From a virus (taxonomy: Duplodnaviria > Heunggongvirae > Uroviricota > Caudoviricetes), in the IMG/VR virus record IMGVR_UViG_2693429668_000006: a DNA stretch of 64,000 nt; one strand, given 5' to 3'. Of this stretch, positions 1 through 64,000 are shown piece after piece. The notes beneath the pieces are model-generated. The model saw only the letters and a program-made list of their open reading frames with translations. It did no database searches and had not been told where the DNA came from. A program made the position numbers and the translations under genes. The stretch's first letter is position 1, and each line of letters opens with the position of its first letter.

Positions 1-10060: not shown

Positions 10061-10290
10061 GTTGTGCAGATTCGAAGCCTCTTTAAATTTTGCGCTGAAA
10101 ATTGTTATTTTACGGTAAGTAACGCTGTTTTCAGCGCATAAATGTCAGTGAATAATTTGATGCTTGCTGTAACGATGGTACGCTACGTAAAATCCGATAT
10201 TTATGAGACTGATTGCAGGTAAGGACTTACATAGCGCACAAAAATTGCTGATACCAGATGCAATATATGTTTAATGTCAAATTTTAGATA

Positions 10291-10306
10291 GGGGCGTATA
10301 CGCCCC
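10291..10306. terminator. palindromic hairpin GGGGCGTATACGCCCC followed by T-rich tract
   Basis: Perfect 16-bp palindrome then TGTCATTATTTTATTTT; abuts the stop of the lipoprotein gene at 10312. Confidence 0.5.
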
Positions 10307-10311
10307 TGTCA

Positions 10312-10866
10312 TTATTTTATTTTATCTTCTTCTAAACGAGAAAATTTAAATTGTTTATCGGTGATGGTGAGTAGTGTTACACCTTCCTTTTCGTGTAAAA
10401 GACCGGCACCGTTTGACACCATAATCAATCTATCCTTCCCTCGAAAGATTTCATAATATTTACCAGCTCCACAAGTTTTAGTTTCAATACAGTCCATGCC
10501 AGATACTGCTTCTCTGTTAAAAACACGATCTTTTGTAGCAACGGGTTTTCCGTACTCCTTTGTCAGCATTTCACTTATCTGGATGAATGTATACTTACCA
10601 ACATTACTGGTTAATGACATTTCGACTTTTCCGTCGATCAGGTTGCCATTCGTATGCGGTTCTTTTTCAGTCGGACTATTTTTATCTTGAAGAATAAACA
10701 CTTCAACATTTTGTGTTAGCTTCTTGAATTGGGCTTTATAATTTTGTTCAAGTTCACTTTTATCTTTGCCTATTAACGTTAATTCATCTATTTCAGATTC
10801 GTTACACCCTGTTAGTGTTAACGCAATTATTAGAGATGCGAAAATATTGAGATGGCACTTCTTCAT
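10312..10866 (-). CDS. lipoprotein (signal peptide with lipobox LTGC)
   Basis: 184 aa; MKKCHLNIFASLIIALTLTGC N-terminus; AT-rich like the neighbouring membrane protein. Confidence 0.6.
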   Translation of the reverse strand: MKKCHLNIFASLIIALTLTGCNESEIDELTLIGKDKSELEQNYKAQFKKLTQNVEVFILQDKNSPTEKEPHTNGNLIDGKVEMSLTSNVGKYTFIQISEMLTKEYGKPVATKDRVFNREAVSGMDCIETKTCGAGKYYEIFRGKDRLIMVSNGAGLLHEKEGVTLLTITDKQFKFSRLEEDKIK

Positions 10867-10985
10867 TAATTTGTCTCCATGTTTAACTGCTGCGATCTAA
10901 TCAGGAACATGAAGGCAGTCTAACGCTGCCTCGGATCAAAGCGATAAAACGATACGTGAATATAACTAAGTGTCAACAAATCAAA

Positions 10986-11006
10986 AAAGGGGCCGAAGCC
11001 CCTTTG
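10986..11006 (-). terminator. rho-independent terminator downstream of the tRNA cluster
   Basis: Stem AAAGGGGC-CGAA-GCCCCTTT; on the minus strand the stem is followed by a run of 6-7 T. Confidence 0.6.
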
Positions 11007-11159
11007 AATTTTGCGCTGAAAAAAGTGTTGCTAGGATGTTAGCAAGCTATGGTTAAGAACGTCTGCCGTAATTGTCTATCACAGCGTTGAGCGGTCTGGT
11101 TTATGTTAGCGGAGTCTTAATCTGGTTGATTAAAAGGCCAAACCGCTCAACGCTGTGTC

Positions 11160-11246
11160 TGGCGGAGAGTAATGGAATCGAACCATCATCGTTTGCACAA
11201 TGGGACGGTTTTCAAGACCGCTTGAGCACCATGCTCCCTACTCTCC
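11160..11246 (-). tRNA. tRNA-Ser (anticodon UGA), class II with long variable arm
   Basis: Minus-strand 87 nt: perfect 7-bp acceptor stem GGAGAGT/ACTCTCC, anticodon loop CTTGAAA, T-arm GGTTCGATTCC, encoded CCA; D-arm atypically short. Confidence 0.6.
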
Positions 11247-11540
11247 AATTGTGTTGTGTGCTCCGTTTCGTGGAGCTAACGGCGGGTGATCAGACCGCAC
11301 CAGGTTGGACGTATTTCAGCGTTATGCTGTTGCAAGAGAGCCAAATTGTGATGGCCGGTGCTGATCTCCGGCATTGCCTACGTTAGCGGCCTTCAGGCAG
11401 TTCATCCGCTTGCTTCTACGTCGCACATCAGCCTGTGCATTCACCACAATGTTGAGAACACTGGTTGTCACGCTGCAACGCAACATTATATTCATAAATT
11501 GGGATATGAACCCGTTACGCCAATGTTCTCAATATTATGT

Positions 11541-11616
11541 TGGTGCCGGTTAACGGACTTGAACCGCTGGCCATTTGCTTACAAAGCGACTGCTCTACCA
11601 ACTGAGCTAAACCGGC
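11541..11616 (-). tRNA. tRNA-Thr-like (anticodon UGU), possibly pseudo-tRNA
   Basis: 76 nt; acceptor GCCGGTT/AACCGGC, D-arm GCTCAGTTGGTAGAGC, T-arm GGTTCAAGTCC, CCA; anticodon loop TTTGTAA, but anticodon stem GTCGC/GCAAA has two mismatches. Confidence 0.5.
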
Positions 11617-11620
11617 AATT

Positions 11621-11707
11621 TGGTGGGGAGTGATGGAGTCGAACCACCCGAGTCGCAATGACAGTAGATTTACAGTCTACACCGCTACCTCTACGGACTA
11701 ACTCCCC
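11621..11707 (-). tRNA. tRNA-Tyr (anticodon GUA)
   Basis: 87 nt; acceptor GGGGAGT/ACTCCCC, anticodon stem-loop GTAGA-CTGTAAA-TCTAC, long variable arm, T-loop TTCGACT, encoded CCA. Confidence 0.8.
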
Positions 11708-11712
11708 TAAAT

Positions 11713-11787
11713 TGGCGATGGTGGGTGGATTCGAACCACCGATCAGTTGGTTAACAGCCAACTGCTCTACCGCTGAGCTACACCATC
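11713..11787 (-). tRNA. tRNA-Asn (anticodon GUU)
   Basis: 75 nt canonical cloverleaf: GATGGTG-TA-GCTC-AGCGGTA-GAGC-A-GTTGG-CTGTTAA-CCAAC-TGATC-GGTGG-TTCGAAT-CCACC-CACCATC-G-CCA. Confidence 0.85.
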
Positions 11788-12576
11788 AATTCAGCACTGC
11801 CAGTATTTATTACTCAGCAGTGCCAATCGCGGCGGTGTTAGTTTTTGCCAATAAACGCACCGCTACTTGCACTTTTCGTTAGTGCCAGACGTTTTCGACT
11901 TCGCTCAATAGAAGGCAAAATCTTTAAGTAGATGATGTTTCTGAGGACAGCACCTACTTTGTAATTTACATAATGCGGTGTATGGAATCATTTGTTGTGA
12001 AAACAGGCACCAATGGCAACAGTGGTTAAACCTACACAACAATCCTGTCTTCACAACGTTGAGGCCACTACCCCGATTGAATGTTTGCCCAACATGTTAC
12101 ATATCAACGTTCGCCAGTATCTCTGTGAATAGAACCTTAGAATTGATAAAAATGTAATGGCCTCAACGTTGTGTGCTGGCTAACCATACCAGCCGGGCTA
12201 CGTCGCCGCTTTTTAACCCAGTATAAACGACATAATTGAACAAAATGACGTAACAGGATGGGCGGTCAGTGGCTAAGAATCCGGGAGTGATATGGAGTTG
12301 GAAATATACCGACCGCCCATTCTGTTACTTCATCGGAGAGGGCATGGGTGGTGCCGTATCATGCCCTCTCCTGCGTTCTGCAATCACACTCGCTCAGTGT
12401 GTCCCATTTCGGTAACGAGGCTGGAAACTGACCTCGCTGGTGTTTGGCTTATTAGGCTACTGCCAGATAGACTTCTTCGTTTGCACTTGTATTTAAGTTC
12501 AAACAGTCGCGTCTCAACGAAAACAAAGCCATCTTATACATAAAAGATAAGTAAGTAAATACTTATCGTGATGTTT

Positions 12577-12867
12577 TTATTCGGTTGTGACTTTTTTGAT
12601 CATGGCCACTCTACGATCAGGTGTTCTTGTGATGGTTGCAGTGAATCGTTTCGCTTGGATAGTAATGGTTTCGTTCTCCTTAAGTTGCCCGTAGCGAGTT
12701 TCCACCAGGGTGCCAAGACGCCACAGGCAATCATCGATACGTTTATGACTGGCAAATTTAATCAGCAGCAGTTTTACGACTAACTGACCTACGTAAAAGG
12801 CGAATCCGACTCCAGTCGCGATGAAATAGTGTACCAACCACCAGTCCCAAGAAGTTAAATTGCTCAT
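12577..12867 (-). CDS. small membrane protein (96 aa)
   Basis: ORF track; TM segment WWLVHYFIATGVGFAFYVGQLVV; start overlaps stop of an upstream small ORF (ATGA). Confidence 0.45.
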   Translation of the reverse strand: MSNLTSWDWWLVHYFIATGVGFAFYVGQLVVKLLLIKFASHKRIDDCLWRLGTLVETRYGQLKENETITIQAKRFTATITRTPDRRVAMIKKVTTE

Positions 12868-13016
12868 TTTCTCACCTTTGTTTCATGAATTACCCGATAC
12901 ACACGCTTTCCGATGCACAGTGTTTTGGTTTTAAGTTCCTGCTTAATTAAGTCACGACAGATGCCGAAGCCGATAAGGAAACCAGCCATAAAAGCTAATG
13001 AGATGTATGGAATCAT
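12864..13016 (-). CDS. small membrane protein (50 aa, below ORF-track cutoff)
   Basis: Hand-translated: MIPYISLAFMAGFLIGFGICRDLIKQELKTKTL...; ATGA-coupled to both neighbours. Confidence 0.35.
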   Translation of the reverse strand: MIPYISLAFMAGFLIGFGICRDLIKQELKTKTLCIGKRVYRVIHETKVRK

Positions 13017-13228
13017 TCTAACGCTCCTGATTCTACTAATTGCTGTAGCAATACTTTCCCTTTATCAGTTAACTGGTAGTTGGCCGAGCACCACGTTTCA
13101 GAAACGTTTGCAACCAACCCTAACCGCTCTAACTTAGCCCGCGTTTTAGGCTTCCAGTACTCAGGGAACTCCGGCCACTTACTGATTTCATGAAGCGTTT
13201 CCTTCTCCCGCTTACTTAATACGATCAT
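13013..13228 (-). CDS. hypothetical protein (71 aa)
   Basis: ORF track; part of translationally coupled chain downstream of ligase. Confidence 0.45.
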   Translation of the reverse strand: MIVLSKREKETLHEISKWPEFPEYWKPKTRAKLERLGLVANVSETWCSANYQLTDKGKVLLQQLVESGALE

Positions 13229-13391
13229 CCTTAATCTCCTTCACTGTGTGGGTTATTTCTACAATGCGATAAATACGACCGCGTCGTTCTATAACACCGC
13301 TTTTAATGTAGTCATTGATGCAACTGGACATCACCACAATACCGATTAAAAAACCAACCGCTAAAAATGCAATCATCCAGCCGAGCATCAT
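13212..13391 (-). CDS. small membrane protein (59 aa, below ORF-track cutoff)
   Basis: Hand-translated MMLGWMIAFLAVGFLIGIVVMSSCINDYIKSG...; ATG overlaps ligase stop, 3' end overlaps next gene. Confidence 0.35.
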   Translation of the reverse strand: MMLGWMIAFLAVGFLIGIVVMSSCINDYIKSGVIERRGRIYRIVEITHTVKEIKDDRIK

Positions 13392-14710
13392 TCTTTATCT
13401 CCGATTCGATCTTCTGTATCGCGTAAGCAACGCGGCCATTTCAGTCGTGGGTGGCGTAAGCTGCCGTCCGGTGTTTTCTCGTGACAATGAACCTCAACAA
13501 TACGACCACGGTACTTCTCTTTGTTGTTCCAGATCTCGTCCAGATATTTATGCTTAATGCCGCTCGCACGAACAATCACACCGTTTTCAAGGCGAATAAC
13601 AATTTTTCCAAGCGTGTTGGCAAAACCAGAGTCCGGGTCGCCCGACTCAAAGTCGATAATTTCACCATCTTCTGAATCTTCGTCTTTTAACTTCCACCAG
13701 CTGCGGGTACGTTTAAACTCGTAAACAGAGTTCGGATCTTTGCCCATCTCCCCTTCTTCGTTATCGTCAAGGCGTTTCATGAAGCGTTCGATGAAGTCTT
13801 CGTGGCTATGGATGATATAGAACGGATGCAGGTGAATGTCTTGTGTGTAGCCTTCACTGCGATCGTTTTTGAACAACGCCACGAGAATAGCCAGGCGCTC
13901 TTTCAGCTTCATACCTGTCTTTGCATACTCTTTGGATTTAGCCTGTGCCCGCCATTCCGGTAGGAAGAAGTCGAAAACATGATAAATAGCGCCAATTGCC
14001 TGCACGTTCTTTTTGCGCAATGCAGATACGGACTGGTTAAATGAACCGGCTGTTCCTTCACCATCGAAGAAGATGTGTTTGTGGCCTGAAAGTTTGCCTA
14101 ATTCGAGCATTGCTGGCTTTAGGTGATCGAGAGACGTGATTGGATTACCAGTACGAGAAAGGAAGTTAACCTCTTCCTCGTCAACAATAACCTCGCAAAT
14201 TACTCGCAAACCATCGAGCTTAAGACTGCCAATCATCGGCCATTTTGCTTTAGGGTTTGGCTTGAAGGGGTATTTGTCGCCTTTTTCTTTATACGGTGAC
14301 GCCAGCTGCACCTCGAATTTCGGAATGGGATTTTCAAAAACCTTGTTGCATAGGCTAATCCCAACACCCGCTTTCGGGTCTTTTAAGAGGAAACGACGGA
14401 ACACGTCCTGCCCATCGGCGCACATTGACGCCACGATAGACTCAACAGCAGCTATTGCTGCGTTCCCCGTCAGCTCGCGAGAGGCCAGCTTATTCAGTAC
14501 ATCAATGGCTTTTTCGTCACTTGGGACGGACTCACTAAGCGGCTCTGCCACTTTGTATTTCTTTACCCCAAAACGGATGAAAGGGTTGAGCATCAATGAA
14601 ACCATGCTTTGTTCAAAGTCATCCATGTTGGCCAATGCCTCTTTTTTTGCATTGGTTCCCATAGCTTTCATTTCGTCCAGCTTATGCTTAAGTGCGATCA
14701 ACTTTTTCAT
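13388..14710 (-). CDS. ATP-dependent DNA ligase
   Basis: 440 aa; adenylation motif I KxDG in MIGSLKLDGLRVI; size and layout as in T7/T4-type ligases. Confidence 0.85.
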   Translation of the reverse strand: MKKLIALKHKLDEMKAMGTNAKKEALANMDDFEQSMVSLMLNPFIRFGVKKYKVAEPLSESVPSDEKAIDVLNKLASRELTGNAAIAAVESIVASMCADGQDVFRRFLLKDPKAGVGISLCNKVFENPIPKFEVQLASPYKEKGDKYPFKPNPKAKWPMIGSLKLDGLRVICEVIVDEEEVNFLSRTGNPITSLDHLKPAMLELGKLSGHKHIFFDGEGTAGSFNQSVSALRKKNVQAIGAIYHVFDFFLPEWRAQAKSKEYAKTGMKLKERLAILVALFKNDRSEGYTQDIHLHPFYIIHSHEDFIERFMKRLDDNEEGEMGKDPNSVYEFKRTRSWWKLKDEDSEDGEIIDFESGDPDSGFANTLGKIVIRLENGVIVRASGIKHKYLDEIWNNKEKYRGRIVEVHCHEKTPDGSLRHPRLKWPRCLRDTEDRIGDKE

Positions 14711-15177
14711 TGTTGTTTTGCCTCCATATGTTGATCGATTTGCTCATGTGTTTCTTTTGTTGTTTCTTCAATCAACGCCGCATACACGTCAGTGATCGCT
14801 GTTTGTGATGTGGCGCTCTTCTTAACCATGCTATTAATCATTACACTGTCACGTTTTCGTTTTATAGTTCTGGCTTGTTTATTCCGTTCTTCAACCTCCT
14901 TAATGAGTGCGGTCATATCTTCGAAATACAGAGATTCTCCTTTACGAATCTCTTCAACCATCATTTTTAACGCCTTGCATTTGCCTGCTTTAATAGCGGT
15001 TGCGCACGACTGGAAAGACGTTCGAGGAAGACGGTTTTCTTTGAAGGCAAGAATGGTGTGCTGGCAAACGGAGTAGCTGCAATATGCCGACTCACCGTTT
15101 ATCTTTACTTCCTCACAACGAAGTGAATAACCGTTATTTCCTGAAATAGAAGGGACTTTTGACAAATCAGCTTTCAC
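14707..15177 (-). CDS. hypothetical protein (156 aa)
   Basis: ORF track; ATGA-coupled to ligase gene; no motif recognised. Confidence 0.5.
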   Translation of the reverse strand: MKADLSKVPSISGNNGYSLRCEEVKINGESAYCSYSVCQHTILAFKENRLPRTSFQSCATAIKAGKCKALKMMVEEIRKGESLYFEDMTALIKEVEERNKQARTIKRKRDSVMINSMVKKSATSQTAITDVYAALIEETTKETHEQIDQHMEAKQQ

Positions 15178-15244
15178 AATTACCGCCAGAAATAATCTTG
15201 TGCTTACCTATCATTATTTGCGTAAAAAACGACACACAGAGAGC

Positions 15245-16027
15245 TTACCAACTTCCCCAGCTAATCATCTTGCGCTGATCGCTTTCTAAGCGATAGGGGG
15301 CAAGAAGCTCTGTGACATGATTGGTGGCGTATGATTTGGCCTCTTGCTCTATCATCGGTAATTCGTTAGCAATCCTGACCATCTTCCCAGCAAATTCCGC
15401 CATTACGCCATCACACGCCTTACCCGCATCAACAATGATATGCACAAGATCCAACTGGCTTTTGCACATGTCCCAAAGAGTCGAATATTCGCTCTCCCTG
15501 ATTAGGTTTACAGCATCATTAGCCCCTTTATTAATCAAAACCTCCAACAGATTTGTCGGGGTGACGAAATCGGCTTTCAGAGACAATGTTGGTTCAGCTT
15601 TTACCGACAGCAAGTAATCTTCAAAGTTTTGCTTGTCTTCCAGCAAAGCTAAACTACGCATAGCTCGAATTGATTCTCGAATAACGGCTTCAATATGTTC
15701 GTCACCTGGAGGACAGATAATGGTATCTGTATAGATGACTCTGCCATCAAACCACGCCCCAACCTGCACTTTTAGAGTTCGTAAGTTTTCTTTGCGTACA
15801 AAAACAACTAATGCAGAACGTCGTGCATGTGCAGGTTCGCCCCATACGCACAACTTAACCTTCAGATAAGGTAGCCCCGGTAGAGGGATCTCGACCAAAC
15901 GAGTGGCGATATGATCCATTGCCGTATTGACGGCTTTTTCAATGATGTCTAGCCGATTGCTCTCGCTGATTTCTAAACCAGTTTTATCAATGATGTTGCA
16001 GGCTAATCTCTTAATTTCTTCTTTCAT
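15245..16027 (-). CDS. hypothetical protein (260 aa)
   Basis: ORF track; operon-leading gene with promoter-like motif 40-60 nt upstream (16069-16089). Confidence 0.5.
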   Translation of the reverse strand: MKEEIKRLACNIIDKTGLEISESNRLDIIEKAVNTAMDHIATRLVEIPLPGLPYLKVKLCVWGEPAHARRSALVVFVRKENLRTLKVQVGAWFDGRVIYTDTIICPPGDEHIEAVIRESIRAMRSLALLEDKQNFEDYLLSVKAEPTLSLKADFVTPTNLLEVLINKGANDAVNLIRESEYSTLWDMCKSQLDLVHIIVDAGKACDGVMAEFAGKMVRIANELPMIEQEAKSYATNHVTELLAPYRLESDQRKMISWGSW

Positions 16028-16152
16028 ACCAACTCCTAGCTAACGGATGAAAGTATTCTTACAAAAACTTAAGTATGTATCTACTTATCATTTTAGGTGC
16101 AATAGTTCTTTATACTAAGATGCCGGGCATATCCTCAGCCCAGCATTCACCT

Positions 16153-16566
16153 TTAATGAGCTACAGCCTCACTGTTGCACATCTTTCTGTAGACCTGCTT
16201 ATAACGCTGTAAATCATGAGGATCATTAGGTGCCAACGACTTCGATAGGATTTTGTATACCACCCCTTTTGAAAACATGCCCTTTGGCTTCATTTCGAGT
16301 TCAACAACATATGAGTGATAGCCCACGTATGCACCAAAGCCATTTTTGGCGTTTAATTCACCACACACAAAGCCTGTCACACTCCCATCATCATGATCAG
16401 TCCTGACAAACTTATCTTTCCTAAACATCACCGACGTGGGATCTTTCATATCATCCGCAATTGCCTGTTGGCCCAGAGTAATAGCCTTCTCGTCTGTAGG
16501 CTTACACCCAACTAATGCAAACAACGACAATAAAGCACCTGTTAAAATCAACTTCTTTTTGCGCAT
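16153..16566 (-). CDS. lipoprotein (lipobox LVGC)
   Basis: 137 aa; MRKKKLILTGALLSLFALVGC signal/lipobox. Confidence 0.6.
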   Translation of the reverse strand: MRKKKLILTGALLSLFALVGCKPTDEKAITLGQQAIADDMKDPTSVMFRKDKFVRTDHDDGSVTGFVCGELNAKNGFGAYVGYHSYVVELEMKPKGMFSKGVVYKILSKSLAPNDPHDLQRYKQVYRKMCNSEAVAH

Positions 16567-16793
16567 TTTGACTTCCCTTTATTTATATTTATCGTAGGTA
16601 TTAGTTAACCAAAACACGAGCCGTGTCACAATAATTCCATAGCTCATTATTTCCATCAGTGATTAATATCACATCAACTTTACAGTTCATAAATTATCAA
16701 AGCTGACAGATTAACTAAATTTAAGTACCCTTTTCGCACACTTGACGCTTGCCGCGTCTAAACTGTTCATCCTATATCAACAGAACATAAAAT

Positions 16794-18047
16794 ATGAAAC
16801 TCATAAAACCTTCATCGTTGCTGGCATTAGCTTTGCTTTTCGGCCCTGGATACGTTAACGCAGATAATAAACAAACGCTGATCGACGCCGCCACCGCAGG
16901 AGATACCACAGCACAAAGTGCGTTAGGGACAAATTATTTGGATGGGGCTAATGGCTTTGATGAGGATTTAGTAGAGGCCAAGAAGTGGATCGATCTCGCC
17001 GCAGAAAAGGGAGATAAAGTAGCATATTATGCGCTTGGGGTTATGTACACAATTGGGAAGGGAGTAGATAAAGATCTAAATAAGGCCGTTGAGTACTACA
17101 AACTAGCAGGAAATGCTCGCAACGGCAGTGCTTACCATAATCTTGCCGTTATATACGAACGAGGTTGGACTGGAAAGGAGGACCCAGAAGCTGCTTTAAA
17201 ATATCACAAACTAGCAGTAGAAGCTGGTGATATACCTTCGCTTGCCTATATGGGATATTTATATCAATACGGTAAGGGAGTTCCGAAAGATTACAAGAAA
17301 GCATTTAAATCTTATAAAAAGGCTGCGGATAGTGGAAATGCCGCAGGAATGTATGGGCTAGGCTCTATGTACGACGATGGTGTTGCTGTTAAGCGCAACA
17401 ATAAAGAGGCAATTAAGTGGTACTTGAAAGCAGCTGAATTAGGAAATAATAACGCCATGAGCGCGCTTGGATACAAGTTGATGCATGGAGAAGGTATAAA
17501 AAAAGACTATTCGAAGGCCAGAAGTCTTTTAGAACAAGCAATCAGCTTAGGAAATGATTATGCCATGAACCACCTTGGTTACATGTATCTTAAGGGATTG
17601 GGCGTCAAACAGGATTATCGGAAAGCATCAGAGCTTTACCAAGCTGCTTGCGATAAAGATGACGAAACGGGCTGCGAAAACGTTGCTGCAATGAAAGCAA
17701 AAGGTACGTTCCGTTCGCCTTCAAAACAGCAAAATGCCAAATCTGACACTCAGCGACTTATTGCTAAATCCATTGATAAAGGCGTTAACGCAACATTTAC
17801 CTGGCAGGGTGATGATGCCGTCTTCACCGCTAATGATGGCAAAGTTGACTGCACCTTCTTGAAGGATTTTTCAGAGAAAGGAGGCAATCTGGCTACCTCG
17901 TTTGTTTGCACCGATAACGTTCAAATCATCCTGAAGCAATTCAGAGATACCAAGAATGCCTACCTCGCGGTAATGACTGACAACTTCAACACAGAAGTTA
18001 AATCATTTTCGGTCAATGTTTACGTGACTAATACTGGTTCAAACTAA
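16794..18047 (+). CDS. secreted Sel1-repeat (SLR/TPR-like) protein
   Basis: 417 aa; signal peptide MKLIKPSSLLALALLFGPGYVNA; at least 7 tandem ~36-aa Sel1 repeats (A..YxLGxMYxxGxGVxxDxxxAxxWYxKAA pattern). Confidence 0.8.
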   Translation: MKLIKPSSLLALALLFGPGYVNADNKQTLIDAATAGDTTAQSALGTNYLDGANGFDEDLVEAKKWIDLAAEKGDKVAYYALGVMYTIGKGVDKDLNKAVEYYKLAGNARNGSAYHNLAVIYERGWTGKEDPEAALKYHKLAVEAGDIPSLAYMGYLYQYGKGVPKDYKKAFKSYKKAADSGNAAGMYGLGSMYDDGVAVKRNNKEAIKWYLKAAELGNNNAMSALGYKLMHGEGIKKDYSKARSLLEQAISLGNDYAMNHLGYMYLKGLGVKQDYRKASELYQAACDKDDETGCENVAAMKAKGTFRSPSKQQNAKSDTQRLIAKSIDKGVNATFTWQGDDAVFTANDGKVDCTFLKDFSEKGGNLATSFVCTDNVQIILKQFRDTKNAYLAVMTDNFNTEVKSFSVNVYVTNTGSN

Positions 18048-19220
18048 TGCTGCTATACCTTTTACCTTGCTTAAAAGTTCAAGCTGTCGTGAGTAAGGTT
18101 TTGCGCAATAGTAGGCTTTGATAATCTGCCCCGGTGTCGCATCGCCGGGGTCGAGTCCTTCCTCGCCCAAACACGCAACTTTGACATTAAGACCAATACT
18201 GGTCAGTCGCCTGGCTGCGGCCATCGTGTTTCGTATAGCTTGCTTTTCACTATCCCACATCATGATCACATTACGTAATCCACGCGCCTTGAGCGTCAGG
18301 AACGCGCCCAACTGATCTTCTGCATCCTGAGTGGTGTTGCCAGATAGATGCATCCCGAACGTTCCTATTGGCTCCACGTAATCACGTAATGTTTCTTCGT
18401 CGAAAATAGCTCGTTTGACCCCCATAACATCGAACGCACCCTCACAGACAACTACAGTCTGTTTGCCGACTGCATTATGGCCGTTGTAGAGAAATTTACC
18501 TGAAGCTGGAAGCTGCATAGGAAAGAGGTAGCGGCGTTCTGCTGTACCGGTAATGTCTCGTCCCTGAAATGTCTTCATTACCCCATCCAGATCGTAAACC
18601 GGTATCAGTATTCGCATATCGAATATCTGCCCTTTTACCTGATCTGTATACGGATCTACATAAGCGTGCTTGCCTTCGACGCAGTATCGTAGGTCAAAAT
18701 ACTTTGCCATTTCAGGTGATATGTTTCGTTCAACCAGATAGTCTGGAAGACGGCCATCTATAGGAAGCTCGTAATGACGAGGGAGTGCAACTGGCCCCTC
18801 TAACTCGACTGTGCTTGCAAGCACTAGCTCTTCTTTCTTTGGTGTCCACCCCTGGGAAAGAAGAGCGTTCTGCACATATTCCTCGAACTGTCGTCGTGAT
18901 TTACCGCTGTAGTGCTTGAGGAAGACCAGCTTATTGAACTGAATCTCTTCGGGATGATCACCAGCGAAGCATTTGCCGACGCCACTGGTCAGATTGAAAT
19001 ATACCTTCCAGTTGGAGCTGCCGCATACCGGACACTCTTTGATATTCACTTCACGACCGCGAGCACTCACGCCTCCACGTCGATAAACGATACCTTCAGT
19101 ATCCAACCATTGTTCAAAATCTAATTCGGCAATTAGCTCTTTCAGCTCGCTCACGATAATTCCACTTTTAACAGGCAATATTGTGACCAACCTAAATGTT
19201 GATATAACATAAAGGCTCAT
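18039..19220 (-). CDS. DNA primase (zinc-finger plus TOPRIM)
   Basis: Zn-binding CPVCGSSNWKVYFNLTSGVGKCFAGDHPEE; TOPRIM region VVVCEGAFDVMGV. ORF-track start 19292 lies inside a terminator hairpin, so start placed at ATG 19220 (GTG at 19154 also possible). Confidence 0.75.
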   Translation of the reverse strand: MSLYVISTFRLVTILPVKSGIIVSELKELIAELDFEQWLDTEGIVYRRGGVSARGREVNIKECPVCGSSNWKVYFNLTSGVGKCFAGDHPEEIQFNKLVFLKHYSGKSRRQFEEYVQNALLSQGWTPKKEELVLASTVELEGPVALPRHYELPIDGRLPDYLVERNISPEMAKYFDLRYCVEGKHAYVDPYTDQVKGQIFDMRILIPVYDLDGVMKTFQGRDITGTAERRYLFPMQLPASGKFLYNGHNAVGKQTVVVCEGAFDVMGVKRAIFDEETLRDYVEPIGTFGMHLSGNTTQDAEDQLGAFLTLKARGLRNVIMMWDSEKQAIRNTMAAARRLTSIGLNVKVACLGEEGLDPGDATPGQIIKAYYCAKPYSRQLELLSKVKGIAALV

Positions 19221-19271
19221 GTGTTTTTCTTTTGTGGTTTGGCAAAAGAAAAGTTGTTTCACCAATGAATC

Positions 19272-19296
19272 AAGCGTGGAGGTGTTCTCCACGCTT
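19272..19296. terminator. hairpin AAGCGTGGAG-gtgtt-CTCCACGCTT with flanking T-run
   Basis: Perfect 10-bp stem between helicase stop (19302) and primase; T6 follows on plus strand, A6 precedes. Confidence 0.55.
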
Positions 19297-19301
19297 ATTT
19301 T

Positions 19302-20642
19302 TTAGGTAACGTCTAAGATTCGCTCAATGAAGCGCATTTGTTCGAGGTTTTGTTTAACGCGAATGCTGATCCCTCCCTGCTGGTTACGTGAACCGGCAAA
19401 GTAGAGACGAGCCTCTCCTTTCGCTTCTTCTTCTTCGGTTTTGTTGATCGTTATTACCAGGTCAGCAATACGTACTTTTTCGATGTTGTCGGCAGCGTGC
19501 ATCATTGTGGCAACTTCTGACGCGCCACCTTCACGGTTTGTCTGCGATGCCGTGATCCCAGCAACGTTATGCTTGTCATAAAGAGCACGTAAATCGGTGT
19601 AGATACTACGAATGTTGGCGCGATCATCACGAAGGTCATAACTGGCACGCATCAAATCTGCGTAGTCGACAACAACCATGTCAGGCACCATGCCGTTGGC
19701 TTTCATGCTGTTAAGCATACGGTCCAGATCTGCCGGTGACATACTTCCTGACGGACGCTCAACAACCCACAAACTACCAATCCCCTTAGAGGCTCCCAAC
19801 TCTGCCAACTTACGATGAACTTCATCGCGCCGTTCCACCAACTTGGACATTTCCGTCTCCGACAATCTTGCATCAAAACGGTCGGACAAAATGTTGGTGT
19901 GAACCTCCAGCGAGAGATACAGAACATTGTAGCCAGCAAGCGTTGCGTTTATGGAAAACTCGCCCATTGCGGTCGATTTACCGGATTTAGCGAACCCCAT
20001 GAAGAGCACCATTTCGCGCTTTGCCCAGCCTTTTTGGTACAGCAACCTATCGAGAAGAGGGAGTCCAGTTGTAATACTGTTTGGTACATACTCCTCTGAA
20101 GCCTCATATTCACGCGCTTTCAATCGCTCACTTGCGGAGGTGTAGTAGTCATAGATTCCGGTCGCTTCGTTCGATCCAATCTGCTGAACCTTGGCCATGA
20201 TTGCCATCGCCCCCTGAAAGTCGCCCTTCTCTTTCAGTTCAGCAGCCTTAATCAGAGCATCATCAAACGCTACGCTTTTTGCGAAGGTTGATACCTGGTC
20301 AACCATGTACGAGGTATCGGACAATTTTTCTGCAAGGATGCGCTTAAACGCAACAACAACATCGGCGAATAGTTCCTCACGGATAGTCTTATCGCGTTTC
20401 GCACGCTTAAGCATATCCAGAATTGCAGATGAAGAGGGCGCGCTCTTGTACATACGGTAATAGCCCGAAACCATATTAACCAATATGGCATTGGCCGCAT
20501 TGGCAAATTGGCTAGGCACAACCAGATCTCCCGCACGAGTAAGAAACTCGTGATCACGACAAAAATATGCCGTCAGTCTGTTCTGGAAATCTTCATCAAA
20601 CTCTTCGGACAGCCCGCGTCCTGTATGGCAAAGTTCGGTCAT
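19302..20642 (-). CDS. replicative DNA helicase (DnaB-like, RecA-fold)
   Basis: 446 aa; Walker A GFAKSGKST in C-terminal half, N-terminal helical domain, layout of DnaB/T7 gp4-type helicases. Confidence 0.8.
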   Translation of the reverse strand: MTELCHTGRGLSEEFDEDFQNRLTAYFCRDHEFLTRAGDLVVPSQFANAANAILVNMVSGYYRMYKSAPSSSAILDMLKRAKRDKTIREELFADVVVAFKRILAEKLSDTSYMVDQVSTFAKSVAFDDALIKAAELKEKGDFQGAMAIMAKVQQIGSNEATGIYDYYTSASERLKAREYEASEEYVPNSITTGLPLLDRLLYQKGWAKREMVLFMGFAKSGKSTAMGEFSINATLAGYNVLYLSLEVHTNILSDRFDARLSETEMSKLVERRDEVHRKLAELGASKGIGSLWVVERPSGSMSPADLDRMLNSMKANGMVPDMVVVDYADLMRASYDLRDDRANIRSIYTDLRALYDKHNVAGITASQTNREGGASEVATMMHAADNIEKVRIADLVITINKTEEEEAKGEARLYFAGSRNQQGGISIRVKQNLEQMRFIERILDVT

Positions 20643-20685
20643 GTGCTTTCCTTTGTTTTTTAAACAAATTGTTTTCTAGTATTAG

Positions 20686-21435
20686 TTAATTAGATAGGGG
20701 ATCAATAAACCGCCGTGCTTCTTCCAGTTCTTCTGGAAAGTGGGCGGAAATAAGGCGCTCTGGAACGATTTCCATTAGCCAGATAGCGGAGAAAATTGCG
20801 CGTATGCGCTTACTGCGAGGGATGGTGCGCAAACGCTCCAGAATCCACTCAAAATAGCTTTCCTGAATCGGGTTGAACTGCATGTCTCCCATATGCTTAA
20901 AGCTAACCAGAGAGTCATCCAGACGGGTTGTTGCGCGTCTGGCTAATTTCTCTTCAAATATCTCAATCAGTTCTGGCTGCCACAAATGCTGTGGGCGAGG
21001 CAGCTTGTCCCACAGACGTCGTGCAGCTGCGGAAAGAACAGTGGAGATAAAGTAGTCGTATGAGCAGCAATAGCGATCCGCAAACTGGCGTGCTTTCCAT
21101 AGCGACGTTTTATTAGCAGTCGACAACTCCTGATAAGGCAAGCGTTTTAACCCGGTGGTGAACGGAGCTGTTTCAAAGTGTTCACGACCGTGCGTCAGCA
21201 TGATATTTGAGTACTGACGTTTGTATGCCTCCGTAAACAGACAGGTGGCCATGAGAGGATGCATATCGCGGTAATCAAACCACTTCGTCTCAAACAGTTC
21301 AGCCTCGTCTTTGCAGCGCGACAAACCAATGTTTTCAGCAACCCACTTGTCCATAACAGCGGTATTCCACTCTGTCATGAAGTCGTACTGGTCGTTGTCG
21401 ATGGTATCGAAAAAGATTTGGCTCATGTGGCTCAC
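20686..21435 (-). CDS. hypothetical protein (249 aa)
   Basis: ORF track; promoter-like motif GGTAGGTAGTTACTTACTTATC immediately upstream. Confidence 0.5.
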   Translation of the reverse strand: MSHMSQIFFDTIDNDQYDFMTEWNTAVMDKWVAENIGLSRCKDEAELFETKWFDYRDMHPLMATCLFTEAYKRQYSNIMLTHGREHFETAPFTTGLKRLPYQELSTANKTSLWKARQFADRYCCSYDYFISTVLSAAARRLWDKLPRPQHLWQPELIEIFEEKLARRATTRLDDSLVSFKHMGDMQFNPIQESYFEWILERLRTIPRSKRIRAIFSAIWLMEIVPERLISAHFPEELEEARRFIDPLSN

Positions 21436-21540
21436 CTGGTAGGTAGTTACTTACTTATCACAATGAGCGGATGATAGCGACTGGTGGCAGTTTTTGGAAG
21501 TGGAAACGGAAGGGACTTGTTCTGGTGGGTGTCTTTAAAA

Positions 21541-21599
21541 GACCTGCTTCTGTATATACAAATAATAAGTAACTTATTAAATACATACGGAAGCAGGTC
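21541..21599. promoter_or_regulatory. 59-bp near-perfect palindrome (GACCTGCTTC ... AATAAGTAACTTATT ... GAAGCAGGTC)
   Basis: Outer arms GACCTGCTTC/GAAGCAGGTC and AT-rich palindromic core; near-identical inverted copy at 53656-53714. Confidence 0.55.
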
Positions 21600-21607
21600 A
21601 TAATCTA

Positions 21608-23314
21608 TTAATGATTGAGTATTTTATTAACACGCAGCTTATTAAGTGTTGATTTTGAAGCAACTTCCTCCAAAGCTTCTATTGCTTTATCAGTGATGCT
21701 CTTCTGTTCGTCTGTCGGGTGTTGCATACCCTTGAACTTGAGCATAGTCTCTTCTACTAAATTCAAAGCATCCTGATCACAGGATAATATCCAGTTTACG
21801 TAATCATCTTTAGAAAAACTGTTAAGAATATTCACATCACTATGGTTAAATCTTCCACCAGCTATTTTTTTTATAATTTTATCTAAGTTATAGTCATCTG
21901 GATTTCTATCTTTCAATTTTTTTTCAATTCTGAAACCTAATTCTTCATTTCCGAAGATCTCTACTCGCAAAGAATTAAATGTAGCATACGCATTGTCTTT
22001 ATTAACAAAAGCATCTGCATATGCCTCTATAATATTATTACAATCTCTATCCAATTTGATTAGGACATTTATTAAACCTACGAACTGTCCAATTGGTATA
22101 CGCAACAGACTATCGTTAATTACGCGCTCAATTTGAAAAATAAACTCTGATTCATTATCTTTAAAAGAGTTTCTAAAAACATCCCAAATTTTATAAACCT
22201 CACATAAAACCCTATTATCTCTATATTGTTCATTTTTTTCTTTTATTATATTTAGAATATTGCTTTCAGAAGACACATAACCGTTCTTAAGGTAAAAATC
22301 TATATCATCATCGAAAGCACTTTCTGCTCGTTCATAAATAATATCAAGGCTATTAACAAATGAATATACAGAGTTAACTTCTTCCTTTTCATCTTTATCA
22401 TCTAACATATAGTCGAATGCATGTATATTTTTGATTGACTCCTTAAATGAAGCATAATCAACGCTAGGAACACCAAAATAGTAAACCACTGAAAATAAGA
22501 CCAATCTATTAATAAAACTTTCTCTAACCTTATCCTCTGCTAACTTTAGCACATCTCTAAATATAACTAGAGATGATTTTATTTTATTTAATATTCTAAT
22601 GTTTTTGATGTTTAAATCATTTGCTAGGTTTTTTAACAAAAGAAAATCAGGGTCAGTCTCATAAAAAACTTTTCTTAAGTTTTTCTCAGGCGTGGGATCG
22701 TATTTTATTTCCACATCAATTATTTTTTCTCTATACTCTAAAAACTGTTGTTGTGCAGTTTCTTCATGTAAGTTATCTTCATTTAATATTAGAACAACCT
22801 TGCAATTTTTTCTTCTTGCCAACTCATCAATTACCCCCATAATCTCTTTAATTTCTAGCGCACTACCTTTTCGTTCAATATCATCAATGCAAACCAAATA
22901 ATTATTAACAAATTTATACTCAAGAGATGACAGCAGATTATCAGTTTTGAACCCAAAAAAATCGTTCTTTCCAAAATGTATTAAAAATTTTGACAAGGAG
23001 TTGTATTTCAACCATCCCCAAAACCCATTTCTATAACGAATCATAGTTCGATCCGTTTCAGATAAAATCAGTTCTTTATATTTCTTTTCATTAATTGGTG
23101 TGGCACAATGATAAAGAGCTTTTTTAATGTCTCCAATAGAATTTATTCCAAACAAAGAAACATATGAATATGCATTAAAATCTAATTTTTTAGAATGTTT
23201 AGTATAAAAGCTATTCCAATAATGCGTTTTACCTACTCCCCAATTTCCTTTTATGACAGCAACCCGATGATCTGAGTCCAAAAAATTTTTTAAAAATACT
23301 TCTATCGATTCCAT
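21608..23314 (-). CDS. KAP-family P-loop NTPase
   Basis: 568 aa; KAP-type Walker A VIKGNWGVGKTHYW and Walker B-like LVCIDDIERKG (compare GxWGxGKS and IDDLDR of KAP NTPases); gene body strongly AT-rich. Confidence 0.7.
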   Translation of the reverse strand: MESIEVFLKNFLDSDHRVAVIKGNWGVGKTHYWNSFYTKHSKKLDFNAYSYVSLFGINSIGDIKKALYHCATPINEKKYKELILSETDRTMIRYRNGFWGWLKYNSLSKFLIHFGKNDFFGFKTDNLLSSLEYKFVNNYLVCIDDIERKGSALEIKEIMGVIDELARRKNCKVVLILNEDNLHEETAQQQFLEYREKIIDVEIKYDPTPEKNLRKVFYETDPDFLLLKNLANDLNIKNIRILNKIKSSLVIFRDVLKLAEDKVRESFINRLVLFSVVYYFGVPSVDYASFKESIKNIHAFDYMLDDKDEKEEVNSVYSFVNSLDIIYERAESAFDDDIDFYLKNGYVSSESNILNIIKEKNEQYRDNRVLCEVYKIWDVFRNSFKDNESEFIFQIERVINDSLLRIPIGQFVGLINVLIKLDRDCNNIIEAYADAFVNKDNAYATFNSLRVEIFGNEELGFRIEKKLKDRNPDDYNLDKIIKKIAGGRFNHSDVNILNSFSKDDYVNWILSCDQDALNLVEETMLKFKGMQHPTDEQKSITDKAIEALEEVASKSTLNKLRVNKILNH

Positions 23315-23338
23315 TGGTGTCTATCCTTCAACTCATAT

Positions 23339-23361
23339 ATTGGGCGTAACAAACGCCCAAT
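23339..23361. terminator. hairpin ATTGGGCGT-aacaa-ACGCCCAAT between parG-like gene and KAP NTPase gene
   Basis: Perfect 9-bp stem located 5 nt downstream of the ParG-like stop. Confidence 0.45.
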
Positions 23362-23365
23362 ATAA

Positions 23366-23725
23366 TCACCCTTTCTTCATCAACTCGCGTTTAATTTCAT
23401 CGGTACGCATCGTGACATCGGCAGCTGTGATCGCCTCGTTAAGTTTCACGATGTCCTCGATTTCCTGCGGTGTCTTCTCCGCAAGATGGAAAATAGCAGC
23501 ACGAATCACGTCAGAACGAGTGAACTTCTCGAAGCGAGGGATGAACTTCATCATCTCCAGCAGTTCGAAGTATTCGTCCTCCAGTGACATTGTGCGGCTT
23601 TTAATTTTCTCTTTGCCACGAGTCGGGCGTCCCTGTGGTCTGACTGGTTGGCGCAAAGGAGTTGTGTTCTTAGCCGGTGCATCAGGCTCTTTGCGCTTTG
23701 CTAGGTCACCCATTTTCATGGACAT
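23366..23725 (-). CDS. parG: ParG-like centromere-binding protein (putative ribbon-helix-helix)
   Basis: 119 aa; basic flexible N-terminus then short helical C-terminus; stop/start coupled to ParA gene, as in ParF/ParG type Ib systems. Confidence 0.55.
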   Translation of the reverse strand: MSMKMGDLAKRKEPDAPAKNTTPLRQPVRPQGRPTRGKEKIKSRTMSLEDEYFELLEMMKFIPRFEKFTRSDVIRAAIFHLAEKTPQEIEDIVKLNEAITAADVTMRTDEIKRELMKKG

Positions 23726-24393
23726 TATTCTTCTTCCTCCAGACTCAACAGATAATCTACAAATTCTTCAAACTCGGCTTCCGCCTTTTTGTCGCGCTCG
23801 CTACCGGTCATTTCAAAGATAGAACGACCAGACTCTTCCGCATCATCATAGACGTTGCGGTTATATAGATTGACTGGCGCAGACTCGATGCCAAACGTCT
23901 CAACAATCTCTTTAGCCGCCAGAATGCGAGACACTTGTGATGGCAAAGCCGGGCACTGGTTCATGACCGCGCGGACCTTCACTTTATCGTTTACATTACG
24001 AACATTGTCGATAATAGGATCGATGTCACGCAGAGATTTCAAATCACGACGCTTAGGACGAAGCGGGATAATGATAACGTCGGCCATCAGCATCGCTTGT
24101 CGCTGAATTTCGGAGTCAAAGCCACCAGCATCTACCACTACAAACTCAGCTCTACCCTGAAGCGATTTTAGGTGCTTAATGATGTCATCCTGAACGTATG
24201 CAAAAGGAATCAGCTCAAGGTCTTCGTTCTGTCGACGGTCTTCACACCAGCTTGTTGTCGTGCGCTGAATATCTATATCAGTGATATAAACCTTCTTCTT
24301 CTTTTTGACTTTCAGGCAAACGGCAATTTGCTGGGCAACGGTGGATTTGCCAGGCCCGCCCTTTGTGCCGCCAACCACAAAGATCTTGGTCAT
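23725..24393 (-). CDS. parA: ParA/ParF-type partition ATPase (small type Ib)
   Basis: 222 aa; deviant Walker A GGTKGGPGKST at N-terminus. Confidence 0.8.
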   Translation of the reverse strand: MTKIFVVGGTKGGPGKSTVAQQIAVCLKVKKKKKVYITDIDIQRTTTSWCEDRRQNEDLELIPFAYVQDDIIKHLKSLQGRAEFVVVDAGGFDSEIQRQAMLMADVIIIPLRPKRRDLKSLRDIDPIIDNVRNVNDKVKVRAVMNQCPALPSQVSRILAAKEIVETFGIESAPVNLYNRNVYDDAEESGRSIFEMTGSERDKKAEAEFEEFVDYLLSLEEEE

Positions 24394-24672
24394 TGGAGAG
24401 TTCCCTTTGCGTCTATTATTATCGTCTGAAACAACTTGTTTTCTTATATGTGATATAGCCTAAATGCCTACGGCTACGGTGTAAAGGTTAAATGGTAGGT
24501 TGTGGTTAACAATTGGCAATCATAGCTTGTATTTGTCTGTTGAAAAAAGTAACAATGACCTCTATATTACAAGTACGGTGATATGCCGTACACAATTTGA
24601 TAATGCACACGTAATGGGCTATAGCCTTTTAAAGTAATTTTTGAGTCGAAAACTCAGTTTGAACAGAGGAGA

Positions 24673-24981
24673 TTGATGGCCTTCCTACATCACGGCCATC
24701 AGGAGGAATACATGTCAGCACTAAAAAAGCAGCGCATCGATTTGAGATTAACCGATGACGATAAAAGCATCATCGAGGAAGCTGCCGCAATGTCTAACCA
24801 GAGCATTACTCAGTTTATGGTTAGCAGTGCATCTGAACGTGCCGTGAAAGTTATAGAGCAACACCGTAGACTAGTTCTGAATGAAGAATCCTGGAATCTG
24901 GTTATGGACGCTATAAGCAATCCTCCGGCACCGAACGACAAGCTGAAACGAGCTGCTGATCGTCTGAAAAGCATGGAGTAG
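24673..24981 (+). CDS. tacA: antitoxin, TacA/DUF1778-like (RHH) partner of GNAT toxin
   Basis: 102 aa; RIDLRLTDDDKSIIEEAAAMSNQSITQFMVSSASERA matches the DUF1778 pattern; real start probably the internal ATG at 24712; 7-nt gap to toxin gene. Confidence 0.75.
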   Translation: MMAFLHHGHQEEYMSALKKQRIDLRLTDDDKSIIEEAAAMSNQSITQFMVSSASERAVKVIEQHRRLVLNEESWNLVMDAISNPPAPNDKLKRAADRLKSME

Positions 24982-24988
24982 TTTACTC

Positions 24989-25510
24989 GTGAGCAATACA
25001 ACGATAGAGATTTTCTCTGGAGAGAAAGATTATGATCTAAACGGTTTTGATTGCGGCGAAGAGTCACTAAACGCCTTTTTAGCCAACCACTTAAAAAGGC
25101 AGCATGAGGGAAAAATTCTTCGTGCTTATGTGCTTTGCACTCAAGAAGAAAGGCCAAAAGTGTTAGGATATTACACTTTGTCAGGTAGTTGTTTTGAAAA
25201 GGAGTCCTTACCTTCAAGAAGCAAACAAAAGAAGGTTCCTTATCGGAATGTTCCAAGTGTTACTTTGGGTAGGCTGGCTTTGGACAAGTCCCTTCAAGGT
25301 CAAGGATTTGGCTCAATGCTTGTAACACATGCAATGCGCGTTGTGTACAATGCATCTCTTGCTGTAGGCATTCATGGACTTTTCGTTGAGGCGTTAAATG
25401 ACAAAGCCAAGGCGTTTTATAAAAGTTTAGGCTTTATCCAGCTGGTTGGTAACAACGAGCGTTCTTTGTTCTATCCTACAAAATCTATCGAAAAATTGTT
25501 CGAAGAATAA
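24989..25510 (+). CDS. tacT: GNAT-family acetyltransferase toxin (TacT/AtaT-like)
   Basis: 173 aa; GNAT motif A region LQGQGFGSMLV; immediately follows the DUF1778 antitoxin. Confidence 0.8.
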   Translation: MSNTTIEIFSGEKDYDLNGFDCGEESLNAFLANHLKRQHEGKILRAYVLCTQEERPKVLGYYTLSGSCFEKESLPSRSKQKKVPYRNVPSVTLGRLALDKSLQGQGFGSMLVTHAMRVVYNASLAVGIHGLFVEALNDKAKAFYKSLGFIQLVGNNERSLFYPTKSIEKLFEE

Positions 25511-25542
25511 TGTGTTCCCCTCATTTGAGGGGAACTTCGACA

Positions 25543-25758
25543 TCACCAACCACAAACCCTCTCTCCCATCGTATTGTGAAAAAGGATTTGGCGTTCGGTT
25601 TCTTCAGTCATTACATCATTATTGCTGATATAGATAGGCTCAGCCCCATCGCAGAACAACACGCTGGCTGTTTGTGGTTTAATGACGCACCCACTTATCA
25701 TACAACTCACGATGAACGGCAGAAGCATCTTTCTGACGTATTTTACTGCTCGTCTCAT
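25543..25758 (-). CDS. candidate o-spanin-like outer-membrane lipoprotein overlapping the upstream gene
   Basis: 71 aa; lipobox CMISGC after hydrophobic leader; overlaps 3' end of the candidate i-spanin in another frame; not proline-rich, so tentative. Confidence 0.3.
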   Translation of the reverse strand: MRRAVKYVRKMLLPFIVSCMISGCVIKPQTASVLFCDGAEPIYISNNDVMTEETERQILFHNTMGERVCGW

Positions 25759-25930
25759 TCACCACTTTCACTGTGTTTTGAAGTCGTTTTCTGTCTTCCT
25801 GTTTTGCCTTCTCTTCCATTGCTCGTCGCGCCGCATTCCCGCCCATCGTGTAAGCGCCGACAAGAACGAAAAGAACGGCAGCCAGCGTAATCAAAGCAAC
25901 TTTTAGCTTTGTCATCAGGCTGCCTAGCAT
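25679..25930 (-). CDS. candidate i-spanin-like membrane protein
   Basis: 83 aa; N-terminal TM LKVALITLAAVLFVLVGAY then charged helical region; directly downstream of endolysin-like gene. Confidence 0.4.
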   Translation of the reverse strand: MLGSLMTKLKVALITLAAVLFVLVGAYTMGGNAARRAMEEKAKQEDRKRLQNTVKVVNETSSKIRQKDASAVHRELYDKWVRH

Positions 25931-25931
25931 A

Positions 25932-26651
25932 TTAGACCATCCCTTTCTGGTGTTTTCTTACCTGCGACCAGGCAATGAATCCTGCCACAACAATAGTGGC
26001 AATACCGAAGATGATGCGTACTGTATCCCCGCTAGAGATATGACCTTGTGCTTTATCCATAGCAGCGGAAACCTGCGGCATAACATCGGCCAGCTGCGCC
26101 AGACCAATACCTGCTGTAACAGTTGCGCCTGCGGTTTCTTTAGTTACAGGAACAGCCTTCACGGTTTTCACCGGCTTAACAACGCCAGCTCGACGCAGAC
26201 CTTCCTCAATAACTTCTGCCGCATACCAGGTGTTCAGCGTTTTTAGCGGGCCTCGGCCATTCTCGTGGCGAATGATTGCCTCAACCAAAGGTCGAAGGAT
26301 GTCGTAATCATGCAGATCGATGATCATGTCTGCGGTTACACCAACGGCTTTAGACACCTCATTAATGTAGGCGTCAGTATTGTTTTCATTCGGCGGTGCC
26401 CAGCGTTCAATAACTTCACGAATGGTATCGATACTTGTGCCGTCTTTTGCGCGACGTTTATCGTGGTAGGTAATTAGAGTCACCGCCAGCGCACGAATCC
26501 CCCAAACAGGGTCTTTAAACGTGCAAAAGCGCGGTTCGTCTGGATTCGCAACCAGACCTTGCCACGGTGATCCTTTATCAAGATTACCGGGGTTATTATT
26601 ACGAATGCCTCTCGGAGTCTTCATCCTTGATCTCCTGTTATTGCAGTCCAT
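25932..26651 (-). CDS. putative peptidoglycan hydrolase (endolysin-like) with C-terminal transmembrane anchor
   Basis: 239 aa; N-terminal GIRNNNPGNL motif region; C-terminal TM VRIIFGIATIVVAGFIAWSQV; flanked by membrane and spanin-like genes; family assignment from memory only. Confidence 0.4.
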   Translation of the reverse strand: MDCNNRRSRMKTPRGIRNNNPGNLDKGSPWQGLVANPDEPRFCTFKDPVWGIRALAVTLITYHDKRRAKDGTSIDTIREVIERWAPPNENNTDAYINEVSKAVGVTADMIIDLHDYDILRPLVEAIIRHENGRGPLKTLNTWYAAEVIEEGLRRAGVVKPVKTVKAVPVTKETAGATVTAGIGLAQLADVMPQVSAAMDKAQGHISSGDTVRIIFGIATIVVAGFIAWSQVRKHQKGMV

Positions 26652-26961
26652 TTTTTACGCCATACGCGGCTAACCCCAAAAGCAGTGCAGTAATAATGAA
26701 CGACGTTATTTTAGAAACAATGCCGCCAAAGAACCCACTGGAGATGGAATCTAACCGGTTAAGGAGCTTGTCCAGGTTGGAGTGTTGAATACTATGTTGC
26801 GCCGGGGTCATATCACCAAAGTAGGTTTTCAGCTGATCATTGACCTCCTGGCCAATTTCTTCACGTAGCTCTTTGCCTAATTTGCCAACAACCTCCCGAG
26901 CAACGATCGCGGCAATACGCTCAACTTGCTCTGTTGTAACGCCCGCCATCTCGTTCGACAT
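26638..26961 (-). CDS. membrane-anchored small protein, possible holin/lysis-associated
   Basis: 107 aa; single C-terminal TM ITSFIITALLLGLAAYGV; overlaps start of endolysin-like gene. Confidence 0.35.
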   Translation of the reverse strand: MSNEMAGVTTEQVERIAAIVAREVVGKLGKELREEIGQEVNDQLKTYFGDMTPAQHSIQHSNLDKLLNRLDSISSGFFGGIVSKITSFIITALLLGLAAYGVKNGLQ

Positions 26962-27164
26962 GTTTTCCTCCGTGAAAAGTCAAATCGGGATGGCGGATTT
27001 ATATCACACTTCTCCTTTTAATTGTAGGTATATACTTACCTACCTATACATATACCGTTTAACGGTTGTTCATATTCGCATCTAGTAACTCACTAATATA
27101 TCCCTATGATTGCGGCTGTGAAATCGCATTTTTAAACCACACAGCCATATAAATAATGTCTAAA

Positions 27165-30100
27165 TCAGTTACTTGTTGCCCCAACAGTACCTGCAAATTT
27201 CAGCCATTGACCTGACGGACTTCTATTACTACGGTAGTGATAAACGAGGATTGCGTTTGTAATCCCACCATAGTCAGCTTTGTGTGACGTCGTTAAACGA
27301 ATTGTATAATCACCGTTAGGTAGATTAAAAACTTCGATTATAGATTCTGCTAATTCTACAGCACCAAATCCCGTTATATTGTTGATACTGCCAGCATTGA
27401 ATCCCATAGCATCGCCAAAGCCAATCCAATAACTTTTGCTAAACGCCCCATTTGATTTTAGGTGGCTAATGAATGCGGACAAGCTCATGCCCATATCCCC
27501 ACCTGAAACAGAGGAAGTTCGCACAGTCATACTTGGAAGAGCACTGCTCTTCACATAGGAACTTAGAAGGTTTGTTACCTCTGTTTTCGTGTAAGCATTA
27601 AGGTTAGCCGCAGTCAAAGTTATATCGGCAGAGCCATCAAACGCCACACCAGCAATTTTCCTTGCTGTCTGCAATTTTGTGGCGGTTGCGGCATTACCAG
27701 TAGTGTTCTGGTTCCCATCTGCATTCACACCTGGAATGCTGTCTTTTTTAGTATATATCTGAGTCCAGTCCTCTTCGAACCCATAGCCATCACGTGATGA
27801 ACGGTAATACAATCCACCATTTTTATAATGCGCTCGGATTTGGAGAGTCCGACAACTACCTACGCCTATATAAAAATTTGCAACGATATAAGAATCCCCG
27901 GAGCGTGTAACATTATACGCACCTGATTCGGCATTCCACGGGACCGCACCACTAGCATCGGCATAAGTTCCAGTAGCGCGTCGAGCAAAAGCAGATACAT
28001 TTGCAGCTGTTAGTGTTATATCAGCAGAACCATCAAAAGACACGCCGCTTATTTTTCTAGCAGTTTGCAACTTCGTAGCTGTTGAAGCATTACCGTTCAA
28101 ACTACCATTTACGCCACCAGTAACATTTAGTCCATTACCAATGGACACAGCACCGCTGGTATTATTAATTGTAATAGGTCGCAAACCGTTCCATGAACCT
28201 AATGTGTCTCCTGATGCTGTTAGCATGAAATATGTGTTCGATCCATCATTACGGATAAAGAACCCAAAGCTACCGTAAGCAATGCGGAAACCATTTGCAT
28301 ATTTTGAAACGATCTCACCAGAAGACGTTAATCCGCCAGTTAACGCTCCTCCAGATAGTGGTAAAGCTCCGACATCAGCCGCAGTAGGCTTGTTTTTAGT
28401 GTTATACGCTCTGCGCCATCCTGGTGAATAGCTCGTCCCGTTAAATACATAGATAAACTCCGCATTAGTGAGAGCACCAGAGACACTCGCCGTTGTGGCC
28501 GTTGTTATACGGATCGTATAATTGTTTGAGCTACTACCGTTATTAAATACCTCTATAACAGCTCCTGCTAATGGAATAACGCCACAACCAGTTTCACTAT
28601 TTGGTATGGTTGCACTATTGGCATAGGCCCACGCACATCGAGCAATCCATGACTTTGTGTTAAATGCTCCATTATTTTGCAATAACGTCACTAACTGTGC
28701 TGTTGTTATTGCTCCGCCATTACTTCCTGTAGTTAACCAACCAGTAGGAGATGCCGGGCAACCTATATTTGCTGGCGACAAGGAAATATTTGCCGAGCCG
28801 TCAAACGACACCCCATTGATAGTACGCGCAGTCTGCAACTTCGTAGCAGTAGCCGCGTTGCCCGTTGTATTCTGATTACCAGTCGTATTAACACCTGGCA
28901 AATTAATATTCGCAGTACCATCAAAGCTCACGCCGCCGATAGTTCTTGCCGTCTGAAGTTTTGTAGCAGTTGCAGCATTACCAGTGGTGTTCTGATTACC
29001 CGTAGTGTTTACACCTGGAAGGTTAATATTTGCAGAACCGTCGAAAACAACTCCACCGATAGATCTTGCCGTCTGCAATTTCGTGGCTGTACTTGCATTA
29101 CCATTCAATGAACCAGTTAATCCACCTGTAACAGACAACGGACCTGAAACTGTTCCTCCGGTTGTTGGCAGTGCTCCAATATCTGATGGTGTAGGTTTCT
29201 GATGTGAGCTATACATCGTATAAACAACACCATCGGTAACGCTGGAAGGCTTACTCGCTGAATATGTTGGCGAGGTATAAATAGAAACTGTCGCATTTGC
29301 AGTACAATCCCAATGGATATTTACACGAGTCGCATAATTGCCAATCTCAACGTAAATATCATATGTATCGCCGGATGTGTTGATCCAGGCGAAATTCGTT
29401 AATCCGACAGCTGTACGCTTCCACAAAGCACCTGTAATCCCTTTGGGGTTTCCATTGCCTGCTCGTAGAACCAGTTCTGAAATGCCTGCCTGATGTGGGG
29501 AGCCGACGTTGTAACCAGCGCCACCAATCAATGCGATGTAAACGATGGAACTCGCTTGTGGCATGGTAACCGTAGCCAGTTTGAACCACCCTGCCCCGCC
29601 AGAGAAAGACATCGTTACTGAATTTAAAGTACCAATATCTTTCGGCGTTAATGTGATATCCGCAGTCAGTGCTTTACCGTTAACTTTTCGGTTAGATGGC
29701 ACCCTGCTATTCGCATTGTCATTGGCTGCTTTAACTGCTTTTGGCGTTGCGGCCAGCGATTCACTGGTGCTGTCGACAGCACTGCTAAGTTTCACAACAC
29801 CTTTAGTTGTAAGGCTTGCGTCTTCCATCGCAACTGCACCGGCAATCTCTTCAGCACGATCAGCAGCAGCTTCCGCACGGGTCGCAGCGGATTCAGCAGC
29901 AGTTTTGCTCTGAGATGCTGCCGTCGCACTGCCTGCCGCCTCTGTTGCTTTCGTGGATGCCGTCGTGGCACTGCCCTTCGCTGCTGACGCCTGTCTGGTC
30001 GCCTCATCTTTTGAAGCAGACGCAGATGATGCCGATGACGCCGCCGAACTGGCGGACGATGCGGCAGCCGTTTTTGAGGATTCTGCGCTGGTTTCCGACG

Positions 30101-31190
30101 CTTTCGCGTTCGTTTCGGATGTCTTCGCTGCGGAAGCAGACCTCGCTGCTGCGCTAGCCTGTTCAGTGGCTTCGCCAGCCTTCGTTGTGGCTGTTGAAGC
30201 AGACGATGCGGCACTTTCTGCCGATTTTCCGGCGGCGGTGGCACTGGCTGAGGCCTGCCCGGCACTTGTTGACGCGGCACTGGCAGACGACGCAGCCGCT
30301 GTTTTTGAGCCTGCCGCAGCTGAGGCACTCTGTGCTGCTGCCGTCTCAGAAGACTTAGCGTTCGTCTCGGACGTTTTTGCCGCCTTCGCGGAATTGCCTG
30401 CCGCTGTTGCCGAGGAGGCTGCACTACTGGCGCTCAAGGATGCGTTCGTTTCTGATGATTTCGCTGCCTCTTTTGAGGCCGCCGCATCCCGGGCTGAGGT
30501 GGCAGCTTCTGACGCTTTCGTGGTCGCGGTGGATGCAGAAGTGGCTGCTGATTGTTGTGACGCTGCGGCATTCGTTTCAGATTTTTTCGCAGCAGTTGCA
30601 CTCGCACTTGCGGCACTTTGTGAGGATGCCGCAGCGGATGCACTTTGAGACGCTTGAGAGGCTTTTTCTCCAGCGGTATTGGCGCTTTCTGCTGCTGCGG
30701 CAGCACTGGCCGCTGCCTCACGAGCTTTGTCGCCAGCAGCATCAATCGCGTCAGTGTTATTTTTATACCACTCAACGTTTTCGTTGTGCTCGTTGACGAT
30801 CTGCATTAGCGGCTTAACGGTTACTTCTGTACCGTCTTCACGCTCGATTGTCACCTCATCCAGAGCAGTCAACCAACTGCGCATAGACTTGGAATCAGCC
30901 GACATACGCGACATTAGTGCTGTAAAGCGCGCGCTAAACTGTGTTAAGTCGCCTTCATAGGTCGTAATGATTCGGCACGGAACCTCAGACTGAGTTTCGC
31001 CGGTATAAGGTTCTGAGAGAACAATATTCGTATCGCTTATTACGCGCTTGATCTCATACAGCTTATTGTCGGGGCCAATGACGATCATCCCCGGCAACAC
31101 ACCATTAGCTGTTACGTTCCAGGCTGTCCCTGCCCCAACCAGAGTATTGCTACCCTGTGTAAATGTGATAGTACCTTCCCTGTACCACAT
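27165..31190 (-). CDS. side tail fiber protein with Ala/Ser-rich rod and multiple phage tail-fibre repeats
   Basis: 1341 aa; about 300-aa A/S/T-rich low-complexity segment; at least 6 copies of GN(A/S)(A/S)TATKLQTAR(x)I(G/S)GV(x)FDG(S/T)A(N/D)I as in lambda Stf-type fibres. Confidence 0.85.
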   Translation of the reverse strand: MWYREGTITFTQGSNTLVGAGTAWNVTANGVLPGMIVIGPDNKLYEIKRVISDTNIVLSEPYTGETQSEVPCRIITTYEGDLTQFSARFTALMSRMSADSKSMRSWLTALDEVTIEREDGTEVTVKPLMQIVNEHNENVEWYKNNTDAIDAAGDKAREAAASAAAAAESANTAGEKASQASQSASAAASSQSAASASATAAKKSETNAAASQQSAATSASTATTKASEAATSARDAAASKEAAKSSETNASLSASSAASSATAAGNSAKAAKTSETNAKSSETAAAQSASAAAGSKTAAASSASAASTSAGQASASATAAGKSAESAASSASTATTKAGEATEQASAAARSASAAKTSETNAKASETSAESSKTAAASSASSAASSASSASASKDEATRQASAAKGSATTASTKATEAAGSATAASQSKTAAESAATRAEAAADRAEEIAGAVAMEDASLTTKGVVKLSSAVDSTSESLAATPKAVKAANDNANSRVPSNRKVNGKALTADITLTPKDIGTLNSVTMSFSGGAGWFKLATVTMPQASSIVYIALIGGAGYNVGSPHQAGISELVLRAGNGNPKGITGALWKRTAVGLTNFAWINTSGDTYDIYVEIGNYATRVNIHWDCTANATVSIYTSPTYSASKPSSVTDGVVYTMYSSHQKPTPSDIGALPTTGGTVSGPLSVTGGLTGSLNGNASTATKLQTARSIGGVVFDGSANINLPGVNTTGNQNTTGNAATATKLQTARTIGGVSFDGTANINLPGVNTTGNQNTTGNAATATKLQTARTINGVSFDGSANISLSPANIGCPASPTGWLTTGSNGGAITTAQLVTLLQNNGAFNTKSWIARCAWAYANSATIPNSETGCGVIPLAGAVIEVFNNGSSSNNYTIRITTATTASVSGALTNAEFIYVFNGTSYSPGWRRAYNTKNKPTAADVGALPLSGGALTGGLTSSGEIVSKYANGFRIAYGSFGFFIRNDGSNTYFMLTASGDTLGSWNGLRPITINNTSGAVSIGNGLNVTGGVNGSLNGNASTATKLQTARKISGVSFDGSADITLTAANVSAFARRATGTYADASGAVPWNAESGAYNVTRSGDSYIVANFYIGVGSCRTLQIRAHYKNGGLYYRSSRDGYGFEEDWTQIYTKKDSIPGVNADGNQNTTGNAATATKLQTARKIAGVAFDGSADITLTAANLNAYTKTEVTNLLSSYVKSSALPSMTVRTSSVSGGDMGMSLSAFISHLKSNGAFSKSYWIGFGDAMGFNAGSINNITGFGAVELAESIIEVFNLPNGDYTIRLTTSHKADYGGITNAILVYHYRSNRSPSGQWLKFAGTVGATSN
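28780..29140. repeat. three tandem ~120-bp imperfect repeats inside the tail fiber gene
   Basis: Units beginning at roughly 28784, 28904 and 29024 (ATATTTGCCGAGCCGTCAAACGACACC... / ATTCGCAGTACCATCAAAGCTCACGCC... / ATTTGCAGAACCGTCGAAAACAACTCC...); dispersed related copies near 27600 and 27990. Confidence 0.8.
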
Positions 31191-31283
31191 GTTGAATATG
31201 CTCCTTGATTTGGCGGGTTATCCTTGCCCGCCATTAAGTAAATACTTACCTATTTTTACCGATATAAAATTTTTTTTCCACCA

Positions 31284-34200
31284 TCACAGACGGCCAATTC
31301 TTACTCGTAGGACGTTGTTATCGTCATAAACGTCAATCCGCTGACCATTTATAACCAATCTCCCATTGCCGCCGCTATTACCGTTGATCTCAAGCGTTCC
31401 ATTTTTGCCGAACCGCCATCCAGATCTACCGCTAACAAAATTGGTAGATTGCAGATCGCCTACTTTTGCATTGGTGATTGTGCCATCCTTGATATACGCT
31501 CCATTCATATAGGCGATACTGTTTTCGATAACAAATGGCGTTGTGATCTTCCCGTTAACAGAGTTGACCAAACCAAACCTGTCCGCCTGAACCAAAAACT
31601 GAGATAGCCCAGTGGTGTCAATACCAAGCGCAATACCGGCAACATACTTCTGCCCTCCGCTCGTTGAAGTCTCCATTTTCAACGTCCACGCGGTTGATAC
31701 TTTTTTGTTGGTATCAGCAATAGCTGTTGCCTGCTGTTGAATTGTCGCGGTATTTCCATCCACCTCTGCTTTCAGAGTATCGATTCGCCCACTCAGAGCA
31801 TTATCTGCCTGCGTTCTCGCTGTCGTTTCAGTTGTGACCGCCGCAGAAATGTTGGCTGCTGTTTGAGACTCTAAGTTTGTGATTTGAGTCGCCAATGCAG
31901 CATCTTGCTCTGTACGCGTTTTCGTTTCGGTTGCTACAGCCGCTTTAATATCCTCTTTGTATTGAGAGGTCAGCTTGGTGATCTGAGACGACAACGCCGA
32001 GTCAGCATCAGTTCGAGCCTGCGTTTCAACTGCAACGGCCGCACTAATATCTTTCGCTGTCTGTGCTTTTAAACTTGAAACCTCTTTTGTTAAAGCGGTA
32101 TCACCATCTGCACGAGCCGTTGTTTCTCTGGCAAGAGACGCCTCGAGATCATTAGCTTTTGCTGTAAGAGACGTAATCTGGGTAGACAATGCACTATCGG
32201 CATCAGTCCTTGCTTTTGTCTCTACAGCAACCGCTGCGGCAATATCAGTTCCGGTTTGTGCTCGCAGGCTGTTAATTTCTCGTGAGAGCGCCTGGTCAGC
32301 ACTTGCTCTGGCCTCCTGCTCCTGAGTGATGGCCGCGGATATATCACCGTCAACCTTTGACTGAAGCTGGTTTATTTGTTTGGCTAACGCAGAGTCCCCG
32401 CTTGCTCGGGCCTCCTGCTCACTACGTATTGCAGCAGAAATATCATCATCAACCTTTGCCTGAAGTTGGGTGATCTGGCTTGCCAGAGCCGAATCTTCCG
32501 TTGCTCGGGCTTCTTGCTCTTCCTTAATGGCTGCGACGATATCGTTGCTTACTTTCGACTCAAGCTGAGTGATCTGTGTCGTCAGAGCTTCATCGGCAGA
32601 TGTACGAGCCTCCTGCTCTGTACTAATCGCCGCGCTGATATCTCCTTCAAACTTAGATTGCAGCTGAGTGACACGCTTTGCCAACGCTTCATCGCCATCG
32701 GCACGAGCGGTGGACTCTTCCAGAATACTGGCCTTAATGTCTTCGCCAATTTCTACGCGAATTTCCTCAACCTTCGTGGCCATTGCAGACATATCATCAG
32801 CAAAGGTTTTCTGTGTTGTTGCGATCTTCGCGTTATTGACCATCTGCTTGTGCTGGTCTTCATCTTGACGAAGAGCCAGGTCAATATTTGTTTTGGCTAA
32901 CGCCTCAATGTTCGTAGTCAGTTCTGCACTGGCACGATCGACCTCTGCAACCGTCTTTTTCATTTCTTCAACGGCAGCGGAGCTTTCCTCTACCGTTGAC
33001 TGCAACACTTCCAGTTGTTTAGCGTTTGCAGCATCGCCTTCAACACGAGCCTCGCTTTCCTTAGCAATAAGAGCCGCCGCTTCATCTCTTGCAGCCTTTA
33101 TTGCCTCGACTGTATTAGCGAGAGCTTTATCGTGTTCAGATACGGTGTTTTCGATTTCAACAATTGCAGCATCAGTAGCATCAATTTTTTCAAACGCTTC
33201 ATTGACCTTGTCGATCGTTGCCGAAACCTCACCTTTAAGCTCGGTTTGTGCGTTCTCCAAAGCATCGCTACGCTCGTTGAATTTTATTTCAAAATCCGCG
33301 AGGTTATCGCTGAACTGCTTATCTAATTCAGCTATATCTTCCTTAACGTCGTTTACCGCCCCCTCCAAAGATTCGACGCTCTGGTTGATATGCTCATTTA
33401 ACTCGTCAACTGCTTCTTGAGAGGCTTTGCTGTTGATGTCCTCAAGCAGAGCCTGACCAAGCTCGGAAGATGTAATTTTGCCAGTCAGGAACGACAGTAC
33501 ATCGCGAGTTGTCGCCTCTGTACCCAAGTTTGAGTTCGGAGGACTTAACATACCTCGCTTGTTCGATGCTCGAACCCAGTAATACCACGTTTCGCTATCC
33601 CCAAGACCAGCATGTGTAAAGGTGGTGCTTGCAGACTCTGCGATCAGTTTCGCCGTATCCAGATTGTTGGTCTGGGATGCGTAAACATTAATGTGATCAA
33701 GGTCTACCGAATCTGGATTAACCCAATTCAGTATCACATTACGATAGTCTCCAACGGCCGTTAATGACGTTGGGGCATCCGGCGGTGTCATTGTGCCCAA
33801 CACCTGATAAACGGTACTGATAATCTCTGTTTTTTTACCGTTGAATGAAACCGCATACAGCTGGAAGTCGTAGCGTCCATTCTCCGCGACATTAACGATT
33901 TCGTATTGCTCTTCGGTTACACGCGCCGATTGCCAGTTCGATACATTGTTTTCATCAGAACGTCGCCAACTGATCCAATACTCTGGAGATTTCCCTTCCC
34001 ATGTTGCAGTCAGTTTTACTGACAGGTTGCCCGGGCTTGAGAGATAAGTCCCTTCAGTGATTTGCAGATTAGATGGCTTGGAGTAAGTTGGGTCCAATAC
34101 CGTCGTATTCTGCGGGATCAGCGTTGCACCATTGTCGATTGCCTCATATTTAGACGGATTGTTCTCAACAGCGGTGATGTCAAAGCTACCCGGCGTTTCC

Positions 34201-36017
34201 CCCTGCGCGATGTTAACGATGCGAACGCGCATAGGTTCGAGGTCTGGTTCTGTAATAGTCCAGACGCCGTTCAAAACAGGCGTTTCAGCCGAAGACAGGG
34301 CTTTTGAAAACGTAACTTTTGTTATATTTTCGCCAGTTTCAAGAACATCGCGTTCAACGATTTTGCCTTCCTGATTCAGTATTCGAATAAAGCAGCCGCC
34401 TTTGGCTAACGACACAGGCGCATCGAGTGTGACGCTGTTTTTGGTAAACGCCACAATTCGACCTGAGTTACGTTTGCCTGCGCGATATTTGTTCTGAATC
34501 AGAACGGTTTCACCAGGCATCAGAAATGACGCGTCTAAGCCGGCAGTAAATGTAATTACATCCGACTCCATTCTGGCGGTATATAAAAGCCACAAACCAA
34601 CTCGGTGAGCCTGCCCTCGGCTTGTACAGCCAAATGCTACGACTTCTGTTTTACGCTCACCATAACGGCGCATTGCGTCCTGATCTTCGACGTACTCGAT
34701 GTTTTGCTTATAACCGTCCTCCTTGTTGTTGTAGGTTACGAGCGCAACGGATGGGCGATCTTTACGCGCAGAACCTTTATAGGTAAACAATCCATCTTTG
34801 ACGTTAGAGTTGGTAAACATCATTACCGGATCTGATGGGCTATCCTGCATGATGTTAACCATCCCACCAGCCCAAAACACCATGCCGCGGAATGCTCCGG
34901 CAATATCCTGAATTAGCCGGTATGCGTCCTGTCGACTGGTGATCTGCGTATTGATTGCAAAGCGTTTCTCTTTGCCACCAAAGCCATCATCGACCTCTTC
35001 GTCACAATATCGACCAATCTGGTACAACTGGCCAAGGTCAATCATAGATTCCGACACATACTGACCAAGGCCATATCGAGCATTGGTCAGCAAATCAAAG
35101 AGAATCCACGCGGGGTTCGAAGAAGACAACAGCTTAAAAGTGCCATCCCATACCCCAGCGTAAGTGTTACTGGACTCGTTATAGTTTGAAGGTACTCGAA
35201 TTTTTAGGCCACGCACCAGATAAGAGCGAGATGGCATGGTGCTGCCGAATTGCTCAGAGTTTACCTTCAATCCAACCAAAACAGAGTTTGGATAGTTCAT
35301 CGGTGTATCGACAATTTCCCCGATTGAATCCACCCATGTATCGTTATAGAGATACTGGCTACTGTTATCATCGGTAATACGGACCACACGAACCTTGTAT
35401 GCTCGTCCAGGCTTAGGCAGCTTCAGCTCATAGCTACGGTAATAAACGCCGGTCTTCTTTGCTGTTAGCTTAATGCCAACGCTTTTTTCACCTTCAGCGA
35501 CCACATCTACAAATGTTGAGTCGCCATTTGCTATCTGGAACTTGTACTCAACAGTCGTACCGTTCGTGTCACCAGTTTTTTTATCTATGCTTCGCAAAGA
35601 AGGAAACTTCATGATGACACGAACCCGATCAGCTTCATCGTTATCGATTGAAACCGTTACATAATGTGTTTTTTTTAACTGGATATTGACGGATTTAGGC
35701 GTTTCAACGAAATCAAAGCCAGACATTGGAGTCTGGTCTTGTGAACCGTCGCGAAAATCCCATGTGATTCCGCTGAAGTTGGAGGAACCGTCTTCATTTA
35801 CAATCGGCAGATCGTCGATAAAAATAGATCTTGCGCCATTTACTAAGCCGCCAATTACCCCTTCCCCAAGAAGATCGAGGATAGCGGCCATTGCACGAGA
35901 ATTTACGGTATCGTCGGCTTCAACCGGTGTACGGCTGGAGCTTTTGCTGCTTTTTTTACCACCCGCACCGGCAATAAACAGCGGTAGCTTTTTCTTCTTG
36001 AACTGTTCCATGTTCAA
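31284..36017 (-). CDS. host specificity / tail tip protein (lambda gpJ-like) with long C-terminal coiled-coil repeat region
   Basis: 1577 aa; N-terminal two-thirds resembles gpJ-type tip attachment proteins; position after I-K-L-M as in lambda; C-terminal about ten 33-aa tandem repeats. Confidence 0.8.
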   Translation of the reverse strand: MNMEQFKKKKLPLFIAGAGGKKSSKSSSRTPVEADDTVNSRAMAAILDLLGEGVIGGLVNGARSIFIDDLPIVNEDGSSNFSGITWDFRDGSQDQTPMSGFDFVETPKSVNIQLKKTHYVTVSIDNDEADRVRVIMKFPSLRSIDKKTGDTNGTTVEYKFQIANGDSTFVDVVAEGEKSVGIKLTAKKTGVYYRSYELKLPKPGRAYKVRVVRITDDNSSQYLYNDTWVDSIGEIVDTPMNYPNSVLVGLKVNSEQFGSTMPSRSYLVRGLKIRVPSNYNESSNTYAGVWDGTFKLLSSSNPAWILFDLLTNARYGLGQYVSESMIDLGQLYQIGRYCDEEVDDGFGGKEKRFAINTQITSRQDAYRLIQDIAGAFRGMVFWAGGMVNIMQDSPSDPVMMFTNSNVKDGLFTYKGSARKDRPSVALVTYNNKEDGYKQNIEYVEDQDAMRRYGERKTEVVAFGCTSRGQAHRVGLWLLYTARMESDVITFTAGLDASFLMPGETVLIQNKYRAGKRNSGRIVAFTKNSVTLDAPVSLAKGGCFIRILNQEGKIVERDVLETGENITKVTFSKALSSAETPVLNGVWTITEPDLEPMRVRIVNIAQGETPGSFDITAVENNPSKYEAIDNGATLIPQNTTVLDPTYSKPSNLQITEGTYLSSPGNLSVKLTATWEGKSPEYWISWRRSDENNVSNWQSARVTEEQYEIVNVAENGRYDFQLYAVSFNGKKTEIISTVYQVLGTMTPPDAPTSLTAVGDYRNVILNWVNPDSVDLDHINVYASQTNNLDTAKLIAESASTTFTHAGLGDSETWYYWVRASNKRGMLSPPNSNLGTEATTRDVLSFLTGKITSSELGQALLEDINSKASQEAVDELNEHINQSVESLEGAVNDVKEDIAELDKQFSDNLADFEIKFNERSDALENAQTELKGEVSATIDKVNEAFEKIDATDAAIVEIENTVSEHDKALANTVEAIKAARDEAAALIAKESEARVEGDAANAKQLEVLQSTVEESSAAVEEMKKTVAEVDRASAELTTNIEALAKTNIDLALRQDEDQHKQMVNNAKIATTQKTFADDMSAMATKVEEIRVEIGEDIKASILEESTARADGDEALAKRVTQLQSKFEGDISAAISTEQEARTSADEALTTQITQLESKVSNDIVAAIKEEQEARATEDSALASQITQLQAKVDDDISAAIRSEQEARASGDSALAKQINQLQSKVDGDISAAITQEQEARASADQALSREINSLRAQTGTDIAAAVAVETKARTDADSALSTQITSLTAKANDLEASLARETTARADGDTALTKEVSSLKAQTAKDISAAVAVETQARTDADSALSSQITKLTSQYKEDIKAAVATETKTRTEQDAALATQITNLESQTAANISAAVTTETTARTQADNALSGRIDTLKAEVDGNTATIQQQATAIADTNKKVSTAWTLKMETSTSGGQKYVAGIALGIDTTGLSQFLVQADRFGLVNSVNGKITTPFVIENSIAYMNGAYIKDGTITNAKVGDLQSTNFVSGRSGWRFGKNGTLEINGNSGGNGRLVINGQRIDVYDDNNVLRVRIGRL
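31730..32720. repeat. about ten tandem 99-bp (33-aa) coiled-coil repeats within the gpJ-like gene
   Basis: Protein repeats ALxxQITQLxSKVxxDISAAIxxEQEARxxxDx; DNA periodicity visible across this interval. Confidence 0.75.
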
Positions 36018-36028
36018 AAAATCCTTGT

Positions 36029-36622
36029 TTACATTAGCTGGTCAATCGTGATTGAAGAACTCACAACCTGTGAGCCAACCAGAATTTCCTCGCCATAGAT
36101 AAGTTGTACTGGGTTGCCCTGGTTTTCTGTATTTTGAGGGCCGTCGAAATAATAAGAGTTCGAGTTATCTGCCTGTCTCACACTTTCGTTAGTGGCTTGC
36201 GGCGATATGATTTGTGATATGCCGCCCATCATCAGTGACAAACCGAGAGGTGCTAAAGCAGGCATCACTACCGCCGATACAACCAACAAAGCGGCCCCTA
36301 CTACCGTCTGAAACCACCCAAAAGCAGATCCACCGCTTCCTCGCGGAACAGGTGTAATGCGGATTTTGGCAATGTTGTCAGACTGCCCCATCATCTGATA
36401 TTCACTTTCGTCAACAGACCACTTGTGGCCCTGTTTATTGGTGATCTGGATGTGGTAACGGTCATAGGTTTTGATATTGCGCTTCATCCATGCTTTAAAC
36501 CCAGGCTTGTTGGCCTCAATTAAATCCAGAGCCTGTTTTGTATTGCGCACCTTTAGATGCCAGTGGCGGCCAAAATGTTTGGCCATAGGGCCGCCAAGCT
36601 GCACATGAACTAACTCAGACAC
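36029..36622 (-). CDS. tail assembly protein (lambda gpI-like)
   Basis: 197 aa; C-terminal hydrophobic region GWFQTVVGAALLVVSAVVMPALAPLGLSLMMGG typical of gpI family; synteny K-I-J. Confidence 0.7.
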   Translation of the reverse strand: MSELVHVQLGGPMAKHFGRHWHLKVRNTKQALDLIEANKPGFKAWMKRNIKTYDRYHIQITNKQGHKWSVDESEYQMMGQSDNIAKIRITPVPRGSGGSAFGWFQTVVGAALLVVSAVVMPALAPLGLSLMMGGISQIISPQATNESVRQADNSNSYYFDGPQNTENQGNPVQLIYGEEILVGSQVVSSSITIDQLM

Positions 36623-37434
36623 GTCTCATCTCCCTTGAGCAAGTCTCTGTGACGCAAGTGATGCGTCGTATGTTTCTGATACATTCCGCCGTAATAAGCA
36701 CGACAACTAAGACGGTCGATCTGGTGATGAAGAATCATTCCATCGCCGATATAAACCGCGCAGTGATCTGGCATTTTCCCGTATTGAATAAAGAAGACGT
36801 CCCCACGTTGAGGCTCTGTTCTAGGTGCAAGCCGTACCAATCCCTCGTTTCGGTAGTTCTGGTCGAGAATGTCGTTATCGCCGGTGTACCACGATGGAAT
36901 ATGCAGGTGTGCGTTCGGGTTAAGCTCGACGTTAAACTCACGCTTCAAATAGTCCCGACACAACATCCAGCAATCGAATACGCCAAATACATACGGTCTA
37001 CCCAGGTATGGCATTTCGAAACCATCAGGTGTGATCACATTCATCTCGCTAAAATGGAAAGGGGCATCTCCCTCAACATTCTTGCGAATAGCCAGAATCA
37101 TCCACGGAACTTCCGTCGCTTCACAGCCTGCACGATCGGCATCAGATGCTTCTGCTGATTCATCAGTATGTGAATGCCAGATTGCGATTACGTCACCTGC
37201 ATCCTCTGCCGCCATAATGTCGTCAACGTGCATTACAAAAGTGTTCTGCGGGTTCTCCGAAACATTTCGCGCTTCCATAAAGCGATATTTGTCGCCATTA
37301 GTTCTCACCAGAAAGCCACACGCTTCATTAGGGTAGCGATTTATGGCGCAGAGATAGATTTGCTGCATAACATCAGAGCCAAGCTCAGGGATTGCTTTAT
37401 TACCCATATCGCGTAGCTCCAATAAACCCGCCAA
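36610..37434 (-). CDS. tail assembly protein (lambda gpK-like; JAB/MPN plus NlpC/P60 domains)
   Basis: 274 aa; JAMM motif WHSHTDESAEASDAD; Cys-containing DCWMLCRDY consistent with NlpC/P60. Confidence 0.8.
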   Translation of the reverse strand: MAGLLELRDMGNKAIPELGSDVMQQIYLCAINRYPNEACGFLVRTNGDKYRFMEARNVSENPQNTFVMHVDDIMAAEDAGDVIAIWHSHTDESAEASDADRAGCEATEVPWMILAIRKNVEGDAPFHFSEMNVITPDGFEMPYLGRPYVFGVFDCWMLCRDYLKREFNVELNPNAHLHIPSWYTGDNDILDQNYRNEGLVRLAPRTEPQRGDVFFIQYGKMPDHCAVYIGDGMILHHQIDRLSCRAYYGGMYQKHTTHHLRHRDLLKGDETCLS

Positions 37435-38095
37435 AATGGATCACTCCGTTGGCAAAATAATTCCGACGCGCATTACAGGCGTCATAACGTTTTGTGCAGT
37501 AATCAGCACCAGACATAGACGTCTGCTGGTTATTTTTGTCGAAATATGGACCGGTATAGCCGCATTCTGGCCCTCGGTATTTCCACGGGCAGGTGTTTTT
37601 AATGATCTGACGATACGGCAGTTGCACCCCCATCAAATCGAACACACTGGACAATTCAAACTCGACAACCTGATGAGTTTCGAGAGTTTTCTGTTCGATA
37701 AACCACATTTCATCCGGGAAATGTTGGTTTGGATCTGCTGTTGGGTTGCCGTCTTTAAAATTAACGGCATCGAGGAAGCGAGCCAGCGTCATCTTGCGAA
37801 TAATGCGGCAGCCAACAAGATCGTCGTTCGCCTGAACTTCCGCAGAGACGGTTCCGGCAAAGTTCGATACCTGAATTTTTGGACGTGGCAACGTTCCCTG
37901 GCCAGTTTTGTCAAAGCCTGATGCTTTGATTGGCCACGGCTCGTATGTCACTCCTTGCCAGACGACCGGTTGCATCAGTTCGTTTGTTCCGGCGTGGAAG
38001 AATAACTTCCCCCCTGAAGTTGTGTTCGACATATCCAGTACGAACAACTCAATGAGTGCAGAGGGAGATAAGCTCTGAATATCAGCTTTAATTCC
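37400..38095 (-). CDS. minor tail protein (lambda gpL-like)
   Basis: C-terminal Cys cluster CPWKYRGPECGY...C..C; start set to internal ATG 38095 (MGIKAD, SD AAGGA) because ORF-track start 38131 lies inside a hairpin. Confidence 0.75.
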   Translation of the reverse strand, partial: GIKADIQSLSPSALIELFVLDMSNTTSGGKLFFHAGTNELMQPVVWQGVTYEPWPIKASGFDKTGQGTLPRPKIQVSNFAGTVSAEVQANDDLVGCRIIRKMTLARFLDAVNFKDGNPTADPNQHFPDEMWFIEQKTLETHQVVEFELSSVFDLMGVQLPYRQIIKNTCPWKYRGPECGYTGPYFDKNNQQTSMSGADYCTKRYDACNARRNYFANGVIHFGGFIGATRYG

Positions 38096-38180
38096 CATTG
38101 TTTCATCCTTGAAATAAGTAGGCGCTAACATCCTGTCAGCGCCACAATGATAGTAAATTAGTACTTACTTATCCAGATAC

Positions 38181-38516
38181 TTAAGCCTCAAATACTTGTC
38201 TGAATGTAGCAGTTAAGACACAGTACCCCTGATATCGCTTGACCGTATGACTGTCACATACAACTACAATCCGTTTTCCTCTTGGATTAACCCAATAGAA
38301 CGACTCAACGCCTGCTCGCTCAGTCAGGAAGTCATCGATTGCATTAATTTCGTTGTATGATCTGGTAAAGGTTAACGACCATTCTTCTTTAATACGATTA
38401 AGACCTTGAGCCTGTCGCTGCTCGTAGTCATCACCAAAATTAAGTACCGTTACATTCGGTTTTACGCTTTTTTCAGATTCGTAATCTGGATACCAATTAA
38501 ACGTTTGTCTTTCCAT
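38181..38516 (-). CDS. minor tail protein (lambda gpM-like)
   Basis: 111 aa; size and position between tape measure and gpL homolog. Confidence 0.7.
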   Translation of the reverse strand: MERQTFNWYPDYESEKSVKPNVTVLNFGDDYEQRQAQGLNRIKEEWSLTFTRSYNEINAIDDFLTERAGVESFYWVNPRGKRIVVVCDSHTVKRYQGYCVLTATFRQVFEA

Positions 38517-38558
38517 CTCACATCCTTGTGAGACTGCCCCGGTCGGGGCAGTCGATAG

Positions 38559-41500
38559 TTAGTTACGTTGAGTGTTTGGGTTGAGTGATCCGCCAGGGCG
38601 TTTCTCTTGAGCGATAGTCTCAAGCGCGATTGCTTTCATCCGTTGAGCGGCATTGTTCCATATGCTTTCTGTATCGCCGGATTCAGTTGTGCTACCGTCA
38701 CTATGGACGTTGATCTCAATTGATACAGGAGAAAGAACATTTCCTCCTCCACTCATACCATCGGTACTGAGCGTTACAGGGATTGTTCGACCATCAGGCA
38801 ATGGAACATACGCCTCATTCATAGAACCTTCCCCAAACAACGCTAATTGAGGTGAGTTAGCAATACCGCCTTTCTGGTATGCCCGGAGCGGGATCACGCC
38901 GTCTTTTCCGAATATTCCGCCATTTGCAAACTTCGGGATTGCAGGAATGCCTTTAGTTCCGTCAGCCACACTGCTGGTTGCGGTTTTAGCAGAGCTTGAT
39001 GTCACGCTGTCGAAACCACCGCCAGCCCATACTGAAACCAAACCAGATGCAACTGTCGCGCCGAAATTCAACCACTTATTACCAGAGCCGGAAGCATTAG
39101 CTCCAAGCATTGCAAACGCGGCAGACAGAGCGCCGGTAACAGAGCTGAGGTTCTGCATCGAGAAGATGGAGTCCTTCACTGCTTTTGTCTCAGCATCTTT
39201 GGCTTCGGTGCTATTAAATAGCCCTGATACCCAGCTACCAATCGCATTTGTTGCTGTGCCAATTGCGCTGGTGGTCTGCTGTGTCGTTTGCCCCAATCCA
39301 GTTACCGAACTGGACGTCTCCTTCGTGGCTTCTCCTACCGACTTGTCGCCATTAACAGTGTTGCTTATGCGCACACCTTGATTGGCAACTGCGGAAGCAA
39401 CCCCGGTGAGCAAATTACCACTCTGTGAACTACCAGCTGCGGTGGTTCCCATTCCCAACATGTTCATTAGAGGCAGCGTGATCTGCGACTTCACGACCAT
39501 ATTGGTGATATCTTTCAAAATGGACTGAGATAGGCTGGAGAAGCTCATCTTCCCGTTAATAACGAAATCAGTCAGGACATCAGTTAAGCCACTAAACAAA
39601 TCAGTCCAGGTGCTTTCGATCTGCTCTGCCAGATTTTCGTATTCCAGTGCCAACTTCTGCGTCGCAGTCCCCGTCTCTTTAATAAGCGCGGTATTGCCAG
39701 CAGCAATCAGTTGATTGATTTTCTTTGTATAAAGCGCCACAACTTTAGGATCAGACGCCTTATCACGAAGTTCTATCAACGCTTTGAGATTGCGGTTGTA
39801 GGTGTCTTCGAAATCAGCAACTTTCTCTTCGCGAGACGGCGTATAGCCAGCACTAATAATGGAATCCGCCTCCGGTGCCCAAGTGGAGATCATCTGCTCA
39901 ACATTGCGGCGATTAAACATCTCACGATATTCAGGTGTCGCATTTTTGAGGTCTTCAAGACGTTTTTTCGCCTTGTCGATCATCTCTTGAGTGATGAACT
40001 CGTTAGGAACCGCATTAGCCAAATCTGTCAGCGATTTCGTTGTATCGCGAAGAGACTGATCAAACGATACCGTAGCCTTAGAGCTTTCACCCATTTGCCC
40101 CATAAGCTGATCGGCTTTGTCCAGAGCCTTCTGGTATCCGGCTGCCAGTTTCTGTTGCGCTGCCTGTTCCTTCTTGGCCGCACGCTGCGAGGCGTTAGCT
40201 GATCGTTGGGCTGCTTTCTCGGCAGCTGCTGCATCCTGTTCACGAGCTTTAGTAAGTGCGGCAATGGCTGCGGCACGCTCTTCATCGCTCATTTTCTCCA
40301 GAGAGCTGGCACTGGATGCTTTCTGCAAATTAAGCTGCGTCTTGAGTTGTTTAGGCCCAATAATCGGCTTACCTTCGAAGTCCATCATCGGAGTGCCGTC
40401 AGGCAAAGTACGCTGATAAGTCGCAGAATCCATCTGGTTTCGCATATATTGCGCCAACGCCTTCTGAGCAGCTTTATCAGTTGTACCTAACCCAAGAACA
40501 GTCCCCTGGTTTGACATTACGCCCTTACCAGTTTTGGCCGCGTTATCTCTCTCGAACTCTGCCTGAGTAAGTTCCTGAGCAACGGCTTCCAAATGCTCCT
40601 GATAACCACGAATACTGCCTTGCAGTTTCTGGATTTGCTCGGTATTGCCATCCTTTTTGGCTTTTTCAAGCTGATCATTAAGAGTCGCGATTTGCTTCTC
40701 GGTCGCATTCTTACGAGAAGAAAGTGAATCAACCAGTTTTTGCGCAGGCTCCAGATAGCTTTTGTTTACCGTTTCACGTAACGGTGCCAATAGCTTGTTC
40801 TTTTCGTCATCTGAAAGTGAACCGTCATCATTGATTTTCTGGATCTTATCCAGAGCCTCCTGCCGGGCTTTCACGAATGTTGCCGCGAAAATCTGGTTTT
40901 CCGCTCGAATTTTCTCAATCTGAGATTCGGCAGCCTCTTTAGCCAAACGCTTTGCTACAGCGCCGTCACCAAGAGCTATCGTGCCGGTTATCTTTTGATA
41001 CTCTTCCTGATTTTTTTTCAGGCGTGCTTCGATGTCAGCCTTCGACTCTTTGTGAGTAATAACACCGGCAGAGTTAGATACGTAATTAACACCCTCACCA
41101 GTTTTTAATGCTCGTTGATCAGCAAGAATCTGCTTTTCGAGCTTTTCTGCGCGGTCGGCCATTTGTGCACGTTTGGCCGCCGTCATCGCCTCTGGTATTT
41201 TCCTAATCTCGTCAACGACCTTTGAAGTTTCGCTGCGGAGCATGGTCATGTACGTGATTAGGCCAGCAACAGCTACAGTGGCAACTGTAAATGCTGCCCC
41301 TATAGGGTTTGCTGCAATGAACGCCGTTAATCCAGCAAAAGCGCCTTTAAGCCCCGTAATCGCCCCACGGATGGCGAAAATAAGAGAGGGGATCGGAGCC
41401 AGCCCCATACGTGCCGCACGATTGAATCGGGTTACTGCTGTAGCGCCGAGGTTAAATGGAGTCTGTATGGCGGTCGCCATCGTGGCAAAGGTGCTAACCA

Positions 41501-43133
41501 TCTGGCTGCCTGCGCCAACTACCCCCATGATCCCTGCTCGCATCAGTTTGAACGCAACCATCGCGGCCACGACCTTACCGAGATTAATTACCAGCTCTTG
41601 GTTCTTTGCTAACCATTGAGCAAGCTGACGCAACCCATCGATTGCCGTCGTTAACCCCGAGCCTAAAGAATTGGCAAACGAAATCCCTTCGGCGCTATTC
41701 ATGATTGAAGCCAGTTCTTTCATCCCCTTCGATAGAGAATCCAGATATCCGGCCTGACCAACCCGATCAGCAAATAACGTGAATGACGTCTGAAGTTGCG
41801 CCAGCGCACCTGTGTAGGTTTGCATCATGTCTTTCGCTGCGTTCTCATTCTCCGCACGCAGACCAACAAACATCAGAGACAACGCCTGTTTTGCCTCAAC
41901 CGTACCGCTGGCAACGGCTTTAGTCAGTTCCCCCATAGTGATGCCTGCGGCGTCTGCCATTGCCTGCATCGCGTTAGGAACGGCTTCACCTAATTGCTGA
42001 CGTAGCTCTTCCATTGACACAACGCCCTTACCGGACATCTGCTGAACGGCCACAGCCGCACGTTTCAACAGCTCACTATCACCACCAAAACGAGCAACGG
42101 AGTCCACCAGCGCCTTCAGAGAACCATCGGTTGGATCTAAGCCAGCAGAACGAAACTTCACGAAGGAATCTGTTAACGCCTGCATCGCGAACGGCGCATT
42201 TTGCGCCATGTCTACGATGTACTTCATATCATCAGCGGCAGCCTGGCCCGGGTTGGACTTCTCCTTATTCAACCCTCGAAGCATCACCCGCATACGTTCC
42301 ATTTCGGCCGCAGCTTCAACAATAGGCTTCTGCCACCCAAACATGATGTCAGTAACCGTTCTGGCTGCATCTCCGATCTCGCCAAGCAGGAAAATGTTGC
42401 CACGAAGGCCAGAGAATATACCTCCTTCGTTACTTTTACCGCTATGGCCAGAAGCGCCGCTACGCCGCCCGCTACCACCATCGCCACTTCCAGATGTACG
42501 AACGCGTACCGGCTTGCTAATCAGTTGCTGACGTCCGATAACTTCGTCCATCTGCTCACGAACCTTTTTCAGTCCCTCGGCAGCCTGACTCGTTGTGACA
42601 CCCCAATTACTGAGTCGCTTCGTCGTGGTATTAAGGCGCGTATTCATGCCACTCACGGACGCAGAGGCTTCTTTGGCCTCCGTACCAAAGCGGCTTGCGC
42701 TTTTGCTTGCATAGGTCGCCCAATCAGAGAAATCATTTAGCTCTGATTGCACTTTACGTAATGACGCGGTGAGTTTATCTACTGAAGAAGTTGTCGTATC
42801 GACGCGCTCAATCAGGGCTTTAAGACCAGAATTGAGGCTGGTGATGTTGCCACGCATTTTACGCGTAGCATCTGAAGCAAGCTCAAAACCGGCAGCTACA
42901 TCCTGTAGTTTATCTGCCGTAGAATCGAGCTTGCTTTCCAGAACGCCAATGATACGGGCGACCGAACCCAAAGAGCGTTCAAAGGTTTGGATTTTTTGAG
43001 CAGGCTTTGTTACCTGCTCACCAAATCGAGTAAGCAGTTTCCCCGCACGATCGATTGACGCTGTAAACTGTTTGTCTTCCAGCGACAGGATAAACTCTAC
43101 GTTTTGTGACATTCCCTTGTCATCCTCTGCCAA
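38559..43133 (-). CDS. tail tape measure protein
   Basis: 1524 aa, largely alpha-helical/coiled-coil with internal hydrophobic segments and Gly-rich C-terminus; directly downstream of tail chaperone pair. Confidence 0.9.
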   Translation of the reverse strand: MAEDDKGMSQNVEFILSLEDKQFTASIDRAGKLLTRFGEQVTKPAQKIQTFERSLGSVARIIGVLESKLDSTADKLQDVAAGFELASDATRKMRGNITSLNSGLKALIERVDTTTSSVDKLTASLRKVQSELNDFSDWATYASKSASRFGTEAKEASASVSGMNTRLNTTTKRLSNWGVTTSQAAEGLKKVREQMDEVIGRQQLISKPVRVRTSGSGDGGSGRRSGASGHSGKSNEGGIFSGLRGNIFLLGEIGDAARTVTDIMFGWQKPIVEAAAEMERMRVMLRGLNKEKSNPGQAAADDMKYIVDMAQNAPFAMQALTDSFVKFRSAGLDPTDGSLKALVDSVARFGGDSELLKRAAVAVQQMSGKGVVSMEELRQQLGEAVPNAMQAMADAAGITMGELTKAVASGTVEAKQALSLMFVGLRAENENAAKDMMQTYTGALAQLQTSFTLFADRVGQAGYLDSLSKGMKELASIMNSAEGISFANSLGSGLTTAIDGLRQLAQWLAKNQELVINLGKVVAAMVAFKLMRAGIMGVVGAGSQMVSTFATMATAIQTPFNLGATAVTRFNRAARMGLAPIPSLIFAIRGAITGLKGAFAGLTAFIAANPIGAAFTVATVAVAGLITYMTMLRSETSKVVDEIRKIPEAMTAAKRAQMADRAEKLEKQILADQRALKTGEGVNYVSNSAGVITHKESKADIEARLKKNQEEYQKITGTIALGDGAVAKRLAKEAAESQIEKIRAENQIFAATFVKARQEALDKIQKINDDGSLSDDEKNKLLAPLRETVNKSYLEPAQKLVDSLSSRKNATEKQIATLNDQLEKAKKDGNTEQIQKLQGSIRGYQEHLEAVAQELTQAEFERDNAAKTGKGVMSNQGTVLGLGTTDKAAQKALAQYMRNQMDSATYQRTLPDGTPMMDFEGKPIIGPKQLKTQLNLQKASSASSLEKMSDEERAAAIAALTKAREQDAAAAEKAAQRSANASQRAAKKEQAAQQKLAAGYQKALDKADQLMGQMGESSKATVSFDQSLRDTTKSLTDLANAVPNEFITQEMIDKAKKRLEDLKNATPEYREMFNRRNVEQMISTWAPEADSIISAGYTPSREEKVADFEDTYNRNLKALIELRDKASDPKVVALYTKKINQLIAAGNTALIKETGTATQKLALEYENLAEQIESTWTDLFSGLTDVLTDFVINGKMSFSSLSQSILKDITNMVVKSQITLPLMNMLGMGTTAAGSSQSGNLLTGVASAVANQGVRISNTVNGDKSVGEATKETSSSVTGLGQTTQQTTSAIGTATNAIGSWVSGLFNSTEAKDAETKAVKDSIFSMQNLSSVTGALSAAFAMLGANASGSGNKWLNFGATVASGLVSVWAGGGFDSVTSSSAKTATSSVADGTKGIPAIPKFANGGIFGKDGVIPLRAYQKGGIANSPQLALFGEGSMNEAYVPLPDGRTIPVTLSTDGMSGGGNVLSPVSIEINVHSDGSTTESGDTESIWNNAAQRMKAIALETIAQEKRPGGSLNPNTQRN

Positions 43134-43389
43134 ATATTTGCATCAGTTGCTCTTTGGCGTCAGGGTCTGCCTTATCCTGGCTTGGATCGTAGACTTTATC
43201 TGTTACGACTGGTCTTCCAATCCTGAGTTGCAAACCCTCCATGAACGCCTTCACAGCCTCGCCATCCGCCTGGGACGCACGAGCGACTTGTAAGTTGCGG
43301 ACATCCTCTTCCGCACGCAGACGGTCTATATTGCGACTGAGCATCCAGAACATCGTGAGAGGAACGTTCAGTAGCTCTAATGGCGACAC
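43120..43389 (-). CDS. tail assembly chaperone, downstream (-1 frame) segment; likely expressed as a frameshift fusion
   Basis: ORF-track start is GTG with no SD; the same frame is open upstream to 43506, overlapping the 3' end of the G-like gene in the -1 frame. Confidence 0.55.
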   Translation of the reverse strand: MSPLELLNVPLTMFWMLSRNIDRLRAEEDVRNLQVARASQADGEAVKAFMEGLQLRIGRPVVTDKVYDPSQDKADPDAKEQLMQIFGRG

Positions 43390-43469
43390 GGCGTAGTGAG
43401 CAACTACACGACTGAAATAGAATCCGAGATCTATTGAGACGGTCCTTGTCCCGGATTCATCGCGGGAAA

Positions 43470-43787
43470 TTACTTTGCCCCTTCGCCAGCCGCTTTTTCG
43501 TTTTCTTCATCAATCACTTCCATAGCGAAGGTGAAGATCTGCTGGAGTTGCGGAACAGTCAGTTTTTCAAGAACTTCGTCAGGTACTGAAGGGATAACCT
43601 TACGAACCAGATCTGCATAAGCTGTCACTTGCTCAACAGGAGACATATTCATGAGATCTTTGCCTTCCATCTGCTTGATGGAAACGAACAGACCTACCGT
43701 CATTTCAACGATGGGATATTCCTGACCGCCAAATTTGATGCTTTTCTTCGGAGGCAGAATGGAATCTAGATCGAGTAATTTGGTCAT
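43470..43787 (-). CDS. tail assembly chaperone (gpG-like)
   Basis: 105 aa acidic protein between major tail and tape measure genes; SD AAAGGA upstream. Confidence 0.7.
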   Translation of the reverse strand: MTKLLDLDSILPPKKSIKFGGQEYPIVEMTVGLFVSIKQMEGKDLMNMSPVEQVTAYADLVRKVIPSVPDEVLEKLTVPQLQQIFTFAMEVIDEENEKAAGEGAK

Positions 43788-43799
43788 TGGTTAAAATCC

Positions 43800-43828
43800 T
43801 TTTAAAAGAGAGGCCCATCCTGAGCCTC
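43800..43828 (-). terminator. rho-independent terminator directly after the major tail protein gene
   Basis: Stem GAGGC-ccatcctga-GCCTC; on minus strand followed by TCTTTTAAAAGGATTTT. Confidence 0.5.
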
Positions 43829-43842
43829 TGCTTAATTACTGA

Positions 43843-44625
43843 TTAATCTGCGGGGTTAATCGTTACTGACTTAGTTGCCTTCTTACCACCGCTATTGCTG
43901 GTGAAGGAGATATTTGTAGAACCCTGCGCCACACCACGTACCAGACCCGTTTGATCTACCGTGGCCTTTTCCTGGTCTTCGGATTCCCAAACACCGGTTT
44001 TGTCTGCGGCATCAGCTGGAGTGATTTCGGCTGTCAGTTGCACAGTTTCTCCAGCTTTTACGGTTGGAGATTCCGGTGAGATCGACACAGTTTTTACCGG
44101 TTTAGGACCGCTCATTTTGCCCAGAACGCCTTCATCATCCGGGTATGCGCTGAACTGAACAGAGAACACACGAACATCATCAGACTGGTAGGTCATAGTG
44201 AAGTTGCCCGCGGTTGCCGCTTTCGGGATGGTCAACACATAGTCGGTGGTGTCCTGCGGAGTCAGAACCAGCTCCTTCGCCACATCAATCAGGTTAACGC
44301 CCTGTGCAGATGTGATCGTGACAGAGTTGTCATCTTCGCTCAGAGTAGAACCAGGCATCAGGTCAACCATGTTTTGGAGTACAGACTCAGCCAGAGGCGC
44401 GGTGATGGTAATGTTGCGCCCCTGAACTAATTCGGAAATTACGGTCTGCCCCAACTGATCGACGGTGACTTTCAGCGTTTCAGTGGCTACTTCAACCTGA
44501 ACACCACCTTTGGTGTAACCCAAATCCACACCACCAAACGACACCTTACAGGCACCAAGTTTGATGTTTTTTACATGGGTATTAGACATTGATGGAAAAC
44601 TCCTTTTTCCGTTAATTCTACGCAT
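43843..44625 (-). CDS. major tail protein with C-terminal Ig-like (Big_2) domain
   Basis: 260 aa; C-terminal Big_2-like segment; real start possibly the internal ATG (MSNTHV) near 44586. Confidence 0.75.
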   Translation of the reverse strand: MRRINGKRSFPSMSNTHVKNIKLGACKVSFGGVDLGYTKGGVQVEVATETLKVTVDQLGQTVISELVQGRNITITAPLAESVLQNMVDLMPGSTLSEDDNSVTITSAQGVNLIDVAKELVLTPQDTTDYVLTIPKAATAGNFTMTYQSDDVRVFSVQFSAYPDDEGVLGKMSGPKPVKTVSISPESPTVKAGETVQLTAEITPADAADKTGVWESEDQEKATVDQTGLVRGVAQGSTNISFTSNSGGKKATKSVTINPAD

Positions 44626-44663
44626 TCATTGCGCTAATAGTAAGTATATACTTACCAATTGAG

Positions 44664-45020
44664 TTAATTCAATAAATAGCCAGCAAATTCAACAGGAATG
44701 CCTGCTTCTATTAATGCCCCATCATTTTTGGGATAAATGATTGGCATCGCCATCGGTCGTACAAGTCGAAAATAAACACCACCAGATTCCGTTTCCTCTA
44801 CTGGAAACATCTCAATGATTTTATTGGCTTTCTCAACCGTCGTAGTAATTGACGAACCACGCACAATGATTGTGAATGATTCGTGATAAAAGCCCTGTAG
44901 CTCATGATCGATGCTGATACCGGTATTTGGGTTAATAAGCAGGACGCCAGATTTCACATTGGCAGGCAAGTAGTGACAGAAAATATCAGTCCCGACCGTG
45001 CCAATCTTTGCCTTCTGCAT
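44664..45020 (-). CDS. tail terminator / tail completion protein candidate
   Basis: ORF-track ORF trimmed to internal ATG at 45020 (MQKAKIGTVGT) to avoid overlap with upstream gene; position between HK97 gp10-like gene and major tail gene. Confidence 0.5.
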   Translation of the reverse strand: MQKAKIGTVGTDIFCHYLPANVKSGVLLINPNTGISIDHELQGFYHESFTIIVRGSSITTTVEKANKIIEMFPVEETESGGVYFRLVRPMAMPIIYPKNDGALIEAGIPVEFAGYLLN

Positions 45021-45048
45021 CAAACTTGCAAACGCTTCAATAAACACA

Positions 45049-45522
45049 TTAACCTCTCGTAAAACCGGCTTTTCTGGCAGCCTCCAGAATCGCTTCTGAG
45101 AACTGCTTCTCGCTAATTTCCACCGCTCTTTCCAGAAAGTGTGGCCCAACACGAGGTTTAACACCGGCAATTGGTGGGTTTGTCACGTTCTTCATTCGAG
45201 AAAGATAACCGAGTCGGTATTTACCCAGCTCCATGTACTTAGCATAGTCACCTACTTCTACGCCCGGATGCCCCTGACGTGGTTTTGCTCCAGACACAGA
45301 AAGCTCAATGCGCAGCCCTGAATAACCTTCTTTAATCACCCTGGCAAAGATAGCTGTCTCCAGAGATCCGGTTTCCAGCGGAGCCATTGCACGGCTGAGA
45401 CGCTCAACCAAACGCGCCAGCTTTTCCATGTCCCGGATAAGATATCGCTTAAATGCTTTCTGGCTGTTGTTGAGTCGATTCCCCGCACGTTTGAACTGAT
45501 GCGCATCGTATTTCAGACCCAT
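45049..45522 (-). CDS. HK97 gp10-like tail-component protein
   Basis: 157 aa; position and size; assignment from synteny and general similarity. Confidence 0.5.
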   Translation of the reverse strand: MGLKYDAHQFKRAGNRLNNSQKAFKRYLIRDMEKLARLVERLSRAMAPLETGSLETAIFARVIKEGYSGLRIELSVSGAKPRQGHPGVEVGDYAKYMELGKYRLGYLSRMKNVTNPPIAGVKPRVGPHFLERAVEISEKQFSEAILEAARKAGFTRG

Positions 45523-45953
45523 ATATTCGCCCCTACTTCAAGATGCCCAGGTCTTCCTCGTAGCCCCCAGCGGCGATGAACACTGGACACCTTTAATTTT
45601 TGACCTTCAAGGATCAGCACATCATCAAGTTGTACAGCCGCTTCTAAAGGGACAACTAACACAGCATCAAACAGCTCCAGACTCGCCTTACCACGACTAC
45701 CAGAGCTATCAGCACGAACTGACGATTTCTCATTACTCTGTTCGAACTTAACCACGCCGACATTCGTCTTCCTGACGAATTGTAATTGCGCCTCGCCGTA
45801 AACGTTCTTTGCGCCAAAGCGGTAGATCGCAATTTCTGTTTGCCACGAAATATTCATGCTCTCTCTCTGTTGTTGTCGGTCGCTCTCATTACTGGCCAAA
45901 AACCCTTTCGACCAAAAGTAAATAATGCGACTGGCGTTACGCACGGCGAACAA
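45513..45953 (-). CDS. head-tail joining / head closure protein candidate
   Basis: ORF track; alternative internal start MNISWQ at 45857; between connector-region genes. Confidence 0.45.
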   Translation of the reverse strand: MFAVRNASRIIYFWSKGFLASNESDRQQQRESMNISWQTEIAIYRFGAKNVYGEAQLQFVRKTNVGVVKFEQSNEKSSVRADSSGSRGKASLELFDAVLVVPLEAAVQLDDVLILEGQKLKVSSVHRRWGLRGRPGHLEVGANIWV

Positions 45954-46770
45954 TCATACGGTTGTTGATGTAACTGACCAGCAAGCGCCAGGTACTGCGA
46001 GCCACATGAACGTTTGCAGCTTTACCGGTACGGTACATGTTGGTTGTTTCACCGATTGACTCTGACAAAATGCCATCCTCTCGTGCTGCGGCAACATCAT
46101 TGCCATTTGCGATCTCACACGCTTCGTTGACAACGGCAAGCATCAACGCTTCTTTGAAGTAGTCAGGGAACTCTTCAAACTGCTCCTGCGTCATCTTTTC
46201 CCAATCGACTAAATCATGCCGGTACGCTCCATCTGCTCCCCACGGAATGTCATACACATTCAGCATATTTTGAGGGCGATCGTATCGGTCAAAGTCGATA
46301 CGTAGAATTTTGCGGATTGAGAACGGTAAAGTTTTAATTCGTCTGGTAGCCTCAATGAGACGCTTGCGCATTAAGCCTTCACCATCCGACAGCAAAGTGT
46401 CCCCATTCAGCATATCGATCGCCTGCATTTGAGCATCAGCGACAGTTGCAAACGACTGTTCTGGTATCGACAGTTCAAAACTATTCAGCAGAACATACAT
46501 TTGCCGCTCTTCATGCGTCAGACCCGATGCAACAGCCTTCACAATGACGTACCGCAGATCGCGTTCTTTCTCAGAGAGCTGGTTATATTCAGCCGACACG
46601 ACAACCGGAATCGACATTTGACCGCTGGTAATTTCTAGCGGCTCGCCATCAACGAGAATAGCCCCGGTGCTGTCCTTTACTGTGTAGGTAGCAGATTCGA
46701 TATCCAGCACGTTGAAGGCAAATGAAAGGGAAACAGCTTCACCGCTACGATACGAGTCGATCTGCGCCAT
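45937..46770 (-). CDS. hypothetical structural protein (277 aa)
   Basis: ORF track; within head-tail connector region. Confidence 0.45.
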   Translation of the reverse strand: MAQIDSYRSGEAVSLSFAFNVLDIESATYTVKDSTGAILVDGEPLEITSGQMSIPVVVSAEYNQLSEKERDLRYVIVKAVASGLTHEERQMYVLLNSFELSIPEQSFATVADAQMQAIDMLNGDTLLSDGEGLMRKRLIEATRRIKTLPFSIRKILRIDFDRYDRPQNMLNVYDIPWGADGAYRHDLVDWEKMTQEQFEEFPDYFKEALMLAVVNEACEIANGNDVAAAREDGILSESIGETTNMYRTGKAANVHVARSTWRLLVSYINNRMIVRRA

Positions 46771-47204
46771 TACTCACCGCCTTGTGCTTTCAGGATGCCT
46801 TCAATCATCTCGACAATTCCTTTCGCTTTGACACCAACCTGATTACCAATCACACGTAGACCGGCAATGCCTTCATTGTCTGCAATTGACTCCAACTCTT
46901 CTCGTGTGAAAGTCTGGATCTGTTTGGCCGGTTCATCTGGTGTCCCACGTTTCATTGGCACAATGTCAGGTGCTGCTGGCTCGGTAATCAGGTCTGCGGT
47001 CAACTCGCCACGATCACTGTATGCGGCAGACGGAGAAACATTTTTGCCCTCGACTGTTGATGCTCGCATTGAGGCACAAATCCTTTGCTGATCGATAAAA
47101 GGCAACTCCGCTACGGACACCCCGTTCTCGAACTGAACGCCGCACAACATTCCCGAATAACCGGAAAATTGCGGTTCTAATAAAACAATTTTTGCTGGTT
47201 TCAT
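46770..47204 (-). CDS. hypothetical structural protein (144 aa)
   Basis: ORF track; stop/start overlap with downstream gene. Confidence 0.45.
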   Translation of the reverse strand: MKPAKIVLLEPQFSGYSGMLCGVQFENGVSVAELPFIDQQRICASMRASTVEGKNVSPSAAYSDRGELTADLITEPAAPDIVPMKRGTPDEPAKQIQTFTREELESIADNEGIAGLRVIGNQVGVKAKGIVEMIEGILKAQGGE

Positions 47205-47248
47205 AACGCATTCTCTCTACTTGGGCGGCTTTCGCCGCCCAATATTGA

Positions 47249-48169
47249 TTATTCCTGTGCAGCAGTGACTTCTACGGTCGCTGTCGCTTTGTGGCTACCA
47301 TCTTGGGTAGTAACCTCGATTGTGGCAGTACCAGCCGCAACGCCAGTTACAACACCGGTTTCGCTATCCACCGTTGCAAACTCGGTATTTTTGGATTCCC
47401 AAGTAACGGTTTTATTTGTTGCTCCTGCCGGCTCGACATTTGCGGTCAGCTGAACAGTTTTGTTTGCCTCAACGGTTGTGCTATTTGGGTCGATTTCGAC
47501 GCCGGTAACAGCCACAACAGGCGCAGTTACTTCCACCGTTGCAGTTCCCTTTTTGCTGCCATCTTGGGAAACGATCTCAATCGTCGCAGTGCCAACTTCT
47601 ACACCAGTAACGTTCCCGCTCTGGTCTACCGTTGCCTTGTCTTCATTTTTGGAAGACCAAGTAACTGCCTTATTCGTCGCATTTGACGGCTGAACATTCG
47701 CTTTCAGACTGACTGATTTCCCTTTCTCAACAGAGGTTGAGTCTGGCGTTACCGTTACGGATTGAACGGCTACCGGATTTACGGTGACTTCCACTGACGC
47801 GGAAAGCTGGGTTTCCTGATCAGTTGCGGTAATTTTCACTTTGCCTGGTGCTACGCCAGTTACTAATCCAGTGCCGTTGACGGTTGCAATTTGATCATTG
47901 GCTGACTTCCAGGTGAATGAACTGGCACTCTTACCCATAGTAATACCTGCACTAAGTTGAACAGTTTTCCCAACCAAAACTGACGGTGAAGCCGGGGTTA
48001 TGTTTACGGATTGGGAGAAGGGAACCGCCTGCAAACAAGCAGATAGCTGACTTTGTTGTCGCTCGGTTAAAGGTTCATCGGAGATAGAATTGGTAAATCC
48101 GGCACGGCACATATGCCCCGTAAAATCCGAAAATGCCTCTTCCGTAATCTTCATCTTTTGTTCTGGCAT
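47249..48169 (-). CDS. Ig-like (Big_2) domain protein, probable capsid decoration protein
   Basis: 306 aa; three tandem Big_2-like repeats (VTVTP..V..G....L.A.V.P..AT.K.VTW.S.N...ATVD..G.VTGV..G.ATI); immediately after major capsid gene. Confidence 0.6.
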   Translation of the reverse strand: MPEQKMKITEEAFSDFTGHMCRAGFTNSISDEPLTERQQSQLSACLQAVPFSQSVNITPASPSVLVGKTVQLSAGITMGKSASSFTWKSANDQIATVNGTGLVTGVAPGKVKITATDQETQLSASVEVTVNPVAVQSVTVTPDSTSVEKGKSVSLKANVQPSNATNKAVTWSSKNEDKATVDQSGNVTGVEVGTATIEIVSQDGSKKGTATVEVTAPVVAVTGVEIDPNSTTVEANKTVQLTANVEPAGATNKTVTWESKNTEFATVDSETGVVTGVAAGTATIEVTTQDGSHKATATVEVTAAQE

Positions 48170-48178
48170 TTCTCGCTC

Positions 48179-48208
48179 CTACAAAAAGGGTGGGCGTATA
48201 GCCCACCC
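48179..48208 (-). terminator. rho-independent terminator directly after the major capsid protein gene
   Basis: Stem GGGTGGGC-gtata-GCCCACCC (48188-48208); on minus strand followed by CCTTTTTGT, then SD and decoration gene start. Confidence 0.55.
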
Positions 48209-48242
48209 TTTAACATAGATAATTACTTATCTACTTCACTGA

Positions 48243-49118
48243 TTAAATTTTTACATTGGTCAGTGCAGCGATAGCCTTATCGTGCTTATTCGCCAGAGAG
48301 CAGTACCACTTCACACGGGTACGTACTGCGTCTTTGTTCTGTACAGTACCAATGTTTTCAACAACGATACCTGCGTTGTCGCCGCCATACAGACCAGTAA
48401 CGCCGTTCTCTTCTGACAGATGCAGGCAGTAGATGCTTGCTTTGCCAGAATCGGTCGGGATGAAGTCGTTGATGATGAACGGAACGCCGTTATGACACAG
48501 CATCGGACGACCGAAGTTCTCCATCATGATTTCAGACGGACCTACGTTTACTGTACGCAGCAGCGCACGGTAAGCACGCAGGTGCTCTGAACGCATCATG
48601 ATGCAGTCAGCACCAAGATCTTTCACCGCATCGACCAGTTCGTCGAACATAGAGAAAGTCATAGATGCACCGGCGATATCGATCTTCTGATCTGCGTGCA
48701 TCAGGCGTGGAATGCCGTCAAACGCCTTGTTGTTGGAGCTGGAGTCACCCAAAATCAGGTTGCGACGGAACGCACGAGCCAGACCTTTAACTTTCTGACG
48801 AACCTGAATAGCCAACTGGTTGTTGGTGTCGGCCATAGTGGTCGCCAGGAATTTATCAACGTCTACGTCACCAGCCAGAATACGCAGTTTCGCAACGCAT
48901 TCTTCGAAGGTTGCTGCACCTTCAGGGATGGTGTCGTTAACGTCGATGAAGGTAGCTTCACTCAGCGTTTTTTCACGGTTGTACAGATATGCCTTTGAAT
49001 TAATTTTCATAAAAGGCAGGATGGCAAACAGGTCATCGCGATCGATGATAGTTTCGATCACACCCTGTTCAAGTTCGTTGTTAGACAGCTTTTCAGCTTC
49101 TTCACGCAGTAATGGCAT
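48243..49118 (-). CDS. major capsid protein
   Basis: 291 aa; follows scaffold gene and precedes terminator plus decoration gene; assignment by synteny. Confidence 0.65.
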   Translation of the reverse strand: MPLLREEAEKLSNNELEQGVIETIIDRDDLFAILPFMKINSKAYLYNREKTLSEATFIDVNDTIPEGAATFEECVAKLRILAGDVDVDKFLATTMADTNNQLAIQVRQKVKGLARAFRRNLILGDSSSNNKAFDGIPRLMHADQKIDIAGASMTFSMFDELVDAVKDLGADCIMMRSEHLRAYRALLRTVNVGPSEIMMENFGRPMLCHNGVPFIINDFIPTDSGKASIYCLHLSEENGVTGLYGGDNAGIVVENIGTVQNKDAVRTRVKWYCSLANKHDKAIAALTNVKI

Positions 49119-49143
49119 CTATCAATTCCCTTTGATTTAGATG

Positions 49144-50031
49144 TTACTTAAGTCCAATTTTCCCCAGACCGGAGGCCAACTTATCCATAGTCGACTTGTT
49201 CTTCGGTTGGGATATTGTGTAGGTCGATTTGGAATGTGAGCCTACACCCTGCTTGGCTTCGCTACGCATCAATGCGTCAGCTTCCGGATCTGCCCGCACA
49301 ATGCGTTCAATCGCGGATTCAAACGGCAACGGCTTACCTTCACCGTCAACCAGAACAGCTCGTTCTTTGTGACCTGCCGGTTTGTCATAACCCACTACGC
49401 TACCGTCTTCACCCACTTCAAAATGAGAACCGTAGATCACGCGGGCTTTTGCCGGGGTCATCAGAACTTTGTCACGTAGGAAGAGAGAGTTACTGAAGGA
49501 AGCGCCCACGGTCATCTCGACTAATTGAGATTTCAGTGATGCGTTTTCACTTTCCAGTGCTGCATAACGTTCGTCACGCTGTGCCAGCTCTGCCTGGTGT
49601 GCTTCGATCATCTGTTTTTTAACAGCATCGAACTCACCACGACGCTCCAGTTCAGCTTGCTCCGCCTCACGACGTGCGTTTTCTGCGGCCTGTTCAGCTT
49701 CTAAAAGCTGGCGAGCACGAGCCGGATCGATATCACCGTACTGAGCAAGCTGATCGGCCAATGTGCGCTCTTTCTCTTTGCGCTTCATGTTCTCCTTCAG
49801 CAGTTCAGCACCAGCTTTCTTGGTTTTACGAAGTTCGGCCAGTAACTCTTCCTGAGTCATGCCAGCGTATTCGTCATCGCCCTTCGGCTGCTCTTTTTGT
49901 TCACCCTGTTTGTCAGGATCTTGTGTACTCTGCTCATTATCAGCAGCTACACCGCCAGCGCCTCCACGCTCATGCGCTTCAGCGACATCCATCAGACCAC
50001 GACGGGCCAAAAGCATTTGCCACAGATTCAT
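49144..50031 (-). CDS. capsid scaffolding protein
   Basis: 295 aa; E/A/Q/R-rich coiled-coil core (QLLEAEQAAENARREAEQAELERR); between portal and capsid genes. Confidence 0.65.
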   Translation of the reverse strand: MNLWQMLLARRGLMDVAEAHERGGAGGVAADNEQSTQDPDKQGEQKEQPKGDDEYAGMTQEELLAELRKTKKAGAELLKENMKRKEKERTLADQLAQYGDIDPARARQLLEAEQAAENARREAEQAELERRGEFDAVKKQMIEAHQAELAQRDERYAALESENASLKSQLVEMTVGASFSNSLFLRDKVLMTPAKARVIYGSHFEVGEDGSVVGYDKPAGHKERAVLVDGEGKPLPFESAIERIVRADPEADALMRSEAKQGVGSHSKSTYTISQPKNKSTMDKLASGLGKIGLK

Positions 50032-50052
50032 AAAAATTCCTTTTGTTACTTA

Positions 50053-51627
50053 TCACTCGTTCTCTTGAGTAGATGAGTCCCCATTCCCTCGGGGTTGATC
50101 TTGCCCGCTTTCTTGGGCTGCACCACGATCATAGGTAAGTACTGACTTATTTTCAAGGGTATTTAGATCATTTTTTGGAGGAAAATTCAAGAGATCTTTA
50201 TCAAATTCCTTTTTCATCGCCTCAGTAATGTTCGGGAAAATCTTCTCAATAAGCATTTCCATCTGGTGACGACGTACAGAGTCCGGTGCCTGAAGTAATG
50301 ACAGTTTCTCGGCAACAGAAAATTCATCAGTAAGGCCACGAATATCGAAACTTTCTGGATATGCAATTAAAGAGTGGTCTTCGTCCAGATCTACCCCCAT
50401 CCATTTCGCAACCAGTAGCATGATTTGGCGTTCAGCCCTTTCCAGACGCTCTGCTTTTGTGACAAGCAAGCTATTTACACGCTGGAAGTCATACATTTTT
50501 GCGGCACCAGATGAATTATCGATTCCCTGTGCGTTGTCCTGCTTCGTTCGCTCACCAGCTACACCAACTGAATGGTAGATTTCGTTAATCACCGTCTTAA
50601 TCGTAGTGATGATCATCTGAGCTTGTTTCGGGTCTGGTGACAGATAAAACGGCTGGTTTCCACCTTCAGAATCGTAGGTGAAGACTCGCTTTGTGCCCAT
50701 TTCAAGCACTTTAGTGTGGTTTTCATCACCAGGTAAAAGCGACTGTACCGGTATAGCCAACTGGCTAAATGTCTGATCCTGAATAATGGCATCAAGGTTT
50801 GACAGATAGTTTGCAACCGCACGATCAAGATAAGCGATATCATCGATCAACGATGGGCTGAAATACGGTGATTCACTTTCTCCAATACAATCAACAGGAA
50901 ACACAGGAACTACGCCGAGATTATGCTCACCGCTATCCTCTAAAATAACTTTTGCCTGACGGCGACCTGCTCCACCAGCGCCCTTCTTCACTTCCTCACG
51001 GAACAGATACCACTCGTTTTGTGTCCACAGACGATAACGTTGGTATTCCTGACCTGTAGAAGTAAAAGGATCTGCGTCATCACGAGCGACTTCCACAATT
51101 AACGCCCACAACATATTCCCGTCGTCGTCCCATGCCACATCCAGCATTTGCTGAGGTGAAATCCAGTAGGCGTAGGCGCGAGCATCTTTCTTTTTCTCGT
51201 CAGCTACTGACTCAACATCACCACTCATCGTGCTATCGACAACAACCCATATGCGACCGTAAATAGACGACTGCAAATCAATAGCGGCCATAAATGAGTC
51301 AATAGAGGCATTCTGGCGAGTCGCACGTTTCCAGAAATTGCGGATCTGCTCTGGTGCCTCTTCGATATTTCTATGAATGTCTTCTTTAAAGAGATATTTG
51401 TTGATGAGGTTTACCACCTCACGAGTGTGGTTGAAGCGATAAGCACGTTCAACTCGCTCCTTAAACTCCTGATCTCCCTCTTTAAAGTAACGAAAGATAT
51501 TGTCTGTAAACCAACCACGCCCGCCAGCGTAAGTGCTGGCGAGGAAGTCCCAATGTTCTTTTTTCTTTTCGTATTCCGGGTGGCGTCGCGCCACCAGATC
51601 CTTAATTTGTTTGTCGTTCAATTCCAT
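50053..51627 (-). CDS. portal protein
   Basis: 524 aa; immediately downstream of terminase large subunit; acidic C-terminus. Confidence 0.75.
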   Translation of the reverse strand: MELNDKQIKDLVARRHPEYEKKKEHWDFLASTYAGGRGWFTDNIFRYFKEGDQEFKERVERAYRFNHTREVVNLINKYLFKEDIHRNIEEAPEQIRNFWKRATRQNASIDSFMAAIDLQSSIYGRIWVVVDSTMSGDVESVADEKKKDARAYAYWISPQQMLDVAWDDDGNMLWALIVEVARDDADPFTSTGQEYQRYRLWTQNEWYLFREEVKKGAGGAGRRQAKVILEDSGEHNLGVVPVFPVDCIGESESPYFSPSLIDDIAYLDRAVANYLSNLDAIIQDQTFSQLAIPVQSLLPGDENHTKVLEMGTKRVFTYDSEGGNQPFYLSPDPKQAQMIITTIKTVINEIYHSVGVAGERTKQDNAQGIDNSSGAAKMYDFQRVNSLLVTKAERLERAERQIMLLVAKWMGVDLDEDHSLIAYPESFDIRGLTDEFSVAEKLSLLQAPDSVRRHQMEMLIEKIFPNITEAMKKEFDKDLLNFPPKNDLNTLENKSVLTYDRGAAQESGQDQPRGNGDSSTQENE

Positions 51628-51653
51628 TTGAATAACCTTAGATAATTACTTAC

Positions 51654-52910
51654 CTATCGAGAACCACCAAGAATAACACGGTTTTTGACTGGATACCTAC
51701 GATGTACTGGATAGCCCAATGCGTCTGCACTATGCTCAATGCCACCTGTCTTATCCATATCTCGTGTTCCAGGCTTGTAGATGACTTTTTCCAGTGAATC
51801 AATCAAATGCTTGCACTTCGGATCGATATACAGCCGGATATCTCCAGATGCGGTCATCAGCATTCGGTTAACAGCATTAACACGATCCGCAATTGGCGGG
51901 TGCTTTTTCGAATAATCGACACGTAAGAATCCCTTCTCTTTGAATATGTCGACGTCAGACTCCCCGCGAGCATGTTGGCGATAAGCACCTGCCGGATCTG
52001 GAAATACCGTTATCTGTGATTTCCAGCGCCAGAAGCGTCTCTCAAGCTCATCACAAACCTCTGCCGTGTTAGAGGAAAAGAGCACCAATTCATCAATTGC
52101 CCATAGCTCACCATTTGGCTGAGGTTGCAAAATTACTGAAGACATCGGGTCAATGTTGAAGTCCTGCCCTACCCATATAGGCAACCGAGGGTTGAACTGA
52201 AGCGGTTTTACATGCACGTTACGATCGAACGGGTAGTAAACGCGCCCGGACATGTTCTCAAAGCTCGCCAGGTACTCCTGAGCGAACGATTTCGGGTCCA
52301 TATCGTTCTTAGCAGCTTCAATTTCCGCCGTAGGTACAAACGGAGAATCGGCAGTTACAAACTGCCAGCTCTTCCACTGTCCCTTTCTTTGCAGCTCTAC
52401 GTTCTGGCCTATAGTCCACAGTTTGTGAAATTCCGAGAAGCCTTTTGGCGTACCAATGATCAGTGCACCGCCGCGTGTCGATGAAAGAGTAGGTCGTAAC
52501 ACCTTGTACCAGGTGTCAGCCTTCATATCCTGAAATTCATCAAGCACTACAAAATGCAACGCTACGCCGCGCAGAGTGTCAGGCTTATCAGCACCTTTGA
52601 GGGCGATCTCCGAACCGTTCTTCAACACGATTGTCATCGTGGTGTCGTTCTTTTTCCTAACCCACTTACGAGGCAGAACTTCCTGTAGATCGTCCCACAA
52701 AATCTGGCGAGCCATCTGGTAAGTAGGAGCGACATACCAGACTCTTTGCTTTTTTTCCTTTGCCGCCGCACGAATAATAGTGGAGATCGACAACCGGGAT
52801 TTTCCCCAGCGTCGACCAGCACAAACAACTTTAAATCGATGCGGAGACTGGAAGACTTTCATCTGTCCAGAATGCAGTTGCACAAGACTGAGCGAGGACG
52901 GGATTGCCAT
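51654..52910 (-). CDS. terminase large subunit
   Basis: 418 aa; N-terminal Walker A VVCAGRRWGKS, Walker B-like LHFVVLDEFQD, C-terminal nuclease region. Confidence 0.85.
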   Translation of the reverse strand: MAIPSSLSLVQLHSGQMKVFQSPHRFKVVCAGRRWGKSRLSISTIIRAAAKEKKQRVWYVAPTYQMARQILWDDLQEVLPRKWVRKKNDTTMTIVLKNGSEIALKGADKPDTLRGVALHFVVLDEFQDMKADTWYKVLRPTLSSTRGGALIIGTPKGFSEFHKLWTIGQNVELQRKGQWKSWQFVTADSPFVPTAEIEAAKNDMDPKSFAQEYLASFENMSGRVYYPFDRNVHVKPLQFNPRLPIWVGQDFNIDPMSSVILQPQPNGELWAIDELVLFSSNTAEVCDELERRFWRWKSQITVFPDPAGAYRQHARGESDVDIFKEKGFLRVDYSKKHPPIADRVNAVNRMLMTASGDIRLYIDPKCKHLIDSLEKVIYKPGTRDMDKTGGIEHSADALGYPVHRRYPVKNRVILGGSR

Positions 52911-53542
52911 TATTCGTCCTCCCCTTCACTTCCATCATCTGTCGCATCAAATTCGCTTAGAGCTTCTTCTTCCAACGTCTCAAGCAATTCGTCATCGATG
53001 ATTTCAGGCTCGTCGTCTTCCTGACGTAATTTCGCCACCTGGGAAGGCGTAAGCTCACCAAATACCAGGTTCGGAATTTCTTCCTCGTCATTTTCCGCAT
53101 GATCCATGCCCAATGCTTTGGACGAAACTTCAAAGCATTTTGCAAGGGTATTACTGGCTCTCTGTAAGCTCTTGAGAGAATCCTCAATCGCCCCTAAAGG
53201 CTTACCCTCACGTTTGGCCGTAGTGACTTCGACCATCACCATCTGCCCCAACGCATACGCCCAGCCGTCATAACGTGTACGACGTTCTTCTATCTTTTCC
53301 GCACGGGCTTTAGCGCGAAGCTCTGCGTCAGATTTAAGAGACTCACGAACCATCTTCCCAACAGAGTCCGCGCCTTTCTCTAATCCTCGCTTTTTGAAAT
53401 GTCTGGAGAGTGTTTCACGACGAATGCCGTACTCTTCCTCCAGCTTTGAGAGTGTATATTCGCCTGACGTCCATTTGGCTTCAGCTTCGGCCCACTCCGC
53501 TGGTGTCAGGCGAGTTTTTACCTCGTCTTTTTCGACCGTCAT
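52910..53542 (-). CDS. terminase small subunit candidate
   Basis: 210 aa; HTH-like N-terminal segment, highly acidic C-terminal tail; 1-nt overlap with large subunit start. Confidence 0.55.
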   Translation of the reverse strand: MTVEKDEVKTRLTPAEWAEAEAKWTSGEYTLSKLEEEYGIRRETLSRHFKKRGLEKGADSVGKMVRESLKSDAELRAKARAEKIEERRTRYDGWAYALGQMVMVEVTTAKREGKPLGAIEDSLKSLQRASNTLAKCFEVSSKALGMDHAENDEEEIPNLVFGELTPSQVAKLRQEDDEPEIIDDELLETLEEEALSEFDATDDGSEGEDE

Positions 53543-53655
53543 AGATCCCTCTAAAACACACAGAGCGCGTCCATGCGCTCTAAAACAACTTGTTTACTGC
53601 ATCTGCTAACCAACTTGTTTTCTGGGGTGTTTAATTAGGTCTGGCATGTCTTACG

Positions 53656-53714
53656 AAGCCTGCTTCCGTATATATTTAATAAGTTACTTATTATTTATAT
53701 ATACAGATGCAGGT
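53656..53714. promoter_or_regulatory. 59-bp near-perfect palindrome, inverted near-identical copy of 21541-21599
   Basis: GCCTGCTTCCGTATATATTTAATAAGTTACTTATTATTTATATATACAGATGCAGGTC; about 55/59 identical to reverse complement of 21541-21599. Confidence 0.55.
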
Positions 53715-53737
53715 CTTTAAATAAGCTCCCAGACCGA

Positions 53738-54004
53738 TTACATCACCAGTAACTTCGCTTTGGCTCGACCTAAAGTGGTTAACCCAAGAGTCCGGCGGTG
53801 ATAGCGATTGTCACTGCGTTGGCGCGTATGCCCTTTCTCCACCAGCCCCTTTTTTATCAGAGCGCGAATTGAGAACTGGATACTTTGCTTGGTTGTCTTG
53901 TACGGCAAAACTTCAAGCAATTCGTCCAGGTCAAGTAGATGACCTCGCTCATAACCGAGATTGAGCGTTTTGATGATGTCCTTTTGTTTGTCGGTTAACG
54001 TCAT
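53738..54004 (-). CDS. small basic putative DNA-binding protein (winged-helix-like)
   Basis: 88 aa; last gene of the ParB/ABC operon, 10-nt gap from upstream gene. Confidence 0.4.
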   Translation of the reverse strand: MTLTDKQKDIIKTLNLGYERGHLLDLDELLEVLPYKTTKQSIQFSIRALIKKGLVEKGHTRQRSDNRYHRRTLGLTTLGRAKAKLLVM

Positions 54005-54013
54005 GGCAAATCC

Positions 54014-54904
54014 TTATGCCGGTAAAGCAATTTCTAACGGTTTATCCAAAGGTTGTTTGTCGAATGCCAGCAGTGGCAGCGTGTCAGGCAGTCGACGGCC
54101 AAAGTCAGGGTTTCGGTACACACCATACAACGGAGACGTAAAGCTCAGGTTGTGAATGTCCTTGAGCAGCTTCACAATGCTGGCCTCGTCCACCAGACTG
54201 TCGGCAATGTCCTGAATCGTCGTGCCACGATTCCGCCCAGCTTTTGCCAGGGAACTGTTCTTATGGTAGTCCGCCACCAAATCGCGCAGCGCACGGCGAC
54301 GACGAGACTCGCTCATAGCGAACAACTCTTTGACGATCGCCTCGTTATCACCCGGGTCGGAGCGGAAATGGCGCTGGAACACACGCAGTGCACTTTCATA
54401 GCTCTTCGGTCGCTCAGGGCGGATGAACTTAAACCCTGCTTTCATGGCGAAGGGATTGTATTTGCTCATCGAGGACTGGATCTCAATGATTGGCCGGTCA
54501 TGCATCCTGCTAACCAGGTTAATCATTCTATAAGAGACGCCTACGCCACGATACTGAGTATCCACAACTGAGCGACTGATCACCGCAAAGTTGTTATTCA
54601 CGTACCGACCCCAGTACTGGTTAGCCACGGTGGTATTAGTGGTTGGTTTCAACTTAGGAAACATGCGGTGGCGAGGTGCCAACAGTAGTTTCGGGTAAGC
54701 CATAACCACGACGCCCACCAGACGGTCATCAAGTTCGCAGCGATAGTAAGTTGGCGCGAAAGGTTTGCCGTCTGTTTTGTAGTGAAGCGACTTAAGAGCG
54801 TGCCAGTCCTCTACAGTTCCCTTTGTAACAGTCATTCGCTCCAGAAAGTCCAGATGACGCGGAAACTCTTCAGGGCGGTAGCGTTTAATGATGATGTCCG
54901 TCAT
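54014..54904 (-). CDS. GNAT-like acetyltransferase-fold protein with C-terminal extension
   Basis: 296 aa; GNAT motif A-like VVDTQYRGVGVSYRMINLV and terminal strand AMKAGFKFIR; ATGA-coupled to ABC ATPase gene. Confidence 0.5.
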   Translation of the reverse strand: MTDIIIKRYRPEEFPRHLDFLERMTVTKGTVEDWHALKSLHYKTDGKPFAPTYYRCELDDRLVGVVVMAYPKLLLAPRHRMFPKLKPTTNTTVANQYWGRYVNNNFAVISRSVVDTQYRGVGVSYRMINLVSRMHDRPIIEIQSSMSKYNPFAMKAGFKFIRPERPKSYESALRVFQRHFRSDPGDNEAIVKELFAMSESRRRRALRDLVADYHKNSSLAKAGRNRGTTIQDIADSLVDEASIVKLLKDIHNLSFTSPLYGVYRNPDFGRRLPDTLPLLAFDKQPLDKPLEIALPA

Positions 54905-55566
54905 GAATGGACCTCATCATGACTACCATTGTGATATTCCACCTTCACGCGTTCTTTGTAGTGCTTGGTGATCTGCATATCAGGGCGCAGCGCGTTCTTC
55001 AGGTCTTCGTGAGTCGTCGCCACCATTACCGTCGCACCAACCTTTCGAGCGGCACGCTGGAGGTTAGACGCCACAACCTGAGCGGTTACACGGTCGAGAA
55101 CAGCGCCGAACTCGTCAGCAGCCCATACTTTAGCGCCTGACTCAATCAGTTTGGCAATCTTGAGACGATATTTCTGGCCGTCTGACATTTCAGAAGGCTT
55201 GCGAACAAACAGATATGCATCGTTCAGACCAGCCATAGATAACAACCCAAGCGCATCACTGGTCGTTTTGCCCAACTGATCGATGACGTTAACCTCATTA
55301 TCGAAGGTAAAATCATCGATGGAGGCTACAGACAGCCCTTCATCCTTCATCTGTCGTTGCAACTCGCGCAGCACAACGGATTTGCCGGAACCGGATTGGC
55401 CGGTGATGTACACCACATCGCCCTGCTTCACTTCCAGCTCCAGATTGTCGTAAAGCGTCCACTCTTTTTCGTCCAGGCCAAGCCCGAACGACTCAGCGAT
55501 TTCCAACGTGCGCGTGGTTTTATTTACGCGTGTCTGAAACGATACGTTGATGATGTATTTGCTCAT
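54901..55566 (-). CDS. stand-alone ABC-type ATPase (nucleotide-binding domain only)
   Basis: 221 aa; Walker A GQSGSGKS, signature-like MSDGQKYRLKIA, Walker B VWAADEFGAVLD, H-loop TTHE; no permease gene adjacent. Confidence 0.75.
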   Translation of the reverse strand: MSKYIINVSFQTRVNKTTRTLEIAESFGLGLDEKEWTLYDNLELEVKQGDVVYITGQSGSGKSVVLRELQRQMKDEGLSVASIDDFTFDNEVNVIDQLGKTTSDALGLLSMAGLNDAYLFVRKPSEMSDGQKYRLKIAKLIESGAKVWAADEFGAVLDRVTAQVVASNLQRAARKVGATVMVATTHEDLKNALRPDMQITKHYKERVKVEYHNGSHDEVHS

Positions 55567-56264
55567 GCAGCCATCTCCCCGGAAGAGATCTTCTCCGCAT
55601 ATGCCACAAATGCGTCTACCCCGCTTTCTCCCGTCATTTCTTCCATATGGGCAAGCAAATCACCAACAACAATGGCAGAGCCAGCAGGGAGCGTTTTAAA
55701 GCCCAATACGTCGACAACACGTACTTCTTCCGCTGCAACTTCACGACTGATCTCGGTGTGTTCATCCTTCTGTCGTTTAGTTTCTTCGCCAAGATCGATA
55801 ACTAGCGAGTCGGTGTCCATTTCTTCTGTCATACTGCCAACGAGAACATTCAACTCACGCTCTTCAAAGCCGAAAACCTCGATATCGTCCAGAACAAGCG
55901 ACTCAAGCTCTTTCTGTAGCTTAATTGCATCGTAATCAATGCTGGCAAGTCGGTTATCTTCAAGGCGCTTCGCACGAACCTCGTCATCACTGAGATCATC
56001 GCGAACAATAACCGGTACGCGCTCAAGTCCAGCAAAAATTGCAGCCTCACGGCGGCCGTGGCCAGTAATAATTACGTCGTTCTTATCGACCGTAATTGGC
56101 TGGTCAAATCCGCGCTTTTTAATGGCTGCGGCTAGATCTCGGATCTGCTGTTCATCATGCTTTTTGGCATTCATCTCATAGGGAATAAGATCTGCCGGGT
56201 CGCGATATACGATTTCAAACTTTTTGGTCATTACATACGCTCCTTGTAGTAGTCGACCAGCCAC
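55563..56264 (-). CDS. ParB-like nuclease-domain protein (ParB/Srx fold)
   Basis: 233 aa; ParB N-domain motif IITGHGRREAA; acidic C-terminal half. Confidence 0.7.
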   Translation of the reverse strand: MAGRLLQGAYVMTKKFEIVYRDPADLIPYEMNAKKHDEQQIRDLAAAIKKRGFDQPITVDKNDVIITGHGRREAAIFAGLERVPVIVRDDLSDDEVRAKRLEDNRLASIDYDAIKLQKELESLVLDDIEVFGFEERELNVLVGSMTEEMDTDSLVIDLGEETKRQKDEHTEISREVAAEEVRVVDVLGFKTLPAGSAIVVGDLLAHMEEMTGESGVDAFVAYAEKISSGEMAA

Positions 56265-56929
56265 ACCAGAGCCTCACCAGCGTTCTCCATTTCATTACCG
56301 GTGTTAATAGCCTGCTCTTTGATGATGTTTTTTATGGTTTCTGCAACACGATCTGACGCATCGAAAGTTACTTTGAAGCGCATGGTCTGATGTTCCGCAC
56401 CCACACGTTCGGTTTTCTCTCGTTTGTCGGTATCGACAGGCTCATCACTACCACGAGACAACGCCTCCAGTGCTTCAAGGTCGATTGCCGCCTCTTTTGC
56501 TAAAACCATCGAGATTTCGTCGTCATACGGAGCGATTTCAGACAGTTGATAGTCAAGTTCTGACTGAATTTCTTCAATGAAGCGTTGCAATGCGATTTGG
56601 TCGTCTTCACCGTATCGCTCGTTGTCCACCAGTGACATCTGTTTAGCTACGACATCGCTAATTTTGCCCACAGAAAGCACCGGAACCGTTGAAATTCCTT
56701 GCTCAATAGCAGCACGCCAGCGATGTTCGCCGCCGAGGATTTCAAAAAATCCATCTTCAAGTTCACGAGCCAAAATTGGCTTAAAAAAGCCCAATTTTTC
56801 GATAGAACCTTTCAGTTTTTCAAAATTCTGCGCACCAACCGAATTGGTGTTCCAGGTATTCGGGCGAAGGTTGGCAACATCAACCTGCAAAATCGTGATT
56901 TTTACATCCATTTTATTGCTACAATCCAC
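56231..56929 (-). CDS. ParB-like nuclease-domain protein (second paralog)
   Basis: 232 aa; ParB N-domain motif ILGGEHRWRAA; overlaps downstream paralog by 34 nt. Confidence 0.7.
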   Translation of the reverse strand: MDCSNKMDVKITILQVDVANLRPNTWNTNSVGAQNFEKLKGSIEKLGFFKPILARELEDGFFEILGGEHRWRAAIEQGISTVPVLSVGKISDVVAKQMSLVDNERYGEDDQIALQRFIEEIQSELDYQLSEIAPYDDEISMVLAKEAAIDLEALEALSRGSDEPVDTDKREKTERVGAEHQTMRFKVTFDASDRVAETIKNIIKEQAINTGNEMENAGEALVWLVDYYKERM

Positions 56930-56993
56930 TAAGTAATCACTTACTTATTATAATAGCCAAATAACATACAAAAGGCACTAAGGAAAGAGGTTT

Positions 56994-58553
56994 ATGACTG
57001 TTCGGATTGTATCTAACGCAGTAAATGCGCTTATTTCTGGCGCAGATGACAAGGTAAAGCAACTGGTGCAGCAAATGTTGAGCTACGAAGTCGAGACTGG
57101 CGACTGGAAGGGCACAAGCACGATGTTCAACTGGAGTAAAAACTCGTTCCCTGCTGGCTTTGCCAAGCCTGTAGCGGCGAACTTGAACAAGGCGGGCATC
57201 AAATGTGTTCATATCCGCAAAGACAAAGCCCCGGCGCTTGGTAAACCAAATCCTGCGGTTAACCCATTCCCATACAATCCTGATTATGCGTATCAGGATC
57301 AGACTGTGGAAACACTGGTTCGAGAGGGAATGATGATTGCGCAGATCGCTACTGGTGGCGGGAAATCTAACGTTGCCTGCAAAGCAGCTGCACGTATCGG
57401 TCGAATGACATTATTTTTAACAACCCGCTCTGTTCTGATGTTTCAAATGGCCGAAAACTTCCAGAGATCCATCGACTACCGCGCCGAAAATGGCGAACCG
57501 TGGTTAAAAGACCAAAAGGTTGGAGTCATTGGCTCGGGTGAGTTCCAGGTATCACGACATATCAACGTCGCTACAGTTCAAACTCTTGCAAGTTTCCTCG
57601 AAGAACCACCACGCGATGCAACACCAGATAAGAAAAGCTACCACCTCAAACGTCGGGAGTTGGTGAAACGCTTCCTTTCAAGTGTCTCTCTTCTTATTCT
57701 GGAAGAGGCGCATGAGTCTTCAGGCTCAAATTTCTATGACATCGCCAGATTATGTGTGAACGCAGACTATCGTCTGGCGCTTACAGCCACGCCGTTCATG
57801 AAGGATTCGACGGAAGCCAACATGCGCCTGATGGCGGTGGCCGGGCGAATTGAAATTAAAGTCACAGAAAAGTACCTGATTGATCGAGGCATTCTGGCAA
57901 AGCCGTACTTCCTTTATCATAAAGTTGCCTACAAGCCAGACGAGGCCAGAATCAAGGCCGAACTTGCCAACAAACACCTCAATTTTAGAGTTGGTATGAG
58001 CACCGCCTACCAAAAGGCTTATCAGTTGGGGATCGTGTATAATTTGGGACGTAACGAGGCCATAGTGCGCGAGGCATTGCTTTATAAGCAACATTCACTC
58101 AACTGCATGACTCTGGTTCGTCTTAAACGCCACGGGCAAATCCTGATGGAGATGATGAAGGAGTCAGGTCTTAAAGTTGATTTCATCTATGGGGAATCTA
58201 ACCAGACGACAAGGCAAGCAAAGCTGAATAGTTTAGCGTCTGGTGAAATAGATGTTTTAATAGGCTCGACTATTCTGGATGTTGGTGTTGATGTGCCAAG
58301 CGTTGGTGCGGTCATTCTTGCTGGTGGTGGGAAAGCAGAAGTTGAAATGAGACAGCGTGTCGGTCGTGGCTTACGAGCCAAAAAAAATCAGGCAAACGTG
58401 TGTTTTATCACCGATTTCATTGACATTAGCAACAAATACCTGTTGTCTCACTCTTATGAGCGAAAACACATCATCGACACCACACCTGGCTTTGCAGAAG
58501 GTGTATTGCCTATTGATGGAGCATTCGATTTTGGAGTTCTGAAACGAGATTAG
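56994..58553 (+). CDS. superfamily 2 DEAD/DEAH-box-type helicase
   Basis: 519 aa; motif I IATGGGKS, motif II LILEEAHES, motif III LTATP, motif VI QRVGRGLR; strong SD AAGGAAAGAGG. Confidence 0.8.
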   Translation: MTVRIVSNAVNALISGADDKVKQLVQQMLSYEVETGDWKGTSTMFNWSKNSFPAGFAKPVAANLNKAGIKCVHIRKDKAPALGKPNPAVNPFPYNPDYAYQDQTVETLVREGMMIAQIATGGGKSNVACKAAARIGRMTLFLTTRSVLMFQMAENFQRSIDYRAENGEPWLKDQKVGVIGSGEFQVSRHINVATVQTLASFLEEPPRDATPDKKSYHLKRRELVKRFLSSVSLLILEEAHESSGSNFYDIARLCVNADYRLALTATPFMKDSTEANMRLMAVAGRIEIKVTEKYLIDRGILAKPYFLYHKVAYKPDEARIKAELANKHLNFRVGMSTAYQKAYQLGIVYNLGRNEAIVREALLYKQHSLNCMTLVRLKRHGQILMEMMKESGLKVDFIYGESNQTTRQAKLNSLASGEIDVLIGSTILDVGVDVPSVGAVILAGGGKAEVEMRQRVGRGLRAKKNQANVCFITDFIDISNKYLLSHSYERKHIIDTTPGFAEGVLPIDGAFDFGVLKRD

Positions 58554-58555
58554 TT

Positions 58556-58834
58556 ATGAGTGAAAAGAAAACAACTTACTGTCAGGTAGCATTGTCTGAT
58601 AAGGCCAATGACAAACTTGGAAAGTTTCAAGTGAAACTAAAAGAAAAAAATATCAAAATGTCTAAGGCTGAAGTCATAAATACCATTCTGGAACAATTGA
58701 CAATGGCCGACTTTGACAAGGTTATATCTTCTGTCGGGGCTTCCGCTAAGACTCGTGAGAAAATCATGCGTATCTATGAGAACTCTAATATGACAAAGGA
58801 AGATCTCGAAACGCTATTAAGCAGATTAAAATAA
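58556..58834 (+). CDS. hypothetical protein (92 aa)
   Basis: ORF track; 2-nt gap after helicase. Confidence 0.45.
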   Translation: MSEKKTTYCQVALSDKANDKLGKFQVKLKEKNIKMSKAEVINTILEQLTMADFDKVISSVGASAKTREKIMRIYENSNMTKEDLETLLSRLK

Positions 58835-58860
58835 TCACGCTATCAATTAGGGAGACAAAG

Positions 58861-59325
58861 ATGAAGTCTCCCATACTGTTCACTTTCTGTTCTAAAACTA
58901 TCATGAAATACTCGCTTCTCCCTCTACTAACGTTACCAGTGTTGATGCTTGCCGCGTGCCAATCACACCCAATATCAATCCATGACGCCAAACCAGCACC
59001 GCAGGCCAAAGTGTTAAAGTATCAAAGCGCAGCGCCAGCTACGTTGGTGGTAATGAGAGACACAGGTTTTGTAGGAGCTGGATGTGATGCTTCCATTTTC
59101 ATCAACGGCGAAACTGTCGCAAAACTGGCTACAGGCGAAAAAGCGACTTTCCATTTAAATGCCGGAGAATTAATTGTGGGTGCATCTCTTGAAGGTGCAG
59201 GTTTATGTGCTCTAAACCCCGCTCGTCAAGAGCGAGAAACGACTCTGAAGAATGGAGACACAAAAGCGTTCAGGGTGTTTACCAGCAATTCTGGTGACAT
59301 CGACATTCTGCCAACAACTCTGTGA
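58861..59325 (+). CDS. lipoprotein (lipobox LAAC)
   Basis: Signal/lipobox LLPLLTLPVLMLAAC; start may be the internal ATG (MKYSLLP). Confidence 0.55.
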   Translation: MKSPILFTFCSKTIMKYSLLPLLTLPVLMLAACQSHPISIHDAKPAPQAKVLKYQSAAPATLVVMRDTGFVGAGCDASIFINGETVAKLATGEKATFHLNAGELIVGASLEGAGLCALNPARQERETTLKNGDTKAFRVFTSNSGDIDILPTTL

Positions 59326-59329
59326 TGAC

Positions 59330-59854
59330 ATGACAACCAAAGATATTACCTACGGTATCCAAGCTGAACTCTGGCCGCGAGATTACACTAACGTTGAAAA
59401 ACTACTGATGTTCTGGCGCAGAGAACAAATTCCTGTAAGGGTCACTCTCGAAGATGGCCAGGCGTTTTGCATGTACGTTTATGGCCTCATGCCATCTCGT
59501 AACAAAGTTGACCTTTGCCCAGCCCCTTTTGACAAAGAAAATCGTATAAGGCTCCCACTTGAACGCATTAGTACAATTGAATCAGGTGTGGTTGACAGTA
59601 TCGCTCACGATTTCAAAGGTCGACTAACAGTTCACCCTGATTATGTCGATAATCGGCCATCACGCCGCGATTTTTTTGCAATTTGCAACCAAGCCTACAA
59701 AGCAAACAAATCTATAAGGGTGTACATGGCGGATGGCCGTGAAATTGAGGGGGTGTCAGCAGGCGCAGATGCTTGTCAGGTTACACTACGTGTCGAGAAC
59801 GGTAGAAAAATAGTTGTTTTGTTCGATTGGGTTGAACGAATTTTGCCTTTTTGA
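59330..59854 (+). CDS. hypothetical protein (175 aa)
   Basis: ORF-track ORF 59252-59854 trimmed to ATG at 59330 (MTTKDITYG), which begins 5 nt after the upstream stop. Confidence 0.45.
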   Translation: MTTKDITYGIQAELWPRDYTNVEKLLMFWRREQIPVRVTLEDGQAFCMYVYGLMPSRNKVDLCPAPFDKENRIRLPLERISTIESGVVDSIAHDFKGRLTVHPDYVDNRPSRRDFFAICNQAYKANKSIRVYMADGREIEGVSAGADACQVTLRVENGRKIVVLFDWVERILPF

Positions 59855-59857
59855 GTT

Positions 59858-60166
59858 ATGAAATCGATATTGTTACCACCATTATTTTTACTTTGCTCAG
59901 TTGCGGCAAATGCAATGGACTATAAGCCTGTCATTCAGTCGCTGATGAATGACGTGTGCTCAACGTCTCAGAATGTATCAGTTTGCATGTATCAATTTTC
60001 GGCAGCCGTAAAAGCAGGAAAAGCGATAGGCGAGAATGTGGAACTGTGTAAGAAAGTGGCAAATGAAGAACGGGCAATGTTGGATTGCGAATCTAGCGAG
60101 TCATCGGCACAGTTCGTTGATGCGCTATTTGACACCAATCGTAAGGCTGTAGAGTCTGTTCAATAA
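59858..60166 (+). CDS. small secreted protein (signal peptide)
   Basis: 102 aa; MKSILLPPLFLLCSVAANA signal peptide; four Cys. Confidence 0.5.
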   Translation: MKSILLPPLFLLCSVAANAMDYKPVIQSLMNDVCSTSQNVSVCMYQFSAAVKAGKAIGENVELCKKVANEERAMLDCESSESSAQFVDALFDTNRKAVESVQ

Positions 60167-60180
60167 ATCTATAAGGTTAA

Positions 60181-60208
60181 TAACCGGCTAAGTCCGGTTA
60201 TTATTTTT
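60181..60208 (+). terminator. rho-independent terminator
   Basis: Stem TAACCGG-ctaagt-CCGGTTA followed by TTATTTTT, 15 nt after stop at 60166. Confidence 0.7.
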
Positions 60209-60356
60209 CACATCACTTCTTTATATCTACAAATCAAATAACCTAAATATATATAAGGTCTAAAGCCGCAATCAATTATTTATTTAGGGAACACCTTCGA
60301 CGATCTCGCTTTTATTTCTAGGACTTTCATCCCTGCAAAAAATTTAAAAAAAACAC

Positions 60357-60384
60357 TTGCAATCTTTTTTCGCATATCGATAAT
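60357..60384 (+). promoter_or_regulatory. sigma70-like promoter
   Basis: TTGCAA, 16-nt spacer, GATAAT; about 65 nt upstream of ATG at 60450 in an AT-rich intergenic region. Confidence 0.45.
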
Positions 60385-60449
60385 TGAACTCGTCGAAAGC
60401 GAAGACGCTAACGACAATAAATTTTAAATTTACATAAGGAAAAATTATC

Positions 60450-61100
60450 ATGGCTAACATTATCATTTCTAAAAAATCCATCATTGAAGCTGCTTCCATT
60501 GTATCCGATGAACTGCGCGAAAAAGCAGATCTGGCAACTCAAACATATAACGAACATTATAAAAATGGTACGCACACTAAAGCAGACAAAGCAAATATGC
60601 AAGCTGCGACCACTAAACTTGCTTACTTCATCAACAACGTCGTAAACGCAGTAGAAGACGAAAAATTATGCTCTGTTTTCTACTATGCGATTAAAGCAAG
60701 CAAACAAGCGCCAGAAGTATTTTTCCGTGATGCAATGACTAATAGTTATTCTCTGGAAAAACTGGTTTATCTGGTTAAATCAATTAAATCTGGTAAATGC
60801 GTTTATTCCATCGCTGATATGTCTGGATCTCGTGTATTCGCTTTAATCGATATGATTAACGACGAGATCGACACGTTCACTAATGGCGCTGTTTTCGATT
60901 TAATGAATGAAGCTAAAAAAGCGTGTGAAATTAAATTGGACGCTGGTTATACTCAAGCCAACCAGTTGATCAATCTTTGCGAACGTCTTGGACTTGTTGA
61001 AAAAGTCAAAGGAGCTGGGAGCGCGAAAGCTGGTACTCAGCAATATCGCTTCATTAAAAATGATTTCTACAATTATTTAGCTGATGCTTTCAAAGCGTAA
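60450..61100 (+). CDS. hypothetical protein (216 aa)
   Basis: ORF track; own promoter; no motif recognised. Confidence 0.5.
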   Translation: MANIIISKKSIIEAASIVSDELREKADLATQTYNEHYKNGTHTKADKANMQAATTKLAYFINNVVNAVEDEKLCSVFYYAIKASKQAPEVFFRDAMTNSYSLEKLVYLVKSIKSGKCVYSIADMSGSRVFALIDMINDEIDTFTNGAVFDLMNEAKKACEIKLDAGYTQANQLINLCERLGLVEKVKGAGSAKAGTQQYRFIKNDFYNYLADAFKA

Positions 61101-61148
61101 TTAATGGAATCAAGCGCCCACTATGGGCGCTTTAAAGGAGCTTTGAAA

Positions 61149-61352
61149 ATGGTCAGCTATGACAAGATCCGCGCGGAATATCGCGCAAAGTATCGCGCTT
61201 ATAAACTAGAATTAATCGATGATTTAATCGCGCAACGCGACCAATTAAATTTTACGTTTTCTGATTTGCTTAACAGCAAGCGAGATTGCAAGCGCAAACG
61301 TGAATACTTACGTTTAAGCGCATTAATCGGAAAACTTCAAAATTCTATTTAA
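61149..61352 (+). CDS. small basic hypothetical protein (67 aa)
   Basis: ORF-track ORF 61104-61352 trimmed to ATG at 61149 (MVSYDK), which follows hairpin 61113-61131 and SD AAAGGAG. Confidence 0.4.
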   Translation: MVSYDKIRAEYRAKYRAYKLELIDDLIAQRDQLNFTFSDLLNSKRDCKRKREYLRLSALIGKLQNSI

Positions 61353-61372
61353 TTTTTTTAAGGAGCTTAATC

Positions 61373-61603
61373 ATGTTTGTTCTTATCGCTGGCGTTAACG
61401 TCCATAACGAATATTATGTTAATCGCATCGCTGGGATCGCTGGTTACGCTGGGCGCGCAGTCGAGTTTATCGATGAAACAACGCGTAAAATTGATTTATT
61501 GAGCGACCAGGAGCGAAAAAAAGCAGACGTGAACGACGCTGATATATTTTTAATGTTAAAAGCGTTTGTAGAAATGGGATTTAAAATCAGTTTACACAAA
61601 TAA
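61373..61603 (+). CDS. hypothetical protein (76 aa)
   Basis: ORF track; SD AAGGAG upstream; followed by two tandem terminators. Confidence 0.45.
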   Translation: MFVLIAGVNVHNEYYVNRIAGIAGYAGRAVEFIDETTRKIDLLSDQERKKADVNDADIFLMLKAFVEMGFKISLHK

Positions 61604-61608
61604 AATCG

Positions 61609-61632
61609 AGCGCCCACTATGGGCGCTTTTTT
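61609..61632 (+). terminator. rho-independent terminator (GAGCGCCC-acta-GGGCGCTT plus T-run)
   Basis: Hairpin then TTTTTTCG; same hairpin without T-run also at 61113-61131. Confidence 0.7.
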
Positions 61633-61653
61633 CGTTTCCAATACTTCCACAAT

Positions 61654-61680
61654 AACGCGCCATTGATGGCGCGTTTTTTA
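61654..61680 (+). terminator. second tandem rho-independent terminator
   Basis: Stem AACGCGCCA-ttga-TGGCGCGTT followed by TTTTTTA. Confidence 0.65.
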
Positions 61681-62094
61681 TTGTCTTTAACTCACTCCAA
61701 CAACATAAAAATAAGCGCCAAAATAACGCCATAAACGCGCTTTTATATCCTTACCAGTACATACCCATTACTTAACACATTAACGCGCTTAAAACGCGTT
61801 ATATTGCGCTATAGCGTATGGTTAATCATTGGCTTTTAGTCTTGCTATGTGATCCGCGTTTATTTGTCGGCGCGGATCGGCATTTTGTTTTGTTCCGTAT
61901 CCGCTCGCGTATTATGTGCGCGTGATTTTTCACATAATCACACCACTTAATCACGTATGTGATTATGCTACGAAAGAAATCTGGATGTCTCAGGCGACGA
62001 AAGTCATCATAATTTTCCCCGCTCGCCTGTCCGACAACCGCTGGTTGGATTCCACCAGCTTCCCGATGTTTTTTTCTACATAAAGGCGAATGCA

Positions 62095-62208
62095 GCCGTT
62101 TCCCGAAAAAATCCTGGCCGTTTCCCGTCGGCTCATGAATACGTTCCTCGCCGTTTCTGAAAATTTCCCTGCGGCAGCTGGTGGCTATAGAGAAAGGGCC
62201 GTTTCTGG
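62095..62208. repeat. four direct repeats GCCGTTTC(C/T)(C/T)G in non-coding DNA
   Basis: Exact 11-mer GCCGTTTCCCG at 62095 and 62117; variants at 62150 and 62198, the last embedded in hairpin GGGCC-gtttct-GGCCC. Confidence 0.5.
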
Positions 62209-62220
62209 CCCTCTTCTCAG

Positions 62221-62703
62221 TTACACGCCATCAAGGATGTGGATGCGGTTGCTTGCGTATACATTCAGCATAAAGTTAGCGCAAAACAGTTTCCATGTAT
62301 CAACGCCAGCGGTATACGTAATGTTTTTGCATTTAATCGCATTGTTGGCGATCCGCATCCCCTGCGATACTGCTTCATCGTCGGAAAATTTGAACGACGA
62401 TTGAGTTTTAATCCAGACAGAAATCTGCGTAGCGAACTCAATCAGCTTGGACTGGCAGAATCGCCCGGAGCGCACCGGAAAGACGAACGTTCCGAATCCA
62501 GAATTTACCACATATGCTTTCTCAAATACCCGCGAGTAACGACGATTGCCAATGATGTCGCGTGCAATAATGCATTTTTCTTGTGCTGACAGTTCTACCG
62601 TCTCATTGTCGCGCCATGCACCAAGTACTCGTTTTTCAATGTCAGAGAACGTTACAGCGATATTGCCATGTGCGGGTGCGTTTACAGTAGCGATAAAATT
62701 CAT
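62221..62703 (-). CDS. hypothetical protein (160 aa)
   Basis: ORF track; SD AAGGA; conserved upstream element at 62728-62785 shared with the next cassette. Confidence 0.5.
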   Translation of the reverse strand: MNFIATVNAPAHGNIAVTFSDIEKRVLGAWRDNETVELSAQEKCIIARDIIGNRRYSRVFEKAYVVNSGFGTFVFPVRSGRFCQSKLIEFATQISVWIKTQSSFKFSDDEAVSQGMRIANNAIKCKNITYTAGVDTWKLFCANFMLNVYASNRIHILDGV

Positions 62704-62880
62704 GATTAATTCCTTATCGTAAATAACAAATTGTTTTCTTGTTGGTGTTAATTATCGTTGTACGAATAAGGCGTCAAAGTGGAAAGTTGCGGTAGCCGGA
62801 CGGGAACAGGTGGGTTTGTCGGTTGCCTGGAGGTAAGAGGTTGGTGTTTTTAGCCTGCGGGAAACAGGATGGTCATTTAA

Positions 62881-62900
62881 GGCCACCAGCATTGGTGGCC
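62881..62900. terminator. hairpin GGCCACC-agcatt-GGTGGCC
   Basis: Directly downstream of stop at 62908; near-identical copy with inverted loop at 63351-63370. Confidence 0.5.
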
Positions 62901-62907
62901 TTAATCT

Positions 62908-63195
62908 TTAGTGGAGCAGACCGATGTCGATGGTATCCCCTGAATCATCCACACGGATCATCAGCATGGCAAAGGCGTTTAGTGGATAGCTTGCGTGCCA
63001 TTCAGGGAAGCGGTCATCTCGCATGAAGTCGGCAATGTCGTAAACGCATCCCTCAAAGTGGAAGAATCGCGTGCTTACCTGCTCGTCATAATCCACATGA
63101 TCCATTTCTTGCTGTTCTGTTTCCGGCAAGTCCAGCCATGATTCAAGAAATACATTTTGTGCTTTAGGGGTAATGGTGAAATCAGTCATGAGCAT
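62908..63195 (-). CDS. small acidic hypothetical protein (95 aa)
   Basis: ORF-track ORF trimmed to ATG 63195 (MLMTDFT) with SD GTGAGGAT; D/E-rich. Confidence 0.45.
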   Translation of the reverse strand: MLMTDFTITPKAQNVFLESWLDLPETEQQEMDHVDYDEQVSTRFFHFEGCVYDIADFMRDDRFPEWHASYPLNAFAMLMIRVDDSGDTIDIGLLH

Positions 63196-63350
63196 ATCCT
63201 CACTGCGTAAACATGTTGTTTTCTTGTTGGTGTAATTATCGCAGTGTAGATAAGGCATAAAAGAAGTTAATACAGGCTGAATACACAAGAAAGGTTCTGG
63301 AAGTTGATAGCCAGGTTTCAAACTAACCTTCGGTTATTAAAAGTCATTTA

Positions 63351-63370
63351 AGACCACCAATGCTGGTGGC
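63351..63370. terminator. hairpin GACCACC-aatgct-GGTGGCC (loop-inverted copy of 62881-62900)
   Basis: Downstream of stop at 63525; shares flanks CATTTAA...TTAAT with the first copy. Confidence 0.45.
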
Positions 63371-63524
63371 CTTAATAATTATCGCCCGATTACGCTAAGG
63401 ATCTTTTCCTCAACTGATTTGTTGTTGCGACTAAACTGCCTTGCGTATCTGATGACAGAAGAGGCGTTTTGCTTTCTGACCATCTCGGCTCTTTCCTTCA
63501 GGCGTTTCTTGAAATCGCCCATAT

Positions 63525-63899
63525 TTACCACCAGGCGCAGAAGGTCAGTCTGTTATTGTGAAAGTCGTGGTTCTTAATCAGATCTTCCACAAGCTCTTTC
63601 AACTCCCCCACATCATGCCAGTAACCTTCATCGTACTCCTGACTGCCGAAGAAAAAACCTTCCCGGGTAGGCAAGTACTCTTCGCAATTACTTTCGTTTA
63701 TGTGCATCAAATGAGCCTTCAGAAAACAAATGTCATTCATCGTTAATTCTAAAAGCTCACAATTTTCGACTTCACCTACGTTGCGCTCCATCCACCCAAC
63801 GAGCGCATTGAACTTACGGAAGTAAGCAACCTGCTTTCTGGATGCCTCGTTATTCAGATCGTTTTTAGGCTGTGTCTCGATATAGATATCAAGTCCCAT
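63525..63899 (-). CDS. hypothetical protein (124 aa)
   Basis: ORF-track ORF trimmed to ATG 63899 (MGLDIYIET) with SD AAGGAAA; acidic. Confidence 0.45.
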   Translation of the reverse strand: MGLDIYIETQPKNDLNNEASRKQVAYFRKFNALVGWMERNVGEVENCELLELTMNDICFLKAHLMHINESNCEEYLPTREGFFFGSQEYDEGYWHDVGELKELVEDLIKNHDFHNNRLTFCAWW

Positions 63900-64000
63900 G
63901 ATGGTTTCCTTATTAAGTTGCTTCAGTGAAATCATTTTCACAAATCAGATAAGGCAGAAAACAAATTGTTATCGGGCTTAATAAAATGGCGCGGTTTACG

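What the first reader, a model, noticed from the sequence alone, without database searches (positions are those of the whole stretch)
61604..62215. About 600 bp of structured non-coding DNA with tandem terminators, GC-rich inverted repeats and four direct repeats: origin-like or regulatory hub
After two tandem terminators (61609-61632, 61654-61680) the sequence carries multiple short GC-rich palindromes in AT-rich context (AACGCGC..GCGCGTT, GATCCGCG..CGCGGATC, CATAATCACA..TGTGATTATG) and four direct repeats GCCGTTTCYYG (62095, 62117, 62150, 62198). No convincing ORF covers it; the track ORF 62090-62404 runs through the repeats. Iteron-like repeats plus AT-rich segments are typical of plasmid or phage replication origins.
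Basis: seen in the sequence. Interest (0 to 1): 0.55.

Follow-up and report, generated by a model that had tools for sequence, protein, structure and literature searches.

The report
Conserved repeat array between converging phage-plasmid genes
A 600-base non-coding gap, kept in the whole SSU5/pHCM2/pMT1 family of phage-plasmids, holds transcription terminators plus a row of identical 10-base repeats that look like docking sites for a phage DNA-binding protein; it is not the known plasmid origin, and its role (perhaps the phage-mode origin) is untested.

Summary
The window is an SSU5-like phage-plasmid of E. coli. Positions 61604-62220 are the gap where the + strand helicase operon meets the long run of - strand genes.

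- **Repeats and palindromes.** GCCGTTTC occurs 4 times in 110 bp, against 5 times in the whole 64 kb. The gap holds 13 perfect inverted repeats, against about 1 in shuffles.
- **Conservation.** The gap is unannotated and non-coding. It is present in 779 plasmids, including pMT1 of Y. pestis and pHCM2 of S. Typhi. The conserved parts are two + strand terminators, a - strand terminator with compensatory stem changes, an AACGCG/GCGCTTAGAA motif block, and the GCCGTTTCCC units. The GC-rich palindromes are specific to the E. coli lineage.
- **Second array.** Six units at 22-bp spacing lie 3.6 kb further on, outside the window.
- **Neighbouring protein.** The gene just upstream (60450-61100) is predicted to have a winged-helix fold and stays syntenic even in clades with 36-61% protein identity.
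- **Against a classical origin.** The RepA iterons are unrelated and lie elsewhere. There is no unwinding element and no conserved DnaA-box cluster.

Best reading: an iteron-like DNA-binding array of the phage backbone, possibly a phage-mode origin or enhancer. Function is unproven.

The parts
60450..61100 (+). Gene for a 216-aa protein (phrog_1513): N-terminal long helices plus a C-terminal winged-helix. Candidate binder of the repeats.
61113..61131 (+). Extra copy of the terminator-1 hairpin AGCGCCCACTATGGGCGCT after the 216-aa gene
   Evidence: Read directly. It lies inside the 5' end of the mechanical ORF 61104-61352, whose PHROG match starts at residue 16.
61608..61632 (+). Intrinsic terminator 1 of the + strand operon. 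It also scores as a terminator on the - strand.
   Evidence: both strands. Stem invariant and loop flipped in relatives.
61654..61680 (+). Intrinsic terminator 2
   Evidence: Stem invariant with 7 different loops among 14 relatives.
61700..61830 (.). Conserved A+T-leaning block with AACGCG(C) / GCGCTTA(A/G)AA motifs and GTACATACCCATTAC
   Evidence: 7 of the window's 23 WAACGCG sites fall in 61653-61861. Invariant columns. GCGCTTAGAA-type motif is kept in the distant clades L111, L028/L142 and L146. Function unknown.
61851..62029 (.). Lineage-specific palindromes (GATCCGCG..CGCGGATC; AATCACR cluster 61921-61967; CAGGCGA..TCGCCTG) in the variable, indel-rich middle of the gap
   Evidence: RNA fold z-score -4.8. 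Not enriched in other clades. Mosaic alignment.
62052..62059 (-). Chi site (GCTGGTGG on the - strand), left of the array
   Evidence: TCCACCAGC is present in the gap of every clade examined.
62095..62104 (+). Repeat R1, GCCGTTTCCC
   Evidence: Invariant in 14 unselected relatives.
62117..62132 (+). Repeat R2, GCCGTTTCCC, followed by GTCGGC. It starts 22 bp after R1.
62150..62175 (+). Repeat R3, GCCGTTTCTG, followed by a second TTTCCCTGCGGC half-unit. It starts 33 bp after R2.
   Evidence: (D11, D13). R3 varies in the Klebsiella clade (CCCGTTCCT, CCCGCTCCT).
62177..62184 (+). Chi site (GCTGGTGG), right of the array
   Evidence: Kept in most but not all clades.
62190..62217 (-). Intrinsic terminator of the - strand gene 62221-62703. 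Repeat R4 (62198-62207) lies in its stem and loop.
   Evidence: Stem pairs are canonical on the - strand in 44-48 of 48 distinct sequences for 8 of 11 pairs. On the + strand many of these pairs are A-C mismatches. Stems differ between clades: GGGCC/GGCCC, GGGGC/GCCCC, GCGUC/GGCGC.
62221..62703 (-). Conserved 160-aa gene (phrog_1641) of unknown fold that bounds the gap

Best explanation
The gap is a conserved cis-acting module of the phage backbone of SSU5-type phage-plasmids. It lies where the + strand UvsW-like helicase operon and the long run of - strand genes converge.

Shown:
- Intrinsic terminators close both transcription units.
- Between them lies a same-orientation array of 10-bp units (GCCGTTTCCC). 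The cores are conserved while spacers, unit number (2-4) and the rest of the gap drift.
- A paralogous array of 6 units at 22-bp spacing lies 3.6 kb further on.

Inferred:
- The units are binding sites on duplex DNA for a sequence-specific phage protein. The likeliest candidate is the winged-helix protein encoded just upstream (60450-61100).
- The two arrays may be brought together in one nucleoprotein complex.

Most likely role, roughly 0.3 on its own: origin or enhancer of phage-mode (lytic) replication, separate from the plasmid's RepA origin, in the manner of the two-part ori/crr of satellite phage P4. The broader claim, 'protein-binding DNA repeat array', I put at about 0.55.
For: - Clustering far beyond chance.
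- Core invariant with variable spacers in 14 relatives chosen without reference to the motif.
- The motif is also present in relatives found by protein or by the terminator only (L143/L144; L146).
- All units are on one strand. Spacing is 22 and 33 bp in array A. It is 22, 31, 22, 22, 22 bp in array B of the identical plasmid pTIC and 22, 22, 22 bp in L068/L129.
- Array B is non-coding: the annotated ORF there breaks frame between 89%-identical relatives.
- No other cluster of the motif exists in 64 kb, so this is a unique cis site rather than a promoter element.
- The module is independent of the plasmid replicon type: it occurs with IncFIB, rep_cluster_488, 763 and 2469.
- The adjacent syntenic gene has a predicted winged-helix fold.
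- The array is not unusually structured as RNA (z -1.4) and has no Rfam match.
- The genome encodes its own replisome and T4-type recombination proteins, but no phage-mode origin is annotated in the records examined or mentioned in the one family-wide study searched.
Against: - No DNA-unwinding element lies next to the array.
- Only one relaxed DnaA box is present; such boxes are not enriched in the window, and no exact box is seen in the other clades (read).
- Only 9-10 bp per unit are conserved, shorter than classical 17-22-bp iterons.
- Spacing beyond R2 is not strictly kept (33-34, 46-49; 38 in L146).
- Cumulative GC skew turns at about 57 kb, the divergent junction, not here.
- Both arrays sit at ends of converging transcription units, an unusual place for an origin.
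- Short flanking inverted repeats (GCCG..CGGC) and G-T wobbles that favour the + strand hint at an RNA role.
- Binding by the 216-aa protein is pure inference.
- pMT1 lacks array B yet keeps array A.
Confidence: 0.4

Rival explanations
1. RNA-level element. The repeats act in + strand RNA, either read-through past the two terminators or a transcript started in the gap. They would form a pyrimidine-rich platform that loads Rho or binds an RNA-binding protein such as the FljA-like protein of the same operon. This would insulate the - strand genes from antisense transcription.
For: - Both arrays lie at the 3' end of + strand genes, facing - strand genes.
- The + strand gene before array B shows no obvious hairpin-plus-T-run terminator (read by eye; no scan was run).
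- The arrays are C-rich on the + strand in most clades (C 31-36%, G 18-28%).
- The GGCCG..CGGCT pairs around R2 are canonical on the + strand in 45-48 of 48 sequences, but A-C mismatches on the - strand.
- R3 shows one GC<->CG exchange.
- An FljA-like gene (PF03614, with weak Hfq similarity) travels with the module.
Against: - No promoter is detectable (3 promoter-like sites against 4.4 expected).
- Two good terminators lie upstream.
- In this window C-G is only +8%, within 1 SD of the window average.
- Fold z-score is -1.4.
- The RNAalifold covariation term is -0.2 kcal/mol, with only 1 of 20 predicted pairs changed on both sides.
- A 22-bp period and an invariant 10-nt core are not what Rho needs.
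- One Y. pestis sRNA-seq study lists two pMT1 sRNAs, neither in this region; its other pMT1 entries were not read.
Confidence: 0.2
2. Another kind of cis-acting DNA site bound by the winged-helix protein: a centromere-like or condensation site, or the packaging (pac) recognition site.
For: - Direct-repeat arrays in two clusters resemble tubC, parC and pac sites (own knowledge).
- The site is unique in the genome.
Against: - No partition NTPase is encoded with the 216-aa gene; its neighbours are small proteins without families.
- The family already has separate, variable par cassettes.
- Terminase genes are about 9 kb away (ORF list only; terminase names).
Confidence: 0.15
3. Only the terminators are functional. 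The repeats and motifs are relics of duplicated terminator cassettes with no role of their own.
For: - The same terminator hairpin is copied at 61113 and 61609, and three times in L111.
- R4 is part of a terminator.
- The AAGCGCCA/AACGCGCC motifs resemble terminator half-stems.
- The middle of the gap is mosaic and variable.
Against: - The R1/R2 cores are invariant while adjacent spacers change.
- The motif survives in clades whose flanking proteins are 30-60% identical.
- A second array with a strict 22-bp period would not be kept by chance.
Confidence: 0.08
4. It is the plasmid (prophage-state) replication origin used by RepA.
For: Iteron-like look only.
Against: - pMT1 RepA iterons are TATCCACTGTAGAGAGTA-type and flank repA, about 10 kb from the gap.
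- repA lies outside this window.
- The gap is kept across four different replicon types.
Confidence: 0.02

Closest known systems
Iteron-type replication origins (lambda ori, P1 oriR, R6K, RK2, F oriS)
   Same: Several direct repeats in one orientation at about two helical turns. A gene for a winged-helix-type protein lies next to them.
   Different: The conserved core is only 9-10 bp. There is no adjacent unwinding element or conserved DnaA/IHF sites. Terminators separate the gene from the repeats. The site lies at a convergent junction.
Satellite phage P4 ori + crr (own knowledge)
   Same: Two clusters of the same short direct repeat lie several kb apart on one replicon. P4 has octamers TGTTCACC 4.5 kb apart; here there are 10-mers 3.6 kb apart.
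   Different: P4's binder is the alpha primase-helicase. No alpha homologue was looked for here, and the candidate binder is a small winged-helix protein. Function is untested.
IncFIB/P1-type RepA origin of pMT1 and pHCM2
   Same: Same replicon family; both have direct repeats.
   Different: Unrelated repeat sequence and a different location. The module is present whatever the replicon type.
Centromere arrays bound by winged-helix proteins (TubR-tubC, AspA)
   Different: No TubZ/ParA-type motor gene lies in the operon.
Bidirectional intrinsic terminators at convergent gene ends
   Same: Terminators 1 and 2 and the - strand hairpin 62190-62217 are ordinary examples, with loop variation and compensatory stems.
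   Different: They account for only about 110 of the 617 bp.

Membership tests
Iteron-type replication origin | Three or more direct repeats, same orientation, spaced in helical phase | tested here: met
   R1-R3 at 22 and 33 bp. Array B at 22, 31, 22, 22, 22 bp.
Iteron-type replication origin | Adjacent A+T-rich DNA-unwinding element | tested here: not met
   The least stable 50-bp stretch in the gap has dG -61 (64% AT). The window's 95th percentile is -58.4. The array flanks are of average or above-average stability. The same holds in SSU5 and L111.
Iteron-type replication origin | Host-factor sites (DnaA boxes, IHF) conserved near the repeats | tested here: not met
   One TTWTNCACA match at 61926. 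The window holds 4 against 7.5 expected. The AATCACR cluster is lineage-specific. IHF sites were not scanned formally.
Iteron-type replication origin | Cognate initiator that binds the repeats | not testable with these tools
   The adjacent 216-aa protein has a predicted winged-helix. Binding is inference only.
Iteron-type replication origin | Supports autonomous or helper-dependent replication | not testable with these tools
   Needs cloning into an ori-less vector, or marker-frequency analysis.
IncFIB RepA origin of the pMT1/pHCM2 family | Repeats match the RepA iteron and flank repA | tested here: not met
   The iterons are TATCCACTGTAGAGAGTA-type around repA, about 10 kb away. repA is not in the window.
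Intrinsic (Rho-independent) terminators | G+C-rich hairpin followed by a U-run, with the stem kept and the loop free to vary | tested here: met
   for 61608-61632, 61654-61680 (+) and 62190-62217 (-).
Described structured RNA family (Rfam) | Match reaching a family's gathering score | tested here: not met
   Best matches score 18-26 bits against gathering scores of 41-70 bits, all on the terminator hairpins.
Structured non-coding RNA (undescribed) | Compensatory base changes and folding energy beyond shuffles over the array | tested here: inconclusive
   z -1.4 (+) and -2.3 (-, including the terminator). One pair has GC<->CG exchange and several have GC<->GU on the + strand. There is too little variation to decide.
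P4-type bipartite ori/crr | Two clusters of the same short direct repeat kb apart on one replicon | tested here: met
   Array B is 3602 bp from R1 in the identical plasmid. It is also present in SSU5, Cyrano, L107, L068 and L129.
P4-type bipartite ori/crr | Both clusters required in cis and bound by the initiator | not testable with these tools
   pMT1 lacks array B, but it is not known to be an active phage (own knowledge).
Partition centromere (parC/tubC type) | Repeat array in or beside an operon encoding the adaptor and a motor NTPase | tested here: not met
   Neighbours of the 216-aa gene have no NTPase family. The family's par cassettes are elsewhere and variable.
Rho-dependent terminator (rut site) | C-rich, G-poor, unstructured RNA of about 80 nt | tested here: inconclusive
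   Window array: C 29%, G 21%, not unusual. Other clades: C 31-36%, G 18-28%. A stronger C>G stretch lies at 61680-61740.

The most novel reading that the evidence does not exclude
Arrays A (in the window) and B (3.6 kb away), together with the upstream winged-helix protein, form a so-far undescribed phage-mode replication origin or enhancer. It would be shared by the whole SSU5 supergroup, including pMT1 of Yersinia pestis, pHCM2 of Salmonella Typhi and resistance-carrying E. coli and Klebsiella phage-plasmids. It would work without a classical unwinding element, perhaps through looping between the two arrays, or through transcription- or recombination-primed initiation linked to the T4-like UvsW/UvsY/gp32 set.
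Probability: 0.25. Interest if true: 0.7.

Novelty: new member of a known kind. Interest (0 to 1): 0.5.

Why it matters
SSU5-type phage-plasmids are common in clinical Enterobacterales. This gap is in 239 of 5426 complete E. coli genomes and in 779 PLSDB plasmids. The family includes the plague plasmid pMT1 and the typhoid plasmid pHCM2, and members carry resistance genes.

Their plasmid origin (RepA) is known. I found no description of how they switch to phage-mode replication, or of which cis sites that needs, in the literature I could search.

This module is non-coding yet about as conserved as the neighbouring genes. It is independent of the plasmid replicon type and sits next to a conserved DNA-binding gene. 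That makes it a concrete, testable candidate for such a site. If it is instead an RNA insulator or a centromere-like site, it is still a family-wide control element that annotation pipelines miss.

Tried and rejected
- **Coding.** ORFs through the gap are not conserved: no start codon in relatives, and frame-breaking indels. The annotated ORF over array B breaks frame in a close relative.
- **tRNA or known RNA family.** There are no tRNA genes in the gap, and Rfam gives only sub-threshold hits on the terminators.
- **RepA iterons.** Unrelated sequence and location.
- **DnaA-box cluster.** One relaxed match, no enrichment.
- **Unwinding element.** None found.
- **Palindromes as the conserved feature.** Rejected: they are specific to the E. 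coli lineage.
- **Long-range closing helix between the two inverted Chi sites (62052/62177).** It is predicted in this sequence. It is not supported across the alignment, because the left Chi sits at different positions in other clades.
- **Rho-loading site.** Composition is unremarkable in this window.
- **CsrA-sponge idea (GGA motifs on the - strand).** The - strand hairpins lose pairing in most clades, and the array lies beyond the - strand terminator.
- **XerCD/dif-like site, CRP site, sigma-54 promoter, CRISPR-repeat mimic.** Compared by eye from memory only; no convincing match, and not pursued.
- **The 160-aa neighbour.** No structural relative.
- **Distant relatives of the 216-aa protein.** The genome scan returned only close ones.
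- **Literature.** The motif string is in no relevant paper. A search on the family and its origin listed nothing on a phage-mode origin, and the one family paper I read (Pfeifer et al. 2021) does not use the terms 'iteron', 'replication origin' or 'lytic replication'. One preprint on phage-plasmid copy number could not be opened.

Full report
**What the window is.**
The region is 97% identical to the Escherichia phages Cyrano, PhiR41_1 and CMS-2020a. It is 100% identical to plasmid pTIC MF554642.1. All are SSU5-like phage-plasmids. In the annotated relatives, almost every gene runs in one direction, which is the - strand of the window. The exception is a block led by a UvsW-like helicase, which is on the + strand here (56994-61603). 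Positions 61604-62220 are therefore the place where the two directions converge. The last + gene ends at 61603 and the first - gene (160 aa) ends at 62221.

**Checking the observation.**
- Terminators. The two tandem terminators are found by the pattern scan at 61608-61628 and 61654-61675. The scan gave 9 terminator-like sites in 2 kb against 2.1 expected.
- Repeats. GCCGTTTC occurs at 62095, 62117, 62150 and 62198, all on the + strand, with one further copy in 64 kb. In 1000 dinucleotide shuffles of the 612 bp, no 8-mer reached four copies.
- Palindromes. The region holds 13 perfect inverted repeats of at least 7 bp, against 1.1 +/- 1.1 in shuffles.
- ORF. The ORF 62090-62404 has no conserved start, suffers frame-breaking indels in relatives, and overlaps the real - strand gene.
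- AT-richness. This claim does not hold up. GC is 45%, and the least stable 50-bp stretch is not among the least stable 5% of the window.

**Conservation and anatomy.**
The gap (580-650 bp) is unannotated everywhere. It is nevertheless recognisable in 779 plasmids of Escherichia, Klebsiella, Enterobacter, Yersinia (pMT1), Salmonella (pHCM2), Citrobacter and Cronobacter. In E. coli it is in 239 of 5426 complete genomes, always on a plasmid and nearly always in a single copy. An alignment of 14 diverse members shows four zones.
1. The two + strand terminators. Their stems are invariant and their loops vary or flip.
2. An A+T-leaning block with AACGCG / GCGCTTA(A/G)AA motifs and GTACATACCCATTAC.
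3. A variable, mosaic, indel-rich middle.
4. A highly conserved right end (62072-62215). Here the cores of R1 and R2 are invariant while the spacers between them change.

The conspicuous GC-rich palindromes all lie in the variable middle. Palindrome excess outside the terminators is found only in the E. coli lineage. The hairpin that contains R4 is the terminator of the - strand gene. Its pairs are canonical on the - strand in nearly all of 48 distinct sequences, but many are A-C mismatches on the + strand. Its stem differs between clades in a compensatory way. In one Klebsiella clade this terminator has no GTTTC in its loop, so R4 is not a dependable member of the array.

**More arrays and more distant relatives.**
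A pattern scan of viral contigs, followed by reading of the loci, showed a second array that I call B. It has four to seven units of CC(G/T)TTTCC(C) at 21-23-bp spacing. It lies about 3.6 kb to the right in SSU5, Cyrano, L107, L068 and L129.

In pTIC, the plasmid identical to the window, array B has six units spaced 22, 31, 22, 22, 22 bp. It lies 3602 bp from R1, which corresponds to window position about 65,697, beyond the window's end. The ORF annotated across array B in Cyrano changes frame in an 89%-identical relative, so array B is also non-coding.

Synteny of 216-aa gene, gap with array, then a - strand gene persists in more distant clades:
- L111 clade: the 216-aa protein is 61% identical.
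- L146: 49% identical.
- L028/L142 clade: 36% identical.

The motif itself is retained in these clades, with change. L146 keeps two units 38 bp apart. The L028 clade has TTTCCC pairs plus TTCCCGTAGG three times. L143/L144 and L146 were found without using the motif, so its presence there is not a selection artefact.

**What it is not.**
- It is not the plasmid origin. In pMT1, repA lies about 10 kb away and is flanked by TATCCACTGTAGAGAGTA-type iterons. By coordinate mapping onto the Cyrano record (my own calculation), repA falls outside this window. The gap occurs with four different replicon types.
- It is not a known RNA family.
- The array is not unusually structured as RNA: z is -1.4 on the + strand, and -2.3 on the - strand when the terminator is included. 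RNAalifold finds almost no covariation.
- Classical origin features are missing. There is no unwinding element. There is one relaxed DnaA box with no enrichment in the window, and I saw no exact box at that place in the other clades. Cumulative GC skew turns at the divergent junction near 57 kb rather than here.

**The neighbouring proteins.**

**Most likely mechanism.**
What is shown:
- terminators on both sides of the gap;
- an array of conserved cores with drifting spacers, all in one orientation and close to helical phase;
- a paralogous array with a strict two-turn period;
- a motif cluster that is unique within the 64 kb;
- independence from the plasmid replicon type;
- a syntenic gene predicted to have a winged-helix fold.

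What is inferred: the units are duplex-DNA binding sites for a phage protein, probably the 216-aa protein, and the two arrays cooperate. I put this general claim at about 0.55.

For the function I favour a phage-mode replication origin or enhancer (about 0.3). Three things point that way:
- The element belongs to the conserved phage backbone.
- The genome carries its own replisome and T4-type recombination genes, yet no phage-mode origin is annotated in the records I examined.
- The two-cluster layout recalls P4 ori/crr (own knowledge).

The missing unwinding element, the short core and the convergent location weigh against it.

**Rivals.**
- An RNA-level role on the + strand (0.2). It is supported by the position of both arrays at the 3' ends of + genes, by C-richness in most clades, and by G-U-compatible pairs that work only on the + strand. 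It is weakened by the two upstream terminators, the lack of a detectable promoter, the weak fold statistics, and the two pMT1 sRNAs I could read in one Y. pestis sRNA-seq study, which lie elsewhere.
- A centromere-like or packaging site (0.15). It lacks an associated motor gene.
- Terminator relics without their own function (0.08). This is hard to square with core conservation across clades whose proteins are 30-60% identical.
- The RepA origin (0.02). It is contradicted directly.

**Comparison and novelty.**
The terminators are ordinary. The array works like an iteron or centromere-type protein-binding repeat. It fails two defining tests of a classical iteron origin (unwinding element, host-factor sites), and its function cannot be tested here. 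I therefore file it as a new member of the known kind 'cis-acting direct-repeat array next to its putative binding protein', not as an origin.

I found no description of it. The motif string appears in no relevant paper. The family-wide study I read (Pfeifer et al. 2021) does not use the terms 'iteron', 'replication origin' or 'lytic replication'. RefSeq annotates nothing here.

**Verdict.**
The finding is a real, conserved and so far unannotated element. The origin interpretation is only partly supported. Interest is moderate (0.5). It would be higher if marker-frequency or binding experiments showed it to be the phage-mode origin of this clinically widespread family.

Noticed in passing
whole window; e.g. 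62052-62059 (-), 62177-62184 (+), 62883-62890 (-), 63362-63369 (+): The Chi sequence GCTGGTGG occurs 15 times in 64 kb, against 1.4 expected (0 of 100 shuffles). Two inverted copies flank repeats R1-R3. One copy sits inside each of two near-identical - strand terminator hairpins, and its orientation is set by a flipped loop (GCAT vs ATGC).
   Followed up: partly
beyond the window; equivalent to about 65,697 (L145 5249-5376 in plasmid pTIC MF554642.1): Second array of six CC(G/T)TT(T/C)(T/C)C-type units spaced 22, 31, 22, 22, 22 bp, in another large non-coding stretch. In the relatives read (SSU5, Cyrano) it is followed by GTAATGGC repeats. pMT1 lacks this array.
   Followed up: partly
62704-62910, 63193-63381, 63897-63967: Each small - strand gene carries its own repeated cassette: a conserved leader (AACA..TGTTTTCTTGTTGGTGT), an ATTATCG..ATAAGGC element that looks like a promoter on the - strand, and a copied terminator. 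G-rich tandem units of about 27 bp (GGTAGCC..AGGTGGGT) lie at 62775-62860, where C-G is -29%.
   Followed up: partly
59252-59854 (+): Homologue of FljA, the RNA-binding repressor of phase-1 flagellin (PF03614, E 2.5e-84, with weak Hfq similarity). It stays with the 216-aa gene and the gap even in the most distant clade (L028 2225-2749). Its target in a phage-plasmid is unknown.
   Followed up: no
61104-61352 (+): The mechanical ORF probably starts at 61149. A copy of the terminator hairpin AGCGCCCACTATGGGCGCT lies at 61113-61131 inside its 5' end, and the PHROG match begins at residue 16. This small gene and the next (61373-61603) are present or absent in different clades.
   Followed up: partly
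54901-56929 (-): Two ParB_N-domain proteins and an ABC-type ATPase are transcribed divergently from the UvsW-like helicase. Their role is unknown, and no link to the repeats was found.
   Followed up: no
61921-61967: Five AATCACR motifs in both orientations within 44 bp, including one relaxed DnaA box (TTTTTCACA at 61926). Only two copies (TTCACATAATCACA) are kept in other clades.
   Followed up: partly
9001-10000 and 22001-23000: Two strongly A+T-rich kilobases (GC 31% and 28.5%). By my coordinate mapping onto the Cyrano record (not checked by alignment), they would fall near the repressor/integrase region and the ParA cassette.
   Followed up: no
11160-11787 (-): Cluster of four tRNA genes (Ser-tga, Thr-tgt, Tyr-gta, Asn-gtt).
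   Followed up: no

What the first reader, a model, noticed from the sequence alone, without database searches (positions are those of the whole stretch)
62221..63990. Array of small-gene cassettes sharing a conserved upstream element and loop-inverted hairpin terminators
Three consecutive minus-strand small genes (62221-62703, 62908-63195, 63525-63899) each have a related upstream sequence: TGTTTTCTTGTTGGTGT(T)AATTATCG at 62728-62760 and 63215-63245, and a partial ACAAATTGTT copy near 63965. The last two are followed by the same hairpin with the loop inverted (GGCCACC-AGCATT-GGTGGCC at 62881-62900; GACCACC-AATGCT-GGTGGCC at 63351-63370). The products are small and mostly acidic. Modular arrays of small acidic proteins with individual promoters are typical of early-expressed anti-restriction or anti-defence loci in phages and plasmid leading regions.
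Basis: partly seen in the sequence, partly recalled or inferred. Interest (0 to 1): 0.55.

Follow-up and report, generated by a model that had tools for sequence, protein, structure and literature searches.

The report
Swappable promoter-operator-hairpin gene cassettes in phage-plasmid
The three small genes sit in a fast-changing stretch of an SSU5/Cyrano-type E. coli phage-plasmid, where each gene has its own promoter, a genome-wide regulatory palindrome and a hairpin that also serve as recombination points for gaining or losing genes; what the proteins do, including any anti-defence role, is still untested.

Summary
The window is an SSU5/Cyrano-type E. coli phage-plasmid.

- **Shared upstream element.** It is a sigma-70-like promoter followed by a 16-nt partly palindromic motif, AGAAAACA-N3-TGTTT.
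- **The motif is genome-wide.** It occurs 15 times in the 110-kb element against 0.4 expected. All copies are intergenic; 13 lie 12-66 nt upstream of start codons, including helicase, nrdB and small terminase. Salmonella phage SSU5 has 18 copies at orthologous promoters.
- **The 'partial' third copy** is a full inverted copy. It is the upstream partner of a recurring pair 51 bp apart, centre to centre.
- **The hairpins** are 12-bp stems whose central bases are reverse-complemented.
- **Cassette turnover.** A close relative lacks exactly the 471-bp hairpin-to-hairpin unit carrying the 93-aa gene. Only 99 of 219 Escherichia plasmids with the neighbouring 160-aa gene cassette carry it.
- **Closest analogue:** the promoter-stem-loop cassettes (PeSLs) of T4-type phages.
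- **Expression.** Published RNA-seq shows the two acidic genes silent in lysogens.

The parts
62190..62218 (-). Hairpin directly after the stop codon of the 160-aa gene; probable terminator
   Evidence: RNA fold of -16.5 kcal/mol, z-score -2.5.
62221..62703 (-). P1: 160-aa basic protein (pI 9.2). It is core to the SSU5 lineage; function unknown (PHROG 1641).
   Evidence: Found in 639 PLSDB records.
62724..62739 (-). Operator-like motif AGAAAACAATTTGTTA, 21 nt upstream of the P1 start codon
   Evidence: Conserved in Klebsiella and SSU5.
62751..62777 (-). Inferred P1 promoter: -35 TTGACG (62772-62777), 15-nt spacer, -10 GATAAT (62751-62756)
   Evidence: The block CTT(t/g)GACGCCTTAT-N9-GCGATAATTAA is conserved across three genera. 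It was missed by the 16-18 nt spacer scan. Promoter activity is inferred, not shown.
62787..62879 (-). Three imperfect ~30-nt repeats between hairpin B and the P1 promoter. They are better conserved towards SSU5 than the neighbouring coding sequence; role unknown.
   Evidence: (D3, D6).
62877..62904 (-). Hairpin B: 28-nt palindrome TTAAGGCCACC-AATGCT-GGTGGCCTTAA (sense strand), 3 nt after the P2 stop. It is one boundary of the 471-bp P2 cassette.
62908..63189 (-). P2: 93-aa strongly acidic protein (pI 4.1, net charge -15). Restricted to the lineage and variably present (PHROG 1845).
   Evidence: The AF2 model is poor (pLDDT 70.7) and has no fold match.
63209..63224 (-). Operator-like motif AGAAAACAACATGTTT, 20 nt upstream of the P2 start codon
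63235..63261 (-). Inferred P2 promoter: -35 TTTATG (63256-63261), 15-nt spacer, -10 GATAAT (63235-63240). It is a paralogue of the P1 promoter.
63348..63375 (-). Hairpin A: the same palindrome as hairpin B with its centre reverse-complemented (AGCATT on the sense strand), 3 nt after the stop of the 47-aa ORF. It is the other boundary of the P2 cassette.
63379..63522 (-). 47-aa basic ORF (pI 11) starting 2 nt after the P4 stop; annotated as CYRAN_109
   Evidence: Transcribed about 10-fold above its neighbours in lysogens (PMC9928086 S1 Table).
63525..63899 (-). P4: 124-aa acidic protein (pI 4.7) from a very large orphan family (PHROG 7971)
63934..63971 (-). P4 promoter region: -10-like GAAAAT (63934-63939), the GCCTTAT box, and an inverted operator copy AGAAAACAAATTGTTA (63956-63971, written on the + strand) overlapping the -35 position
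   Evidence: The same upstream and downstream pair geometry occurs in Klebsiella and SSU5.

Best explanation
**What the region is.** It is the window-side end of a roughly 6-kb hyperplastic array of orphan genes in an SSU5/Cyrano-type phage-plasmid. The array continues beyond the window to metG.

**How each cassette is built.** Each cassette is a self-contained transcription unit with these parts, in order:
- a stable hairpin that ends the previous unit;
- a sigma-70-like promoter (TTGACG/TTTATG, 15-nt spacer, GATAAT);
- a 16-nt partly palindromic operator, AGAAAACA-N3-TGTTT, just downstream of the -10, sometimes with a second inverted copy 51 bp upstream over the -35;
- a Shine-Dalgarno sequence and a small ORF.

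**How it is regulated (inferred).** The operator is shared with the promoters of the replication, nucleotide-metabolism and packaging operons. I infer that a phage-plasmid-encoded dimeric DNA-binding regulator, not yet identified, holds the array and the lytic genes under one control. That control would be off in the plasmid prophage and on after infection or induction.

**How the array changes.** The conserved hairpin and promoter-operator modules also act as patches of homology. Cassettes are deleted, inserted and duplicated at these patches, as with the PeSLs of T4-type phages.

**The loop inversion.** It is a mutational by-product of a perfect palindrome, arising from template switching or recombination inside the stem. 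It is not a designed switch.

**The proteins.** Their function is unknown. The likeliest class is small inhibitors of host or defence proteins made early in infection, but this is inference.
For: **Shown**
- *Identity of the element:*.
- *Motif census:* 15 hits with at most 1 mismatch in 110,686 bp against 0.42 in shuffles (maximum 3). All are intergenic in a genome that is 85% coding. Thirteen lie 12-66 nt upstream of a same-strand start codon. The window alone has 14 hits at up to 2 mismatches against 1.3 expected.
- *Conservation:* SSU5 has 18 hits at orthologous promoters (terS, helicase, CobT, nrdB and the array). The promoter-operator block is conserved across E. coli, Klebsiella and Salmonella.
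- *Paired operators:* inverted and direct copies 48 nt apart start to start recur in four genomes.
- *Compact unit in SSU5:* the GGCCAC...GTGGCC hairpin abuts the inverted operator there.
- *Cassette turnover:* CMS-2020a lacks exactly the 471-bp unit. Its single hairpin combines the left flank and loop of hairpin A with the right flank of hairpin B.
- *Presence counts in PLSDB:* P1 639 records, P4 326 and P2 259. Within Escherichia the counts are 219, 196 and 99.
- *Inversion elsewhere:* an orthologous operator has its central triplet inverted between near-identical strains.
- *Expression:* P2 and P4 are at or near zero reads in LB-grown lysogens and rise in macrophages. Other motif-bearing genes are also low (PMC9928086 S1 Table).
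- *Precedent:* PeSLs in T4-type phages (PMC2839356).

**Inferred**
- The promoter hexamers.
- That the motif acts on DNA as a repressor site.
- The timing of expression.
- The role of the proteins.
Against: - **Promoter call.** The consensus promoter scan found no promoter at these sites, because the inferred spacer of 15 nt is atypical.
- **No regulator identified.** The intergenic region beside the putative master repressor (CYRAN_45 homologue, window about 6400-6650) has no clean motif copy. The binding protein may therefore not be the immunity repressor.
- **Orientation bias.** All 13 start-proximal copies face the same way relative to the gene. This also fits an RNA-level element or simple descent from one duplicated module.
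- **Hairpin B.** It lacks a U-tract in the sense direction, so intrinsic termination there is doubtful.
- **Limits of the RNA-seq.** It comes from lysogens and macrophage infection, not from a synchronised lytic cycle.
- **The 47-aa ORF.** It is transcribed in lysogens although it lies inside one of the cassettes.
Confidence: 0.6

Rival explanations
1. One reading: the array is an early-expressed anti-restriction or anti-defence locus, and the small acidic proteins (P2, P4) act as DNA mimics or defence inhibitors. This can coexist with the best explanation, because it concerns what the proteins do rather than how the cassettes are built.
For: - P2 and P4 are strongly acidic, and the acidity is conserved. 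All of the P2 family and 97% of 60 diverse P4 relatives have pI below 5.5.
- The genes are silent in lysogens.
- Their presence varies among close relatives.
- P4-like folds occur in many phages, including jumbo phages.
Against: - No sequence match to any known anti-defence, Pfam, NCBIfam or PDB family.
- AntiDefenseFinder found nothing universal in SSU5-group elements.
- The P2 model is unreliable and matches no known fold.
- P1 and the 47-aa ORF are basic.
- One P4 relative sits in an ordinary chromosomal context.
Confidence: 0.3
2. The shared motif acts on RNA. It would be a 5'-UTR translational operator, A-rich then U-rich, bound by an RNA-binding protein. One candidate is the FljA-family protein with an Hfq-like domain encoded 3 kb away at 59330-59854; host Hfq is another.
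For: - All 13 start-proximal copies are in the sense orientation, 12-66 nt (mostly 12-41 nt) upstream of the start codon.
- The window encodes a Flag1_repress (FljA) family protein (E = 1.5e-84) with a weak Hfq-domain hit.
- From my own knowledge, Salmonella FljA represses fliC post-transcriptionally through its 5' UTR.
Against: - Inverted partner copies lie upstream of the -35 at a fixed 51-bp centre-to-centre distance in four genomes. They would not be part of the mRNA.
- The core is a DNA palindrome, typical of sites bound by protein dimers.
- As RNA it could form only a weak 5-bp A-U stem.
- The fliC leader, as I recall it, has no similar sequence.
Confidence: 0.12
3. The genes are ordinary morons or lysogenic-conversion genes (for example superinfection exclusion or toxin-antitoxin) expressed from the plasmid prophage for the benefit of the host.
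For: - Each has its own promoter and terminator-like hairpin, as morons do.
- The 47-aa ORF and the 244-aa coiled-coil gene of the array were scored as morons in Cyrano (PMC9928086).
- P1 is weakly expressed in lysogens.
Against: - P2 and P4 are at or near zero reads in LB-grown lysogens.
- The promoters carry the same motif as the lytic replication and packaging operons.
- No PADLOC defence-family hits.
Confidence: 0.1
4. The similarity is only the remnant of a recent local duplication of an intergenic segment and has no regulatory meaning.
For: - The P2 promoter region aligns along its length with the segment from hairpin B to the P1 promoter.
- Duplication of whole modules would also explain the uniform orientation of the motif.
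Against: - The motif is enriched about 35-fold genome-wide and is exclusively intergenic.
- It is kept at orthologous promoters in SSU5, where the flanking DNA is about 70-80% identical.
Confidence: 0.03

Closest known systems
PeSLs (promoter-early stem-loop cassettes) of T4-type phages RB49/phi1 (Arbiol et al. 2010, PMC2839356; Comeau et al. 2014, PMC4122927)
   Same: - Conserved sigma-70-like promoter plus stem-loop modules flank orphan genes in hyperplastic regions.
- A close relative carries a single chimeric element where a cassette is missing, with a crossover mapped inside the stem-loop.
- The modules isolate cassettes transcriptionally and target recombination to safe intergenic sites.
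   Different: - The host element is a temperate siphovirus-type phage-plasmid, not a virulent T4-like myovirus.
- There is no sequence similarity to PeSLs, whose stems are GGGG...CCCC.
- In the window the hairpin and promoter are 147-161 nt apart rather than forming one ~100-bp motif, although they are compact in SSU5.
- The module carries an extra palindromic operator shared with core lytic operons.
- Mini-circle formation has not been tested.
Dispersed C1 operators of phage-plasmid P1 (from my own knowledge)
   Same: One short, oriented operator sequence is scattered at many promoters around a phage-plasmid genome. This ties many separate operons to one regulator.
   Different: - The sequence is unrelated; the P1 site is ATTGCTCTAATAAATTT.
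- The binding protein here is unknown.
- No copy was found beside the putative immunity repressor gene.
Morons of lambdoid prophages
   Same: Single genes flanked by their own promoter and terminator, inserted between other genes.
   Different: - Morons are expressed from the repressed prophage and lack conserved flanking linkers.
- P2 and P4 are silent in lysogens, and the flanks are conserved modules.
Anti-defence islands in plasmid leading regions and phage early regions (Ocr, ArdA and similar)
   Same: Runs of small, often acidic, fast-turnover genes.
   Different: - The element is non-mobilizable, so there is no oriT or leading region and no ssDNA (Frpo) promoters.
- There is no homology to known anti-defence families.
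YfbM (PDB 1ryl) and the Neisseria DNA mimic DMP12 (PDB 3w1o)
   Different: - No sequence-level relationship; 1 of 60 relatives hits Pfam DMP12 at E = 0.04.
- A higher-scoring hit is an unrelated enzyme domain.
- The function of YfbM is itself unknown.
Loop inversions in hairpins and quasi-palindromes, as known from chloroplast non-coding DNA and template-switch mutagenesis (from my own knowledge)
   Same: Only the centre of a perfect inverted repeat is reverse-complemented while the flanks keep their orientation.
   Different: Here the event is seen between two paralogous hairpins and also between orthologous operators of near-identical phage-plasmids.

Membership tests
PeSL-type mobile regulatory cassettes | Repeated, conserved sigma-70-like promoter immediately upstream of small genes | tested here: met
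   The P1 and P2 upstream regions align with score 57 against a null maximum of 26. The block is conserved across three genera. Promoter activity itself was not measured.
PeSL-type mobile regulatory cassettes | Stable stem-loop (terminator or attenuator) that is part of the same repeated module | tested here: met
   The hairpins fold at -20.1 and -17.4 kcal/mol. In SSU5 the hairpin abuts the operator-promoter unit. In the window it lies 147-161 nt upstream.
PeSL-type mobile regulatory cassettes | Preferential association with orphan genes in hyperplastic regions | tested here: met
   Seven of 15 motif sites lie in the 5.3-kb array. Every array protein has unknown function.
PeSL-type mobile regulatory cassettes | Close relatives differ by whole cassettes, leaving one chimeric element | tested here: met
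   CMS-2020a lacks exactly 471 bp. Its hairpin is an A-left, B-right chimera.
PeSL-type mobile regulatory cassettes | Formation of excised mini-circles during infection | not testable with these tools
   Needs inverse PCR on induced cultures.
PeSL-type mobile regulatory cassettes | Sequence homology to T4-type PeSLs (consensus promoter with poly-G/poly-C stems) | tested here: not met
   The stems here are GGCCACC/GGTGGCC, and the module contains an operator that PeSLs lack. It is an analogue, not a member.
DNA-mimic or anti-restriction proteins (Ocr, ArdA, DMP12 and similar) | Sequence membership in a known family | tested here: not met
   Pfam, NCBIfam and PDB sequence searches were negative. 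One of 60 P4 relatives hits Pfam DMP12 at E = 0.04.
DNA-mimic or anti-restriction proteins (Ocr, ArdA, DMP12 and similar) | High net negative charge conserved in the family | tested here: met
   P2 has net charge -15 and P4 -12. All of the P2 family and 97% of the P4 relatives have pI below 5.5. P1 and the 47-aa ORF are basic.
DNA-mimic or anti-restriction proteins (Ocr, ArdA, DMP12 and similar) | Fold matching a known mimic | tested here: inconclusive
DNA-mimic or anti-restriction proteins (Ocr, ArdA, DMP12 and similar) | Inhibition of a restriction or defence system, or binding to a DNA-binding protein | not testable with these tools
   Needs an experiment.
Plasmid leading-region anti-defence island | Location next to oriT on a conjugative or mobilizable plasmid, with ssDNA promoters | tested here: not met
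   In PLSDB, 701 of 728 related records are typed non-mobilizable, and the element is a tailed phage-plasmid.
Moron | Own promoter and terminator | tested here: met
Moron | Expressed from the repressed prophage | tested here: not met
   From published data: P2 and P4 give log2(fpkm+5) of 2.3-3.1, where 2.32 means zero reads. The 47-aa ORF is the exception at 5.6-6.1.
Rho-independent terminator | GC-rich stem followed by a U-tract on the transcribed strand | tested here: inconclusive
   Hairpin A qualifies on the sense strand. Hairpin B qualifies only on the antisense strand.
Dispersed-operator regulon (P1 C1 type) | The same short site at many separate promoters of the element | tested here: met
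Dispersed-operator regulon (P1 C1 type) | Bound by the element's repressor | not testable with these tools
   No regulator was identified, and no clean site lies next to the putative repressor gene.

The most novel reading that the evidence does not exclude
SSU5-type phage-plasmids run their lytic and early programme through one dispersed palindromic operator, AGAAAACA-N3-TGTTT, which has not been described. The same operator-promoter-hairpin module also acts as a recombination linker that drives turnover of orphan genes. That would make it a PeSL-like system outside T4-type phages, coupled to a repressor regulon. Within it, the 124-aa protein would represent a very large, uniformly acidic and uncharacterised phage family (at least 8000 sequences, no Pfam entry) with a YfbM/DMP12-like fold, working as a DNA mimic or defence inhibitor.
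Probability: 0.2. Interest if true: 0.65.

Novelty: new variant of a known kind. Interest (0 to 1): 0.45.

Why it matters
SSU5-type phage-plasmids are common in clinical E. coli, Shigella, Klebsiella, Salmonella Typhi (pHCM2) and Yersinia pestis (pMT1), and they carry resistance genes. Their regulation is essentially undescribed.

- **A testable regulon.** A single operator that marks about 15 promoters gives a direct handle on the lysis-lysogeny and early-gene programme.
- **Gene turnover.** The hairpin and promoter modules explain how these elements swap small genes without breaking neighbouring operons. They extend the PeSL idea beyond virulent T4-like phages.
- **A large unknown family.** The 124-aa family is one of the larger phage protein families without any annotation. 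Its conserved acidity and confident fold make it a reasonable candidate for anti-defence screens.

Tried and rejected
- **Known RNA families.** An Rfam scan of the array at E up to 1 gave only sub-threshold chance hits on terminators. I dropped the idea of a known sRNA or riboswitch.
- **Tandem repeats.** Tandem Repeats Finder found nothing relevant.
- **Canonical promoter scan.** It did not find the inferred promoters because their spacer is 15 nt. I kept them as inference from conservation.
- **Family and structure searches.** Pfam, PHROGs, NCBIfam, PADLOC and PDB sequence searches of all array proteins gave only PHROGs of unknown function. One protein outside the window carries a DUF5983 C-terminal domain.
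- **AFDB fold search.** The library was unavailable.
- **Genomic context of P4 relatives.** One lies in a phage small-ORF run and one in an ordinary Bacillales chromosomal locus, which was not informative.
- **Integron attC, REP elements and ssDNA (Frpo) promoters.** I considered these for the hairpins and rejected them. The palindrome is perfect and only 28 nt long, it is not found elsewhere in the window, and the element is not conjugative.
- **Host transcription-factor sites.** From memory I compared the motif with CRP, Fur, LexA, PurR, Cra, IHF and PhoP sites. None fits, but this is not a formal test.
- **Motif beside the putative immunity repressor gene.** I looked and found none.
Full report
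**Identity of the window**

The 2.4 kb around the finding is 100% identical to an uncultured-bacterium plasmid (MF554642.1). It is 99-99.9% identical to many ~110-kb non-mobilizable E. coli plasmids, and 99% identical to Escherichia phage Cyrano (pLF82). Klebsiella phage-plasmids and Salmonella phage SSU5 are more distant relatives. The annotated relative pGD31-F25 carries tail, capsid and terminase genes plus RepA, ParB-like proteins, DnaE, a helicase, NrdAB and MetG. The window is therefore an SSU5-type phage-plasmid.

In the relatives, the run of small minus-strand genes continues past the window's end for about 4 kb, up to metG.

**Checking the observation**

The three ORFs exist.
- The middle gene most likely starts at 63189 (93 aa), which is the RefSeq call and the start with a well-spaced Shine-Dalgarno sequence.
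- A 47-aa basic ORF (63379-63522) follows the 124-aa gene by 2 nt and was overlooked.
- The 17-mer TGTTTTCTTGTTGGTGT is exact at 62732 and 63217.
- The two upstream regions align over 57 columns with score 57. The shuffle maximum was 26, and 0 of 1000 shuffles reached the observed score.
- The 'partial' third copy is a complete copy of the core motif in inverted orientation at 63956-63970.
- The hairpins lie at 62881-62900 and 63352-63371. Each is the core of a 28-nt perfect palindrome that folds as RNA at -20.1 and -17.4 kcal/mol.
- Their flanks are direct repeats (39 nt, 82%) while the centre is reverse-complemented.
- Charge is mixed: the 93-aa and 124-aa proteins are acidic (pI 4.1 and 4.7), while the 160-aa and 47-aa products are basic (pI 9.2 and 11.0).

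**What the upstream element is**

Read on the sense strand, the conserved block is CTTTGACGCCTTAT-N9-(G)CGATAATTAACACCAACA-AGAAAACAAnTTGTT, then 12-21 nt containing the Shine-Dalgarno sequence, then ATG. I read this as three parts:
- a -35 element (TTGACG or TTTATG);
- a 15-nt spacer and a -10 element (GATAAT);
- a 16-nt partly palindromic site, AGAAAACA-N3-TGTTT, starting 12-13 nt after the -10.

The hexamers are inferred. The consensus scan allows only 16-18 nt spacers and did not report them.

The site is not specific to the array.
- In the window, AACAANTTGTTTTCT occurs 14 times at up to 2 mismatches, against 1.3 expected.
- In the complete 110,686-bp relative, the 16-mer occurs 15 times at up to 1 mismatch, against 0.42 in dinucleotide shuffles (maximum 3).
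- All 15 copies are intergenic, although 85% of the genome is coding.
- Thirteen lie 12-66 nt upstream of a same-strand start codon. The genes include the DnaB-like helicase, an AAA ATPase, nrdB, a TerB-like gene and the small-terminase operon, which has two copies. Five are genes of the array.
- A CobT site appears at 2 mismatches.
- SSU5 itself has 18 copies at the orthologous promoters.
- The promoter-operator block upstream of the 160-aa gene is nearly invariant between E. coli, Klebsiella and Salmonella elements, whose proteins are only about 70-80% identical.

**Operator pairs**

The two remaining copies in the E. coli element are inverted and lie upstream of the -35.
- They lie 48 nt start to start (51 bp centre to centre, about five helical turns) from the position of the direct copy.
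- The same geometry recurs in Klebsiella (5919/5967) and twice in SSU5 (768/816 and 6111/6159).
- At the 124-aa gene in E. coli the downstream copy has decayed. At the 93-aa gene the upstream copy has decayed. The alignment of these two upstream regions shows the remnants (score 32; 1 of 1000 shuffles reached it).

The inverted partners lie outside the transcript, and the core is a DNA palindrome. Both favour a dimeric DNA-binding regulator over an RNA element.

I could not identify the regulator. The intergenic region next to the HTH 'putative repressor' gene has no clean copy of the motif.

**Expression**

Misson et al. (PMC9928086) published RNA-seq of LF82, which carries Cyrano, 99% identical to the window here. 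Values are log2(fpkm+5), where 2.32 means zero reads.

| Gene | LB overnight | Macrophages, 6 h |
|---|---|---|
| 124-aa gene | 2.7 / 2.32 | 5.2 / 5.5 |
| 93-aa gene | 3.08 / 2.32 | 6.0 / 6.1 |
| 160-aa gene | 5.14 / 3.98 | 6.41 / 6.49 |

- Other motif-bearing genes (terS, helicase, nrdB) are also low in LB.
- The acidic genes are therefore not morons. They behave like repressed lytic-programme genes.
- The 47-aa ORF is about 10-fold above its neighbours, and the authors listed it as a moron. I cannot explain this.

**Modularity and the hairpins**

- The 160-aa gene is present in all phage relatives. The 93-aa gene is absent from CMS-2020a and PhiR41_1. The 124-aa gene is absent from SSU5 and several Klebsiella phages.
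- In PLSDB the three cassettes are found in 639, 259 and 326 records. Within Escherichia the counts are 219, 99 and 196.
- CMS-2020a differs from the window by exactly the 471 bp between the two hairpins. Its single hairpin has the left flank and loop of hairpin A and the right flank of hairpin B, so the crossover lies inside the palindrome.
- In Klebsiella the 124-aa and 93-aa genes are adjacent, with no promoter or hairpin between them.
- The E. coli segment from hairpin A to the promoter of the 93-aa gene aligns along its length with the segment from hairpin B to the promoter of the 160-aa gene. The regulatory intergenic module was therefore duplicated as a unit.
- In SSU5 a related hairpin (GGCCAC-loop-GTGGCC) directly abuts the inverted operator. 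This forms a compact unit of terminator, operator, promoter and operator.

This matches the published behaviour of PeSLs in T4-type phages. PeSLs are conserved promoter plus stem-loop motifs that flank orphan genes. Single chimeric motifs mark the site of a cassette deletion, and one crossover was mapped within the loop (PMC2839356). There is no sequence homology to PeSLs, so this is an analogue and not a member.

**The loop inversion**

Only the central bases differ (GCAT against ATGC within a 12-bp stem). That is what inversion of a perfect palindrome looks like.

The same kind of event occurs at an orthologous operator outside the window. Upstream of the 109-aa gene, pGD31 and Cyrano read AAACA-TGT-TGTTT, while CMS-2020a reads AAACA-ACA-TGTTT, in flanks that are otherwise about 97% identical. 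I therefore treat the inversion as a recurrent mutational signature of palindromes, arising from template switching or intra-palindrome recombination. I do not treat it as a functional switch.

Hairpin A has a U-rich tail on the sense strand. Hairpin B does not. Its role as a terminator is likely but not shown.

**The proteins**

None matches Pfam, NCBIfam, PADLOC or PDB sequences. PHROGs 1641, 1845 and 7971 are all of unknown function.
- **160-aa and 93-aa proteins.** Both are restricted to SSU5-type elements. The NCBI name 'ABC transporter' for the 93-aa protein is spurious.
- **124-aa protein.** It belongs to a very large family.
  - It has 2459 representatives at 50% clustering and at least 7997 proteins in the profile search. 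There is no Pfam entry.
  - The consensus is MGLDxY...YWRKxNxxHxWF...LPTxxGFFFGSxEYDxxY.
  - Its AlphaFold model is confident (pLDDT 91.5).
  - BFVD shows the fold in many uncharacterised phage proteins, including those of jumbo phages.
- **Acidity.** It is conserved in 97% of 60 diverse relatives of the 124-aa protein and in all relatives of the 93-aa protein.
- **93-aa model.** It is unreliable and matches nothing.
- **External screen.** A published AntiDefenseFinder screen of 1227 SSU5-group elements found only Rad, in a minority.

The anti-defence or DNA-mimic idea therefore remains a reasonable hypothesis for the two acidic proteins. It rests on charge, a modest fold resemblance, variability and silence in lysogeny.

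**Verdict**

- The best-supported account is a set of self-contained cassettes (hairpin, promoter, operator, ORF). They are wired into a phage-wide regulon, and their conserved regulatory modules mediate gain and loss of cassettes.
- This is a new variant of a known kind: PeSL-like cassettes combined with a P1-like dispersed operator.
- The identity of the regulator, the timing of expression and the functions of the proteins are inferred or unknown.

Noticed in passing
window 59330-59854 (+): A 174-aa protein of the FljA family (Pfam Flag1_repress, E = 1.5e-84) with a weak Hfq-domain hit. It is conserved in Cyrano (78% identity) and SSU5. Why a phage-plasmid keeps a post-transcriptional flagellin repressor homologue is unclear. 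It is a candidate binder if the shared motif acts on RNA.
   Followed up: partly
window 63379-63522 (-): The 47-aa basic ORF (CYRAN_109) is transcribed about 10-fold above the flanking 124-aa and 93-aa genes in LB-grown lysogens, according to published RNA-seq. It was listed there as a moron. Possible causes are an internal promoter, a hairpin-stabilised 3' fragment or an antisense RNA; none has been resolved.
   Followed up: partly
window 62787-62879: Three imperfect ~30-nt repeats (ACCnACCTnTTnCCnnCnGGCnACCGnnAA on the sense strand) lie between hairpin B and the promoter of the 160-aa gene. About 45 nt of this stretch is ~90% identical in SSU5, better than the adjacent coding sequence. The same unit recurs in L001 at 13832-13898.
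   Followed up: partly
window 62095-62210; L001 13119-13210: Four copies of GCCGTTTC(C), spaced 22-50 nt apart, lie downstream of the 160-aa gene. A similar cluster lies in the 1.5-kb non-coding stretch beyond the window. In both places the GCCGTTTC cluster and the ~30-nt repeats are about 620-655 nt apart in the same order, as if the non-coding stretch once held a paralogous cassette.
   Followed up: no
L001 12800-14280 (beyond the window end): A ~1.5-kb stretch inside the array has no RefSeq gene. It is strongly GT-rich on the + strand and has several repeat families. Cyrano annotates two ORFs there. It matches no Rfam family.
   Followed up: no
window 61604-62220: A 617-nt non-coding region lies between convergent transcription units. 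It holds at least four terminator-like hairpins and TAATCAC/GTGATTA repeats. Only its first ~140 nt are conserved in SSU5.
   Followed up: no
window 6106-6124, 20663-20677, 24430-24444, 53580-53623: Further copies of the AGAAAACA-N3-TGTTT motif lie just upstream of the CobT-like gene, the DnaB-like helicase, an AAA ATPase and, as two tandem copies, the small-terminase operon.
   Followed up: yes
L001 12748-12763 compared with L006 (CMS-2020a): The operator upstream of the 109-aa gene has its central triplet reverse-complemented between near-identical strains (TGT against ACA). This is the same kind of event as the hairpin loop inversion.
   Followed up: yes
L001 10126/10610 and 12264/12748: Two separate pairs of promoter-operator modules are each spaced exactly 484 nt apart. 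This may be coincidence or may reflect a preferred cassette size (D1).
   Followed up: no
window 62908-63189 (-): Homologues of the 93-aa acidic protein are widely labelled 'ABC transporter' in NCBI records. The name has no support from any domain search and is an annotation error that has spread between records.
   Followed up: yes
L001 15069-15368 (beyond the window end): The first gene of the array, next to metG, encodes a 99-aa acidic protein with a DUF5983 C-terminal domain (E = 7e-11). Its promoter is flanked by a perfect operator pair that forms a 30-nt inverted repeat.
   Followed up: no
L008 6505-6777 (SSU5): In SSU5, a 90-aa 'repressor-like' gene (weak HTH_60 hit) is inserted on the opposite strand between the 93-aa and 160-aa genes. 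It is absent from the E. coli elements.
   Followed up: no
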